From Octopus sinensis (Eukaryota): a DNA stretch of 64,000 nucleotides. A program made the position numbers and the translations under genes. Shown here in pieces: positions 1 to 64,000 of this stretch. The stretch covers positions 54,312,001 through 54,376,000 of the forward strand of contig NC_043005.1 in the NCBI RefSeq assembly GCF_006345805.1, written 5' to 3'. The notes under the pieces were generated by a model. That model was given only the letters and a program-made list of their open reading frames with translations. It was not told the DNA's origin and did no database searches. Every line of letters begins with the position of its first letter. Within the stretch, counting starts at the first letter, position 1.

Positions 1-156
1 CATATACACACCCAGACAGTGATTAAAAGATTAAGCTTGTTATGAATTCATTTTCCCATCAAGATATCTCAAATTAGTAAGTTCTTGACAATTCTAGACA
101 ATAACGATGCTTTCCACTGTGCTTTTAATGAACGCAACATAACATTACTGATACAG

Positions 157-165
157 ATAATAATA

Positions 166-224
<59 letters not shown>

Positions 225-322
225 GGTGGTGGTGGCGGCGGCGGCGACGACGGCGACGACGATAGTAGTAGTAGTAATAATAATGAGGATGATGACGACG
301 ACGATGATGATGATGATTATAA

Positions 323-376
<54 letters not shown>
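157..376. repeat. Compound trinucleotide microsatellite (AAT/ATG/GTG/GCG/GAC/GTA/ATT)
   Basis: Consecutive (ATG)n, (GTG)n, (GCG)n, (GAC)n, (GTA)n and (ATT)n tracts. These explain the three low-complexity ORFs at 69-441. Confidence 0.97.
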
Positions 377-377
<1 letters not shown>

Positions 378-469
378 TCAGTTGTCTCATTTTTATCATG
401 TGCTTTCATGGCACTACCGAGCACAGCTCTGTGCACATTAGTTATGTGCTGTGGTTTGTTGTGATGCTC

Positions 470-900
470 TTATCACCTCTGCCTTCGCTAACGCAGAGGT
501 ATTGTTTTCAGTTGTGTTTGTTTGTTTGTCCGTGAACAGGATATCTCATGAACTGCTGGATGGATTCGGATGAAACTTTCAGGGGTGTTTGGCCTCGTGA
601 CTGGCACGAACTGATTAGATTTTGGGATCAGTCTGGTACCGCACAAGGATTCTGGATTATTTGTTATATTTACTTTGTTTTACATGATTATGATCTTATG
701 TTAACTTTCAAGTCTTTCTTTATTATTTCCCTTTAGGTTGTATCTATTTTGAATGGTGAATTTAACTTTGACTTGATTTAGATAAGAATAAACTATATAT
801 TACTGTTGCTAAATTTTCTCTGGCCACCTTCACATTCCATGACTACCATTGGGATCAATCAGGTACTGGACAAGGATTCTGATTAATTTTCTGGTTTTAC
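470..900 (+). mobile_element. Non-autonomous element, DINE-1/HINE (Helentron-associated)-like architecture
   Basis: 5' stem-loop acctctgc-N10-gcagaggt (475-500), then a short (GTTT)n/GTCC tract, then gaacaggatatctc..ggatggattcggatgaaacttt..gattagattttgggatc, a body I recognise from widespread aquatic-animal non-autonomous repeats. An internal ~38-bp segment is duplicated (~622-660 and ~851-890). Superfamily assignment is inference. Confidence 0.5.
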
Positions 901-1055
901 TTAATTTTTGAGAGCGATTCTATTGCAGTCTTTTGTTGAGTCACTTAGTTACAGAAATGTAAACAACAAACTATGGTTGTCAAGCAGTGGTGAAGGGACA
1001 AACACAGTTATAGACATGCACAAACAAATATATCTACATATATATTTATATATGA

Positions 1056-1180
1056 CAGGCTTCTCTCTGTTTCCTTCTACCAAATCCACCCGCAAGGCTT
1101 TGGTCAGCTCAAGGCTATAGTAGAAGACCCTTGCCCAAGGTGCCACACAGTGGGACTGAACCTGGAACCATGTGGTTCTT
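1056..1180 (-). mobile_element. CORE-type tRNA-derived SINE (family A), 5' half
   Basis: Reverse complement contains ggttccaggttcagtcccactgtgtggcaccttgggcaagggtcttctactatagcc, matching the full copy at 23266 (B-box plus MIR-like ccttgggcaag CORE box). Confidence 0.85.
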
Positions 1181-1321
1181 ACTACACTGTGACGTCTGCA
1201 CATGTTGCATCTTAATTTATTTGGTTTTGCAATACAATCATCAGAATGCATATCAATACAGTTTTTACAAAAATACAGTACACAATTCCATGAGAGAAAC
1301 ACACACACACACACACACTAA

Positions 1322-1780
1322 CTGTGTAGTGAAGAAACTCACTTTGTACCCATGTAGTTTTGGGTTCAATCCTACTGTGCAGCACCTTGAGCAAGTATCT
1401 CCACTATAGCCTTGTGAATGAATTTGGAAACTGAATGGAAGCCCATCATATATATAGAACAGAAACACATTATATATAGTTATACGCATCCAACCCATGC
1501 CAGTATGGAAAACATGTTTAATGATGATGATGATGATGATTAGGAGGAGGAGGAGGATAAATGTGTGTGTGTGTGAGACTCTACCTCAGGGTATGACATC
1601 CAGTATTGGTTTGTTTAAATCCTAGTAACTGAGCAGTTCAGCAAAAGAGAACCAACAGAATAAGTAACTGATTTGAGAAAAGTACTGAGGTCAATTTGTT
1701 TGATGAATAACCCTCAAAGACATTGCACCAGTATGGCCACAGTCCAAAAACCGAAAAAAATGAAAGATATATATTTTGTC
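1322..1780 (+). mobile_element. Degraded family A SINE (5' part 1322-1455, 3' part ~1580-1780) with an intervening (ATG)n-tailed SINE 3' end
   Basis: gggttcaatcctactgtgcagcaccttgagcaagtatctcc; later agcagttcagcaaaagagaaccaacagaataag and ccagtatggccacagtcc. 1490-1540 (ccaacccatgccagtatggaaa + (ATG)n) matches the reverse complement of the left end of 43862-44100. Confidence 0.7.
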
Positions 1781-1892
1781 AGTCTGAGCAGGATGAATGA
1801 AAATGTCTGACTAGTGCCAGGTTTGAACCCAGGATCATGAAGTTGAATCACTTCATTTCCAGTCATTCTACTACTAGTTTTGCTTTAATAAT

Positions 1893-2334
1893 CCTTTCTA
1901 CTGTAGGCACAAGGCCTGAAATTTGGTGGGAAAGGGCTGAGTCAATTACATTGACTCCAGTATACAAATGGTATTTATTATATCGACCCCAAAAGGATGA
2001 AAGGCAAAGTTAACCTCGATGGAATTTGAACTCAGAATGTAAAGACGGACGAAATGCCACTAAGCATTTTGCCTGGCATGCTAATGTTTCTGCCAGTTTG
2101 CCGCCTTAAGTTTTGCTTTAATAATCTTTTCTATTCTAGGCACAAGGCCCAAAATTTTGGGGGAGTGGCGAGGGGGGGGGCAGTCGATTAGATTGACATC
2201 AGTACACAACTGGTACTTAATTTACCGACCACAAAAGGATGAAAGGCAAAGTCGACCTCGGCAGAATTTGAACTCAGAACTCAGAACTAAGAATTTTGCC
2301 AGGCGTGCTAACATTTCTGCCAGCTTGCCACCTT
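1893..2334 (-). mobile_element. Two tandem family B tRNA-derived SINEs (1893-2109, 2126-2334)
   Basis: Both carry aggatgaaaggcaaagt(c/t)(g/a)acctcg..gaatttgaactcagaa and the head ..ctgccag(t/c)ttgcc(g/a)cctt, matching the reverse complement of the 61688 copies. They are bracketed by three copies of gttttgctttaataat. Confidence 0.9.
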
Positions 2335-2701
2335 GTTTTGCTTTAATAATAACAATGCACTCTATAGCCCATATGTAAACACAAAACAAAATAAGGTAGT
2401 AGTAGTAGTAGTAGTGGTAGTGGTGGTGGTGGTGGTGGTAGGAAGAGGAGACAGAGAGTGGGGGAGAGGAGGAGGAGGAAGAAGAAGAGACAGAGAGTGG
2501 GAGGAGAGGAGGAGGTGGAAAAGGAGGAGGGGAGGTGGGGCCTTTAATTTAATAGGAATTCTCAAGCAATCTAAAGAGAATCAGAATCATTTAGCTTGCG
2601 ATATAAATGAGGAAACAAAATATATTTTCTTCTAATCAAATATGACTTTTTAAGTATTACATCCTAAATGACCAGAAGGGAAAAAATTATTTCTTACCAT
2701 T

Positions 2702-2736
<35 letters not shown>

Positions 2737-3839
2737 TTTGATTATATATACATATATATATATATGATATATATGTAAGAACCTAAATTACCATGCTTGC
2801 ATATATGCAGAAACAGGAAGTGTGTGTTTGTGTGCATATATATGTGTGTGTGTGTATGTATGTGTGTATATATATGTATGTATGTATTTATGTATGTATG
2901 TATGTATGTATGTATAAAGTGAGAGGTGGGGGTAGCTAGCTAGATAGATATGAATATATAAACACACATATGTATGTGTGTCTATTTGTACAAAGAATTA
3001 CATGTATGTGTGTGTATGTGTGTATGTACATATGTATGTGTGCATGTGTGCGTGCACATGGGTGTGCATGTGTGTGAGTATATATATGTGTGTATGTATG
3101 TATATTTGTATGTATGCATATACACACACAGAGTCACAAGCACACATATATACAACTAACGCACAACCAGACTAACACACATACATAAACATACACACTC
3201 TTCTCTCCACACACACACACACACACACACTCACACACATGCTCACACATATAATATAAACACTCTGCAGTACTAAAAAAAAAAAATTAAGGGCCCAAAC
3301 AATTTGAAAAACAAATAAAATCATATTCAGCATTTGTCCCCCTATAAGATAATTTGCAATCAGCATATATATTCAATCATGATTGATCGTCACTACTTGA
3401 CTTGTGTAAATAAATTTCTTCGCATTTGGTTCAAATAATAAAATTATCAACTTCGCAATAAAATAAAATGTATGAGAAAGTAGTTTTATATATTAGACCC
3501 TACTGTTAAATTTACAAATCTATCAATCATTAATTTAAGGGTGAAACCATCAATGGATGATGTTGTTGTTGTTGTTGTGATTCATGTTTTGTTCATTTTT
3601 TATTGCTTGTTTTGCATGTGTTTTATTTATGTGATTTTATTTATTTCTAAGTTTGTTCTAGTTGTTTTCATTGTTTGGTTGCGTTCATTGTTGTCATGGA
3701 AGAATTGTTGATTGCTTTTTCCTTCGTAATTGGTATTGTTATTTCATATATATTTTTTCTATTGTTTTTTTTTGCTTTGCTTAGTGCACCACATATATTT
3801 GATTAAATACTTATATATATATGCATAAAATATATATAG

Positions 3840-3882
<43 letters not shown>

Positions 3883-3977
3883 ATATATATACATATATAT
3901 ATAATATATATACGTTATATATTTTGCATAGATACACATATATGTATATCTGTATATATTTGCATGCATATATATAT

Positions 3978-4021
<44 letters not shown>

Positions 4022-4859
4022 ATATGTATATATGTATATATATATATGTATGTATGTTTGTATATATGTATATGTATGCATATATGATTGAGAGATATAT
4101 TAAAATATATGCGATCATTTTATTGAAATAAAAGCAACATGTATATGTGTGCAAGTGCGTCTATGATATATATGCCTATGCCTGTGTATGTATAGATAGA
4201 GAGATGAATAGAGAGAGAGAGAGAGGCACATGTGCATGTATAAGCATGCATGCGTGTGCATGCATGTATATAAGAGGGGAGATTTTTTCTCCTTTATTAT
4301 TGATGATAATACTTATGGAATGATAATTTCTTTTCTTAATTTATTTTCTATTACGCACTCAGATTAGACTCTGGAACAAAGAAAAAAGAAATAAAACAAA
4401 AAACTGGGAGGCACAATACCAAAAAGAAAAAAAAAACAAATACAAAACTAGAACAAACAAACACTTTGTAAACACTAAATTAAAAGGGATATTTAATGTA
4501 AATAAAAGTGAGGAACGGAGGTTGCATGGGTTTGAGGTTTTGGGGTTTCACTATCTGCTTGGGTTATTTTCTTTTGGTGATAAGCATAAGTGTTTAAAAA
4601 CAAGTTAAAAATAACAAATTGATTTCAATAAGTGATAGTTATTTTCCATATTTGAAAATGCACTGTGGTTCTAACTTATTTGAGAAGTTGACAGCAATAA
4701 TAATTTGTTTTGTGTTTTTTTCCCCTAGATCTATCTATTATTCATGATTCATTTATACAAAGCATTAGGGGTATTACTTATTTAGCTATAACCTACTATG
4801 TTATGTCCAGCTCGGGACAAGTCAGATTTTTACTTTTTTGAGGGATGCATGCTGATGAA

Positions 4860-5000
4860 ATATGCTGGCTAAGAAGTTCACTTTGCAATCATTTCAGGTT
4901 CAATCTCCCGGCATGGTACCTTGGGAAAGTGTCTTCTACTACAGCCTTGGACTAACCTATGCCTTGTGAGTGAATCTTGTAGACAGAAACTTTGTGGCTC
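4860..5000 (+). mobile_element. Degraded family A (CORE) SINE, 5' half
   Basis: caggttcaatctcccggcatggtaccttgggaaagtgtcttctactacagcc..gccttgtgagtgaatcttgtagacagaaact. Confidence 0.75.
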
Positions 5001-5022
5001 ATTGTATATATATATATGCACA

Positions 5023-5588
5023 ACATGCAGGAAGTAAATAGACACCTTTACTTTCCAAAATCTTTTATTTGATATCAATTGGTTGAAGGAGAGGTTTTCT
5101 TCTAGCTGCTCATCCATAATACCCAAGCTTATACAGATATGTAACATACGTTCTTGGACTAACTTCTAGCTGTTTTGCAATGTCAGAAGCCTTCGAACAG
5201 GGCTCGTTTTCCCAAATTCTCTTCAAACAGCAAAGCTTCTTTCTGAGGGCCCAGGTCAGCTGGGACATGAATCTGTTGATTCTTTTCCTTGGCTTTTGAA
5301 TTGCACTATAGTTCTATTAACAGTAGCAAGAGGAATTTGAAGATTTTCGGCAATTTTTCACTAGCTAAGACCAGCCTCAGATTACCCAACAATACGACCT
5401 CTTAGAAAATCTGACAGTTCTGCTGAATTTTTTTAATGTGGCATGGTTACTCTTAACAAATGTTTAATATAATGGCACCTGGAATGAAAAGGAATGATTA
5501 CATTGTAAATTCTACACTGCTGAAACATATTACAATGTTTAGATCAGAAATTTTGAAAATTGAAGGTGTCTATTTATTTCCTGCATGT
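5023..5588 (-). mobile_element. Internally deleted Tc1-family transposon with ~40-bp TIRs and decayed N-terminal transposase
   Basis: TIRs: acatgcaggaagtaaatagacacctt (from 5023) vs reverse complement of 5562-5588, acatgcaggaaataaatagacacctt. The minus strand from ATG 5444 reads [46 protein letters not shown]..GP..; after a frameshift SDIAKQLEVSP..KLGY..AARRKPLL, the Tc1 paired-like HTH and KPLL motif. Confidence 0.85.
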
Positions 5589-5660
5589 CATAATACACAC
5601 ACACACACACACATGCACACACGCACACACACACACACATACATATATTATTTGAAACAG

Positions 5661-5818
5661 TTTGATTCAGCTCCAAGTAACTTAAAATTTCTCAGGACTC
5701 TAACAGAAATCCATCTTTTTCAGGCTTTAGATTTCTGAATAGAGAAACCGAAAGCCTGAACAAGATAGCTTCTGTTTGAGGCTTGCAAAATCTTTAAGTC
5801 ACATTGAACCAAATTTTG
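5661..5818. mobile_element. Old fold-back (palindromic MITE-like) element
   Basis: Centred on a 6-nt loop at 5737-5742. ttcaggcttt (5719-5728) pairs with aaagcctgaa (5751-5760), and imperfect pairing extends to ~75-bp arms. One arm recurs at ~17205-17282. Confidence 0.65.
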
Positions 5819-5945
5819 TCAGTGGCTAATAAATTTAACATTGTTTAAAGTAACTTATTCTAATAACAACTTATTATTATTACTTGGCACAGGTGTTCAA
5901 GCTGCATAAATTATTAATATTGAACTCCATCACATTAATCCTGTT

Positions 5946-5987
<42 letters not shown>

Positions 5988-7009
5988 AAAGCAAGTAAAT
6001 AACAAGGATGTCAATGTATTTGTTTGTTACAGCCGTTTCAGGTGGATTCATTTAATCAAATAATACAAGCATTACATCTATTTGAAATATGCTGCCATCT
6101 TCAGATGCAAAATATAAGTTTTCAACTTACAGGATGCTCCATTATAACTTTTAGTGAATATTTCGACACGTGTGTAATAATAATAATAGTGAAGATATTT
6201 AATGTGGTTCGACAATTTTGCATCTATTTTCAGCATATAGGCATTTTCTATGCCTCTACTTATAATTGTATTAGCAATATATATATATACACACACAAAA
6301 TATATATATACATATATATACACACAGACACACATATATCTATATCTATCTATATATACATATATATGTATCTATGTATAAACACACATGTGCACACACA
6401 CACACACGCATATGCACATTTGAACATTGGTCTTGGGATTAAGATAAAACAAAAATGTCAATATATAATTTTTTTCCTCCTCTCAGACTGGGATTTTCAT
6501 TCTTTACCAAAACCATTTTTTCTTAAAGAAAATACACTTAAATTTTTGAATGCCTTTGGGAGAAATAAAAACATCACTCCTCATTTCTTCTTCCCTACAA
6601 TATAAATTGTCTTTGTTACCCCCTTTTTTTTTTCTTTTTTTTGCAAATTTGGTAACAAAAAGTACAAATGAAGTCTTGATATGACAGCTTATCTGCCAGC
6701 ATCAAATATGATACACCCTGTAGGCTATGGACTGCAGTTAACTTGTGAACTTTCTAATGACATTTTCAGATAATTGCTTTTGCCAGTAAGTTTCTCTGGG
6801 CTCAGATTTCTGTGCAAAATTTTGCTAATATCCTGGGCAAATTCACTTTCACTTTTATTTCATTTTGTGTATGAAATTATCTGTGTATATATTTATGTAT
6901 GTATGTATATAATATATATATATATATATTATATATATATATATAATATATATATATATTATATATACTATATATATATATACATATATATATATACATA
7001 TATATATAC

Positions 7010-7070
<61 letters not shown>

Positions 7071-7144
7071 CAAGAACATATGTATATAGATAGATAGATA
7101 GGTAGATAGATAGATAGACAGACACGTAAGTATGTATATATGTG

Positions 7145-7355
7145 TAGCAAAAGGGTCAAAGGTTCTTCCCAAGCCATGGGCTCCTTAGGCCAATTTCCTG
7201 GATCTGTGGCATATATGTTCCCCACTGGGCAGAGTTCAAGCCTCTTGCAGAATTATTCAATTTTGAAAGACCACAATGCATCACTCAGTACAGGAACTGA
7301 AACCACAATCTTACAGTCATGAGCACAGCACTTAAACCACTATGCTATACACCTC
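7145..7355 (-). mobile_element. tRNA-headed SINE (family C)
   Basis: Reverse complement begins ggaggtgtatagcatagtggtttaagtgctgtgctcatgactgtaagattgtggtttcagttcc (A-box/B-box-like). The head is similar to the + copy at 22434. Confidence 0.65.
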
Positions 7356-7373
7356 CAAACACACATCTATCTA

Positions 7374-7411
<38 letters not shown>

Positions 7412-8573
7412 CATATATATATAATATATATATATATAAATGTATGTATGTATTCCTAATTTCAGCAGTGGCAGTGTCATTATTTTTTATCATTGAAACA
7501 TTAGATATTATACACTACTGCATCTGACTAAGCAATTGTCATTTCCAAGTGACAAAGATATCTAAAATATCTAAATTGTTTACGCAACATTTTCCCCCCA
7601 AAAGATTTAACGAATAAAACAAAAGAAGCGAACATATATTCATAAACGGATTATTGGTGTTTGCAACAAAAGAAAGCAACAGAAACAAAATTTGCTCCAG
7701 CAGTCATAAGAAACCATTTTTATTTCTGGAAAACCATGCCATGTCTCAAAAAAATCCCAATCCATTATTGCCTAATTTAATTATTGCTTCGTTTTTATTT
7801 TTCTCTTTCTTACTAATTCAGCGTTGGTTGATTATTTGATTTTAATACCATTATTCTATTCCCAAATATGTGTGTGTGTGTGTGTGTGTGTGCATGTATG
7901 CGAATATATGTTTATGCATATATATATATATATATATGCATATATGTACACATATACATATTTATTTGTAAAGATATGTATGAATGTGTGTACATATATA
8001 TATAAATATACACATCCATACATCCATGTATATATACATATATATATATATATAAATATATATACATACATACATATATATATATATATATGTATATTTA
8101 TTTATATATATATATAGATAGATAGATAGATAGATAGATATAGATATACATACATGCAAAGACAGAGAGATATATATATCTGTCATTCTATATGTATATA
8201 TGTTTGTATATGCAAATATATACACATGCACACACATTTATATGTATACATATGTAAGTATATGTATGTATGTGTGTATGTATGTGTGTATGTATGTATG
8301 TATGTATGAATGTATGTATGTATGCTTGTGTGTGCATGTGCAAAAATCTAGAATAACAATGTATTTTGCAATCAGAGAAGACCTTCAACTTCAGTTGTTT
8401 CTTTGGGAGTGTTTTGTATATTGAAGCTATAAAGCATCATGTTACTTCACCCTACACCTCTAACTTCCAGGAATTGATAATAGCTTATTGGAAGGTAAAT
8501 ACTCAAGAGTCATCTAAGGAACAATTTATGTAGAAACAGAAAAACCTATAATCACATGTCACATGTGTATACA

Positions 8574-8606
<33 letters not shown>

Positions 8607-9597
8607 CCATATTCACACACATAAGCATACATGCATATACACACGTATACATCATAGCTAGATATACCACACTACTCATATATGTAAGTAAATGTAAGCA
8701 GATGAATAGATTGCATCTATGTAACTTATATATATACATATATATGTATGTACGTACGTATGTATGTATGTATGTATGTATGTATCAATGTTTAGATATA
8801 TATATATAAACATATATTTATGAATATGTATATATAAACATAGTAGTAAGTATTGGCATATTCGGTATATTTTAAATATATACATACATACACACATGTA
8901 TTTATACATACATATATTTACTTACACTTGTGTGTGTATATATATATACACACATATGATCATATATATATGATTACTTACATATAGTTTCATATATGTA
9001 TATATTCATATATATATATATATATATGAATGTAATCATTAGTGTGTAAAAAAATTATCCTAAAATATCAATACTGTACATACATATACACATATAGATA
9101 TGTATGTATATGTATATTTATATATACGTATATGCGTCTATATATGTATATTTATGTATATGCATATCTATATATTTCTTTTTATGTGTATATGTTTACA
9201 TCTCTGCCTACAGATAGATTGAGAGACAGATAATATTTTATATACATATATTTATATATATGTATATATATGTTGATATATATGGTATGTACAAATAATA
9301 TCTCATATATATATATATATATTTTATGATATACTATATAATATTTCTGCTTCCCAGAGGACATGATTGTTGAATGCAACTATTACAGTTGTCTATAGTT
9401 TTAACGACATTCTGTCATCTATTTAGCCTTTAATGTCTACCTTTGGTCAACTTTGGAGTTTCTTTCGGTTGCTCTTCTAATATATTTTTTTAAGTCGTCT
9501 TCTGTGTTTTTCACCATCTATCCCTATTTTTAATATATTTTTTGTAGTAATTTTCTCATGTGAATTCTAACTATTTTATCATGTACTATTATTATTA

Positions 9598-9658
<61 letters not shown>

Positions 9659-9968
9659 TTAATCTTCGTCTTCATCAACATCAATATCATAGTTGTCATC
9701 ATTTGTCATCACCATGATTCTTTGGTGATTCATCCCAACAGCACAATCCTGGAATTATCAGAATGTAGATCACCTAGCTGTCAAGATTTCGTCCAGTTTG
9801 ATTCTTGTTTACTTATCCATCATCATCACCATCGTCCATGTTGCTGTTGTCATCATCATCATCATCGTCATCATCATCATCATCATCATCGTTGTCGTCA
9901 TCATCTTTATCATCTTATTTTGATTTGTTTCATGCTGGTGGACTTTTTTCACAAAAGCACACACATAA

Positions 9969-10002
<34 letters not shown>

Positions 10003-11440
10003 CATACATATATAATAATTCTTGGGCCATCACCAAGTAGGAGTATCATTTTACCATTATTTCCCACAGTCCATTTCCAATTCACAGAGGCACTAGATTT
10101 GTGATTATACCTATAATTATTTCACATTCACCTATATTGGATCATTTCCTCATAGATCAGTTGTCAGTTGTTGTTTTCTACAACACATCCAGCCACCTCC
10201 CCTCACTTATCTCTGTGGCCAATGTCTGTGCTAATGTCATGGTTGCCCATGTGTGCGTATGTGCATGTCTATGTGTATGTGTTTATGAATGTGTATGTGT
10301 TAGTCTTTATGAATGAATATATGAGGATGTGCATATGTATGTACTTGTGTATGTGTGTGTATATATTTCAGTTATGTATCTGTAAGTGTTTATATTTATG
10401 TCTGTAACCCTCTTAGAATTTATGTTTTCAAAGAAATACACAAACACACATACATGTACACATACATACACTCATATATGCATATATTTATATGTATGCC
10501 TATATATGTATTCATTTTACATTTATATATATATACATACACATACACTCCTCTGTGCTTGTGTTTCTGGGTGCATGTGTGTGTATGTGTGTATATGCAT
10601 GTGTATATTTGCATGTATGTGTCTGTGTATGTGTGTATGTGTACACACATACACACATATATATTTATAGATAGATAGACAGAGATATTACTAGCTAGAT
10701 AGATATGTATGTATATATATATATATATATATATTCATGTATGTAGATATATGAATATGTATGAATATATATATATGTATGTAAGTATGTATGTATATAC
10801 ATATTATATATATACACATATTATATATATGTGTATATATTATATATATATATATCTTATATATATATAAACATACACTTGTGTCCCTGTCTTTTAAATG
10901 GACACTTGAAATTGTTTCCCAAACTAATCTCAAACTTGATGTATTTTAAACAAACATCTTTCTTGCTACTTTTTTTCTTTTAGTTGACCTCATTCACTTT
11001 GGAGGAAAAAATATGTCTTGTCATCATTTACACCTAAAATACAAAGTGTGTATATAAATTTATTTTTTCTTTTTGCATGTGTGTGTGGGTGTGTGTGTTT
11101 AAGAGTCAATTCTAGTAGCATGAGTTGTTATTTGATATCTTAGAATTATACATTATATCTAAAGAAAGTAACCATTAGTGAATTTTACTGGTAGAAAATG
11201 TTCGTTTTGTGAGGCTATCAAAATCTTTTACATGGTTCCAATCTTTTCAGATAACTTGTTTCATGACTACACCTATTCAATGTATGATTGCACATCTACC
11301 ATTTATTCTGGTTTGGCTTCTGGAAGAGTACTGATATTAATCCTCATGTATGTATGCATGTAATGACGTATGTATGTATGTATGTATGTGTGTGTATGTA
11401 TGTATGTATGTATATATATATTTATGTATGTATGCATGCA

Positions 11441-11471
<31 letters not shown>

Positions 11472-11657
11472 ATATATGTATGTATGCATGTATGTATGTA
11501 TATATGTATGTATGTATGCATGTATGTATGTATGTAAAGACATACATGCACACATATGCATGCATATGTACCTACCTCAATATCTGTATTTATATATCTA
11601 TTTATAAATACATATGTACATATATATGTATACATATATAGGTATATAAATAAATAT

Positions 11658-11689
<32 letters not shown>

Positions 11690-11771
11690 TTATTTATACA
11701 TACACACATATATATATGTATAGTTGTATAGTTACATACACACACACATATATATAGACATACATATATTG

Positions 11772-11814
<43 letters not shown>

Positions 11815-12287
11815 TATTCTTGCAATTTACCTCTGTATCTTCAATTTTGTTGTCCACTTTAATGGACTGCTCCTGTCTCCCGCTCACCTACATTATGAAT
11901 ATATTTTTTGCTGCTGACAAGGAGATAGATAGATGTAAATGGTTTTTTTTTTCGAGAGTAAAGGGAGAAGAGGGGTAGTGTGGTTCCAATTTTTATTATT
12001 GTTGTTGTTATTGTTGTTTTGTTTGTTTCATGTTGTTTATTGTTGGTTATTTTTTTTTTATTCATATGATATGAAATATGTTTTCAGAACATTCATCTTT
12101 GTGGTTCTTGTCTCTCTTGTAATATCTTAAAGATATAGAAAGAAGTATGCAAATCAATCTTCCTTGCTGCTAACTTTCCAACAGTGTCCTGTCCCTTAGA
12201 ATCAATGGAAATGTTATATATATATAAATATATATACATATATACACATATACATATATATATTATATATTATATATATATATATAT

Positions 12288-12322
<35 letters not shown>

Positions 12323-12367
12323 GTATATATATATACACACACGCACATACACATATATATATATATG

Positions 12368-12762
12368 TATTCTTTTATTCTTTTACTTGTTTCAGTCATT
12401 TGACTGTGGTCCAGCTGGAGCACTGGCCTTTAGTCAAACAAATCAACCCCAAGACATATTCTTTGTACGCTTAGTACTTATTCTATTGGTCTCTTTTGCT
12501 GAACTGGTAAGTTACGAGGTGATAAACACACCAACACCAGTTGTCAAGCAGTGATGGAGGTGAACTCAGATACAAAGACACACACATATATATAATTATA
12601 TATATATACATGATTAGCTTCTTGCAGTTTCTGTCTACCAAATCCACTCATTAGGGTGTAGTCAATCTGAGAATATAATAGGAAACGCTTGCCTAAGGTG
12701 CAGTGGTACTGAACCTGGAACCATGCAGTTGCAAATCACACATCTTAACACACAGCCACATC
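12368..12762 (-). mobile_element. Near full-length family A (CORE) SINE
   Basis: cttttacttgtttcagtcatttgactgtgg..ctggagcac, cttttgctgaactggtaagttacg, central (AC/AT)n, ctaccaaatccactca, gaacctggaaccatg, acacagccac. Colinear with the reverse complement of 23266-23670. Confidence 0.85.
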
Positions 12763-13806
12763 TTTGCTTAAAATATATACAACTTTACACATATATGTAT
12801 ATAAGTATATACAAATGCATGCATGTGTACATGTGTTTATATATATATATATATATATATAGATAGATGTGTATGTGTGTATGTATGTATGTGATATATA
12901 CATGAATGTTGTATGTGTTTGTATATCTATGCGTATGTATACATGCAAGTTGTCACAGTATTTGTGCATATATATTTACACACACATGCACATAAAGATA
13001 TATATATAAATATATATACACTCTTATATATGTACACATGTGTGTGTTTGTGAGTGTGTTTTTCTGAGTGTGTTGAAATAAATATATTATAAGAGAGAAG
13101 TCTTGAATACGTTTTATAAAAAAAAATATCATTTGCCAATTGTTATTTTTTAATCATTGTGAATCAGAGATACTGGAACTTATTTTTCGATAACAATTTG
13201 GTAATTTGTCTGTTATTAGCAGTTCTTATCAATTTTTCTTCTTTAGGTTTTGATTATATTTTGCTTTTTTTTTTGTTTGTAAATTTTCAAATTTTTTTTG
13301 CATTTTACTTTACTATCATTATTGTTGCATGATTATATGGAAACACATATAGATAGTAATCATTCTTGTCTAAAGATATAACAATAAAAATCTGAAAGGA
13401 TTTACATCAGAAGGATTTTCGGAAGCTAAGCTAAATATTCTTGCTTTCTTAAATTTCAATACTGTTTTCAGCATCAGCTCATAAAATTCTATCTCCCATC
13501 TGTAAAAATGACAATTTTGTCAAAAATAAAAAGGAACACTAATGGTAAAAATAAAAACTGTTAACAATAAATAAACTGACAAGAAAAGAAAAACGAATGA
13601 AAATAGAAAAATTGTTTAACAACAATAGAAATATAACTAAGGGATGTTTTTGCTTTTGTTTAATTTTATTTATTTTTATTTGCTCATTTCCTTTTCTTCG
13701 GTTTGCAATCGTTTCAACATGATTCCCATTTTTTTTTCCCATTTCATTTTTTCGGTTTTTTTTCCTTATTCCTACTGCTCTGTACTCTGTCGTCATCCTC
13801 AATGCT

Positions 13807-13837
<31 letters not shown>

Positions 13838-14679
13838 TATTGATTGGGTTTCTCAACTTCCTTTCTCCTCCTACTCCTCCTCATCATCATCATCGTTGTC
13901 AGCCTTGTCATCATTATCCTCATTATCACGATCTTCGTCATCATCAACAATATCGTCATCATTATCAAAGTTGTCTTTGTTGTCATCATTGTGATAATCA
14001 CCATCATTACCTTTATTACATTAATGATATGTATATACATACATATGTGCATATGTATATATGTGTGTATACAATTATATATATATATATATGGAAATAT
14101 ACACATATATATCCATATATGTATGCACATAAGCATATATATATGTGTGGGTGTACATATGTATGTATATATATATATATGTATATGTATATATGTATAT
14201 GTATGTATGTATGTATATATGTATATATATGTATATATATATGTATATATATATATGTATATATGTAAGTATGTATGTATGTATGTATGTATGTATGTAT
14301 GTATGTATGTGTATGTATGTATGTATGCAGGTATGTTTGTATGTAAGTATGTATCTAAGTATGTATGTATTTATCCTGTCACTGTGATCAGTTTTTGAAA
14401 TCAAATTATTGAGGTTTCTTCTCTAATAATGAAAATTCATTGAATATAATATACAATAATGTGAGAAAACCACTTCCTTTTCTGTTTGCTGGAATTTTTT
14501 TGTTTGTTTTTTGTTTGGCTTTTTATTTAAATCTTTCGTCATGTATTGTATCTTGCATTAAATCCTATATTAGAAAATGATAAAAATCTTATCAGCACAA
14601 CGGAATTTTCTGCATACTGCTCTACCATGCTATTTGCAAATTGAGATTTAAGAACACTGGGGAAAAACACACATACACA

Positions 14680-14886
14680 CATATTTAGTTATATATATAT
14701 ATACATATATATATATACATATTTAGTTATATATCTATATATATATATATACATATTTAGTTATATATATATATATATACATATATATATACGTATATAT
14801 ATATATATACATATTTAGTTATATATATATATATATATACATATTTAGTTATATATATATATATAATATATACATACATATTTAGT

Positions 14887-14946
<60 letters not shown>

Positions 14947-14955
14947 TTAGTTATA
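14680..14955. repeat. Minisatellite of catatttagtt units spaced by variable (AT)n
   Basis: Seven copies of catatttagtt at ~14680, 14718, 14752, 14810, 14840, 14877 and 14942 inside an (AT)n tract. Confidence 0.9.
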
Positions 14956-14958
14956 TAT

Positions 14959-15013
<55 letters not shown>

Positions 15014-15742
15014 CCTATTTTGGAGAAGAAAATAGTATCTGCAACTTTTACATCGCTAAAACTTTAATACATTCTTCGTAGCACATAAAACTTGTGCATA
15101 TCTTTTGTTTTCTGTATGTGTGTATGCATAATATACGTGTGCACGTGTGTGTATGTGGTTAGGAAGTAGTGATGGTGGGGATGGTAGGAAGATGGTGATG
15201 CTGTAAAATACTGGAAACTTGTAATGTTAATGGAGGAAAGTGGGTTGGTTTGGGTAAAAATGTGTGTAATGAAAGAAGAATTAAGCGATGCTTTCCTTAA
15301 GATACTTTCATTCCTCAACCTTCTTCACACGCAGACATACACACATATACATATATGTGTGCGGGTATGTGTGTGTGTATATACATAAATGCACCATATA
15401 CACACGCATATATATATATATATATACATATATATACACACACACATACACACACATATATATATATATACATATGAATATGTATATATACATATATAAC
15501 CATGTATGTATATACTAGGATATAAATACACTTCTTTATATACACACACATATATTACATATATTTGCATATATATATGTATTCATATAAATATATGTAT
15601 ATATATGTATATATGTATATAAAAATATATATATATATATATAGAAAGAGAGAGATAGATAGATAGATAGATAGATATAGGCTCATATACTCACACACTT
15701 GTGTGTATAAAGTATTAAGAGTATATTTTACTTAACAAATTA

Positions 15743-15805
<63 letters not shown>

Positions 15806-15822
15806 CAGTAGTAGTAGTAGTA
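15743..15822. repeat. (TAG)n microsatellite
   Basis: About 26 TAG units with one CAG interruption. Confidence 0.97.
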
Positions 15823-16395
15823 AATTTCAAGGAGAAAAACATTTTCGAGGGTTTTTTTTTATATATTTTAAATTTACAACAAGCCATGTATCTACCAACT
15901 AGTCATTTTATTCAGTCCCTTATATTATAGTCAAATAACATTAGAAAAAAATATATATAAAAAAAAAATAAATAAACATAAATGAATAACTGAATGAATA
16001 AATAAAAGGGAAAGTTTGTTTGATGTTTGAATTATATTCTTCAGCAGTGAAGTCTTGTATGAATTTATCTGAACTTAAGGACCTGCTTGTTTTGATGTCC
16101 ACTAAGGTCACAGATTGAAAAATAAAATTAGAAATGAAGACACTGTTTCAAAGACTCTGAAATTGACTCGTCTCTCCAGAAATATGGAACTCCCATCTAA
16201 AAGCATATCAGATATATAAATTATTATTATTACTATTATTGTTGTTGTTGTTGTTATTATTATTATTATTATTATTGTTGTTGTTGTTGTTGTTGTCATG
16301 GTTGTTATTATTATTATTATTGCTTATTATTTATATATCCATATATAAATATATATATATATATACACATATATATGTGTATATATATGTGTATG

Positions 16396-16463
<68 letters not shown>

Positions 16464-17125
16464 TATATATATATGTATGTATTCTTTTATTTTACCTTCA
16501 TGTTGGTCAGTCGTCGCAGAGCACTTCAGTGGAGCATAAAATCTTGGCAAGAATACTCTTTTATGAGAAGAACTGAATGTCTTTTGTATATTGGCTTTGA
16601 ATCTATATCATGACATTTATTACTATGTCCTATGACCAAAGATGTCTCTTGTGTTGTTTTAGCTATTACAAAGCTGTGTCAAAGAATTGATTTTGTTTGT
16701 TTGTGGTATTTTTTTTTGTGGGATGTACTGGGTTTTTTTTTCCTCCCTTCTTTCGAATAAAATTTGTGTCTGTGTTGCTTTAAACTATATTTCATGTTAT
16801 GACAGTTTTGCAACAGTTTTATCATGTTTTTTTTTGTTTTGTTTTGTTATTGATTTGAAAATACTTTGAAATGTACAAACAAAACATAAATAGATTTCAC
16901 TAGAAACCCATCTTTTACCACAAAGATTTCTACAACTAATATATTGTTTCACCTTTAAAACTTTTCAAAATAGCTTGACTAAAAGTTTCAAGAAATTTTC
17001 AGAAACATCTTTGGAATGTACTAATAACTTGAAAATAATATTTTCATACTGTATCTATCTGACCGAACACTAGCTAATTAAAGACTAATACATAATTTGA
17101 GTCTATGTCTGTCATTTTTTACATC

Positions 17126-17157
<32 letters not shown>

Positions 17158-17371
17158 TATTTCTTAATATAAACACATGCATACATGCATACACACATAC
17201 ATATTCTGTAATCTAAAGCCTGAAAGATACAGCCTTCTGTTATAGACCTGTGAAACTTTTAGTCACCTGGAGCTAAATTGATCAGTTTTGGAATAATACA
17301 TGAACAATTACTAAATATGTTGAACGTACTTTTCTTTCATTTGTCCGCTCACTTACTCATATATATATATA

Positions 17372-17404
<33 letters not shown>

Positions 17405-17774
17405 ATGTATGTATGTATGTATGTATGTATGTATATACATATATAGACATACCTATATAGATATATACACAGAGTGAGAGAGAGAGAGATTAATTTGGAC
17501 TTAGACCTCTCAGATGGCCAACTGTCTCCTTGTGTCACCACAGTATCATCAGAGGTCAAAATAGTTTGAGTGCCAATGATACTGTTGTAACATAGACTAG
17601 CTGTATGATATGAATCTAAATTAATTAATATGTACAATGCATTTAAAATGTATTGATGTCTTCATTATAGTGTGCTTTTGTGATTGATTGGTCATGAAAT
17701 ATCATAGATATTTATATAAATATGCATTACATACATATATACATACATGCATACATACATTATTTCAAAGAAAT

Positions 17775-18128
17775 AAGAACCCACATTATGGTAGAAACCA
17801 TAGTCACTTATGGTATGAAAAAGTAATGGTGGAATGTCTCAGTGAAAACCTCAATAAAATGTAAATATAATAGACCTGACATAGTAATTTGGGATAGAGA
17901 AGAGAAATTGTGTACAGTTGTGGAATCAGCTGCCCAGCAGATGGTAACAGAAAGCTAAAGATCAGTGCAAAAGAAAATACCTATGCTGAACTATTGAGAA
18001 ATCTGCAGTTACTCAATCCAGATTACAAGTTAGGTTTATATCTGTAATTATTGTGGTACTGGGATATTTAACATACTACCTATATATAAATCTTGAGAAA
18101 TTAGACTTTTCAAAACCAGAAAGGAGAA
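17775..18128 (+). mobile_element. R4/Dong-like non-LTR retrotransposon, restriction-like endonuclease (RLE) fragment
   Basis: Translates with frameshifts to WWNVSVKTSIKCKYNRPDIVIWDREEKLCTVV..SCPAD..LKISAKENTYAELLRNLQLLNPDYK (PD..D/ExK RLE motif). Same family as 35841-36630. Confidence 0.85.
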
Positions 18129-18210
18129 ATGAGACAAACAGCTTTTTCACATTTCAGCTTTATAGATATTGATTTATATGTCCTAAATTTGCCCAAGAAT
18201 TTGTCGCTTA

Positions 18211-18282
18211 GGCAGTTTAGCTTAATGGTAAAGCACTTGACGTTTAATCACAGGGATGTGAGTATGAGTCTCATGGCTGGCC
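18211..18282 (+). pseudogene. tRNA-Lys(TTT)-like pseudogene or isolated SINE head
   Basis: Cloverleaf can be drawn: acceptor ggcagtt/ggctggc (6/7 pairs incl. G-U), D stem gctt/aagc, anticodon loop cgtttaa (TTT, but G at position 33), T stem gtgag/ctcat. The anticodon stem and T loop (tatgagt) are degraded. Confidence 0.55.
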
Positions 18283-18339
18283 ACCGACAGATTTGTTTTA
18301 CAAAATATGAATAGTTTATCATGTTCATTGTATATTATT

Positions 18340-19800
18340 AGCATTATCCTGCGGTTGAGAATAAAATTATTTCCTCATCTGTATCTTTCAATACATCTCA
18401 ACGCTTCTAAAGGAAGCTTTGTTGACTTTCAACATAAGTTGAATTTAATATATATATATTTAGTATTTTCTACTTGATGCTATGATATATGACTCTTTCT
18501 TTCAATGACCATATATGCTTAAATGGGGCTGTTTTATTTCGTTTCTCCTGGATATCAAAAAAGGACTTGTGGTTATTAAATCTGGTCCTGAAGAGACCTG
18601 ACATTCTCCTATATGCTTTATGGGATATTTTGACAACACCTCATCATATACAACAGTCTCTGTGTTACATTGGCCATTAAATGGACATGTGATGTTGGCA
18701 CTGCATTGGCATCATGCTTTTCTTTCAGGTTTGGATTTGCTGATAATATTTCGTTTATACTAGGTGCCCAGCTAAAATAAATTCATAAGGCATATTTATT
18801 CTATTCAATATTTTTCTGTATTTATACATTTGGGGAAAGTGCTTATCGACTAAACTAGAAAGATACTACCTACACAAGTTAGTACATTCAGAGAGAAGAT
18901 GCGTGAGCCATAAAACTTTCAGGTGGTGTATTTTTTTTGCTGGGTTAGGATCGTGCTTATAAGTAAATTTAATCTTACATAATCATTATATTACAGGGCC
19001 TGATATCGAAAATTTCTTGACTTGCAGACAGGTGAATGATTGTTCTGCTGACCTGTTCGTAAACGTTATACCTGAATGACAGCAAGCTGCATTAATATAT
19101 GTCATCCCTCTCGATATTACCGAAGCAGCATTTTTGTAGAAACCAAAGCTAGTTGAGAGAGCTTTTTTTTTTATTTACAAGTCACCACTGTCAAAAGTAC
19201 CCATCGCTAAATGGAAGGAGCCCTCTGAGTCATCTTGACCTAGGCTGATCCTTTAGTTGAAGAGCGAGATTTTTCTGACATGCATGATGATTCTTACATC
19301 ATCCTTATCTCAGTGTAGGCCCTAGCAAAATCCAGTGCTGTAGATAATGAATGCCTTGATGTAGATAGGAAAAGGTCCACAATATCCAAAATGAAAAGAA
19401 TTCTTTAATATAATACTTTTCTCCACGAAGCAAAGCTGGTGCCTTATACAGCTCTTTAGTATTTCCATTTGGTGTTGTAATCCATAGCACATTCTTTCAA
19501 CAACCATATATGCAATAGCTAGGGATATTAAAGAAAATGTTCTGGTTTTGAAATATTTATCCCTTCCTTACACCTTCCACTTCTCACCCACTTCTTCAAC
19601 AGATTCGTTTACTCTATCCTCGTTGACTGCCACAGCTCAGAGATTTCAACATAGCTGCTTTATTGCCCTGCAGTCCATACCATCAAACAACCAGACCAGG
19701 CTGTAGAACTAGTTATACCCAAAGAATTTAACAAACTTATCTTTAAATTGGATCGTTTTAAGGGCGACAAATATTCTCTCGTTTGATAATGACATTTTTC
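18340..19800 (-). mobile_element. Penelope-like element relic (RT plus GIY-YIG endonuclease), internally deleted
   Basis: Minus strand, with frameshifts: LDIVDLFLS..LSTALDFARAYTEI, DDVRIIMHVRKISLFN, FHLAMGTFDSGDL, FGNIERDD (RT, cf. FDIVDFYPS / FDVTMGSYDGAE / GLYRDD). Further on: LVDKHFPK, CSANITCPFNGQC, FRTRFNNHKSFF, KHIWSLKE (GIY-YIG region). Confidence 0.85.
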
Positions 19801-19937
19801 CAAAGTATATATAGCAATTTATACAACACACACACACATATACGTTAAGGATACTATTTTACATACATATATACATACATACATACATGCATGCATACAT
19901 TTGTACATATATATGTATATACATATACATATTTGCA

Positions 19938-20027
<90 letters not shown>

Positions 20028-20033
20028 ATATAT

Positions 20034-20076
<43 letters not shown>

Positions 20077-20310
20077 GGTGTTTTGTCTGGGGAGAGTAAT
20101 TTTCTTTTTCGAAATATATATATATATATATATCTCAAAAGGCAAAAATAGTATTTAAGATATATATAGAATAAAATTTTACAAAATGAACACTATAAAC
20201 TTCATATTTTATTTAATAGCTATAGAAACTTCAGGATTAATCAAGGTGTGCGTGTGTGTGTGTGTGTGCGTGCGTGTCTGTATCTGCATGCTTTTACTGC
20301 TTGTGTGGGC

Positions 20311-20357
<47 letters not shown>

Positions 20358-20545
20358 ATATAATATATATATTATATATATATATATACAACTAAATAAC
20401 GAAAATTCCTCACCAGCACCACCATCTATATATATAGTCACATGATCAACGAAGAATCAGAGTAGCAACAGAGTAATCTGAATGCTATAACTAAAAATTA
20501 CTGTCTACATTGATATCAGGTCCTTTTTCTCCTATCTCATGCTTG

Positions 20546-20581
<36 letters not shown>

Positions 20582-21034
20582 TTTTCTTTCATTAAAAGCT
20601 GAAACTTCTTGTGCCATAGGTGAGCTTCCTGTTATTGACTGTTCAAAAGTCTGAAATAAAAGAAAGTATGTCACACTATGTGAGTAAAAGTATCCACAAA
20701 TGCAACAATCTATGATTAGTCAACAGTACATTTGCTATCGAAAATTTTTTATCTATTCATCACTATGCACAGAGGATGTGATATTTTCATCTATTCATGC
20801 ACAGAAACACGTGATATTATAATATGCAGAAAGAAAAAAAAAAGGAAAATCCTGAGTAGAGAAAATACTTCTTGTTGAAGTTTAAGTGTTGATGAATAAA
20901 TGAATGTTTTTTTTCTGTTTATTGTACAACCATCTTCTGTAGCATAGCAAATCCATTGTGTAGGAAATAAATGTTAGGTAGTTGGTAGTCAGAAACAGTA
21001 CAATAAATAGCAAAGGATGTATATGTAATAATTC

Positions 21035-21975
21035 ACCAATTTCGATCTTTTGTTGACAATTTCAAATGACTGTGATATCGTATGTTATTTATTTATTTTT
21101 TTTTTGTGAGTTCTTCTTGTCTACAACCAAATCCCTTCTTTAAAGGCTTTTCAATTCAGTAGTGATTTTATTCCAATTAGTGATTTAGACATCAATATTA
21201 TTTGAACATAGGTATTATTAAATTTTGGCTTTCTTATGATAATTCTTTTGAATTAAATGTCGTTGCCAGGTATTATTTGATGTAGCCATGGTAGCATACA
21301 TGGAGGTTAAGGTTTGTGAATTAATTAAAGTGTACATCTTAAAATTGCATTGGAAGTGAGTACACACTGAAAGGTTAGGTATTTACAGTGATGATGGACT
21401 ATTCATTTTGAAAAGTTTGAATGACCATATAATGGATTCTGTTAGGAATGGTACATCAATATAGACAAAAAGCTGGGTTTAAAGATCACGCGAAATGAAT
21501 CAAAATATAGTTATTTTCTTTATAACTCAAATTAATTTCTTGGATACAACTAGACACCATTTAATTCTTCCAACGTAGTAAACCTAACAAGAAATGATAT
21601 TGCATTAATTCAAATTTCAGCAAATCTCAAATGATTTCAAAAGCTTTAGTTATTAACATTAGTAAGTACATATCCAGCTTATTTCCTTATGGAGAATCCT
21701 TTAACCGAGTTATTCATTATTACAGTAACGTATTAAAAGTTGCTGATTTCAAACATAGAACATATAATGTACAGAGCAACACTAATATTCATAAGAAAAA
21801 GAAAAATGAAAGATTATATGATGCAATCCTCCCTATAGTATAAATGTCTGTTCTGATGTTGTCAGGGTTTTTCTGTAACTGTGTATCTCAAATGATTATG
21901 TATTGACTGCAGTTATCATAAGATCCATATTATAAGTATGTATCATAAGATCCGTAATAAAAATATCATTAAAGA
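21035..21975 (+). mobile_element. Penelope-like element RT/linker relic
   Basis: LFDVAMVAYMEVKVCELIKVYIL, RLGIYSDDGLFILK, ISKYISSL..FN..YYSNVLK, CNPPYSINV..VRVFL, KYHKIRNKNIIK, colinear with the Penelope RT and post-RT linker. Confidence 0.85.
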
Positions 21976-22433
21976 GACTGAGAAAATAATTAACAGACTT
22001 TGATAAAAATAAGTACTGGAATTGATTTGTTCAATTAAAACTTTTCAAGATGGTGTCCCAGCATGGCTGCAGTCCAATGACTGAAACAAGTAATAAAAGA
22101 TAAAAAAATGTGAGCGGGAGTGTTACCAAAAGCTCTATTGTTACCATATCTGTTATAAAAGAAATATTTTCAATACTATTACATGAAACTGTGTTCATAA
22201 CAAATTCACAACCTGCATTCTTGACGAAACCTGGTTCTATAAAGGTATTTCTTTATCAAGCTATGGCTGTTGTGGCAGATTACAGTGGAGCAAAAATATA
22301 TATGCAAGTCTCACTACAATATTTTTAGAAAAGTTTCTTGAAACATAAGTATTATTTCAGAGGCACGGAAAATAACTTTATACTTCATTATGCAATCATA
22401 TTTGGAATTTAAAGAATAGTAATAGTAATAACT

Positions 22434-22616
22434 GGTAGTGGCATGTGGCGTAGTGTTTAGGGTGTTGCACTCATGATCGTAAGGTTGTGGTTTCGACTGA
22501 TGGACTGGGCGATGCATTCTGTTCTTGTGCAAAACACTTCATTTCACGTTGTTTCAATCCACTCAGTTGGTAAAAATGAGTAATCTTGTGATGGAGCAGC
22601 ATCCCACCCCGAGGTA
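22434..22616 (+). mobile_element. tRNA-headed SINE with V/Meta-like central domain (family C)
   Basis: Head gtggcgtagtgtttagggtgttgcactcatgatcgtaaggttgtggtttcga, then gcaaaacacttcatttcacgttg..tccactcagttggtaaaaatgagta and gtgatggagcagcatcccacccc (cf. tgcgatggactggcatcccatcc). Domain name is inference. Confidence 0.65.
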
Positions 22617-23265
22617 ATATATATATATATATATATATATGTCAGAGTCCAAGAAACCAGCCTTATGATCCAATGACTTGGAAAGAAACGTTGATTTTTT
22701 TTGTTTTAAGACTTACAAAAATCGTTTGTTCCTTATGTATCATTCATCTGTAAGCATTAATGGTTTCAGAGGGTGTGATTTATATCTCTTAGAGAAGTCC
22801 AAATCTATTAAATACTTCTTAAATTTGTAATAAAAGTTCAGAATTGATGAATTCTTGCAAACACTTCCATTTATAATATTTTTTAAAAGTATTTCTAACA
22901 AGCAAGAAGCTAAAATATTTCATTTCTTACATTACAAATTTACGAGGTGTTGAAATATAGTCGTATAATTTTAAAAAGATATTCGTTTCTACACCAATAC
23001 CAAAGCAAGTGATGTTTGTCTTGATCATGAGACACTTTTCATTCATAGTGCTGAAGACTTTTAAAAAAAATCACGCATTTTAGCAGCACCTAACAGATGA
23101 GGATATCGTATGTTCTGCACACAGTGATAATTAGACAAATGTATAACACACTTTCTTGGAGCTAATTCAATTTTTTATGAATTGTTAATTCATTATATCT
23201 CAATGCTTTTCCAAATATGTTTACTAACATATTTTATTAGGTAACTTCCCTTATTTCAATAATTT

Positions 23266-23670
23266 TAGCAGTCAGGAGTGGCTGTGCGGTAAGTAGCTTG
23301 CTTATGAACCACATGATTCTGGGTTCAGTCCCACTGCGGGGCACCTTGGGCAAGTGTCTCCCACTATAGCCTCGGGCCGACCAAAGCCTTGTGAGTGGAT
23401 TTGGTAGACGGAAACTGAAAGAAGCCCGTCGTATATATGTATATGTATATATATATGTGTGTGCGTGTGTGTGTCTGTGTTTGTTCCCCCCAACATCGCT
23501 TGACAACCGATGCTGGTTTGTTTACATCCCCGTAACTTAGCAGTTCAGTAAAAGAGACCGATAGAATAAGTACTAGTCTTACAAAGAATAAGTCCTGGGG
23601 GCGATTTGTTCAACTAAAAGCGGTGCTCCAGCATGGCCACAGTCAAATGACAGAAACAAGTAAAAGAAAG
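23266..23670 (+). mobile_element. Full-length, well-preserved family A (CORE) SINE
   Basis: Head caggagtggctgtgcggtaagtagcttgct..gggttcagtcccactgc; CORE-like ggcaccttgggcaagtgtctcc; central (AT)/(GT)n; 3' part ..gcggtgctccagcatggccacagtcaaatgacagaaacaagtaaaaga. Many CpGs are retained. Confidence 0.92.
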
Positions 23671-23874
23671 TCAGTAAAGAGAAATTCAGAGTTACAATTC
23701 AAGACAAACACAATTGTTTTATGATACTTATAACAGCTGAGTCATCAACTAATAATGAGTATTTTGACTTTTATGTCACCACCTAACCCTTTGTGAAAAG
23801 CCAGAACAATCACATTTTTGATTTGACTCATGCACATAGCACAATGTGACTTAACTTTTTCAAGTATATATTTA

Positions 23875-24281
23875 GGCGGCAGAAACGTTAGCACGCCGGG
23901 CAAATTGCTTAGCGGTATTTCGTCTGCCATTACATTCTGAGTTCAAATTCCGCCGAGATCGACTTTGCCTTTCATCCTTTTGGGGTCGAAAAAATAAAGT
24001 ACCAGTTACGCACTGGGGTCGATGTAATCGACTTAATCCGTTTGTCTGTCCTTGTTTGTCCACTCTATGTTTAGCCCCTTGTGGGTAATAAAGAAATAGG
24101 TATTTCGTCTGCCATTACATTCTGAGTTCAAATTCCGCCTAGATCGACTTAGCCTTTCATCCTTTCGGGGTCGAAAAAATAAAGTACCAGTTACGCACTG
24201 GGGTCGATGTAATCGACTTAATCCGTTTGTCTGTCCTTGTTTGTCCCCTCTATGTTTAGCTCCTTGTGGGCAATAAAGAAA
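23875..24281 (+). mobile_element. Family B SINE dimer (head plus two 185-bp units) with 10-bp TSD
   Basis: Units start at gtatttcgtctg (23915, 24100). Flanks tatatattta at 23865-23874 and 24282-24291. Confidence 0.92.
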
Positions 24282-25734
24282 TATATATTTACTTTACTAC
24301 AGCTTGTTATTAGACACATTTGGTAATCTGCCAAATAAATACAACAGTGAAATGCTGTTTGTACACATTTTTACATTCTTTGTATCTTGAACATTAAACT
24401 TAGTCAGTATGTTTGACATTAAGTTTGCACAACTATTAGCGTTCTTCTTCTATTTTACAGGGTTCTCATGAGCAGATTTATGCATAAGAATAACAACACG
24501 GTATTTGGAAACTGTTTTATTATTCTTTCACATACAACACTCGAGCTGCTTTGCCACTGTCTGTCATCATTAGTATTCTACTATCTGATAATGAGCAAAT
24601 GTTAATAAGATTAGGTGAAAGCTTACGAGAAGACTATAGCAAGACAATCTTTTTATCTAATTAAACCACCATATTTACTGAACACCAAAACTCAAATCAA
24701 ATATAATAAATCCCACAAAAAGCTCTTTCACCTTTTATCAGCTCAGTTAAGCAGCAAATTAAATATAGCAACATCAGTCTTTATATTAATGTGCAGTAAA
24801 GTTCTTGTTGCTTTGACTTGATAAGACTATGAAATCCTCTATTTTAATAAAAAAAACAATAATTTGGTTTAAAAAATGCATACCATGGGTCGGTATCTTG
24901 AATGCATATCAGCAAGGGAGCTAAACATTGCCAAAAAAAGAAAATGGAAAAAAAAAAAACTCATACCTTTCCAAACAACATTCTTTGCCATATTTATTTC
25001 TCACTGAATTACAATTACTCCCTTGTTGTTCACAATACTGTCAAAAATGCATTGTACCTGTGATTAGTCCACTGGAGATCCATAACCAACGTCACCATTG
25101 TTTACCATAAACTGTAGTGGCCCAGGATTAGAAGTTTGTCAGAAAAACAATATTTTTTATCATATGGAAAATAGAAGGATTCAGCTTAATCATAAGGTAG
25201 ATATTGAAATCCAGTGAGATAGAGGATTTTCCTCTCTAAGTCAGGTGGAAGACATATTTTATTTCCTTATTCAAATTATTTATTTCTTTACAGTTTAATA
25301 TTTTGGTTGACTGAGACAATTTGGCAATGGTTCACATATGATTGTTTACCAAAAGAAGGAAATTTTAGAAATTATTATTGTTGTTGTTGCTGCTGATGTT
25401 CTTCTTGCTTTGTTTTTGCTTTGGTTTATTTTTAATACATATGCAGGTCAAAAATACAGGCAAGCTAATGCAAATACCTGATATATAATTTCAGTGTTTA
25501 CTTACATGAGGCGCATAACCACATGCAGACACACACACACATGCACACACACTAGAAGATATATCTACACTAGAAAACAGATCATACACAATAAATATAT
25601 ACAACATACAATTCAGATATATAGCATATATGACATATATATAACTCAAAGACATACAATACAAACGCACGCATATATTTTGACATGTATATGTATGCAT
25701 AAACATACATATATACAGACATGGATACACACAG

Positions 25735-25791
<57 letters not shown>

Positions 25792-25808
25792 AATATAATA
25801 TATATATA

Positions 25809-25918
25809 TAACATTCTCACTAAGACTAGTGTAAAAGTGTAAATAACAAACATAATATTCAACTGAAAGATTTTATATATAGATACATTCATACATATAT
25901 ACTTATATATATATATAT

Positions 25919-25953
<35 letters not shown>

Positions 25954-26096
25954 ATGTATTTATATGTAACTATGTGTGTTATATCTGCTTATGTACATAT
26001 CTAATATGCATAAATATATATCTATATCTGTATCAGTATATAATATGCATACATACATATATATAAATATATGTATGTATATATATATATATATAT

Positions 26097-26161
<65 letters not shown>

Positions 26162-26202
26162 AATATAATATATATATATATTGTATATGATGTATATATA
26201 TA

Positions 26203-26255
<53 letters not shown>

Positions 26256-26373
26256 CATACATTTATATATATGTATGTATGCATATTATATACTGATACA
26301 GATATAGATATAAATTTATGCATATTAGATATGTACATAAGCAGATATAACACACATAGTTACATATGAATAC

Positions 26374-26418
<45 letters not shown>

Positions 26419-26517
26419 AGTATATATGTATGTATGAATGTATCTATATATAAAATCTTTCAGTTGAATATTATGTTTGTTATGTACACTTTTACACTAG
26501 TCTTAGTGAGAATGTTA
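25809..26517. repeat. Long inverted duplication (~280-bp arms, (AT)n-rich spacer)
   Basis: aacattctcactaagactagtgtaaaagtg..atctgcttatgtacatatctaatatgcat (25810-~26095) is the reverse complement of ~26230-26516, with about four substitutions and microsatellite length differences. Confidence 0.95.
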
Positions 26518-27488
26518 AATCATTATATACATAATTGAATTTCCATGAACATGCCATCAGATATCGGAAATGTGATTTATGTATTATTATTATTATATAT
26601 TATTCAGAAACGCACCAGTCTTAAGTCCATGGTATGCATAGTGTATTATGGTTACAAAAGTTATTAGATTATTTTTAGCTTTAACTATTATAATGTTATA
26701 ATCTTAATGTTTTGTTTCTGAATCCTGTCAAAGATGAAAAAAGTCTGCCTATATCTTCCCTTTTCAATAGGTTATCATAATTGTGTGTATGTGAGTGTGT
26801 TTGCATGCATGCGTATGTATAGATATATATGTATTTGTATGTATATACATGTATATGCACACACACACATATATATACATACACATATATATACATGCAT
26901 ATATATATATATACACATATATATATGCATACATATATACATTTATATATGTGTGTGTGAAAGTGTGTGGGTATGTATAAGAGTATATATATACATATAC
27001 ATTTATATATATATATTTTTTTTTTCTTTCTTTTTCCTAATTTCAGCGCAGAGCTGCGGCCATGCTGATGCACCGCATATATATATATATATATATGTGC
27101 ACATACATACATTATATGCCATCAAAAGAATTCCATACGAAAACATCTGAAGTGAAGCTCCTAAAACTTGTCAGAATGATAGCTTTATAACAATTCCTGT
27201 ATCCCATATCATCGCCAAATTTCTTGAATCCTGTCCTGATGCCGAATCTTGGTAATTTTGCCAAAGTATTTTTGTCATTTAAATCTTCTTAAACCACATG
27301 TCATGTTTGGGTAGAAAGACCTTGTCATATTTAGTGTATCAAATGGACATAAAAGAAAAAAAAAAAAATTGCTGCTGCTTATATGGAGCTCCGTGTATAT
27401 ATTGCAAATTTGTATGCATATGGCAATGTAGGTTATTTCTTTGAACAATGTGTACATGCATATATAAATGTATATGTCCTGTATAATG

Positions 27489-27528
<40 letters not shown>

Positions 27529-27647
27529 TCATATATATATTCACATATATAATGATATATGTCTACATACAAATATTTGTGTATATACACATATATATAT
27601 ATATATAAATATATATATATATCCTGGCGATGATGATGATATGTGTA

Positions 27648-27681
<34 letters not shown>

Positions 27682-28256
27682 CTTATATATATATATATAT
27701 ATACTTATATATATATATTTATATATATAAGTACCTATATGTGTATATGCGTATGTGCGTGTATGGAGTTGAGGTGTGGCTGGAGGTGGGTGAGTGTCTT
27801 ATCAGTATGTCCAAAGGAATAGGCCTGAAGTTGCAGTGATATTTTTGAAGCAGTGGAGTGAAAGGAACAAGTGAGACCTCTACTGTCAATAAGACATTTA
27901 GAAAGAGACAGGAGATTAGAGGTAGCGTGACTTGTGGGGAATACATTACGGGAATCAGAGGGAGTTCAACAGTGGTAACATTTTATATAGTCATGTACAA
28001 TATATAATACATATTGTTACTGTTTTTGAATTAGAACTAGTCTACAACGAAAGGCATTCTACCACAAATAATCTAGTATGGTATTCCAGACTGCATATTT
28101 CAGTGTTTTTTTTGTTTTTATTAAGACTATAGAGTGAACTATGACTAAGTGAAGGATCTCTCGTTGTTTCATTATATTATATCGTTCATTTCATTTTTAT
28201 ATTGTCATTGTCATTCAGTCAAGTTCAGTAATGATTTAACTGTCATATCGGTTTCA

Positions 28257-28432
28257 AATTTTGGCACAAGGTCAACTATTTCAAGGGAGGAATTAAGTTG
28301 ATTACATCGACCCCAGTGCTTAACTCGTACTTATCTGATCTACCCAAAAAGCATAAAAGGCAAAGTCGACCTTGGTGGAATTTGAACTTAGAAATTTGAA
28401 CTCAGCATAACGATTTGATCAGCTTGTCACCT
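28257..28432 (-). mobile_element. Degraded family B SINE
   Basis: gattacatcgaccccagtg..gtacttat..aaaggcaaagtcgaccttggtggaatttgaact. Confidence 0.8.
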
Positions 28433-28764
28433 TCTGGTATAACAGTCATATTACATATTAAGAAAGGCTGTCCATCCATGATCACCTCACCTTATTTTTC
28501 TAGATATAGTTTAATCATAAATGTTGACAAAGTATAATTTCAGAGCGAAAGAAAGAGAGTGAGAAACATGGCTGTTATTTTTAGCAGATCAAACAACCAC
28601 AAAAGTACAAAATATTATTAAAATGATGTGTACATCTGATGGGAAACTGTTATGTTGCCACCTCAAAAAGTGTTAATCAGACACTTGATGAAAGAGTCAA
28701 GCCTGCATTTTTTTCCCATGGGCATTGTGTATGCACGATCACATTATCCAATGTTTAACTATTT

Positions 28765-29292
28765 TCTAAGGTTGTAGATTGCTTCCAAACCGCATGACCT
28801 TGTGTCCAGTTCCACTGTGTGGCATCTTGGGTAAGTGTCTTCAATTACAGATCCGAGCCTAGTGAGTGGATTTATTAGACAGAAACTGAAAGAAGCTTGT
28901 CGTATATTTCTGTGTATGTGTGTGTGTGTTAGTGTCACTTTGCCTTGATATTGTGTGATTTTTGTAAACAAGTGTTAGGCACAGGCATGGCTGTGTGGCA
29001 AGAAGCCTGCTTCTCAACCACATGCTTCCAGGTTCAGTCCTACTGCATGCCACCTTGAGCAATGATATATAGATATTTAAACATATATATACATATATAC
29101 ATATATATACATATATATATATATATACAATAAGTTTCTTTTTGTTTCCATCTGCCAAATCCACTCACAAGGCTTTGGTCAGCCTCAAGCTATAGTAGAA
29201 GATACTTGCCCAAAGTGCCATGCAGTGGGACTAAACCCAGAACCATGTGATTGAGAAGCAAGTTTCTTACCACACAGCCATACCTGTGCCTA
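28765..29292. mobile_element. Cluster of three family A SINE pieces: + 28765-28975, + head 28977-29065, - 29130-29292
   Basis: The heads taggcacaggcatggctgtgtggcaagaagcc (+) and the reverse complement taggcacaggtatggctgtgtggtaagaaact (-) form an inverted pair. Confidence 0.85.
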
Positions 29293-30992
29293 TATATTGA
29301 AATGTTAAAAATATAAGCTTTATTTTGTTTTTCATTACTAATGTAACAATGATGTGACTTTCTTAATTACTTTTAATTAAAAATGTGTTTAAAAATTATT
29401 AAGTATCATTTATTCACTCCTAGATTGAATTTACTAAGAAATATATAAATCAATTTTATATAAACTTGAAATATATGGATCTAATCAAAGAATGTTAGAG
29501 AGGATGACTTGATGAAAATACAGTCTAAAAAAAAAAGAAAAAGAAATTAATTTCTTTGACTATACTTCACCACAACAATAACAATGAGAACACCATTGTT
29601 GAGGATGAGGTAAGTTGTACAGAAATAAAAATGGTAAAATGAGGAAGCATGAACAAGGGGTGGGGAGCAAATAGAATATTTCTGCAGCCTAAACAAGTAT
29701 TTTTTAAAATTTGTCATTTGATGTTTCAGTAATCTGAATCTCTTGTTCTGTTGCATTTAATTATCATAAACAGGAATAATAATGATTCTCAACATATTTG
29801 CAGGAATTCTTCTTCTGCAGTGTAATTTTGCCTGTGAGCATGTTGGCATGTTGCAGTTCATGTGAAGAAATTTTTGACATTATATAACAAATAATAAATG
29901 TTTAAATGAAGTTAATTGTCTTTATGTGTTTTTGAATGGCCAACATGTGTCTTCCAGGCTTCAATCATTCTGCTTTCTTCTAACCATAAACTTCATAAAG
30001 ATCTGTTTGTTTATGAAAAATAAACAGATTTCAATGGTTAATGCTAATTTACTAGCACTAAATATAACATGGTAATAAGCTCAGATAAATGATTTTTATA
30101 ATTTATTTATTAATAAAAATATATTAATTGGCAGTTTCTGAGATTCAAAATATGATAAATATTTCTTTTCTTTCAATATTATGTTAACCTTGTAATATTT
30201 CAGCATGCCAGTATGATTAAGATCAGACGCTATGAAGTGAATTAATCTTTTGTAATTATCTTTTAATACAGCAGTTCCAACAAAGCTAGGACTTTGATCC
30301 CAATCTGCATTTAATTTTGGTATGATTTCACATCAAATACCACATTTAAGAGCACCTTAAAACCATCACCACCACTACCACCAGCTATTGGTCCATCAAA
30401 TCGATGAAGTTGCAAATGGTTTTATAAGGTTTGGTTGGTCAATGTGCTTCTTAGCTACTGCTACCCACTTGTATACCAGAACTGCTGTTGTTCAATTTGA
30501 CTCAAAGCAGAGTACTTTTTAGTTTATAAATCTACTCTCCAACGTCAGATTTTAACACCGAATTATTCAAAAGATGACTATAGACTTCTCAGATATAATG
30601 CTATAAAAAGTTAATTGGCAAAACTTATGTATACCTAGTTAAATTTGTACACACTGTGTAAAGAATTGTGCAGATGATAATACAAGAAGTTTTTGAAAAC
30701 AGAGATGTAATGTAATAGAAAAATGTATTAAAAACAAAGTTAAAAAATCAATATAACAAATTTAATTTAAGTACATTTAATTTAGATGACAAATGTCAAA
30801 AAAAAAAAAAATTGCTACTACCTTTGAAATAGTTACATCGAAAATTTTGCTACAGTGATGAAAATATTTAAAACAAAGAAAATTTACATATACTGATAAT
30901 TTCTAACATGTTTTAACTTGAAATATTACATGTGTTTAAGATAGTAAAAGTTTATTCATAGAGGTAATTTAAACAATTGGCTATATATATTA

Positions 30993-32294
30993 TATGAGGG
31001 TGGATGAAAAATTTCATAAGACTGGCTATGAAGGAGTGATACTAGTGCTGTGAAAGCTTGCAGGCATCAAGTTCAACACTTCTTATTAATAACTGCATTG
31101 TTTCTGCCTAGGTAAACTAACATTTAACTGTTCAAAGAAGATATCAAATGTAACTTGTAGTAAATTCTCTTGAAAGTGGACAAAATTTGGCATCGTGGTG
31201 TTATCAAGTACCCGCAGAAAACGGGTTCAACCCTCAACGACATTCATGCTGATATCGTTGCTACATTAAAGGATGATGTTCTAACATTATTTATTGACAG
31301 CGCAAAAGTGAGCAGCTGAATTTAGGAGTGGAAGGGAGAGTGATGAAGATGACCCTAGGTCTGGATGTCCTCAACTGCCATCAATGAACAACAACATTGA
31401 TCATGCTCACTACATGGTGATGAATGACAGGTAATTGACAATAAATTAAATAGTCAATGTTCTTAGCATATCACATGAGAGAGTTGAGAATATTCTGCAT
31501 AATGAACTTGGAAAGATGAAGGTTTCTTCTCAAAGAGCACCACGTCTTCTGACACCTGTTCAAAAGTGTACGAGTCTGATTACATCATGGGAAAATCTGA
31601 CATTGTTTCATGCAGATCCAATTGGCTTCCTTGAACCTTCCTTAACCCATGATGAGTGTTAGCTTCACCACTGTGAGCCAGAGACAAAGAGACAATTTAT
31701 GCAGTAGAAACACCCCCTCCTAATCTGTCCCAAAGAAGGTCAAGTTAGTTTCATCTGCAGGAAATGTAATGGTCTCAGTTTTGGGGGATGCAAAAGGCAT
31801 TGTGTCTATTGACTATCTTTAAAAGGGCCACACCATTAATGCAGAGTACTATGCCAACTTTCTGATGCAGTGACAAAAGGCTATCAAGACCAAACAGCTA
31901 GGAAGACTTATGAAAGGGGTCTTGTTTCATCAGGGCAATGCTCCAGCACACAAGTCCTTGGTTTCAATGGATGCTGTGCATGACTGTGGCTCTGTCATTG
32001 GTTGATCACACTCCCTATTCTTTTATTTGGTCCCATCTCACTATTACTTGTTCCCTAACATGAAAAAACCACTGGGGTGGAGGCCAGTAGCATAGTGAAA
32101 ATGATGTTATATCTGCTGCCGATTTTTTGACCAACAGGATAAAAGCTTTTTCACCAATGGGATCCAAGCACTGCAACATCGATGAAAAAAGTGTGTGGAC
32201 TGTAAGGGGGACTACATTGAAAAATAAACCTCATTTGGTTGCATTCTGTGAGAGTATATTGACCAGTCTATGAACGTTTCAGCTGACCCTTGTA
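30993..32294 (+). mobile_element. Full-length decayed mariner transposon (TA-flanked, ~30-bp TIRs)
   Basis: Left tatgagggtggatgaaaaatttcataagactgg vs reverse complement of right, tacaagggtcagctgaaacgttcatagactgg. ORF from ~31176: VDKIWHRGVIKY..DIHADIVATL, AAEFRSGRES.EDDPRSG.P, ENILHNELG, HHCEPETKRQ, YYAN, VLFHQGNAPAH, YLFPNMKK, GIQALQH..KKCVDCKGDYIEK* (stop 32225-32227). Several stops and frameshifts. Confidence 0.95.
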
Positions 32295-33110
32295 AAGTAT
32301 TTTCTTTAATTCAAAAATATCAACATAGTGATTAATCTCTTAGCATGAGGTTTATATACGCAGATTAAAACAGATCAGTATTCAGACAAACTATAACAGA
32401 ACTTAATTTTCTTCAGTTATGGTAAATTTTCATATATAAATTTGTGGATGTCTATAGCTGCATTTGTGTTTACAAAGTCAAATGGATAATATGTATAAAA
32501 ACATTTCAGGCCCATGATTTCTTTTTATAAAGTCAAATTCTTATGACTTGAAAACTGACAGTTGTAGACGTAGAACAAAACAAATGTATTTATAAAGTTA
32601 TTCTGTCAAGGCAATACCAAGGTAAAATGAAGGCTACTAAGAAAGAATGAAATATGGGAATAAAATAACAGCTTATACATGGTTATCTGTGACAGTTAAT
32701 AATTCGGAAGCCAACAAATTTTCTCTTAAATAACCAAAACATTTCTCATCAGACTATTCATTTCTGATTGGTTAAAATTTCTAATTAATACATTGACACA
32801 TGTATCATGGCAGTTCATTGCTTACCTTTGTACAACAACCAGTAACAGGCCATGGTGGTTAACGTGTTAATCAGAATTTCTGATTGACTAAAATAATATT
32901 TTTTATCAAAAAAAGTAAAACTAACATGGTTAGATCTTCATCTTAATCAAAAATGGTTGCCAGACTACTAGACTGATTGTTTCATATGATATACATATCA
33001 AAAGGCCACAGTTTTGTTCCATAGCCATGTGTTGACTAATATCATGTGAGTGAAATTTAGTTGATGGATACTGCACAGAATCTTTTCATACATACATATA
33101 TATCTATCTA

Positions 33111-33143
<33 letters not shown>

Positions 33144-33340
33144 CAAATGAAAGACAGAAGATGGAATATACGAGAATTTACTGTTAATCACGACAATTGT
33201 TTCGACATGTTTAGCATCAATTCCTCTTGGGTGGGACACTCAACAACTGGTTGAGGAGCATCTGGTGATGCACTTGTATCTCATTGGGTGATATTTGTCT
33301 ATATATACATACATATATACATATATGTATACATATACAT

Positions 33341-33504
33341 GCCTGTCGTTACGTTCTGAGTTCAAATTCCACTGAGGTCCACTTTGCCTTTCATCCTCTT
33401 GGCGTCGATAAATAAAGTACCAGTTTCGCACTGGGTCGATATAATCGACTAAATCCCTTTGTTTGTCCCCTTTATGTTTAGCCCCTTGTGGGTAGTAAAG
33501 AAAT
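33341..33504 (+). mobile_element. 5'-truncated family B SINE
   Basis: gtcgttacgttctgagttcaaattccactgagg..ctttgcctttcatcc..gccccttgtgggtagtaaagaaata. Confidence 0.88.
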
Positions 33505-33515
33505 ACATATACATG

Positions 33516-33578
<63 letters not shown>

Positions 33579-35840
33579 GTGTGTGTGTGTTTTATATTTA
33601 CACTTCTGTTTTGATGTTTCTCATTATGCCTGCATCTTAGAATTTCAAAAAAAGAAACAAATCAATAAAGTACTGGTGGAGGGGGTTAATATGCTCGTCC
33701 AAACCCCTTTAAAGTGTGCCCCAGCATAACCACAGACCAATGACTGGAACCGGTAAACAAAATTTTCCGGGTGTAAGATGAAGCACTCCCTGAGTCTTCT
33801 CAAAACACCAAGTGTTTTATTACACTTGCAGAAGTATTTTCAGCTCCGATTGTTGAACCTACACACACACACACACACACACCACACACACATACAGGTG
33901 TGCACTGCAACACACATGCACACACTACAACACATGCATGCATGCATACATACATACATATATACATATACATATACATACATACATACATACATATACA
34001 CACACACACTTGCATAGAAATGCACACACAAAAACATACACACCTGCATAGGAACACATACCTACACATGCAGTTCAGTTCAAACACAATGAGATCCTTT
34101 TCTACTTATGCGATAAAAAAAAATATTTAAAGAGTTCAGCAATTCAAAACAGAGGGAATACAATGAATTTTTTTATGAGTCAGAGAAGGTGCAATGCTCA
34201 TGACCTTTGCAGTACCCACCCCCAACACTAACACACCAACCTTCTACTCTGGCACCCATACTGGCAAATTCGCTGCTTTTGATGTTCACTTTGAATAATC
34301 TGTAGGTCAACGTTCACAGAAAGCAAAAAACAAATTCGAAGCATTGAGAGGGAGAAAATTCTAGAGGAATGTTATTCTGGAAAGTAATAATTGGACAAAG
34401 TGTTTCGTGTTGGATTTAGTATAGCAAGAGGAGGAGTGATAGGTGGGTTTTGTGTGCTTTGTTGGAGCGAGTTTTCTAATGCTGAAGCATAGAGTCTTAA
34501 TTGGGTTTTGTATGTTAGTTGGTAACTAATCAGAATTGAAAACTTTTCTAGTCATACAGATGAAGCCTGGACTTTACAGTGCCGATTTAGCATGCAACAT
34601 GTATAATGTAACAGATGAACTCTGAGAATAGTTATGAACCAAGAAAGTTATTTTCTTGACACTCAAAAACCAACACACACACACACACACACACACACCT
34701 CAAACACACACATGGTTTCTACCTCCCCTTCTCTCTCACTCTATCCCTATCTCACCTTTTCTATCACATCATTTACAAATATATATATATGAATGTGTAT
34801 GCATATGTATATATATATATAAAATAATTTTAATGAAGGAATAGAGCAGTTAAATGAATGTTACTCATATTTTAATGAATATCTGTCAATTATAATTGAT
34901 ATATTAAGTGTTATGCAGTGTTATGTAAAAGAAAAACCTAAGTTTGTTTGGGGCAATGGTAAAAGATATTTGCCTCTTGAACAAGAGTCTTTTACCAGTT
35001 TTTCTATAATTATATACTCATTTATAAAAATCCACATAAAAGCTAATATTTGTAATACCTTCTAGAACAAAAAATCTATTGAATAGTAGCATTTTCTTAT
35101 GAAGTAGAAGCCAAAATGCAAATTCAACACGAATACTACCACTGGATAATGCAAACAATGAAAGATCAAGTATAAATGCCTACACGAAGTAATCATCTAC
35201 TTTACCAATGTATAAATAGACTTCAATATGACTTCCTAGTAATTTAAGCTAGAGCTAAATGGACACCTACATTCTTTCTGTAATATGAACAAATGATTGC
35301 TTTGAATATTATAAACAAAGTAAATTCTACAAACCAGTATTCAAATTCTGCTCAATCTGTGAATTCAAGTAAAAGGATAACACATTTTAATACTCATAAT
35401 ACCATTAATCTTGAAACTGGACTAATTTCCTTTTAACCACCAACATCGTTCACTTAAACCTTTACTAATAAAATTATACCATCTAATCTCTTGATCAGCA
35501 CTTGATCTAAGTATAGATAAGAACAACAAGAATTACTTCTCATGAATTGATTCAAAGTGGCACTCAACTATTAAACATACACATTACCAGGCTATCACCA
35601 TCAATGTAGGATTGCATGCATGTATATCATTATTCAGTTTATTAAAAGATTTCTTTCTAAGAGAGAAAGAACTGGTTTCTAACCTAGATCCAAAGTTCCT
35701 TCATTGGAATTTTAACATCAACAATAGGGTATTTTTGTTTGTATATATGTATGTATGCACGTATGCACATATGTATGTATATATGTACGTACGTACATTT
35801 GTATGTATGTATGTATGTATGTATGTATGTATGTATGTAT

Positions 35841-36630
35841 GTGCAGATTTGTATGTTTTATGTATGTATTCTCATGCATATAGTTGCATATCTAGACATG
35901 CTTATATATATTTAAATGATAAACTTCTGGAAAGTTTTACAGATTTTTACAGTTCCACTTATGGATTGGATCCATAGTCTTGCAATCAGCTTTCTCCTTT
36001 CTGATTTTCAGAAGCCTTATTTCTCAAGATTGGTATTTAGGCAGTGTGTTACATATCCCAGGACCCCAATAATTACAGGTAAAAACCTGAATTTTTAATC
36101 TGGATTGAGTAACTTCAGATTTCTCAATAGTTCAGCATAGGTGTTCTCTTTTCAATGATCTTCAGCTTTATGTTAATATCCGCTGGGCAGCTAATTTCCA
36201 CAACTGTGCAGAGTTTCTCGTCTCTATCCCAAATCATTATATCAGGTCTGTTGTGCTTGCATTTTATTGAGGTCGTCACTGGGATGTTCCAGCAATATTC
36301 CTTTTTATTATGAGTGGCTATGGCATCTACCATATTGTGGGTTCTTATTTCTTTGCCCTCAAGATTATCCTTCTGACAGATTTCATTATAGAATGTTCCA
36401 TCAGTAGACAATATTGTGATGACATTTTTGGACAACTGCTTATGATGACAACATTTTTGGACAACTGCTTATCACGTTGAAGATATCAACGTGAACTCTA
36501 CAAAGTCTACATTGGTTGTCACATTTTACTGCTTTTCCAGCATCTCTATCCCTTTTGTGCATCAGGTACTTGGTTGATATTTCCTGTTCCTGGATTACAA
36601 ACACATACCCTTCATAGTAGGAGGTAGTAA
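35841..36630 (-). mobile_element. R4/Dong-like non-LTR retrotransposon 3' end (CCHC knuckle, RLE, 3' UTR) ending in (CATA)n
   Basis: Minus strand: YEGYVFVIQEQEISTKYL..CDNQCRLCRVHV..ISSCPK, CWNIPVTTSIKCKHNRPDIMIWDRDEKLCTVVEISCPAD, ..GTVKICKTFQKFII* (~35913), then a ~70-bp UTR, then (CATA)n. Confidence 0.9.
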
Positions 36631-38535
36631 TCTGGCTATTGGTCTATAATAGGAATATCTCTATTTAGGTTTGTCACCATTGAAATGATTTGGTTGTGTT
36701 GAGCCGATGTCAATGAATGAAAGAACATGAATTCCATTTGAAATTTTGAATACAAAATTATTTTTTTATCATTAAACAAAACAATGGAAAATTGTTTATA
36801 CCAAGTAAATAAAGTTGGTATAAACAGTTTACAAGATATTTGCATTTTGAGAATGACAATAGTTGTAAGATGTCTGTCTAGCAGATTGACCAACCTTTGG
36901 CATAAACCACCACCAGCAGCTAGCAGAAAGGGAATTCAATCGACAGTTAATGATTTTCAAATGAAAGGGCACCAAAACATGAAATCTTTAATAGCATCAT
37001 TGAGTGTTTTGCAGCTGTCATCAATAATTGAACAAATTTGTGTTGATATAGTGATTTCTACCTGAGATTTGATTGGACAATCATGTGCTAACAGCATCAA
37101 TCTCTAACAAAATTCTGGCCATAGCAATCCACTTTCAATTTCTATGTGTTTTGGGATTGCCAAATATTCTTACTAGGGCAACACAAGACTGACTGGCTAA
37201 TAAGTCTCCACTCAAGATTACAACTGATTCAATGATAGTCAGCTGTTATTTAATTAGCTGACTTTACTTAACCTTTAATAATAGTGGGTCTGTAAACACT
37301 ATGTTGATGGGGGTTAAGGAAGGTATACAGTCACTGATGAAATTCTAGTTCATGGGTTGCAATTGGCCCAAATGTACTTTGTTTTTTTATACAAGAATAT
37401 ATTGTCGAGACATATAAGTTGACTTTATCCATCAATAAATACATTATAGTACATTATAGATATATAGATATATTCTATTATAGTACATTATAGATATATA
37501 GATATATTCTATTATTGAACATGTGAGTGCATGTGTTTGTGTGTGTGTGCGTGCGTGTGTGTGCATGTGTGTGTGTATGTGTATGTGTGTGCACATGTGC
37601 TTGAACATGTGAGTAAGACAACCATTTATTAACAATGTTTTTCATGGTATAGCAAACAGAATGTGCCTGAGATAAAGATATTTTTACTTATACATATTGT
37701 AAGTCACTTCAAACTATTTGCATGCATCAGTTCTTCCATATACAACGCTAATTAATTATCAGTTCAGTTGAATCTATAGAGATATTAATTCTCACATATT
37801 TGTGCAAAGTCTGTTCTTAACATACTAATTACATTAATGTTGCTGCATTGATTTTGTCTAATTGAAAAATCCTTGTGTATATCTTAGTATAAGATGATCC
37901 ACCAGTAATTGAAGCTTGTCTTGAAGGTTCAAGATTGTGAGAATTCAATGCAGAGATTATTTTTCTAAAAAATGAAAGACAAATAGATTTTCTGAAATAC
38001 AAGTCGACATAGAATACAGTGTAAACATGTAGTGTAAACATTCAAACATCGTCACAAACTTTCCAAATCCTGCTGCATGTCACAAAGAATTTTTGGTCCT
38101 CCAAAGTCATCTTGGTGCATAACTTGACCTATCTGTTTTTTGGCTGTAAATTTGGGTCTGAAAATTCGACTTGGACATCATAAAATATGATAAAGTGCAC
38201 TTGTGAAACTCCAACACAGGAAGATTATATCTGCCAGAATAACACAGCGATTAGAACAGTGGAATCCATTACAGAATTTTTAGAGTATTGATCAAAATAC
38301 GTTGCAGAATTTGTTCTGGTTCTTTGCATTCTGTGTTTAGTTCCTTCTGGGAACAACTCTGCATTTCATCCCTCCATGTTAATAAATTTAAAATATCCTC
38401 AAAATACCGGGTGGCAGAGAGGTCTACAGTGTCAGTTAACCACTCCACTCAAAATTATTTGCCTTGTGTCGAGATTAGAAACAAAAGCTACTATAGACTG
38501 TCATTGGATTATAAACAACAAAGAGAGATAAGTGT

Positions 38536-39170
38536 TTGGAATTTGCATCACCAGTCTGGAACCCCTATCCTACTCAGGATACTGACCTCCATGAAACTGT
38601 TCAGAGGCGTGCAACCAAACGAATATCTTCCATCAGGCATCTACCATACTCTGAACTTGTTTCCCTTGTCATAGATACATTAAAGCTCCAACATCTGGCA
38701 ACTGACTTAGTAAACATTCATAAAACTATTAACCATAACACCAACAACCACCTTGAACATCTTTTTTGAGCTCCATGTGTCTAATACACGTGGGCATGTC
38801 TACAAAGTCATAAAACAGCACAGCTCCTATGACTTTCAGAAGCATTTTTTCACACTTAGAGTTGCTGAATCATGGAAGAAACGACTTGCATCAGTTGTTA
38901 GTTTCCAAGACATTGCATCCTTTAAAACCTCCATGCTTCCTGAAATTTGCCCACACTACACCTGATATCCCACCCCTCCATACGCATGCACACATGTATA
39001 TTGTGACTCATACACTGTTCACTTTCCTGACTTTTGTATGTAATTCTATGTACTGTACATGCACTTTTGATGAGTTGTAGTGCACCTGAGCACTATACAC
39101 AATAATTTCATTATTATCATTATCGTTATTATTATTATTATTGTTGTTGTTGTTGTTATTATTATTATTG
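38536..39170 (+). mobile_element. CR1/L2-group LINE 3' end with (ATT)n tail
   Basis: LEFASPVWNPY..QDTDL.ETVQRRATK.I.SIRHLPYSE.L.SL..DTLKL, SNTRGH.YKV.KQHS..DF.KHFF.LRV.E.W. A 3' UTR runs to ~39108, then an (ATT)/(GTT) tail. Confidence 0.9.
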
Positions 39171-39751
39171 GCATATTGATCCTCTCCAGATGCAACAAGA
39201 TTTGTTTCAACTCATGAAGTCACATCAAGAATCTTGTAATCCAAATACGAAAATGAAGAGTGAAAAAGAATCGTTTTCCTGTCTTAAAGTGATCTAAGGA
39301 GCAGAAGTAATAGACAGGTAAGTGAGAAGATGAAGAAACAATGAAAGAAAATATGAAGATTCAATTGAAACAGGAGCTGACATGGTCAGTACTGGGACTA
39401 GATTGGGGGGGGGGGAAATATAGGATAATTATAAAAGAAATGGCTAGGGACCTAATTATTATGAGATGTAAGGTAATTATATTGAAGATGGACTCAGGTA
39501 AAAACATTAATTAGAATTCAGTTAACTTTGATGGAAGGCAGTGTTTCTGTTTAAGAACTAAGAGAAATAGAAAGAATTTGAGAAGTCGTATCTGAGCAAG
39601 TTAGGCCTCATAAACTGAATGAAAATTAACTGCAACAAATGATGTACTGCATGGTAAACTTAATTTCCTCTAATACAGATGTTCAAATGTAAATAATAAT
39701 GAGACCAAAGATAAAGATACGTATCTTTGAACATGTTTTATACATTAACTA

Positions 39752-39963
39752 AGGCGGCAAGCTGGCAGAATTGTTAGCGTGTTGGACGAAATGCTTGGTG
39801 GTATTTCACCCGTCGCTATGCTCTAAGTTCAAATTCTGCCAAGGTTGATTTTGTCTTTCATCCTTTCAGAGTCAATAAATTAAGTACCAGTGAAACACTG
39901 GGGTCGATATAATCGACTAGTCCTCACCCCACGAATTTGAGGCCTGTGCCTCCAGTAGAAAGG
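39752..39963 (+). mobile_element. Full-length family B SINE (variant tail ..gaggcctgtgcctccagtagaaagg)
   Basis: aaggcggcaagctggcagaattgttagc..gttcaaattctgccaagg..ctttcatcctttc..aattaagtaccag..ctggggtcgatataatcgact. attaact occurs on both flanks (possible TSD). Confidence 0.88.
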
Positions 39964-40182
39964 TTATATATATATTAACTTTCTTATTTAGCTTACTGTT
40001 CCATTAAGGTAAGATCAACAGAAAAAGTACTCCATCCATTGAGAGATAAATTCCATTTAATGTATACAGTATAAAAATGCAAGCTACTTATAGTTTCTAG
40101 CTGTGAAGACACGTATCTAAGCAGATTTTTACAACATGTTTTATGTCTCAAAGCAATGTACGGGCTCTGAGCACATGGTCTG

Positions 40183-40485
40183 TGTTGTGGTGAGAGTCAT
40201 GACACTCCCTGCGAGAATAAACGAGTCTGAATGACTATAAATAATAGAGAGACAGACAGAGTAGGCATTAATTGCAGGAAGTCGTAAGGTATCGTTTTGG
40301 TAGTTTGTTGGAATATCGTTTGTTGGTTCGTGTGAAGTTCGTGGAGAGTTTGTCGGATTGTTACATCGTTGTTATCCTGCGTCGTTATATATTTCATTGT
40401 TACTACACGGTTATAGAGTAAACAAGTATCGTCATAAATAGTGGTGATACTACAATTATTGGCAACGAGTAACTACATAACAACA
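40183..40485 (+). mobile_element. 5' LTR of a Gypsy element
   Basis: Termini tgttgt...acaaca (6-bp inverted, TG..CA), tataaa at ~40233, immediately followed by a PBS-like tggtaacgagg (40487-40497) and gag. Confidence 0.75.
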
Positions 40486-40549
40486 TTGGTAACGAGGGTT
40501 CGAAGCTCACACAGGTCAGTTAACAATTTTTTGTGATACAAAATTGTAA

Positions 40550-41860
40550 ATGCTGGAAGACCTATTAGCTTCTATAATACAGTTGCAAAAGCAATAACAA
40601 GAACAGCAACAGAAGTTGCAGAAACAACTACTTCAGCAACAAAGTTAATGTCTTAAGAAGTCCGGAAACACTATGAGTTCGTTTTCGCCAGGCGGCATAT
40701 CAAACTCTATAACAGAATTCAGTTTTGACCCAGAGGAGGGTATAACATTTGTAGCATACTTTAGACGAGATGAAGACATCTTCAAGGAATATTGCAAGTC
40801 GTGGATAGACAACAGAAAAGTAAGACTATTATTACATAAATTAGCGCTGAGCATGAAAAATACTGTAATTTCATACTATCCCAAAAAACTAGTAAAATTT
40901 GTTTCCAGGAAAAGGTCAAACTACTATCAAAACTATTCGGTGATAAGTAGACGAGGAATGTTCGAAGCTTCTAACAGTGAATAATCACAGGAGACTATAC
41001 AAATATAATAGATTGCCATTTGGTCAGAAGGTCGCACCTGCAATATTTCAACAGGTCATTGATGCGATTTTGGCAGACTGTCCATTTGCAATTCTGTACC
41101 TCGATGAAGTATTAATTAAAAGTGAATCTCGTGATCACCTTATCGAACATGTGAAATGTCTTTTTCAAAAAATAAGAGACTACGGTTTCACATTCAGTGA
41201 GGAGAAATGTGAATTCATTTTGCCTAAAATTAAATGCTTAGGATAAATTATAGATAAAAATGGAAGACGACCTGACCCGTCGAGGGCAGACGCAATTAAA
41301 AGTAGGTAGGTGCAGTCAACCTACCTCGAAGGCAACAATAAATTTCCTGCACAAACTTTTTACTTGATACGGTGTTCCAGACACCATAGTATTGAACAAT
41401 GGAGCAATGTAAAGATACGAGTTCAAGAAATTCTGCAAAATTAATGCAATTAAGCACGTATTTACCACACCCAACCACCTGAGGTCAAATGGGCAGGTAG
41501 AACGATTCTTAGATACCTTCAAGCGAGCACTAAGAAAAATCAAGGAACGAGCTAAGAAATGACGAAGCGCTAACTAAATTCTTAAGGGTGTACGGAATTA
41601 TGCTGAATCCGAATACCAGTTCAGACAAGTCGCCTGCAGAGCTAATGTTCGCTCGAAAGATTAAATCGATCTTCGACAAATTGTTGCCAAAGGAAAAGCA
41701 TATAGAGAAAATTTTAAAAATCCAACTAAACATTTTGAAATCGGAGACAAAGAACATTTCAAAGTATACAAGAACGGCAAAGAGAGTTGACAGAATGGTG
41801 TAGTGACTAAAAGAATTAGAAACATGATGTATTTAATAAAAGGCCAACGAATATACATGA
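40550..41860 (+). mobile_element. Gypsy internal region, multiply deleted: gag N-terminus, RT core piece, integrase piece
   Basis: gag: MLEDLL..Q-rich..ISNSITEFSFDPEEGITFVAYFRRDEDIF..KVRLLLHKL. RT: YKYNRLPFG.KVAPAIFQQ.ID..YLDE..KCEF. IN: GVPDTIV.NNG..EFKKFCK.N.IKHV.T.P.H.RSNGQVERF.DTFKRAL, KSPAELMF.RKI. No 3' LTR seen. Confidence 0.93.
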
Positions 41861-42366
41861 ATTACACATTTAAAATAAAGCATACCAAAAATCACCAATT
41901 TCTGCCACTTCATGTTTCCCTGGCTCATAATAGTCAAAGGAGCTGGATTCTATTAAGTTCAGTACAATTGGTGCAGTGTGTTTTCCTAAATACTGCTTTG
42001 AGACTCATAGCATACTAAGTTGGGTGCAGTTAATTGTATACACAACTGGAAAACTAATCTGTCTGTTCTTCGGAATGCATGTATGTATTTGTTCCTCTAA
42101 TTTCGTTGTATACACGATTTACATTTTATTTACCCGACCCAGTGCTTTACCATTTAAGTACCTGATTCACTTGAATCCTGAACTTATATGTGTGCGTGTG
42201 AGAGCAGCATACATATACATACATACATACATACATACATACATACATACATACATACACACACATCTATATACATATATGTATCCACATTCACACATAT
42301 ACATAAATATATGTACACATTCACACATGCGTGTGCCCGTGTGCACCTATGTATGTATATATAAAA

Positions 42367-42510
42367 CAGATAGATAGATCGATAGATAGATAGGTAGGTA
42401 GGTAGGTAGGTAGGTAGGTAGGTACAAAGGTAGGTACGTAGGTAAGTAGATACTCAGGTAGATAGATAGATAGATAGATAGACAAACAGATAGGTAGGTA
42501 GGTAGGTAGG

Positions 42511-42606
<96 letters not shown>

Positions 42607-42657
42607 CAAACAGATAGGTAGGTAGGTAGGTAGGTAGGTAGGTAGATTGATAGATAG
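42367..42657. repeat. Compound (TAGA)n/(TAGG)n tetranucleotide array
   Basis: Alternating tracts, with a repeated gacaaacagataggtagg junction at ~42481 and ~42605. Confidence 0.95.
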
Positions 42658-42721
42658 GAAAATAATAGCAACAACAAAAATAATGAGCATAAAAAACAAT
42701 AATAGTAATAAGCATTAATTA

Positions 42722-42985
42722 ATGAAGAGGGACCGAAATTATAAATCTGATGGGATAAAGTTACCAGAAGCTGATATCATTAGCTGTTTGAAACCAAATG
42801 AGAGATACAAGTACCAAGAAGCTGTGCAAGATGATCAGTTAATGGAAAAAAAAAAATGAAAGAAAAATTCCCCAAAGAGTACAGAAGAATGGCTATGTTA
42901 GGCTTGAAACAAAATTCAATGAATGTAAAGTCCTCAAGGCAATCAATCAATACATCAGCTGTGTCAGTATTGGGATACCCTGCTT
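42722..42985 (+). mobile_element. R4/Dong-like post-RT (thumb) fragment
   Basis: DGIKLPEADIISCL.PNERYKY...QDDQ..KKMKEK..KEYRR..L.TK.N..KV.KAIN, cf. R4-clade GI.LP...YKYLG..KEY.RR..KLN..AIN. Confidence 0.7.
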
Positions 42986-43109
42986 CTTTTCTAAAGTTTC
43001 CTAAGACATAGAAACTGGAAATGGATATTGGGTATATTGGGCTTTGTATATATGTATTTGTACCCCAGTGTCACTTTGATGACATGCACTACTCTCTCAC
43101 TCAATATTG

Positions 43110-43148
<39 letters not shown>

Positions 43149-43187
43149 TAATAATAATAATAATAATAATAATGATGATAATAATAA

Positions 43188-43686
43188 TCTTGGTATAAAA
43201 GATGGGCTAAGTCTTGGTATAAAAGATGGGCTACAACAAATATTCTGCTCAATACCACAGATTTGCTTGTCAGTTGTTTGACCTTAACCAGTTGAGCATG
43301 TCCCTTAGTGGCTGACGATATGTGCATCTCTGATCACGAGCAGAAGTAGTGGGGGGGCATCATAGCCATGTGTTGAGAGGGATTCTTTGGGGTTTGAATA
43401 ATTCACCTCTGGAAATATGGGCGGTTCTTTCAACATCCTTAAACAACCCTTATTCAGGGACCTTTTGAGCGGGATGGGCTGCTCAACCTGAAGAAAATTC
43501 TAACTGGGCCCCACCTGCAAGGTCATGTGCTGTTTATATTGATATGAGATCACCATGTCGCGCACATATGGTTGTGATGCATGTGCCTGGTGTACCCTTA
43601 TCAGATGGGTAGTCATGATGGGTATACTGGGCTTTGTATATTTTACCCCAGTGTCACTTTGATGGCATGAACTGCTCTCTCACTCA
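43188..43686. mobile_element. ~500-bp interspersed repeat embedded in (AAT)n; a second 75-bp copy of its right end lies at 43027-43102
   Basis: gggtatactgggctttgtata..taccccagtgtcactttgat(g/a)gcat..tctctcactcaata occurs at both 43027-43102 and ~43620-43690, each followed by (AAT)n. A 22-bp direct duplication marks the left end. Confidence 0.75.
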
Positions 43687-43820
43687 ATAATAATAATAAT
43701 AATAATATAATAATAATAATAATAATAATAAGGTTCTCTTATTATTTTACCGTCCCTAATCATAGTTCTTATGACCCCTATCAGCATGGTTGCTGTTATC
43801 ATTGTTGTTATTGTTATTAT

Positions 43821-44215
43821 CAAGGTGGCAAGCTAGCAGAATTGACAGCACACCAGGTAAAATCATCATCATCATCATCAATCATCGGTTAACGTCCGCT
43901 TTCCATGCTAGCATGGGTTGGACGATTTGACTGAGGACTGGCGAACCAGATGGCTGCACCAGGCTCCAAACTGATCTGGCAGAGTTTCTACTGCTGGAAG
44001 CCCTTCCTAACGCCAACCACTCCGAGCGTGTAGTGGGTGCTTTTACGTGCCACCTGCACAGGAGCCAGTCCAACGTCACTGGCAACGACTTCGCTCGAAT
44101 ACAAGTGGTATTTCGTCTGCCGCAGCGCTCTGAGTTTCAATTCCCCCAAGCTTAACTTTGCCTTTCATCCTTTCAGAGTTGATAAATTAAGTATCAATGA
44201 AACACTGGGGTTGAT
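43821..44215. mobile_element. Family B SINE (+) interrupted by an (ATG)n-tailed, RTE-tail-like SINE (-, 43862-44100)
   Basis: Head ggtggcaagctagcagaattgacagcacaccaggtaaaat stops at 43861 and resumes with gtggtatttcgtctgccgc at ~44105. The insert is (CAT)n-cggttaacgtccgctttccatgctagcatgggttggacg..cccttcctaacgccaacc. Confidence 0.85.
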
Positions 44216-44227
44216 GTTCCTCCTCCT

Positions 44228-46215
44228 CACATCATCATCATCGTTGTCATCATCATCGTCGTTGTCATCATAATCATTGTCATCATCATCATCATCATTA
44301 TCATCGTTGTTGTTATCGTCATTATCATCGTTGTCATCATCATCATTATCATCGTTGTCATCATCATCATTATCATCGTCGTTGTCATCATCATCATTAT
44401 CATCGTTGTTGTCATCATCATTATCATCGTTGTCGTCATCATCATTATCATCGTTGTCATCATCATCATATCATCGTTGTTGTCATCTTCATTATCATCG
44501 TTGTCATCATCATCATTATCATCGTTGTCATCATAATCATTATCATCGTTGTCGTCATCATTATCATCGTCATCACCATCATTATCATCGTTGTTGTCAT
44601 CATCATTATCATCGTTGTTGTCATCATCATTATCATCGTTGTCGTCATCATCGTTATCATCGTTGTCATCGTCATCATTATCATCGTTGTTGTCATCATC
44701 ATTATCATCGTTGTTGTCATCATCATTATTATCGTTGTCGTCATCATCATCATCGTTGTCATCATCATCATTATCATCGTTGTCATCATCATCATTATCA
44801 TCGTTGTTGTCATCATCATTATCATCGTTGTTGTCATCATCATTATTATCGTTGTCGTCATCAACATCATCGTTGTCATCATCATCATTATCATCGTTGT
44901 CATCATCATCATTATCATCGTTGTCGTCATCATTATCAACGTCATCACCATCATTATCATCGTTGTTGTCATCATCATTATCATCGTTGTTTTCATCATC
45001 ATTATCATCGTTGTCATCATCATCATATCATCGTTGTTGTCATCATTATCATCGTTGTTGTCATCATCATTATCATCGTTGTTGTCATCATCATTATCAT
45101 CGTTGTCGTCATCATCGTTATCATCGTTGTCATCATCATCATTATCATCGTCGTTGTTGTCATCATTATCATCGTTGTTGTCATCATCATTATTATCGTT
45201 GTCGTCATCATCATCATCGTTGTCATCATCATCATTATCATCGTTGTCATCATCATCATTATCATCGTTGTCGTCATCATTATCAACGTCATCACCATCA
45301 TTATCATCGTTGTTGTCATCATCATTATCATCGTTGTTGTCATCATCATTATCATCGTTGTCGTCATCATCGTTATCATCGTTGTCATCATCATCATTAT
45401 CATCGTTGTTGTCATCATCATTATCATCGTTGTTGTCATCATCATTATTATCGTTGTCGTCATCATCATCATCGTTGTCATCATCATCATTATCATCGTT
45501 GTCATCATCATCATTATCATCGTTGTTGTCATCATCATTATCATCGTTGTTGTCATCATCATTATTATCGTTGTCGTCATCATCCTCATCGTTGTCATCA
45601 TCATCATTATCATCGTTGTCATCATCATCATTATCATCGTTGTCGTCATCATTATCAACGTCATCACCATCATTATCATCGTTGTTGTCATCATCATTAT
45701 CATCGTTGTTTTCATCATCATTATCATCGTTGTCATCATCATCATATCATCGTTGTTGTCATCATTATCATCGTTGTTGTCATCATCATTATCATCGTTG
45801 TTGTCATCATCATTATCATCGTTGTCGTCATCATCGTTATCATCGTTGTCATCATCATCATTATCATCGTCGTTGTCATCATCATTATCATCGTTGTTGT
45901 CATCATCATTATTATCGTTGTCGTCATCATCATCATCGTTGTCATCATCATCATTATCATCGTTGTCATCATCATCATTATCATCGTTGTCGTCATCATT
46001 ATCAACGTCATCACCATCATTATCATCGTTGTTGTCATCATCATTATCATCGTTGTTTTCATCATCATTATCATCGTTGTCATCATCATCATATCATCGT
46101 TGTTGTCATCATTATCATCATTGTTGTCATCATCATTATCATCGTTGTCATCATCATCATTATCATCGTTGTCATCATCCTCATTATCATCGTTGTCATC
46201 ATCATCATCATCATC
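44228..46215. repeat. (ATC)-derived complex minisatellite with a 372/347-bp alternating, 719-bp higher-order repeat
   Basis: The marker (c)a(a/t)cgtcatcacc recurs at 44568, 44940, 45287, 45659 and 46006 (spacings 372, 347, 372, 347). gttttc recurs at 44990, 45709 and 46056. A 1-nt deletion (catatc) recurs at 44470, 45027, 45746 and 46093. Confidence 0.95.
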
Positions 46216-47074
46216 ACCAACACTACTGTCATCATCACTATCCCCTTCTTTGTTGTTGTCTTTAAGCCTCATCACCATCCGAAACCTCTACCAGCACAAC
46301 CACCACTGCAAACACCACGACCACCACCGCTGCTATCATTGTTGTCATTATTGTCATTGACATCATCTCAATTCCCATCACCACTATCCTCGTGCATGTT
46401 GGTGGCATTGTCATCATCATTCTCGTCATCGCCACCAACTACCATAAACACAATTACTACCACCACCACCACCACCACTACCACCACCATCGCAATCACC
46501 TTCACCATCCTCATCATCTTCGTCGTTGTCGTCACTGTAATAACCTCTCTTTGAAAGCAAAATAAATAAATAAATATATATATAAATAAATAGGCAGAGA
46601 AATAAAACCAAGTAAACAGAATGCTTTCATCACCACATGATATTTTGCAGAAAAAAGATTATATATTCGTAATGAAGATATATAACAGTTATCATGCTAA
46701 TAAATTCCACTCTACCTACACTTTCTGAAAACCATTGCTCATTCATACAATCGCACCATATTATCTGCAACTATATAATTTGATATGATTTCAGTGTTAT
46801 ATATATATATTACATGCACCAAAGTAAACTTTAGTGCATGTAATATATATGAACTCTTGTATTGTATAGGAAAATAATATGATGTCATAGGGAATCTGTT
46901 ATTGAAATAAATACTTTCAGTTGTTGTGCTACCATCTTTTGGCCGTAGAATACATAAGAATACATATGGTTTAAAACCGAAATAAATGGGAATCATTTGA
47001 ATGGCAATATATAAATACATATGCACACACACACATAAATATACATACACACATATATATATATATAAATATAC

Positions 47075-47109
<35 letters not shown>

Positions 47110-47211
47110 ATATATATATATATATAATACTCACATTTACAAATATATTCTTATATACAACTATATGTATAAATACAGTGAGTGTGTGTGTGTGCATATA
47201 TATATACACAC

Positions 47212-47244
<33 letters not shown>

Positions 47245-48275
47245 TATGTATATATGTATGTATGTATATTTACATACATATACATGCATATATTGCATGA
47301 CATACATACATATGTAGGCCTATACATACACACATCAATAATTTTACACTATATATATAATGTAATACACACTTTTGTCTTCCTACCTCTACTACCCCCA
47401 CCAATGCCAGATCACCACCTCCTCCTCTTCCTCCTCCTCCTCCTCCTCGTCATCATTCCCCCCTCTGCAAAAAAAAATGTCTTATTCTATACAATAATTG
47501 ACAATAATGCTGGTAACTCATTTCTGTAGATAGAAATTTCACGACGACGACGACAACAACGACGATACAGAAGAGAAAATTCCTCTATTGTGTCTAGAAT
47601 ATGGAACTAGACATTTATTTACTTATTTATCTGTTTATTTATTTAATTATATATTTACTTACTATTATTGTTGTTGTTGTTAGCGTTGTTATCATGATAT
47701 TTATGGTATACATATTTTTGAACTATTAATATGCTATATAACTGCATTGTACGCTGCACATTTGCAATTGTATTGGAAGAGTATAGAGACATAGGTTATA
47801 AAAGAGTGCTATATGAATATAATCGTGTGTAATACAGAAACATGCTGATAAAAGTAACCATCAATTACACAGATTCTGTCTTCTTTCTCTCTTTATCACT
47901 CCCTCTCTTTCTGTTACTCTCTTTTTAACTCTCATTCTTTTTCTCTTCTCTTCTCTTTCTACTCTGATATTTGGATTTATTCAGCTCTGCTCTGTTTTGA
48001 TATCAGTTTTATCATATTATACGTATTTTATGTTATGTTTTTATAGAGTTTATGATTAAATATTTATATATGTATGTCTGCTTATATATATAGAGACATA
48101 TGTATACACATACACACATATATATATACACACATAAACACACAGAACACACACACTCACACACACGTACATACATATCAAGGCATTTATATACATATGT
48201 ATACACATATGCATATATGTATGAATGTATACATGCATGAATTTATATTTACAAGATGTAAAACTATATACATGT

Positions 48276-48359
<84 letters not shown>

Positions 48360-48380
48360 TACATTGTGCATGTGTATGCA

Positions 48381-48417
<37 letters not shown>

Positions 48418-49235
48418 TCACTCATATACATAAATATATACATATACACATATATTTTTATATATGTATATATATGTATATGTACTTATATATATATAAA
48501 TACACATATATACATGGTCACATGAATATAATAAATGTCTTTGAATATGAGCTTTAGTTATTTACATGTGCCCTATTACAAATATACCATAACATAACTG
48601 CCAACTTATTCAGTTTTTTTTTCTCATATTACTCTGTAGGTGGAAAAATATGGATTTTGATGGCATATAGCTATACAAACATGCACGCACATGTACACAT
48701 GTATTGGGCATAAAAGCATACATATATAGATGTACGCATGCACATATATGGATGTGTGTGTGTGTGTATGTATGTATGTGGTGTATGTATACATGTATGT
48801 AGGTATGTATGTGTATGCTGCTCTACTGTCAAGCTAAATAAAATAGAAGAGAACATAAATAATTTTAAAGAGAGTCAATTGTGAATGAGGAACAGATGAA
48901 CTTGTGATAGCACAAAGAAGAAAATGAAGAAGATGAAGAAGCAGTACAAGAACAAGAAGAAGAACAACAACAACAATAGTTACTTTATTTGCCACAAGGG
49001 CAACTAATATCAGAATAATTGAAGGACAAATTACAGAAAAAGAAGTAAGTTAAATAGCATAATATTAGGACATTGCATTAGAACTGAGTATAAGAAAAGA
49101 GGCTCTAAAAATATAAAAGTATATAAGGATATGTAATGAAATGTCCCAATGTGGGATCGGCCACAGTTCTGGTGAAAATAATAATAGTAATAATAATAAT
49201 AATAATGATAATAATAATGATAATAATAATAATAA

Positions 49236-49612
49236 TCCTTTCTACAATAGGCACAAGGCCTGAAATTTGTGAGGAGGGGGTAAGTCGATCATATCAGTGC
49301 CAGTAGTTGCCTGGTACTTAATTTATCGATCCCCCAAAATGATGAAAGACAAAGTCGACCTTGGCAGCATTTGAACTTAGGACATAACGACAGGTGAAAT
49401 ACTGCTTAGCATTTCATCTGGTGTGCTAGCAATTCTACTAGCTCACTGCCTTGATAATGATGATGATGATGATGATGATGATAGTGATGATGATGATGAT
49501 GTTTTGCAAGGTGCTTGAAGCATGACCAGTAAACAAGTGTCATCTTAGTCTGCTGGCTATGGACAGCTGACATTTTCCATCATACCCAGCAAAATAAGCT
49601 GAGAGTTTTCAT

Positions 49613-49655
<43 letters not shown>

Positions 49656-50646
49656 CCCTTTCTACAATGGGAACAAGGCCTGAAATTTTGGGGAAGATGA
49701 CTTGTGAATAACATCGACCCCAGTACTCAACTGGTACTTATTTCATCATCTCTGAAAGAATGAAAGGCGAAGTTGATATTAGAGTTTGAATGATTACAAA
49801 ATCATGATTTCAATTCTTGGAATAAGGCCAGCAATTGTGGGGAAGAGGGTAAGTTGATTACATTGACCCCAGTGCTTGACTGGTAGTTATTTCATTCACC
49901 CCAAAAGGATGAAGGACAAAGACAGTGGTCTGCAGAATTTGAACTTTCTTGGAGGAGGGAATTTTCATTTATCAACCCAAGTACTCAAATCGGACTTATT
50001 TCATCAACTCTGAAGGAATGTAAGACAATGTTGACCTTCATAGAACTTAAACTAAGGGCAGACAAAATAATGGTTTCTAATTTTGGTGCAAGGTCAGCAA
50101 TTTTAGGAGAGGAGCAAGTAGATTACATCAACCCCAGTGTGTAACTGGCACTTATTTTATCAACCCGCAAAAATGTAAAAGGCAATGTTGACCTCAGCAG
50201 AATTTGAACTGAGAACTTAAAGAGCTGCAAGAATGCTACTAAGAATTTTACCTGACACAGTAGCAATTCTGTCAGGTCACTGCCTCAATGGTAATCCTTT
50301 CTACTAATGGCACAAAGCCTGGAATTTTTATGGGTAAGGGACTACTCAATCACATTAAACCCCAGTGTGCAGCTGGTACTTATTTTATCAACCCTTGAAG
50401 GATGAAAATCAATACTGACATCAGTGGAATTTGGATTCAGAACCTAAAGGCACAATTTAATCCTTTCTATAATAGGAACAAGGTTTGTAATTTGTGGGGT
50501 GGGACTAATCAATTACATTGACCCCAGCATTCAACCCTGAAATGATAAAAGGTAAAGTTGACCTTTGAACTCAGAACATAAAGTCAGAAGAATTGCTGCT
50601 TAGCAACCTGCCTGGCATGCTAATAATTATGCCAGCTCATTGCCTT
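49236..50646 (-). mobile_element. Stack of seven degraded family B SINE copies, all on the minus strand
   Basis: Repeated ..aaggcc..aattt..gaccccagt..ctggtacttatttt..ggatgaaa..gttgacc modules starting at ~49236, 49655, 49808, 49946, 50072, 50292 and 50458. Confidence 0.85.
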
Positions 50647-51184
50647 AGTAATAACAATGTAATAATGTTGATGACGACGACGATGACAACACTGTTGTCA
50701 TCAATGATGGTGATGATGATAATGATGATGATGACAAGCAAAGTAAAATTTTTATGTTGAAATTTAATTTATTATAACACCAAGAAAACTGAAGTAAGAT
50801 ACTGATCACATACACTTGACTCTCTAGTGCTCTTGCAAAGAAAGCGACATTATCATCTGCATACATAGTAGTAGTAGTTAGTAGTAGTAGTAGTAGTAGT
50901 GCCAAACTTAATACCATCGAAGTATGATGTATTTATTGACTAAGCTATTGTTATAGTGGTGTTTAGTAATTTTTAACTTTGGTACATCTCACATGATTCT
51001 GCATGGTTTGAACTCAAAGATTTAAGATAACGAACAGAATAGCATGAGGCAAGTCATTTCACCTAATGCTTCGCCAATTCCACCAATCCAGTCTTAGATG
51101 TGTTTGTGTGCATGTGCACGTGTGGCACATGTGTTCGTGTGTGTGTATGAGCATACACAAGTGAGTGTCTGTATACATCATATA

Positions 51185-51222
<38 letters not shown>

Positions 51223-51303
51223 TATATATATATAATATATATATATATACATACATACATACATATATACATATATACATATATACATACATACATACAT
51301 ACA

Positions 51304-51355
<52 letters not shown>

Positions 51356-51754
51356 ATATTGAATTCAGGTTCCTGCATCTACAGAGTACGTTGATCATTA
51401 TCGAGATGAGTGTGCTCAACATTTATCATAATGGAAATTGGAACATGCTTTTATAAAATAAATGTCATGTTCTGAGATTGCCTCTGGTTCCAACATATGA
51501 AATCTTCCATTCTAAACTGTACATATCTAAATTAAAACAATTTATCATAATTTTATGTAAGAACCATTTGTTAAACTGTGTACCAAACATTAACTTAATA
51601 ACGTCAGCTATTTTATTAGATTCCTTCAAATTCTTTATTATTTTAGAAAATTAATTGAGACATACCGATTGTATATTGCATTAGAGATATGGTCACAGAA
51701 ATGTTTAGAACTGGTAGCATACTTAAGATTTCCACTTTGTAAAGCACATGGTTT

Positions 51755-52088
51755 CTGGTTCAATCTTAGTGCTTAGTACTTTGGTAAAGTATCTCCTGTT
51801 ATTGTAGCTTCAGGCTGATCAATGACTTGAGAGTGAAAATGGTAGAGAGAAACTGTACAGGAACCAATCATGTGTATGTATGTTGTCTTCTGATTTTAAT
51901 AATTTAAATTCTTCCTCTGAGGAAGGAGGTGATGTCAAACAAAGCTACAAAGCTCCATCATTCCAATGTAGGTAGCAAAAACAATGTTACATTTTAAACT
52001 TGAGGTAAACTTTATAGGTGCAGGAGTGACTGTGTGGTAAGTAGCTTGCTTACTAATCACATGGCTCTGGGTTCAGTCCTGCTGCATG
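51755..52088 (+). mobile_element. Two family A SINE fragments (51755-51880 degraded; 52015-52088 head only)
   Basis: cacatggtttctggttcaatctt..; taggtgcaggagtgactgtgtggtaagtagcttgcttactaatcacatggctctgggttcagtcc. Confidence 0.75.
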
Positions 52089-52097
52089 TCTCTATTA

Positions 52098-53540
52098 CTA
52101 TTTTTTGCAAGTCTTTGAGAAACATACCCATGCTTGGTCTTGTTTTTTATATGCTAAGCATTTCACATCCGGGTTTTCTTTGGGGTGTGTTAATCTAGCT
52201 GTTTTGGGGTTGTATGGGAGTTCATCAGGAAGAGAGAGCTTTCTGAGAAGCTCACTACCAACAAATAGGATATCGTTCACTTCAGTTAACAGCAGTAAAT
52301 TAATGTATTCATTTTAACTGCTGGTTGAGAGAGACTATATGGCATTAAAAGGCTGCTTGCACTTATCTCTAGCTTGTACCTCCTTTATCTTTCTTAGGTA
52401 GAGCCTGACGATATCATTATTTTTGTAGAAGTTTCCAGTCGATGTTAGTATCATGTGGATTTTAACATCTCTGGTGTGGATTTCTCCTACAGACCAGTCA
52501 AGAATCCCAAATTTTGGCCTCAGCACTGGTACTGCCATATTTTTCTAATTTTGACATAATATTCTTGGGTCACCCTATCTGTATTCACAATTCTTTCACA
52601 TTATATGTTTTCATCAACTTTTGGTACTTATAGAATTTTTTTGTGTGGGACAGGAGAGATAGTGAGCCCATTGATGCACAGGTTTTGGGTCTGGGAGACT
52701 AGTTATCTGCATTCAACAATCAAATATGTATGTTTCTTTTGACCAAATTCCATCCCTATATCAGTTGAAAATATTATTAATCCCAGTTAGGGTTTTTTCC
52801 CTATTTTGGCGTTGTTAACATTTTTAGATTAAACCTTAAAGGTCATCCACAAAGAAATTATGGTTTACATTGATATCTCTAGCAGTTGCAGACCCTAACA
52901 TGTAACCATTTGACTTTTGTTGCAGGAATGACAACGGATTTAATGCCAAAATGAACAGAATGACAGAAAGACTATCTCCTTGGAATATTTCCTTTGCAAT
53001 ATTTATGACTTTGGAAACGATCGTCCCACTCTCAGTTTTGAGTGTTAGAATTGTTATCTGAGTCATTGTGAGCCTCTCAATGGCAGTAATTAAAGTAACA
53101 GGCACTTTTGCCAAATGTAGACATATCAGCAGCCATGAGTGGGAAACAATCAAAAGCCTTACTATAATCAGGCCCTACTGTTGACATAGACGTTGATACA
53201 CGAGCATACTTCATGGCTGGTACACTAATTATTGCGATTCCAACAGTTCTATGACAAATTTTCACTTCAGACAGTACAGCTTTGTTTATCAAAAGTTGTT
53301 CAACACATACACACACTTTCGACTTCATAATGGCTTACTGATCATCACTGTGTTGCCTGACTCACAATGATCATGGAGGAATTGGCTGAGGCAGCTTGTG
53401 TACAGTTTGTACATAATGTTTTGGCAAGCAAAGGGCCTACAATTACCTGCCAACTTAGTGGTTTCATTCTTGGCTACAAGATCGACTAGACTGCTAAATT
53501 GCAGGAATGTAAACAAACCATCACCAGTTGCCAAATGGTA
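52098..53540 (-). mobile_element. R4/Dong-like non-LTR retrotransposon RT and thumb region, decayed
   Basis: GNCRPFACQNIMYKLYTSCL, INKAVL.EV, DYSKAFD, SHSWL, EIFQGDSLS.ILFILALNPLSFL, NHNFFVDDL, AVPVL.P.FGILDW..EI..DVK..ILT.TG...NDI.RLYL. Confidence 0.92.
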
Positions 53541-53585
53541 GTAGGGGGAAATACAAAGATAAATGTACGTACACACACACACACA

Positions 53586-54489
53586 TACAAAATGCATTAA
53601 AAAAGTATCCGACTTCATTTTTTTCCACCCAAATTTATGCAGCCTGGGCAAAATCCTTTGGATGGGAGGTAACGCTACCCTTCCTGCAATTGCTTGAAAA
53701 TTTTCACGCCAGTAAGCCAAGTCAGTTCTGACTGTTACTCCTGGAGTATAGACATGTAGAGTGAGCTCATTGGATTTTCGTTTGCCTGCAAGATGACTGA
53801 GTACATTCTTCAGAGACTATAAACCCAGTCCTATCACAAGCAATGATGGTTTTCATGAAGTCTGAGTCGTGATTTGCACAGTCTACCATGTCCTGCACAA
53901 TTTCCATACAGATTTGCTTCTGCTTCTCTGCCAGCACCTTGGAGACGAATTTCACCAACACTTTCTGCTTGCTCAAATTTTCTGTTAAAATGGATTGCAT
54001 TGGTTATCTGCTTATTCCCACTTTGTGAGCCATTTCATGGATTTTTACATGACGGTTTTCTATGATTATTTGCAGAACTTTCTTTATTGGCTTCTTATTT
54101 CGACTTGTGAATCGCCTACCTCACTCTCCACTGAGATGTAGTCATGTTTGGAGCCGTCGTACTCCTCCTTGATCTGAGTTCTGCATATGACATCATTTCC
54201 AAAGGCCTGCTGAAGGATGGTAACAGCCCAAGTATCACCAAGTTTTTTGACAAATACCGATGCAAATCTCTGCTTGATACGTTCAGTAAAAACGAAAATC
54301 TGACCAGTGCAATCTGCATGTGTGTACTCTATGCATAACAGCCAGAGATTGACCCAGCCTACCAGCACAAAATTATTCATGCATGCACTGGAACGGTGGC
54401 ATCACCACCCACCCAATGGGCTTTGCCCACATGACATTAGTTTTGGCAAGAAAAGAATGAAGTCAGACACTATTTTAATGCACTTCATA
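53586..54489 (-). mobile_element. Internally deleted mariner transposon, ~38-bp TIRs, TA-flanked
   Basis: Left tacaaaatgcattaaaaaagtatccgacttcattttttt vs reverse complement of right, tatgaagtgcattaaaatagtgtctgacttcattcttttt. Coding remnants: QR..FVKKLGDT..ILQQAFGNDV.CRTQIKE.Y and SILTENL...V.VKFV.KVL..KQKQ..MEI.QDM..DFMKTII..D.T. The C-terminal catalytic half is missing. Confidence 0.92.
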
Positions 54490-54493
54490 TATA

Positions 54494-54537
<44 letters not shown>

Positions 54538-54569
54538 ATGATGGATTTTCTTGTCATGAATGACAAATG

Positions 54570-54800
54570 AGGGGTTAATAAAATAAAGTGGGAACCATGT
54601 TATATGAACATGAACATGTCTCTTGAGGTCTGCTGATGCCTTGCAAAGAAAACATTTGGCAAATGGAACAAGGTGAGGACTCAGTTTGCCTGAGTGCATA
54701 CGGATCATTTACTATGTGTTTTCTTAAGTGGGCAGCAAGGTCTGCTTTGCTTCCTGTCACAAAACCACAATGACAGGTAAGGTTTCCATTCAGAGGAGCA
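54570..54800 (-). pseudogene. Degenerate tandem C2H2 zinc-finger pair
   Basis: [22 protein letters not shown], then with a frameshift PCSIC..CFLCKASADLKRHVHVH: Cys pairs, aromatic residue, L..H..H spacing. Host gene vs retroelement origin is unresolved. Confidence 0.5.
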
Positions 54801-54832
54801 GTGTATATATATATATATACCTACCTACCTAC

Positions 54833-54979
<147 letters not shown>

Positions 54980-55324
54980 TATACATATATATGCATATAT
55001 ATATATATAGATACATACATATATATAAATATACATACATATACATATATATACACATACACACACATATATATATATATATTTTTTTGTATGTATGTAT
55101 GTATCATGTATGTATATATATAGTTGGAATTTACAAAAAGCAAACAAAACAAAAGACGAAGACAGACGTGTAAACAACGAACAGATGTATTAGTTTAACA
55201 CTCAGGAAGTGAGAAAGTCTTTTATGTTTCAAACCTATGCATTTCAATAGAAAGGAACACAGAAATAAACAGGGAAAGAAAATAAAAAATGGTTTAGTGG
55301 CTGGGGATCAATCATACCGAATAT

Positions 55325-55379
<55 letters not shown>

Positions 55380-55725
55380 CGGAGATGTACTCGCATAGCA
55401 AGTAATTTGATCTGAGATCGTGTGCTGAAACGAAAATAGTTGCAGCGTGGAAGGTGTTTATAAGCCATTTAAGAAACACACAAAAGCCGTTCGATTCACT
55501 TCAACATTTAAGTTTAATTTGTCAAAATATTTTCGTCGCTAAAATCTGCGACCTGTTCACTGACAAAAATCCGTGCTGCATCTCCGGAATTTTGTCAGTG
55601 AACAGGTCGCGGATTTTAGCGACGAAAATATTTTGACAAATTAAACTTAAATTTTGAAGTGAATCGAACAGCTTTTGTGTGTTTCTTAAATGGCTTATAA
55701 ACACCTTCCACGCTGTAACTGTTTT
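55380..55725. repeat. 141-bp-arm near-perfect hairpin overlapping a ~207-bp element with 8-bp TIRs
   Basis: 55433-55573 pairs with 55585-55725 (about six mismatches, 11-nt loop). cggagatg (55380) and catctccg (ending 55586) are inverted, preceded by TA. (AT)n lies on both sides. Confidence 0.95.
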
Positions 55726-55889
55726 ATATATATATATATATATATGCATGTATATATATATAGATAGATAGATACATACATACATATATATATAAAAATA
55801 TATACATATTTATATATATATACATAAATACAAACACACACACGTGTGTGTGTTTGTTTTAAGTATATATATATATATATACACATGCA

Positions 55890-56003
55890 ATAGGTTTCCA
55901 AAACTCTTGTCCACCAAATTACTCACAAGGCACAAGACACATTGGGACTGAACCCAAAACCACATAGTTACAAAGAAAGTTTCTCAACCGCACAACCATA
56001 CCA
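55890..56003 (-). mobile_element. Degraded family A SINE head fragment
   Basis: ccaccaaattactcacaagg..gggactgaacccaaaaccacat..accgcacaaccatacc. Confidence 0.65.
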
Positions 56004-57281
56004 TATATACAAATATCAAAGCCAGAAAAATGATTTTGCAACAAAGATTTATTGAAAATCCATATAAAAATTTAGCAATTATTGACCAAGCTGTTTAAAT
56101 AATGCCATATCATAAAATTCAAAATTCACCTTTAAATATGGGTCACTCCTTGGATATGCGAATAATTACAATAAGGGAAAAACTTTAATTTTTCTCATTT
56201 AATATCCAGTTTCAATGTATTTCATATATTTTTGTGTGTTTGTGTTTAATTTTTTTTAATTCCTTTTGTATTAACATCATATGTATTACATTTCATGACA
56301 TATTCAGCTATATGAAAACAATGTAGTTATGATTCAAAAATTTATAGGTAACAAGGCTTGCCACTGAAACTGAAATCATTAAATTAAATTGTAACTACAA
56401 ATATCAAAACCACCCTCATTACCACAATGATTAATTTAAAATTTTTCAAATAAAGTCCATTGTGAAATTTTTCAAATAATTATCTGTGTCTATATAATTT
56501 GTCTCTATATGTATAATACATATCTATATATGTATATATGTACATATATATGTATATATATGTATATATGTATATATGTATATATATATATATATATATA
56601 CTCACACATATATATATATATACATAGAGAGAGAGAAAGATATGCTTAAATGTGTGTGTATGTGGCGTGTTTAATTTTCTAGAATAACTTTTGATAATTA
56701 TCAACTGTTTACTTTCACTAATTATTTACTATTTACAATTGTTTACATGAGTTTCTTCTCTGTTGGATGAACATACATAAATATATGCATATGTATATAT
56801 ATATATGTATATGTATATATCTATATATACATACATGTATATATAAATGTATCTATCTATATAAACAGACAGACTGACAAATAGATAGATATAGATTATA
56901 TATACAAATAATATACATATATATAGAGATATATATAGATATGTAATTTATATATATATATGTATACATGCACACTCTTTATGTGTGTGTCTGAGTTTGT
57001 ATTTATTTGGGAATATATGTACATATGTATGTATGCTTCCATTGTTTTTATAATATTCACTATTTCCTCAAAAATACTTTAGCATGATTTGCAAAACTAA
57101 GGCATACCATTTTTTTTTGTTTTGATTTTTTTTTCTTCTATTTTGTTCAATTTCCTTTTTTTTTTATTGTTTTATTGAACTCTTTAATTAATTTCATGCA
57201 AGATTAACACCTCTGCATGAAACAATTGGGATTGTTTTCCTCCTAATTCCCTATAACATAATATGTGTCCTGTTTGTTTGT

Positions 57282-57331
<50 letters not shown>

Positions 57332-57857
57332 CTGTGTCTGTGACTGTGTTTGCATTTGTATGTGCGACTGTGAGTCTGTGTGCGTGTTTTACAAAAATAT
57401 TAATTATTTGAATCTAAATTTCTTTACTTTCCATGTGGCAAAAGCAAACAAACACACAAACCAACAAACAAATATTAATATCCCATTAAGGTAATATTAA
57501 TATGCGTGATGAATGATGTCCTAATAAGCTACATTTTGTTTTTGTTTTTGTTTTCCTTGTTGTGTTTACAGTGAGGAAATGGACGAATATATAATGTATC
57601 ACCAGTGTTTAGTTTCCAAGTTGCTTTTGTTTAATGTTTGATATCTGTTGCAATGTTAATAATCTGTTGGAAGAGTATTATCATAGTATTTTGATTAAAC
57701 TAAATGCTATGTTGTTCATATTTTATATAACAACTCAAACACATACACACATGTTGAAATAATTTGTATCTGCGTATGCATGTGTATGTTTATTTTCATA
57801 CACACACACACACACATTTATATAAACATATATACATATATTTCTACACACACACAC

Positions 57858-57916
<59 letters not shown>

Positions 57917-58379
57917 CACATACATACATATATACATACATATATATGTGTGTGTGTTAAATAGAATGAGACAACAAAGCCAAGGCAATGCGAAATTTCT
58001 AGGATATTTATAAAGAGAAAGATACCCTTACAGGTGTTTTAGGGATATAAAAGATATCCCATCATAAGAGACGATATGAGGGACTTAAATTGAAGGAAAT
58101 AGTAGAGTTCAATATAAGAAGTTATTTTGGAAAGGGACAGATATAGGAAGTATAAAGGGAAATATGAAAATAAAAATATATGTTGGATGTTACAGTTGTA
58201 GATTCATTACCCAAGGAATATATTTATATATATGTGTGGGTATATATATATATGTATATATATGTAGGTCCCGGGTTGAGTCGGGGTAAACCAAAATCAT
58301 CTGAATGAAGCAGTTCTAGTCCTGTAGAAGCTCCTTCTATAAAATTTAAAAAAATATATATATATATATATGGCTTCGA

Positions 58380-58950
58380 GAACATTATCCAAGATTTGCT
58401 TAACAACGAAATGTGTGCCTTGCAAAGCCGAGGAGGCTCCAAATTCCTCAAATGTATAACAGGACAACCAAGTTTAGGGCTAAGTTTATGCAGTGGCTAT
58501 CCCGATGGTTCTTGTGAGTTTAAAATTTCTGTTGGGGAAAATGTTACTTGTGTTGGATCAGTAACTGAATCAAATGAAGCATAATATCGCATTTGGTTAG
58601 GAAGTTGACGAAACAGACATATGTTTAGGGCTTGGACGGTGGCATTTGTTGAAGCTAAGATGGCTCTTTGATACATCCATTCATGACTGACGTAATTACT
58701 AGAGGGGTTGGGGGTAAACTGTTGTGCATAGCTCCTTAGGGCTGGAGACGTAGTTATCAATGATACTTATGTCAGCCAAACCGTTTACGTCGATTGGTAA
58801 GCTCTCATTGCCGACATCCAATAACTTTGAAGCAAAGGAATTGTCATCGTCTTGTTGGTGGAGAATAGAACGCAAGTTTATGGTTAACATTCTCGACTGG
58901 AAAGAGCGCCAAAGATGAAAATTTAGTAAAGCATATACAACCATCACTAA
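58380..58950 (-). mobile_element. Helitron RepHel PIF1-like helicase fragment
   Basis: FASKLLDVGN...V.SPKEL...VYP, WMYQRAILASTNATVQALN..L..QLP....Y.SFDSV.D....PTEILNSQEPSG*P.HKL..KLG.PVI.LRNLEPPRLC. This is the conserved RAILAP.N / PTEFLNS..PPG.P.H.L.LK.G.P..LLRNL.PP.LCNG block of Helitron helicases. Confidence 0.9.
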
Positions 58951-59077
58951 CACTGATAGTACTATTACAATGAATAAAGGGAAATCAGTGTTTTTTCATG
59001 ATAAGTATTGGGTGATAAAGAATCGAAATGAGCTATTTAATGAAGCAGAGGTAGCAGACATGGTTGGCCTCTACATC

Positions 59078-60315
59078 CTACATATCCTTGACAATGAAAG
59101 GATGAAATTATAGAGTTATAAAGGGGCGACGGTCTAGGAGCAGTACATAATATAAATGGTTTTGATATGAATAAGATAAGAAAGAAATAAGGTAAAGTAT
59201 TTTGTCAACTCAACTTAAAAGTTACAATAAGGTCTAACGTTAAAGAAGTTAATTTGCTAGATATTAATATGCATCTTTGTACAAGCAAATTAAAACCTTT
59301 TCATAAACTAAAGAAAGACACCTCCAGCATTGTCAGAGGCTTTAAATATCCATCAATAATCAAACAATTAGTTAATAGTATTAGTAGATGTATCTACAAT
59401 CTATCCTCTGAGGAACAGCTTTCAAAAGGCTGCCCCATATTACAACACTGCATTAGAAACTTCCAATTTTAAGAATAGTGTTACCTATATTGAATTAAAT
59501 GTAGAAGACGTGGACATGGGAAAATATTATAATCCACCATGCTGCATGTATGTAGCTACAAATATAGCTAGACATGTTCTGAAACTCATAACTTCCAGTG
59601 CTCACATAAATATTACAAGAACTTTAATAGATCTTTAAATTTAGCAATAATTGCTTCCCCAACATAGGATCGATGATTTTCAATCACAATAGAAATAACA
59701 TTTGGAACACCCCTCGTAGATCTTGGAAGTGTAGATCCTTGATAGTTCCTCTGGACGATACTATACGAAAATCATGTAATTATGGTTTATGATGCAGATT
59801 CATAAAAAATGGTTTATTTCTGCTTATTTCAAGAATAAACCATTTTATTTTAAGATCAACCAAAGTAAATTCTATCAGAACCCAAATGTATTTGGACCCG
59901 GAGAAATTTTTGGAAAATTTGTTTTATGAATAATTGAAAGAATGAATAAGATGGCAAAATAGTTTTACCTTTGTTTTACTTTAGCTTAATATAATATTCC
60001 TACAGAGCAAAATTTATTAATGCTATTTTACTCCCTGTACTGCAATTTCCATTTCTGTCCGAGATCTTATTTGATGGTCGGTGGATTTGATTCATCATGT
60101 AGTGCTCAGCAAAAGAAATTGGTATTAGTAACTAGAGGTACACTAACTTCCAAAATGTCGGGCTTGGTATGTAGGATAAGATACTATAAGCCACCCCACT
60201 CCGTGAACTGCAAAGTAGGAGAATATCATATTACTGTGTACTCCCTATTTCTGTCCTAGACCGTCGTCCCTTTATAACTCTATAATTTCATCTTTTCATT
60301 GTTGAGGATATGTAG
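59078..60315. repeat. 62-bp inverted repeat pair (59078-59139 / 60254-60315)
   Basis: ctacatatccttgacaatgaaaggatgaaattatagagttataaaggggcgacggtctagga vs the reverse complement of the right arm: 58/62 identical. Confidence 0.93.
59195..59670 (+). mobile_element. Penelope-like element RT-end/linker relic
   Basis: LKVTIRSNVKEVNLLDI.M.L.T.K.KPF.K, PSIIKQL.NSISR.I.NLSS.EQ.F.K..PYYN.AL, YYNPP..M.VATNI.R..L.LI, YYK.FNR. Confidence 0.82.
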
Positions 60316-60679
60316 TACTAGTTTTAAGACTGGTCAGCAGATGGAAAGTTGTTATATGATTTACTTGTCTTTCTGAAATCAGCTTTGTCATACAAAAACA
60401 AATTATCGTAGTGATGAGAACCGCGAATGCTACGGCTTTCCTTTTATGATTCCAACAAGCTGGTAGCATTGAGATGCCTAGCTACTGTCAATATCTTCTA
60501 CCTTACAAATATAATAGAACTTGTAAGCAAGTTTCATCCTTGATATTGCTTTGTTTCTTTGATGATGCAGGTGTCCATATTGTTCGTAGTTACAGAAGTT
60601 GTCTGGGTGGTTTACACATGCAAGTCTATTTCAGGCCATTCTGAATTAGAACACAAGATTTGAAAAAGCAATTAAGATA

Positions 60680-60710
60680 AGTCACGTGATATTCTCGCCT
60701 CTTCACGTGC
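60680..60710. promoter_or_regulatory. Paired CACGTG E-boxes in a CpG-richer region
   Basis: gtcacgtgat and ttcacgtgca lie ~20 bp apart, with a third cacgtg at ~61311. Function is not shown. Confidence 0.2.
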
Positions 60711-61687
60711 AAAGAAATAAGTCTTGTATTAATTTTAATGAAAGCACAAAATAACTAGAATTTAATTTCTCAAATCTGAACATGATAGAAATCTTCTAAA
60801 CACAGATTTGAAATCAGCATGCCAAATTATCAACAAACACCATCCTGTTTACCTGTAACAGAACTTTCGTTGCCTTGTGTTATCTTCGAGCACACAGTGA
60901 AAGCTGCAACACAAATTATTGCATTGACACGAAAACAAGAAAATATCTATGTACATTTCCCGCTACATTTCTATAACGTGTATTATATCTAATTGACTTG
61001 CTGATGTACATTTTTCACACAGAAATGTTTGTAAACTATATCTTGATTGTTGTAAATTAATATTTTAACTTCTCCATGTCTAGATTCTGTTCCATTTCAA
61101 CCTGCCTTCTTAAACCATATTAGTGCGTAATCATTATTGTATTATTTTACCACCAAGATTCGCCATGTTCATTTTTCTGCAGACTTGTATGAAAGTATAT
61201 AGTGCGTGGTTCACTTTCACTTTCGTTTACATGCACACAGATGCATATTTCATGCACAGCAGTGCATGGCCGGAATATGTGCCATCTGGGGGCAGTCCTT
61301 GAGTTTTCCACACGTGACTCCTTACAGAATCTTACACAACCGACTCAAAAATGCCGCTTCCAATTCCCCCACCCCACTCTATCTACGCTGTTGTATAATT
61401 CAGCTGATACATCAATCCAAAATGCAAAAGATAAAACGAGGGACACGTAATTATCTGAAAGGCCTTTCTTTAAAAGATTTTTTAAATTAAAAATTCAACT
61501 TCCTTTCAATTTTGAGGAGACCCCCTTTCCAACACTCACCCCACACACATCGAGAACCCTAATACAGTATTATTATGTCTTGCCAAATTTCTACTAGAGG
61601 CTCTACTTGCTGGTTCATTTGTATACATGCAAACCAGCTCCACGTCCGTTTGTAACTGGGCAAGCCTATATAATATTTTTGCGTCGG

Positions 61688-62350
61688 AGGGCGGCGAGCT
61701 GGCAGAAACGTTAGCGCCCCGGGCGAAATACTTAGCGATATTTCGTCTGCTGTTACGTTCTGAGTTCAAATTCCGCCAAGGTCAACTTTGCCTTTCATCC
61801 TTTCGGGGTCGATAAATTAAGTACCAGTTACGCACTGGAGTCGATGTAATCGACTTAATCCGTTTGTCTGTCCTTGTTTGCCCCCTCTGTGTTTAGCCCC
61901 TTGTGGGTAGTAAAAAAATAGGTATTTCGTCTGAAGGCGGCGAGCTGACAGAAACGTTAGCACGCCGGGTAAAATGCTTAGCGGTATTTTGTCTGTCTTT
62001 ACGTTCTGAGTTCAAATTCCGCCGAGGTCGACTTTGCTTTTCATCCTATCGGGGTCGATTAAATAAGTACCAGTTACGCACTGGGGTCGATATAATCGAC
62101 TTAATCCGTTTGTCTGTCCTTGTTTGTCCTCTCTGTGTTTAGCCCCTTGTGGGTAGTAAAGAAATAGGTATTTCGTCTGTCGTTACGTTCTGAGTTCAAA
62201 TTCCGCCGAGGTCGACTTTGCCTTTCATCTTTTCGTGGTTGATAAATAAAGTACCAGTTTCACACTGGGGTCGATGTAATCGACTTAATCTCTTTGTCTG
62301 TCCGTGTTTGTCCCCTCTATGTTTAGCCCCTTGTCGGTAGTAAAGAAATA
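61688..62350 (+). mobile_element. Young family B SINE trimer within one 16-bp TSD
   Basis: aatatttttgcgtcgg at 61672-61687 and 62351-62366. Unit 1 (head) 61688-61921, 12-nt stub gtatttcgtctg, unit 2 (head) 61934-62167, unit 3 (headless) 62168-62350. CpGs are largely intact. Confidence 0.96.
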
Positions 62351-62714
62351 AATATTTTTGCGTCGGTTCCTAAGCCGACTTGCCATATTAATCTTTTACT
62401 GCTTTTGATAATTTTATATCTTCGGTAGGATTTCGGTACATGTTGTTTAATATTGATCTTTATCAACTGCTACTTTTCTACCAGTCTAGAAAAGAGCTAA
62501 TACTATAAATCTCATGCTGGGGACATTGTAGTTTTACCAGGGTCACATGAGTTAGTTTGGCTTATTAGAACTTTTAAACATGCAGACTACCTGATTTCAT
62601 TGTTGGCGCGTGTTAATGTTTCTCTTTTTCTTTTCTTTTTTCTCTTTTTTGCCAATCAGAAACTAGTCGTCAGTTGAACTTTTTTTTTCTTTTTTTGGAC
62701 GCTATTATGCTGGT

Positions 62715-62892
62715 CAGAAGGCAAAGAGCTAACAGAATTGTTAGCACTCTGAGTAAAATGCTTAGCGGAATTTCACCCATCTTTACGTTCAGAGTTCAAA
62801 ATTCGCTAATTCAACTTTGCTTTTCGATATTGCGGGGTCAATAAAATAAGTACCAGTTGAACACTGGGGTCGATGAAATTGACTTAATCCAT
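62715..62892 (+). mobile_element. Older family B SINE; a probable tail piece resumes at ~63093-63165
   Basis: gagctaacagaattgttagcac..aaatgcttagcggaatttc..gttcagagttcaaa..aataagtaccagttgaacactggggtcgat; later ccccttcctcgaaattacggaccttgtgccaaag. Confidence 0.8.
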
Positions 62893-64000
62893 TAAGTCCC
62901 AGAGTACTCAAATTTCTGAACATTACTTTTGAATTTTTACAGATGATTGAAAATAGGTTAAGATTTTTTTAAATTATTAAAACTTCTTTACTTCAAGTAG
63001 AAATGGAAATACTCGGTGTCCTATAATTAGGACACTGAGATAATGTGATATAGCTTATTTAAGGTCTTCATTTAGTGTCCTATTTATAGGACAGTGGTAC
63101 TTAATGGGGTAACCCCTTCCTCGAAATTACGGACCTTGTGCCAAAGTTTAAAACCAATATTAAGTTGGTGAAAACGTTTCAGTTCACTGCACACCAGTCG
63201 TACAGCCCTTCATTTATCCTACTGCTATCCATGATAAATGCCTATTTAAAATAGTTAAAAGCTGAAATGACTAATTGCGAGGTAAAAGTAACAGGAAAAA
63301 AATAAAATATTCCATTGTTAAGGAAAATTAACGGAATATAAATTATACTGTTGAAAACGTCTTAAATAAACCAGGAATTACAACTATTATATTTCTGTTG
63401 ACTTAGATGTTTCTTTTTGCTCGAATTCTGTAGAGAGAAAGCTGTAATCAGACGATGCCCACCTATCTAAAATCTCCTGCTAGCATGTTTATCATTTCCT
63501 GCATTCAGAGACTACATTTTTATGACGTTAGCTAATAGAGGTCACATGATTTTCATGATCCCTTGCTTCCAAAATTTGTATCTTTATTTGTTTTGCGCCA
63601 ACTTTGAGTTATAAAAATAGAGTCTTCTCACCTAGAAGTCAGATACGGACGAATAGCAGGCTAGTGGCGATCGAAATACAGAAGTGGGAAACACTATCAA
63701 GAGAACTCCTTGGCCAGTAACTGAAAAGGAAGTAATGCGAAAATATGCATGAACTATCGTTTGCTTTTTAAGACATTTTTACACTTGTTTCCTTGTATAA
63801 AAAAACAATGCTTCTACGACTCATTATTTTTCTGTTTCTTTCAACGCAATAAATTTTTCTTGATGACAAAATGACAAGCATATTGTCTTGTTACTTCTCA
63901 CTAGAAAAACGGCTTCATTTACATTTGAACCGTTGAAATTTTCTTACGTATCAAAAGATCATATTCTGCAACTATTTTTGGTAAGAATATTGTTTCATTT

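What the first reader, a model, noticed from the sequence alone, without database searches (positions are those of the whole stretch)
44228..46215. Four-level hierarchical repeat: ATC triplet, 21-24-bp monomer, 372/347-bp blocks, 719-bp higher-order unit
Seen: three independent markers give the same periodicity (44568/44940/45287/45659/46006; 44990/45709/46056; 45027/45746/46093). The array is two 719-bp dimers plus a partial 347-type block. On the minus strand one frame reads almost pure Asp/Asn (DDDNDDN..), like acidic mollusc matrix proteins. However, the same 1-nt deletion is copied four times (347 = 3x116-1), which breaks that frame each time. Inference: a satellite-like higher-order repeat evolving from a microsatellite by successive unequal crossovers; coding is unlikely but not excluded.
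Basis: partly seen in the sequence, partly recalled or inferred. Interest (0 to 1): 0.7.

Follow-up and report, generated by a model that had tools for sequence, protein, structure and literature searches.

The report
Nested non-coding ATC-derived repeat array in octopus
This is a real but ordinary 2-kb stretch of non-coding repeat DNA in an octopus-type genome, in which an ATC triplet repeat has been copied in larger and larger blocks; its look of an acidic protein follows from the base pattern alone.

Summary
Window 44228-46215 is one tandem array. 96.5% of its in-phase triplets are ATC, ATT, GTC or GTT (pattern RTY). Shuffling the monomer order never exceeds 86% identity at long range.

One 23-nt monomer carrying a 1-nt deletion occurs four times, always in a matching position, so the deletion arose once and was copied.

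The Asp/Asn reading on the minus strand is not evidence of a gene. The reverse complement of RTY is RAY, which gives only Asp and Asn codons. For the same reason all three plus-strand frames lack stop codons. The Asp/Asn frame is broken four times. No homologue or protein family was found, no DNA fold, and no host exon in the window.

Transposon content places the window in an Octopus-type genome. Mixed RTY triplet runs are common there, and a dispersed element always starts with (ATC)n.

Verdict: a young, locus-specific minisatellite with higher-order structure, built by slippage and unequal exchange. It is a new member of a known kind and of low interest. Copy number needs checking against reads.

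The parts
43862..44112 (+). Dispersed octopus element that begins with (ATC)8 (43862-43886), followed by GTTAACGTCCGCTTTCCATGCTAGCATGGGTTGGAC... It is context for the array and a possible source of ATC seeds.
   Evidence: Copies at 82-93% identity occur in Octopus sinensis (L001) and O. bimaculoides (L002). All 12 of those copies start with (ATC)n.
44113..44216 (+). Truncated fragment of the abundant tRNA-like SINE. It ends at ...CACTGGGGTTGATG, directly against the array.
   Evidence: It is 76-82% identical to full SINE copies at 61739, 39798 and 23911.
44217..44230 (+). TTCCTCCTCCTCAC leader, forming a compound (TCC)n-(ATC)n start of the array.
   Evidence: The same (TCC)n(ATC)n arrangement precedes the element copy at 1489-1560 on the minus strand.
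44228..44567 (+). Older, more diverged left part of the array (monomers A-L). It includes the oldest copy of the 23-nt monomer I at 44452-44474.
   Evidence: Only 62-78% identical to interior blocks at lags 347 and 1066.
44568..44939 (+). Alpha block 1, 372 nt: M G G N(OP) G Q R E E G Q S E E T.
   Evidence: Three differences from alpha block 2.
44685..44918 (+). Two tandem 117-nt five-monomer sub-units (GQREE, GQSEE) inside alpha 1. The same pair lies at 45404-45637 in alpha 2.
   Evidence: The lag-117 match is 97.7-98.3% identical.
44940..45286 (+). Beta block 1, 347 nt: M G U I V G G N W X Q R E E T. It equals alpha plus the 92-nt GUIV insert minus one 117-nt unit.
   Evidence: Two differences from beta block 2.
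45287..45658 (+). Alpha block 2, 372 nt.
45659..46005 (+). Beta block 2, 347 nt.
46006..46215 (+). Partial third beta block (M G U I a E b c), diverging towards the right edge of the array.
   Evidence: Seven differences in 210 nt against beta 1 and beta 2.
44469..44470 (+). Site of the 1-nt deletion (CATCATTATC becomes CATCATATC), first copy. The other three copies are at 45026-45027, 45745-45746 and 46092-46093.
   Evidence: The deleted form occurs 4 times and the intact form 53 times. The deleted form always sits in the same position of the higher-order unit.
46216..46540 (+). Cryptically simple right flank rich in ATC, ACC, GTC and GTT. Probably old, decayed repeat.

Best explanation
The locus is a young, non-coding minisatellite with higher-order repeat structure. 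It lies in a transposon-rich region of an Octopus-type genome with no recognisable host exon.

Proposed history:
1. An (ATC)n or compound (TCC)n(ATC)n microsatellite, of a kind very common in this genome, acquired transitions at triplet positions 1 and 3, giving GTC, ATT and GTT.
2. An eight-triplet version (ATC ATT ATC ATC GTT GTT GTC ATC) was then amplified as a 24-nt monomer, with 21-nt variants that lack one triplet.
3. Out-of-register exchange or slippage between diverged monomers copied ever larger pieces: a 117-nt five-monomer unit, a 372-nt block, a 347-nt variant block (92-nt insert, one 117-nt unit lost), and finally the 719-nt pair of blocks.
4. A single 1-nt deletion in one monomer was carried along by these duplications.

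Shown here: the nested structure, its statistical significance, the retained RTY phase, the inherited deletion and the absence of any coding signal.
Inferred: the order of events, the molecular mechanism (unequal crossing-over versus slippage or gene conversion), the lack of function, and an age on the order of 1 million years or less.
For: - Structure.
- Significance: observed long-range identity 0.993 against a shuffle maximum of 0.86.
- Microsatellite origin: 641 of 664 in-phase triplets are ATC (347), GTT (115), GTC (103) or ATT (76), and only four phase shifts occur.
- Genome habit: 17 other RTY triplet runs of at least 8 units lie in the window, against 0 in shuffles. They include mixed ATC/GTC/GTT runs at 9846-9905 and 288-317.
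- Seed source: a dispersed element starts with (ATC)n in 12 of 12 copies in two Octopus genomes and in 2 of 2 copies in the window.
- Edge effect: the interior is 99.3% identical, while the left part (62-78%) and the right part (96.7%) are more diverged. This is the pattern expected for arrays homogenised by unequal exchange.
- Differences between copies are mostly G/A changes at CpG, or TG-versus-CA doublets, as expected for neutral CpG decay.
- Non-coding: four -1 frame breaks; no homologue; no Pfam or PDB match; only retrotransposon domains in the window; no DNA fold on either strand (z = +1.3 and +1.7).
- Literature: short repeats giving longer units by cycles of duplication and divergence, and higher-order repeats as co-amplified adjacent monomers, are reviewed in PMC5615363.
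- Age: 5 differences in 719 nt, using the octopus calibration of Jukes-Cantor distance 0.065 for about 18 million years (PMC13282606), gives about 1 million years. This is rough.
Against: - No reads, population data or orthologous locus could be examined, so the copy number and the exact block order rest on a single assembly.
- Only 2.2 copies of the top-level unit exist, so 'higher-order repeat' rests on the minimum number of units.
- Lack of function is inferred from absence of signals, not shown.
- The array has a CpG observed/expected ratio of 2.09, against 0.49 for the window. Young age explains this, but it would also fit an unmethylated, possibly regulatory, region.
- The link to a transposon (ATC)n tail is circumstantial, because no element body abuts the array.
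Confidence: 0.8

Rival explanations
1. The array is an exon on the minus strand encoding an Asp/Asn-rich acidic protein, like mollusc shell-matrix proteins.
For: One minus-strand frame reads almost pure D/N for up to 240 codons. An ATG-initiated ORF at 46278-45742 enters the array.
Against: - RAY triplets can only encode Asp or Asn, so the composition is automatic.
- Four -1 shifts move the frame to Met/Thr/Ile and then to a frame dense with stop codons.
- The N-terminus of that ORF (MVMRLKDNNKEGDSDDD...) has no hydrophobic leader.
- No homologue at E<=1e-3 among 8000 candidates, and no Pfam or PDB match.
- No exon-like ORF in the surroundings.
- The host appears to be an octopus, which has no mineralised external shell (general knowledge).
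Confidence: 0.02
2. The fine structure is an assembly artefact: a collapsed, expanded or mis-joined array, or indels introduced by long-read errors.
For: Units that are 99.3% identical with a 719-nt period are hard to assemble. Reads could not be examined here.
Against: - The deletion occurs in 4 of 57 otherwise identical contexts and always in the same slot (U-I-V), plus one older copy in a diverged context (H-I-J). Random or systematic read errors would not produce this.
- Copies carry private substitutions, and divergence increases gradually towards the edges. That is typical of real arrays.
Confidence: 0.1
3. The array is an internal minisatellite of a mobile element, so it would be dispersed with that element rather than formed at this locus.
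For: It is bounded on the left by transposon fragments (43862-44216). Elements in this genome carry (ATC)n ends.
Against: - No second copy of the 24-nt monomer array exists in the window; only two loose matches occur, at 9842 and 9890.
- About 41 kb of O. sinensis and O. bimaculoides sequence holds only short (ATC)n-type hits.
- No terminal repeats or element body are seen on the right side.
Confidence: 0.07
4. The array is a functional regulatory cluster, for example about 66 evenly spaced TGATAA (GATA-type) motifs, or an unmethylated CpG-rich island.
For: TGATAA occurs at 33 per kb in the array against 1.3 per kb elsewhere. CpG observed/expected is 2.09 against 0.49.
Against: - Both features follow directly from amplifying one 24-nt motif that contains ATT-ATC and ATC-GTT junctions.
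- No gene was detected nearby.
- The young age explains why the CpGs survive.
Confidence: 0.04

Closest known systems
Higher-order repeat (HOR) tandem arrays, e.g. primate alpha satellite (PMC5615363, PMC4131833)
   Same: Several diverged adjacent monomers are amplified together. Units are therefore far more alike (99.3%) than neighbouring monomers (about 85%). The array edges are more diverged than the interior.
   Different: The monomer is 24 nt rather than about 170 nt. The array is 2 kb with only 2.2 top-level units, not megabases. It is a single interstitial locus with no evidence of centromeric or heterochromatic location.
Satellites and minisatellites built from short motifs by cycles of duplication and divergence (reviewed in PMC5615363; the classic case is mouse satellite, from general knowledge)
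   Same: A short ancestral motif is still readable inside every larger unit, and the periodicities are nested.
   Different: All levels are preserved within a single 2-kb locus. The ancestral motif is a triplet whose variants are all transitions (RTY).
Nested or multi-period tandem repeats (NTRFinder, PMC3273788)
   Same: It is a complex tandem structure that a single-period finder reports only at its lowest periods. TRF gives 24 and 45, even with the maximum period set to 2000.
   Different: A nested tandem repeat is defined as two or more distinct motifs interspersed. Here all monomers are variants of one motif.
Acidic Asp-rich mollusc shell-matrix proteins (Aspein/Asprich type; general knowledge)
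   Same: Only the amino-acid composition of one conceptual translation.
   Different: There is no continuous reading frame, no signal peptide, no homology and no gene context. The composition is forced by the DNA repeat.
Microsatellite ends of retroposons (SINE/LINE simple-repeat tails; general knowledge)
   Same: The genome's (ATC)n tracts are systematically attached to a dispersed element (14 of 14 copies examined). The array starts with the same (TCC)n(ATC)n arrangement.
   Different: The array is not attached to an element body, so its descent from such a tail is only a hypothesis.

Membership tests
Higher-order repeat tandem array | Head-to-tail monomers of a common motif | tested here: met
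   TRF gives period 24, 84.5 copies, 85% matches. Of 85 parsed monomers, 47 are 24 nt and 18 are 21 nt.
Higher-order repeat tandem array | Multi-monomer units repeat with much higher identity than adjacent monomers | tested here: met
   The 719-nt units are 99.3% identical, against about 85% between monomers. The maximum after shuffling monomer order is 0.86.
Higher-order repeat tandem array | Several complete copies of the top-level unit | tested here: inconclusive
   Only 2.2 copies are present (44496-46075), which is the minimum for calling a period.
Classical satellite DNA | Long arrays, high genomic abundance, heterochromatic or centromeric location | tested here: not met
   The array is 1,988 nt. 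No other copy lies in the 64-kb window or in 41 kb of other Octopus sequence. Genome-wide abundance and chromosomal position cannot be tested with these tools.
Microsatellite-derived (cryptically simple) minisatellite | The ancestral short-motif phase is retained throughout the larger units | tested here: met
   96.5% of in-phase triplets are ATC, ATT, GTC or GTT, with only four phase shifts.
Nested tandem repeat (PMC3273788) | [quoted passage not shown] | tested here: inconclusive
   Short runs of different monomers (EE, GG) do alternate, but they are variants of one motif rather than distinct motifs.
Acidic shell-matrix protein gene | Uninterrupted open reading frame through the Asp-rich domain | tested here: not met
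   Four -1 shifts occur. The D/N frame passes into an M/T/I frame and then into a frame full of stop codons.
Acidic shell-matrix protein gene | Sequence relatives or a recognisable domain or signal peptide | tested here: not met
   No hit at E<=1e-3. No Pfam or PDB match. The ORF start has no hydrophobic leader.
Acidic shell-matrix protein gene | Expression in mantle or secretory tissue | not testable with these tools
   No transcript or peptide data were available.
Retroposon simple-repeat tail | The repeat directly abuts the element body | tested here: not met
   The (ATC)8 at 43862-43886 abuts an element body, but the array itself does not. Its right flank has no match to the element.

The most novel reading that the evidence does not exclude
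The array may be a snapshot of satellite birth from a transposon-borne microsatellite. In that reading, the (TCC)n(ATC)n end of an abundant octopus element, diversified mainly by CpG-linked transitions, is the recurrent seed from which octopus genomes build minisatellites with higher-order structure. Such loci would then be numerous, polymorphic and traceable to element insertions.
Probability: 0.15. Interest if true: 0.4.

Novelty: new member of a known kind. Interest (0 to 1): 0.18.

Why it matters
Its main value is as a clean worked example and a warning.

All stages from triplet to 719-nt unit are preserved within 2 kb. That makes the locus a compact illustration of how tandem arrays gain higher-order structure.

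It also shows why repeats of the RTY/RAY type produce very long spurious ORFs. The plus-strand ORFs reach 506-662 codons with no stop in any frame. The minus strand gives an 'acidic protein'. Either could mislead gene predictors on cephalopod genomes.

In practice the locus is likely to vary in length between individuals and could serve as a marker. It does not open a new biological question.

Tried and rejected
- Exact look-ups of four window ORFs (45742-46278 minus, 44277-46265 plus, 40673-40984 plus, 53325-53720 minus) in the public gene-position index found nothing on record. No independent assembly of the locus could therefore be retrieved.
- A 31-nt two-monomer pattern has no exact match in the metagenome contigs.
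- The 240-aa D/N translation gave no homologue, no Pfam family and no PDB relative. Low-complexity correction makes the homologue search a weak negative.
- TRF run locally with a maximum period of 2000 still reports only periods 24 and 45. The 719-nt level had to be shown by autocorrelation and monomer coding.
- DNA folding of both strands is weaker than that of shuffled sequence, so a hairpin or structured-RNA reading was dropped.
- Rfam found nothing in or near the array.
- Pfam scanning of 97 non-low-complexity ORFs across the window found only RVT_1 and DUF7083, so no host gene context could be established.
- I looked for the body of the (ATC)n-bearing element on the right of the array and found none. 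The transposon-tail origin therefore stays a hypothesis.
- I considered whether T at triplet position 3 is enriched before G (51% against 20% before A) as evidence for CpG-driven diversification. I rejected it as a test because all copies descend from one monomer and are not independent.

Full report
**1. What is there**

Window 44228-46215 is a single tandem array. TRF reports period 24, 84.5 copies and 85% matches, with an alternative period of 45. Autocorrelation of the region peaks at lags 24 (0.82), 719 (0.77 over the whole region), 3 and 21.

Local profiles show 97-100% identity at lag 719 from about 44470 to 45340. They also show alternating stretches of high identity at lags 347 and 372.

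I cut the array at each CGT anchor and gave every distinct monomer a letter. The result is:

ABCDEEFGHIJEKL | MGGNOPGQREEGQSEET | MGUIVGGNWXQREET | MGGNWGQREEGQYEET | MGUIVGGNWZQREET | MGUIaEbc

- Monomer M starts at 44568, 44940, 45287, 45659 and 46006.
- The TTTT variant (monomer U) starts at 44985, 45704 and 46051.
- The 23-nt monomer I starts at 45009, 45728 and 46075, with a fourth copy at 44452.

**2. The levels of the hierarchy**

- **Triplet.** 641 of 664 in-phase triplets (96.5%) are ATC (347), GTT (115), GTC (103) or ATT (76). That is the pattern RTY: ATC plus transitions at positions 1 and 3.
- **Monomer.** 47 monomers are 24 nt and 18 are 21 nt.
- **117-nt unit.** The five-monomer unit GQREE is duplicated in tandem inside each 372-nt block at 97.7-98.3% identity.
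- **Blocks.** The alpha block is 372 nt and the beta block is 347 nt. Beta equals alpha plus the 92-nt insert GUIV after M, minus one 117-nt unit (372 + 92 - 117 = 347).
- **719-nt unit.** This is the alpha-beta pair. Unit 44568-45286 differs from unit 45287-46005 at 5 positions (99.3%). The lag-719 match spans 44496-46075, or 2.2 copies.

The third beta block is partial and more diverged, with 7 differences in 210 nt. The left 340 nt is older still, at 62-78% identity to the interior blocks.

**3. More than chance**

I shuffled the order of the actual monomers 200 times. The best 600-nt long-range identity averaged 0.777 (sd 0.024, maximum 0.86). The observed value is 0.993, at lag 719.

**4. 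The 1-nt deletion**

The form CATCATATCATCG occurs four times, and the intact form CATCATTATCATCG occurs 53 times. Three deleted copies sit in the identical slot U-I-V of the beta blocks. The fourth sits in a related but diverged context (H-I-J) in the old left part.

The phase tracker finds exactly four -1 shifts and no others. This is the signature of one mutation copied by later duplications. Neither random nor systematic sequencing error would produce it.

**5. Coding or not**

On the minus strand, RTY becomes RAY: GAT and GAC encode Asp, and AAT and AAC encode Asn. A D/N-only translation is therefore the automatic reading of this repeat and says nothing about selection. The other two minus-strand frames are equally predictable: Met/Thr/Ile, and a frame of stop/Gln/Arg.

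On the plus strand, none of the three frames can contain a stop codon. This produces spurious ORFs of 506-662 codons made of Ser/Leu, His/Cys/Tyr/Arg or Ile/Val.

The D/N frame is broken at each monomer I. After two breaks it reaches the frame full of stop codons.

Other tests were also negative:
- The 240-aa D/N segment has no homologue at E<=1e-3 among 8000 candidates. This is a weak negative because of composition correction.
- It has no Pfam family and no PDB relative.
- Neither DNA strand folds better than shuffled sequence (z = +1.7 and +1.3).
- Rfam finds nothing in or near the array.

**6. Surroundings and organism**

The window is AT-rich (G+C about 0.32) and full of (TA)n and other microsatellites and SINE copies.

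I scanned 97 non-low-complexity ORFs from the whole window against Pfam. The only hits were RVT_1 plus DUF7083 at about 40.65-41.25 kb and a weak RVT_1 near 52.9 kb. These are retrotransposon remnants, and no host exon was found.

The reverse-transcriptase fragment's best relatives are 'K02A2.6-like' proteins of Octopus sinensis and O. bimaculoides, at 65-68% identity.

I fetched the two loci that encode those proteins. They contain:
- the window's SINE at 89-91% identity;
- many copies, at 82-93% identity, of the element that lies just left of the array.

The window therefore comes from an Octopus-type genome. Published work puts repeats at about 66% of the O. vulgaris genome, with SINEs at 11.6% (PMC13282606).

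**7. Where the seed may come from**

The element at 43862-44112 begins with (ATC)8. All 12 copies in the two Octopus loci begin with (ATC)n of 2-10 units directly before GTTTAACGTCC...CCATGCTAGCATGGGTTGG. The second window copy (1489-1560, minus strand) is preceded by (TCC)5 and (ATC)7.

The array itself starts TTCCTCCTCCTCAC followed by ATC units.

Apart from the array, the window holds 17 RTY triplet runs of at least 8 units, against 0 in shuffles. Some already mix ATC, GTC and GTT, for example 9846-9905, 288-317 (minus strand) and 47543-47566 (minus strand).

The raw material is thus ubiquitous in this genome, and this locus is the one that grew. However, no element body abuts the array on its right. 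A direct origin from a transposon tail remains a hypothesis.

**8. Mechanism and age**

The following features match the accepted model:
- nested periodicities;
- a homogeneous interior with diverged edges;
- a variant block formed by gain and loss of whole monomer groups;
- co-amplification of a neutral frameshift.

In that model, short repeats give longer units through cycles of duplication and divergence, and higher-order repeats arise when adjacent monomers are amplified together by unequal exchange. Gene conversion and slippage are alternatives (review PMC5615363). Sequence alone cannot tell which process acted here.

The differences between copies are mostly G/A changes at CpG sites, or TG-versus-CA doublets. 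These are the two products of CpG deamination.

The array still has 109 CpGs, an observed/expected ratio of 2.09, in a window where the ratio is 0.49. This fits a recent origin.

Five differences in 719 nt, with the published octopus calibration of Jukes-Cantor distance 0.065 for about 18 million years, give roughly 1 million years or less for the last duplication. This estimate is rough and is an inference.

**9. Comparison with known kinds, and verdict**

The locus works like a higher-order repeat satellite. It meets the structural criteria, though only at the minimum of 2.2 top-level units. It fails the classical definition of satellite DNA on size and abundance, as far as those can be tested here. 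It is best described as a microsatellite-derived minisatellite with higher-order structure. It fails every testable criterion for an acidic matrix-protein gene.

The high density of TGATAA motifs (33 per kb) and of CpGs are by-products of amplifying one motif.

The finding is a new member of a well-known kind and of low interest.

The main open point is technical. Copy number and block order need confirmation from spanning reads, which I could not examine.

Noticed in passing
window 43862-44112 and 1489-1560 (minus strand); L001 and L002, 12 copies: A dispersed octopus element (GTTTAACGTCCGCTTTCCATGCTAGCATGGGTTGGACG...) always begins with an (ATC)n tract, sometimes preceded by (TCC)n. This held for all 14 copies examined. 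It looks like a genome-wide distributor of ATC microsatellites, and read in the opposite orientation the tract would be a (GAT)n 3' tail.
   Followed up: partly
window 23914-24290 and 61682-62357: Copies of the abundant tRNA-like SINE are arranged head to tail as partial tandems. One has a 185-nt period in two copies at 95% identity. The other has 246-nt and 184-nt periods across three units. These are SINE-derived tandem arrays.
   Followed up: no
window 156-209, 288-317, 9846-9905, 16235-16297, 39110-39169, 47543-47566, 49189-49236 and others: Seventeen RTY-type trinucleotide runs of at least 8 units lie outside the array, against none in shuffles. They are ATC, ATT, GTT, GTC and mixtures of these. 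Triplet repeats that interconvert by transitions are a habit of this genome.
   Followed up: partly
window 44228-46215: The array has a CpG observed/expected ratio of 2.09 (109 CpGs), in a window where the ratio is 0.49. It also has 66 TGATAA motifs on the minus strand at about 24-nt spacing. Both follow from the amplified motif, but a CpG-island or motif-cluster scan would flag this locus.
   Followed up: partly
window about 40650-41500 and about 52840-53170: Decayed retrotransposon remnants. The first has DUF7083, RVT_1 and an integrase-like tail. The second is a weaker reverse-transcriptase fragment. The closest named relatives are Octopus sinensis and O. bimaculoides 'K02A2.6-like' proteins at 65-68% identity.
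   Followed up: partly
window 18211-18282 (+): A tRNA-like sequence sits just at the Rfam threshold (29.2 bits against 29), and ARAGORN does not call it. It is probably a tRNA pseudogene or the head of a SINE.
   Followed up: partly
window 43030-43188 and 43620-43731: Two copies of a short element (GGGTATAYTGGGCTTTGTATAT...CAGTGTCACTTTGATG...CTCTCTCACTCAATA) lie about 590 nt apart. Each ends in an (AAT)n/(ATA)n tract. This is either a local duplication or two insertions of an element with a microsatellite tail.
   Followed up: no
window 42368-42657: A long (AGAT)n microsatellite: about 72 units at 87% matches. It gives a spurious 122-codon ORF of YLSI repeats.
   Followed up: no
window 46216-46540: The right flank of the array is a 325-nt cryptically simple tract, with ACC, ATC, GTC and GTT runs and (ACC)10 at 46459-46489. 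It may be the decayed older edge of the same repeat region.
   Followed up: no
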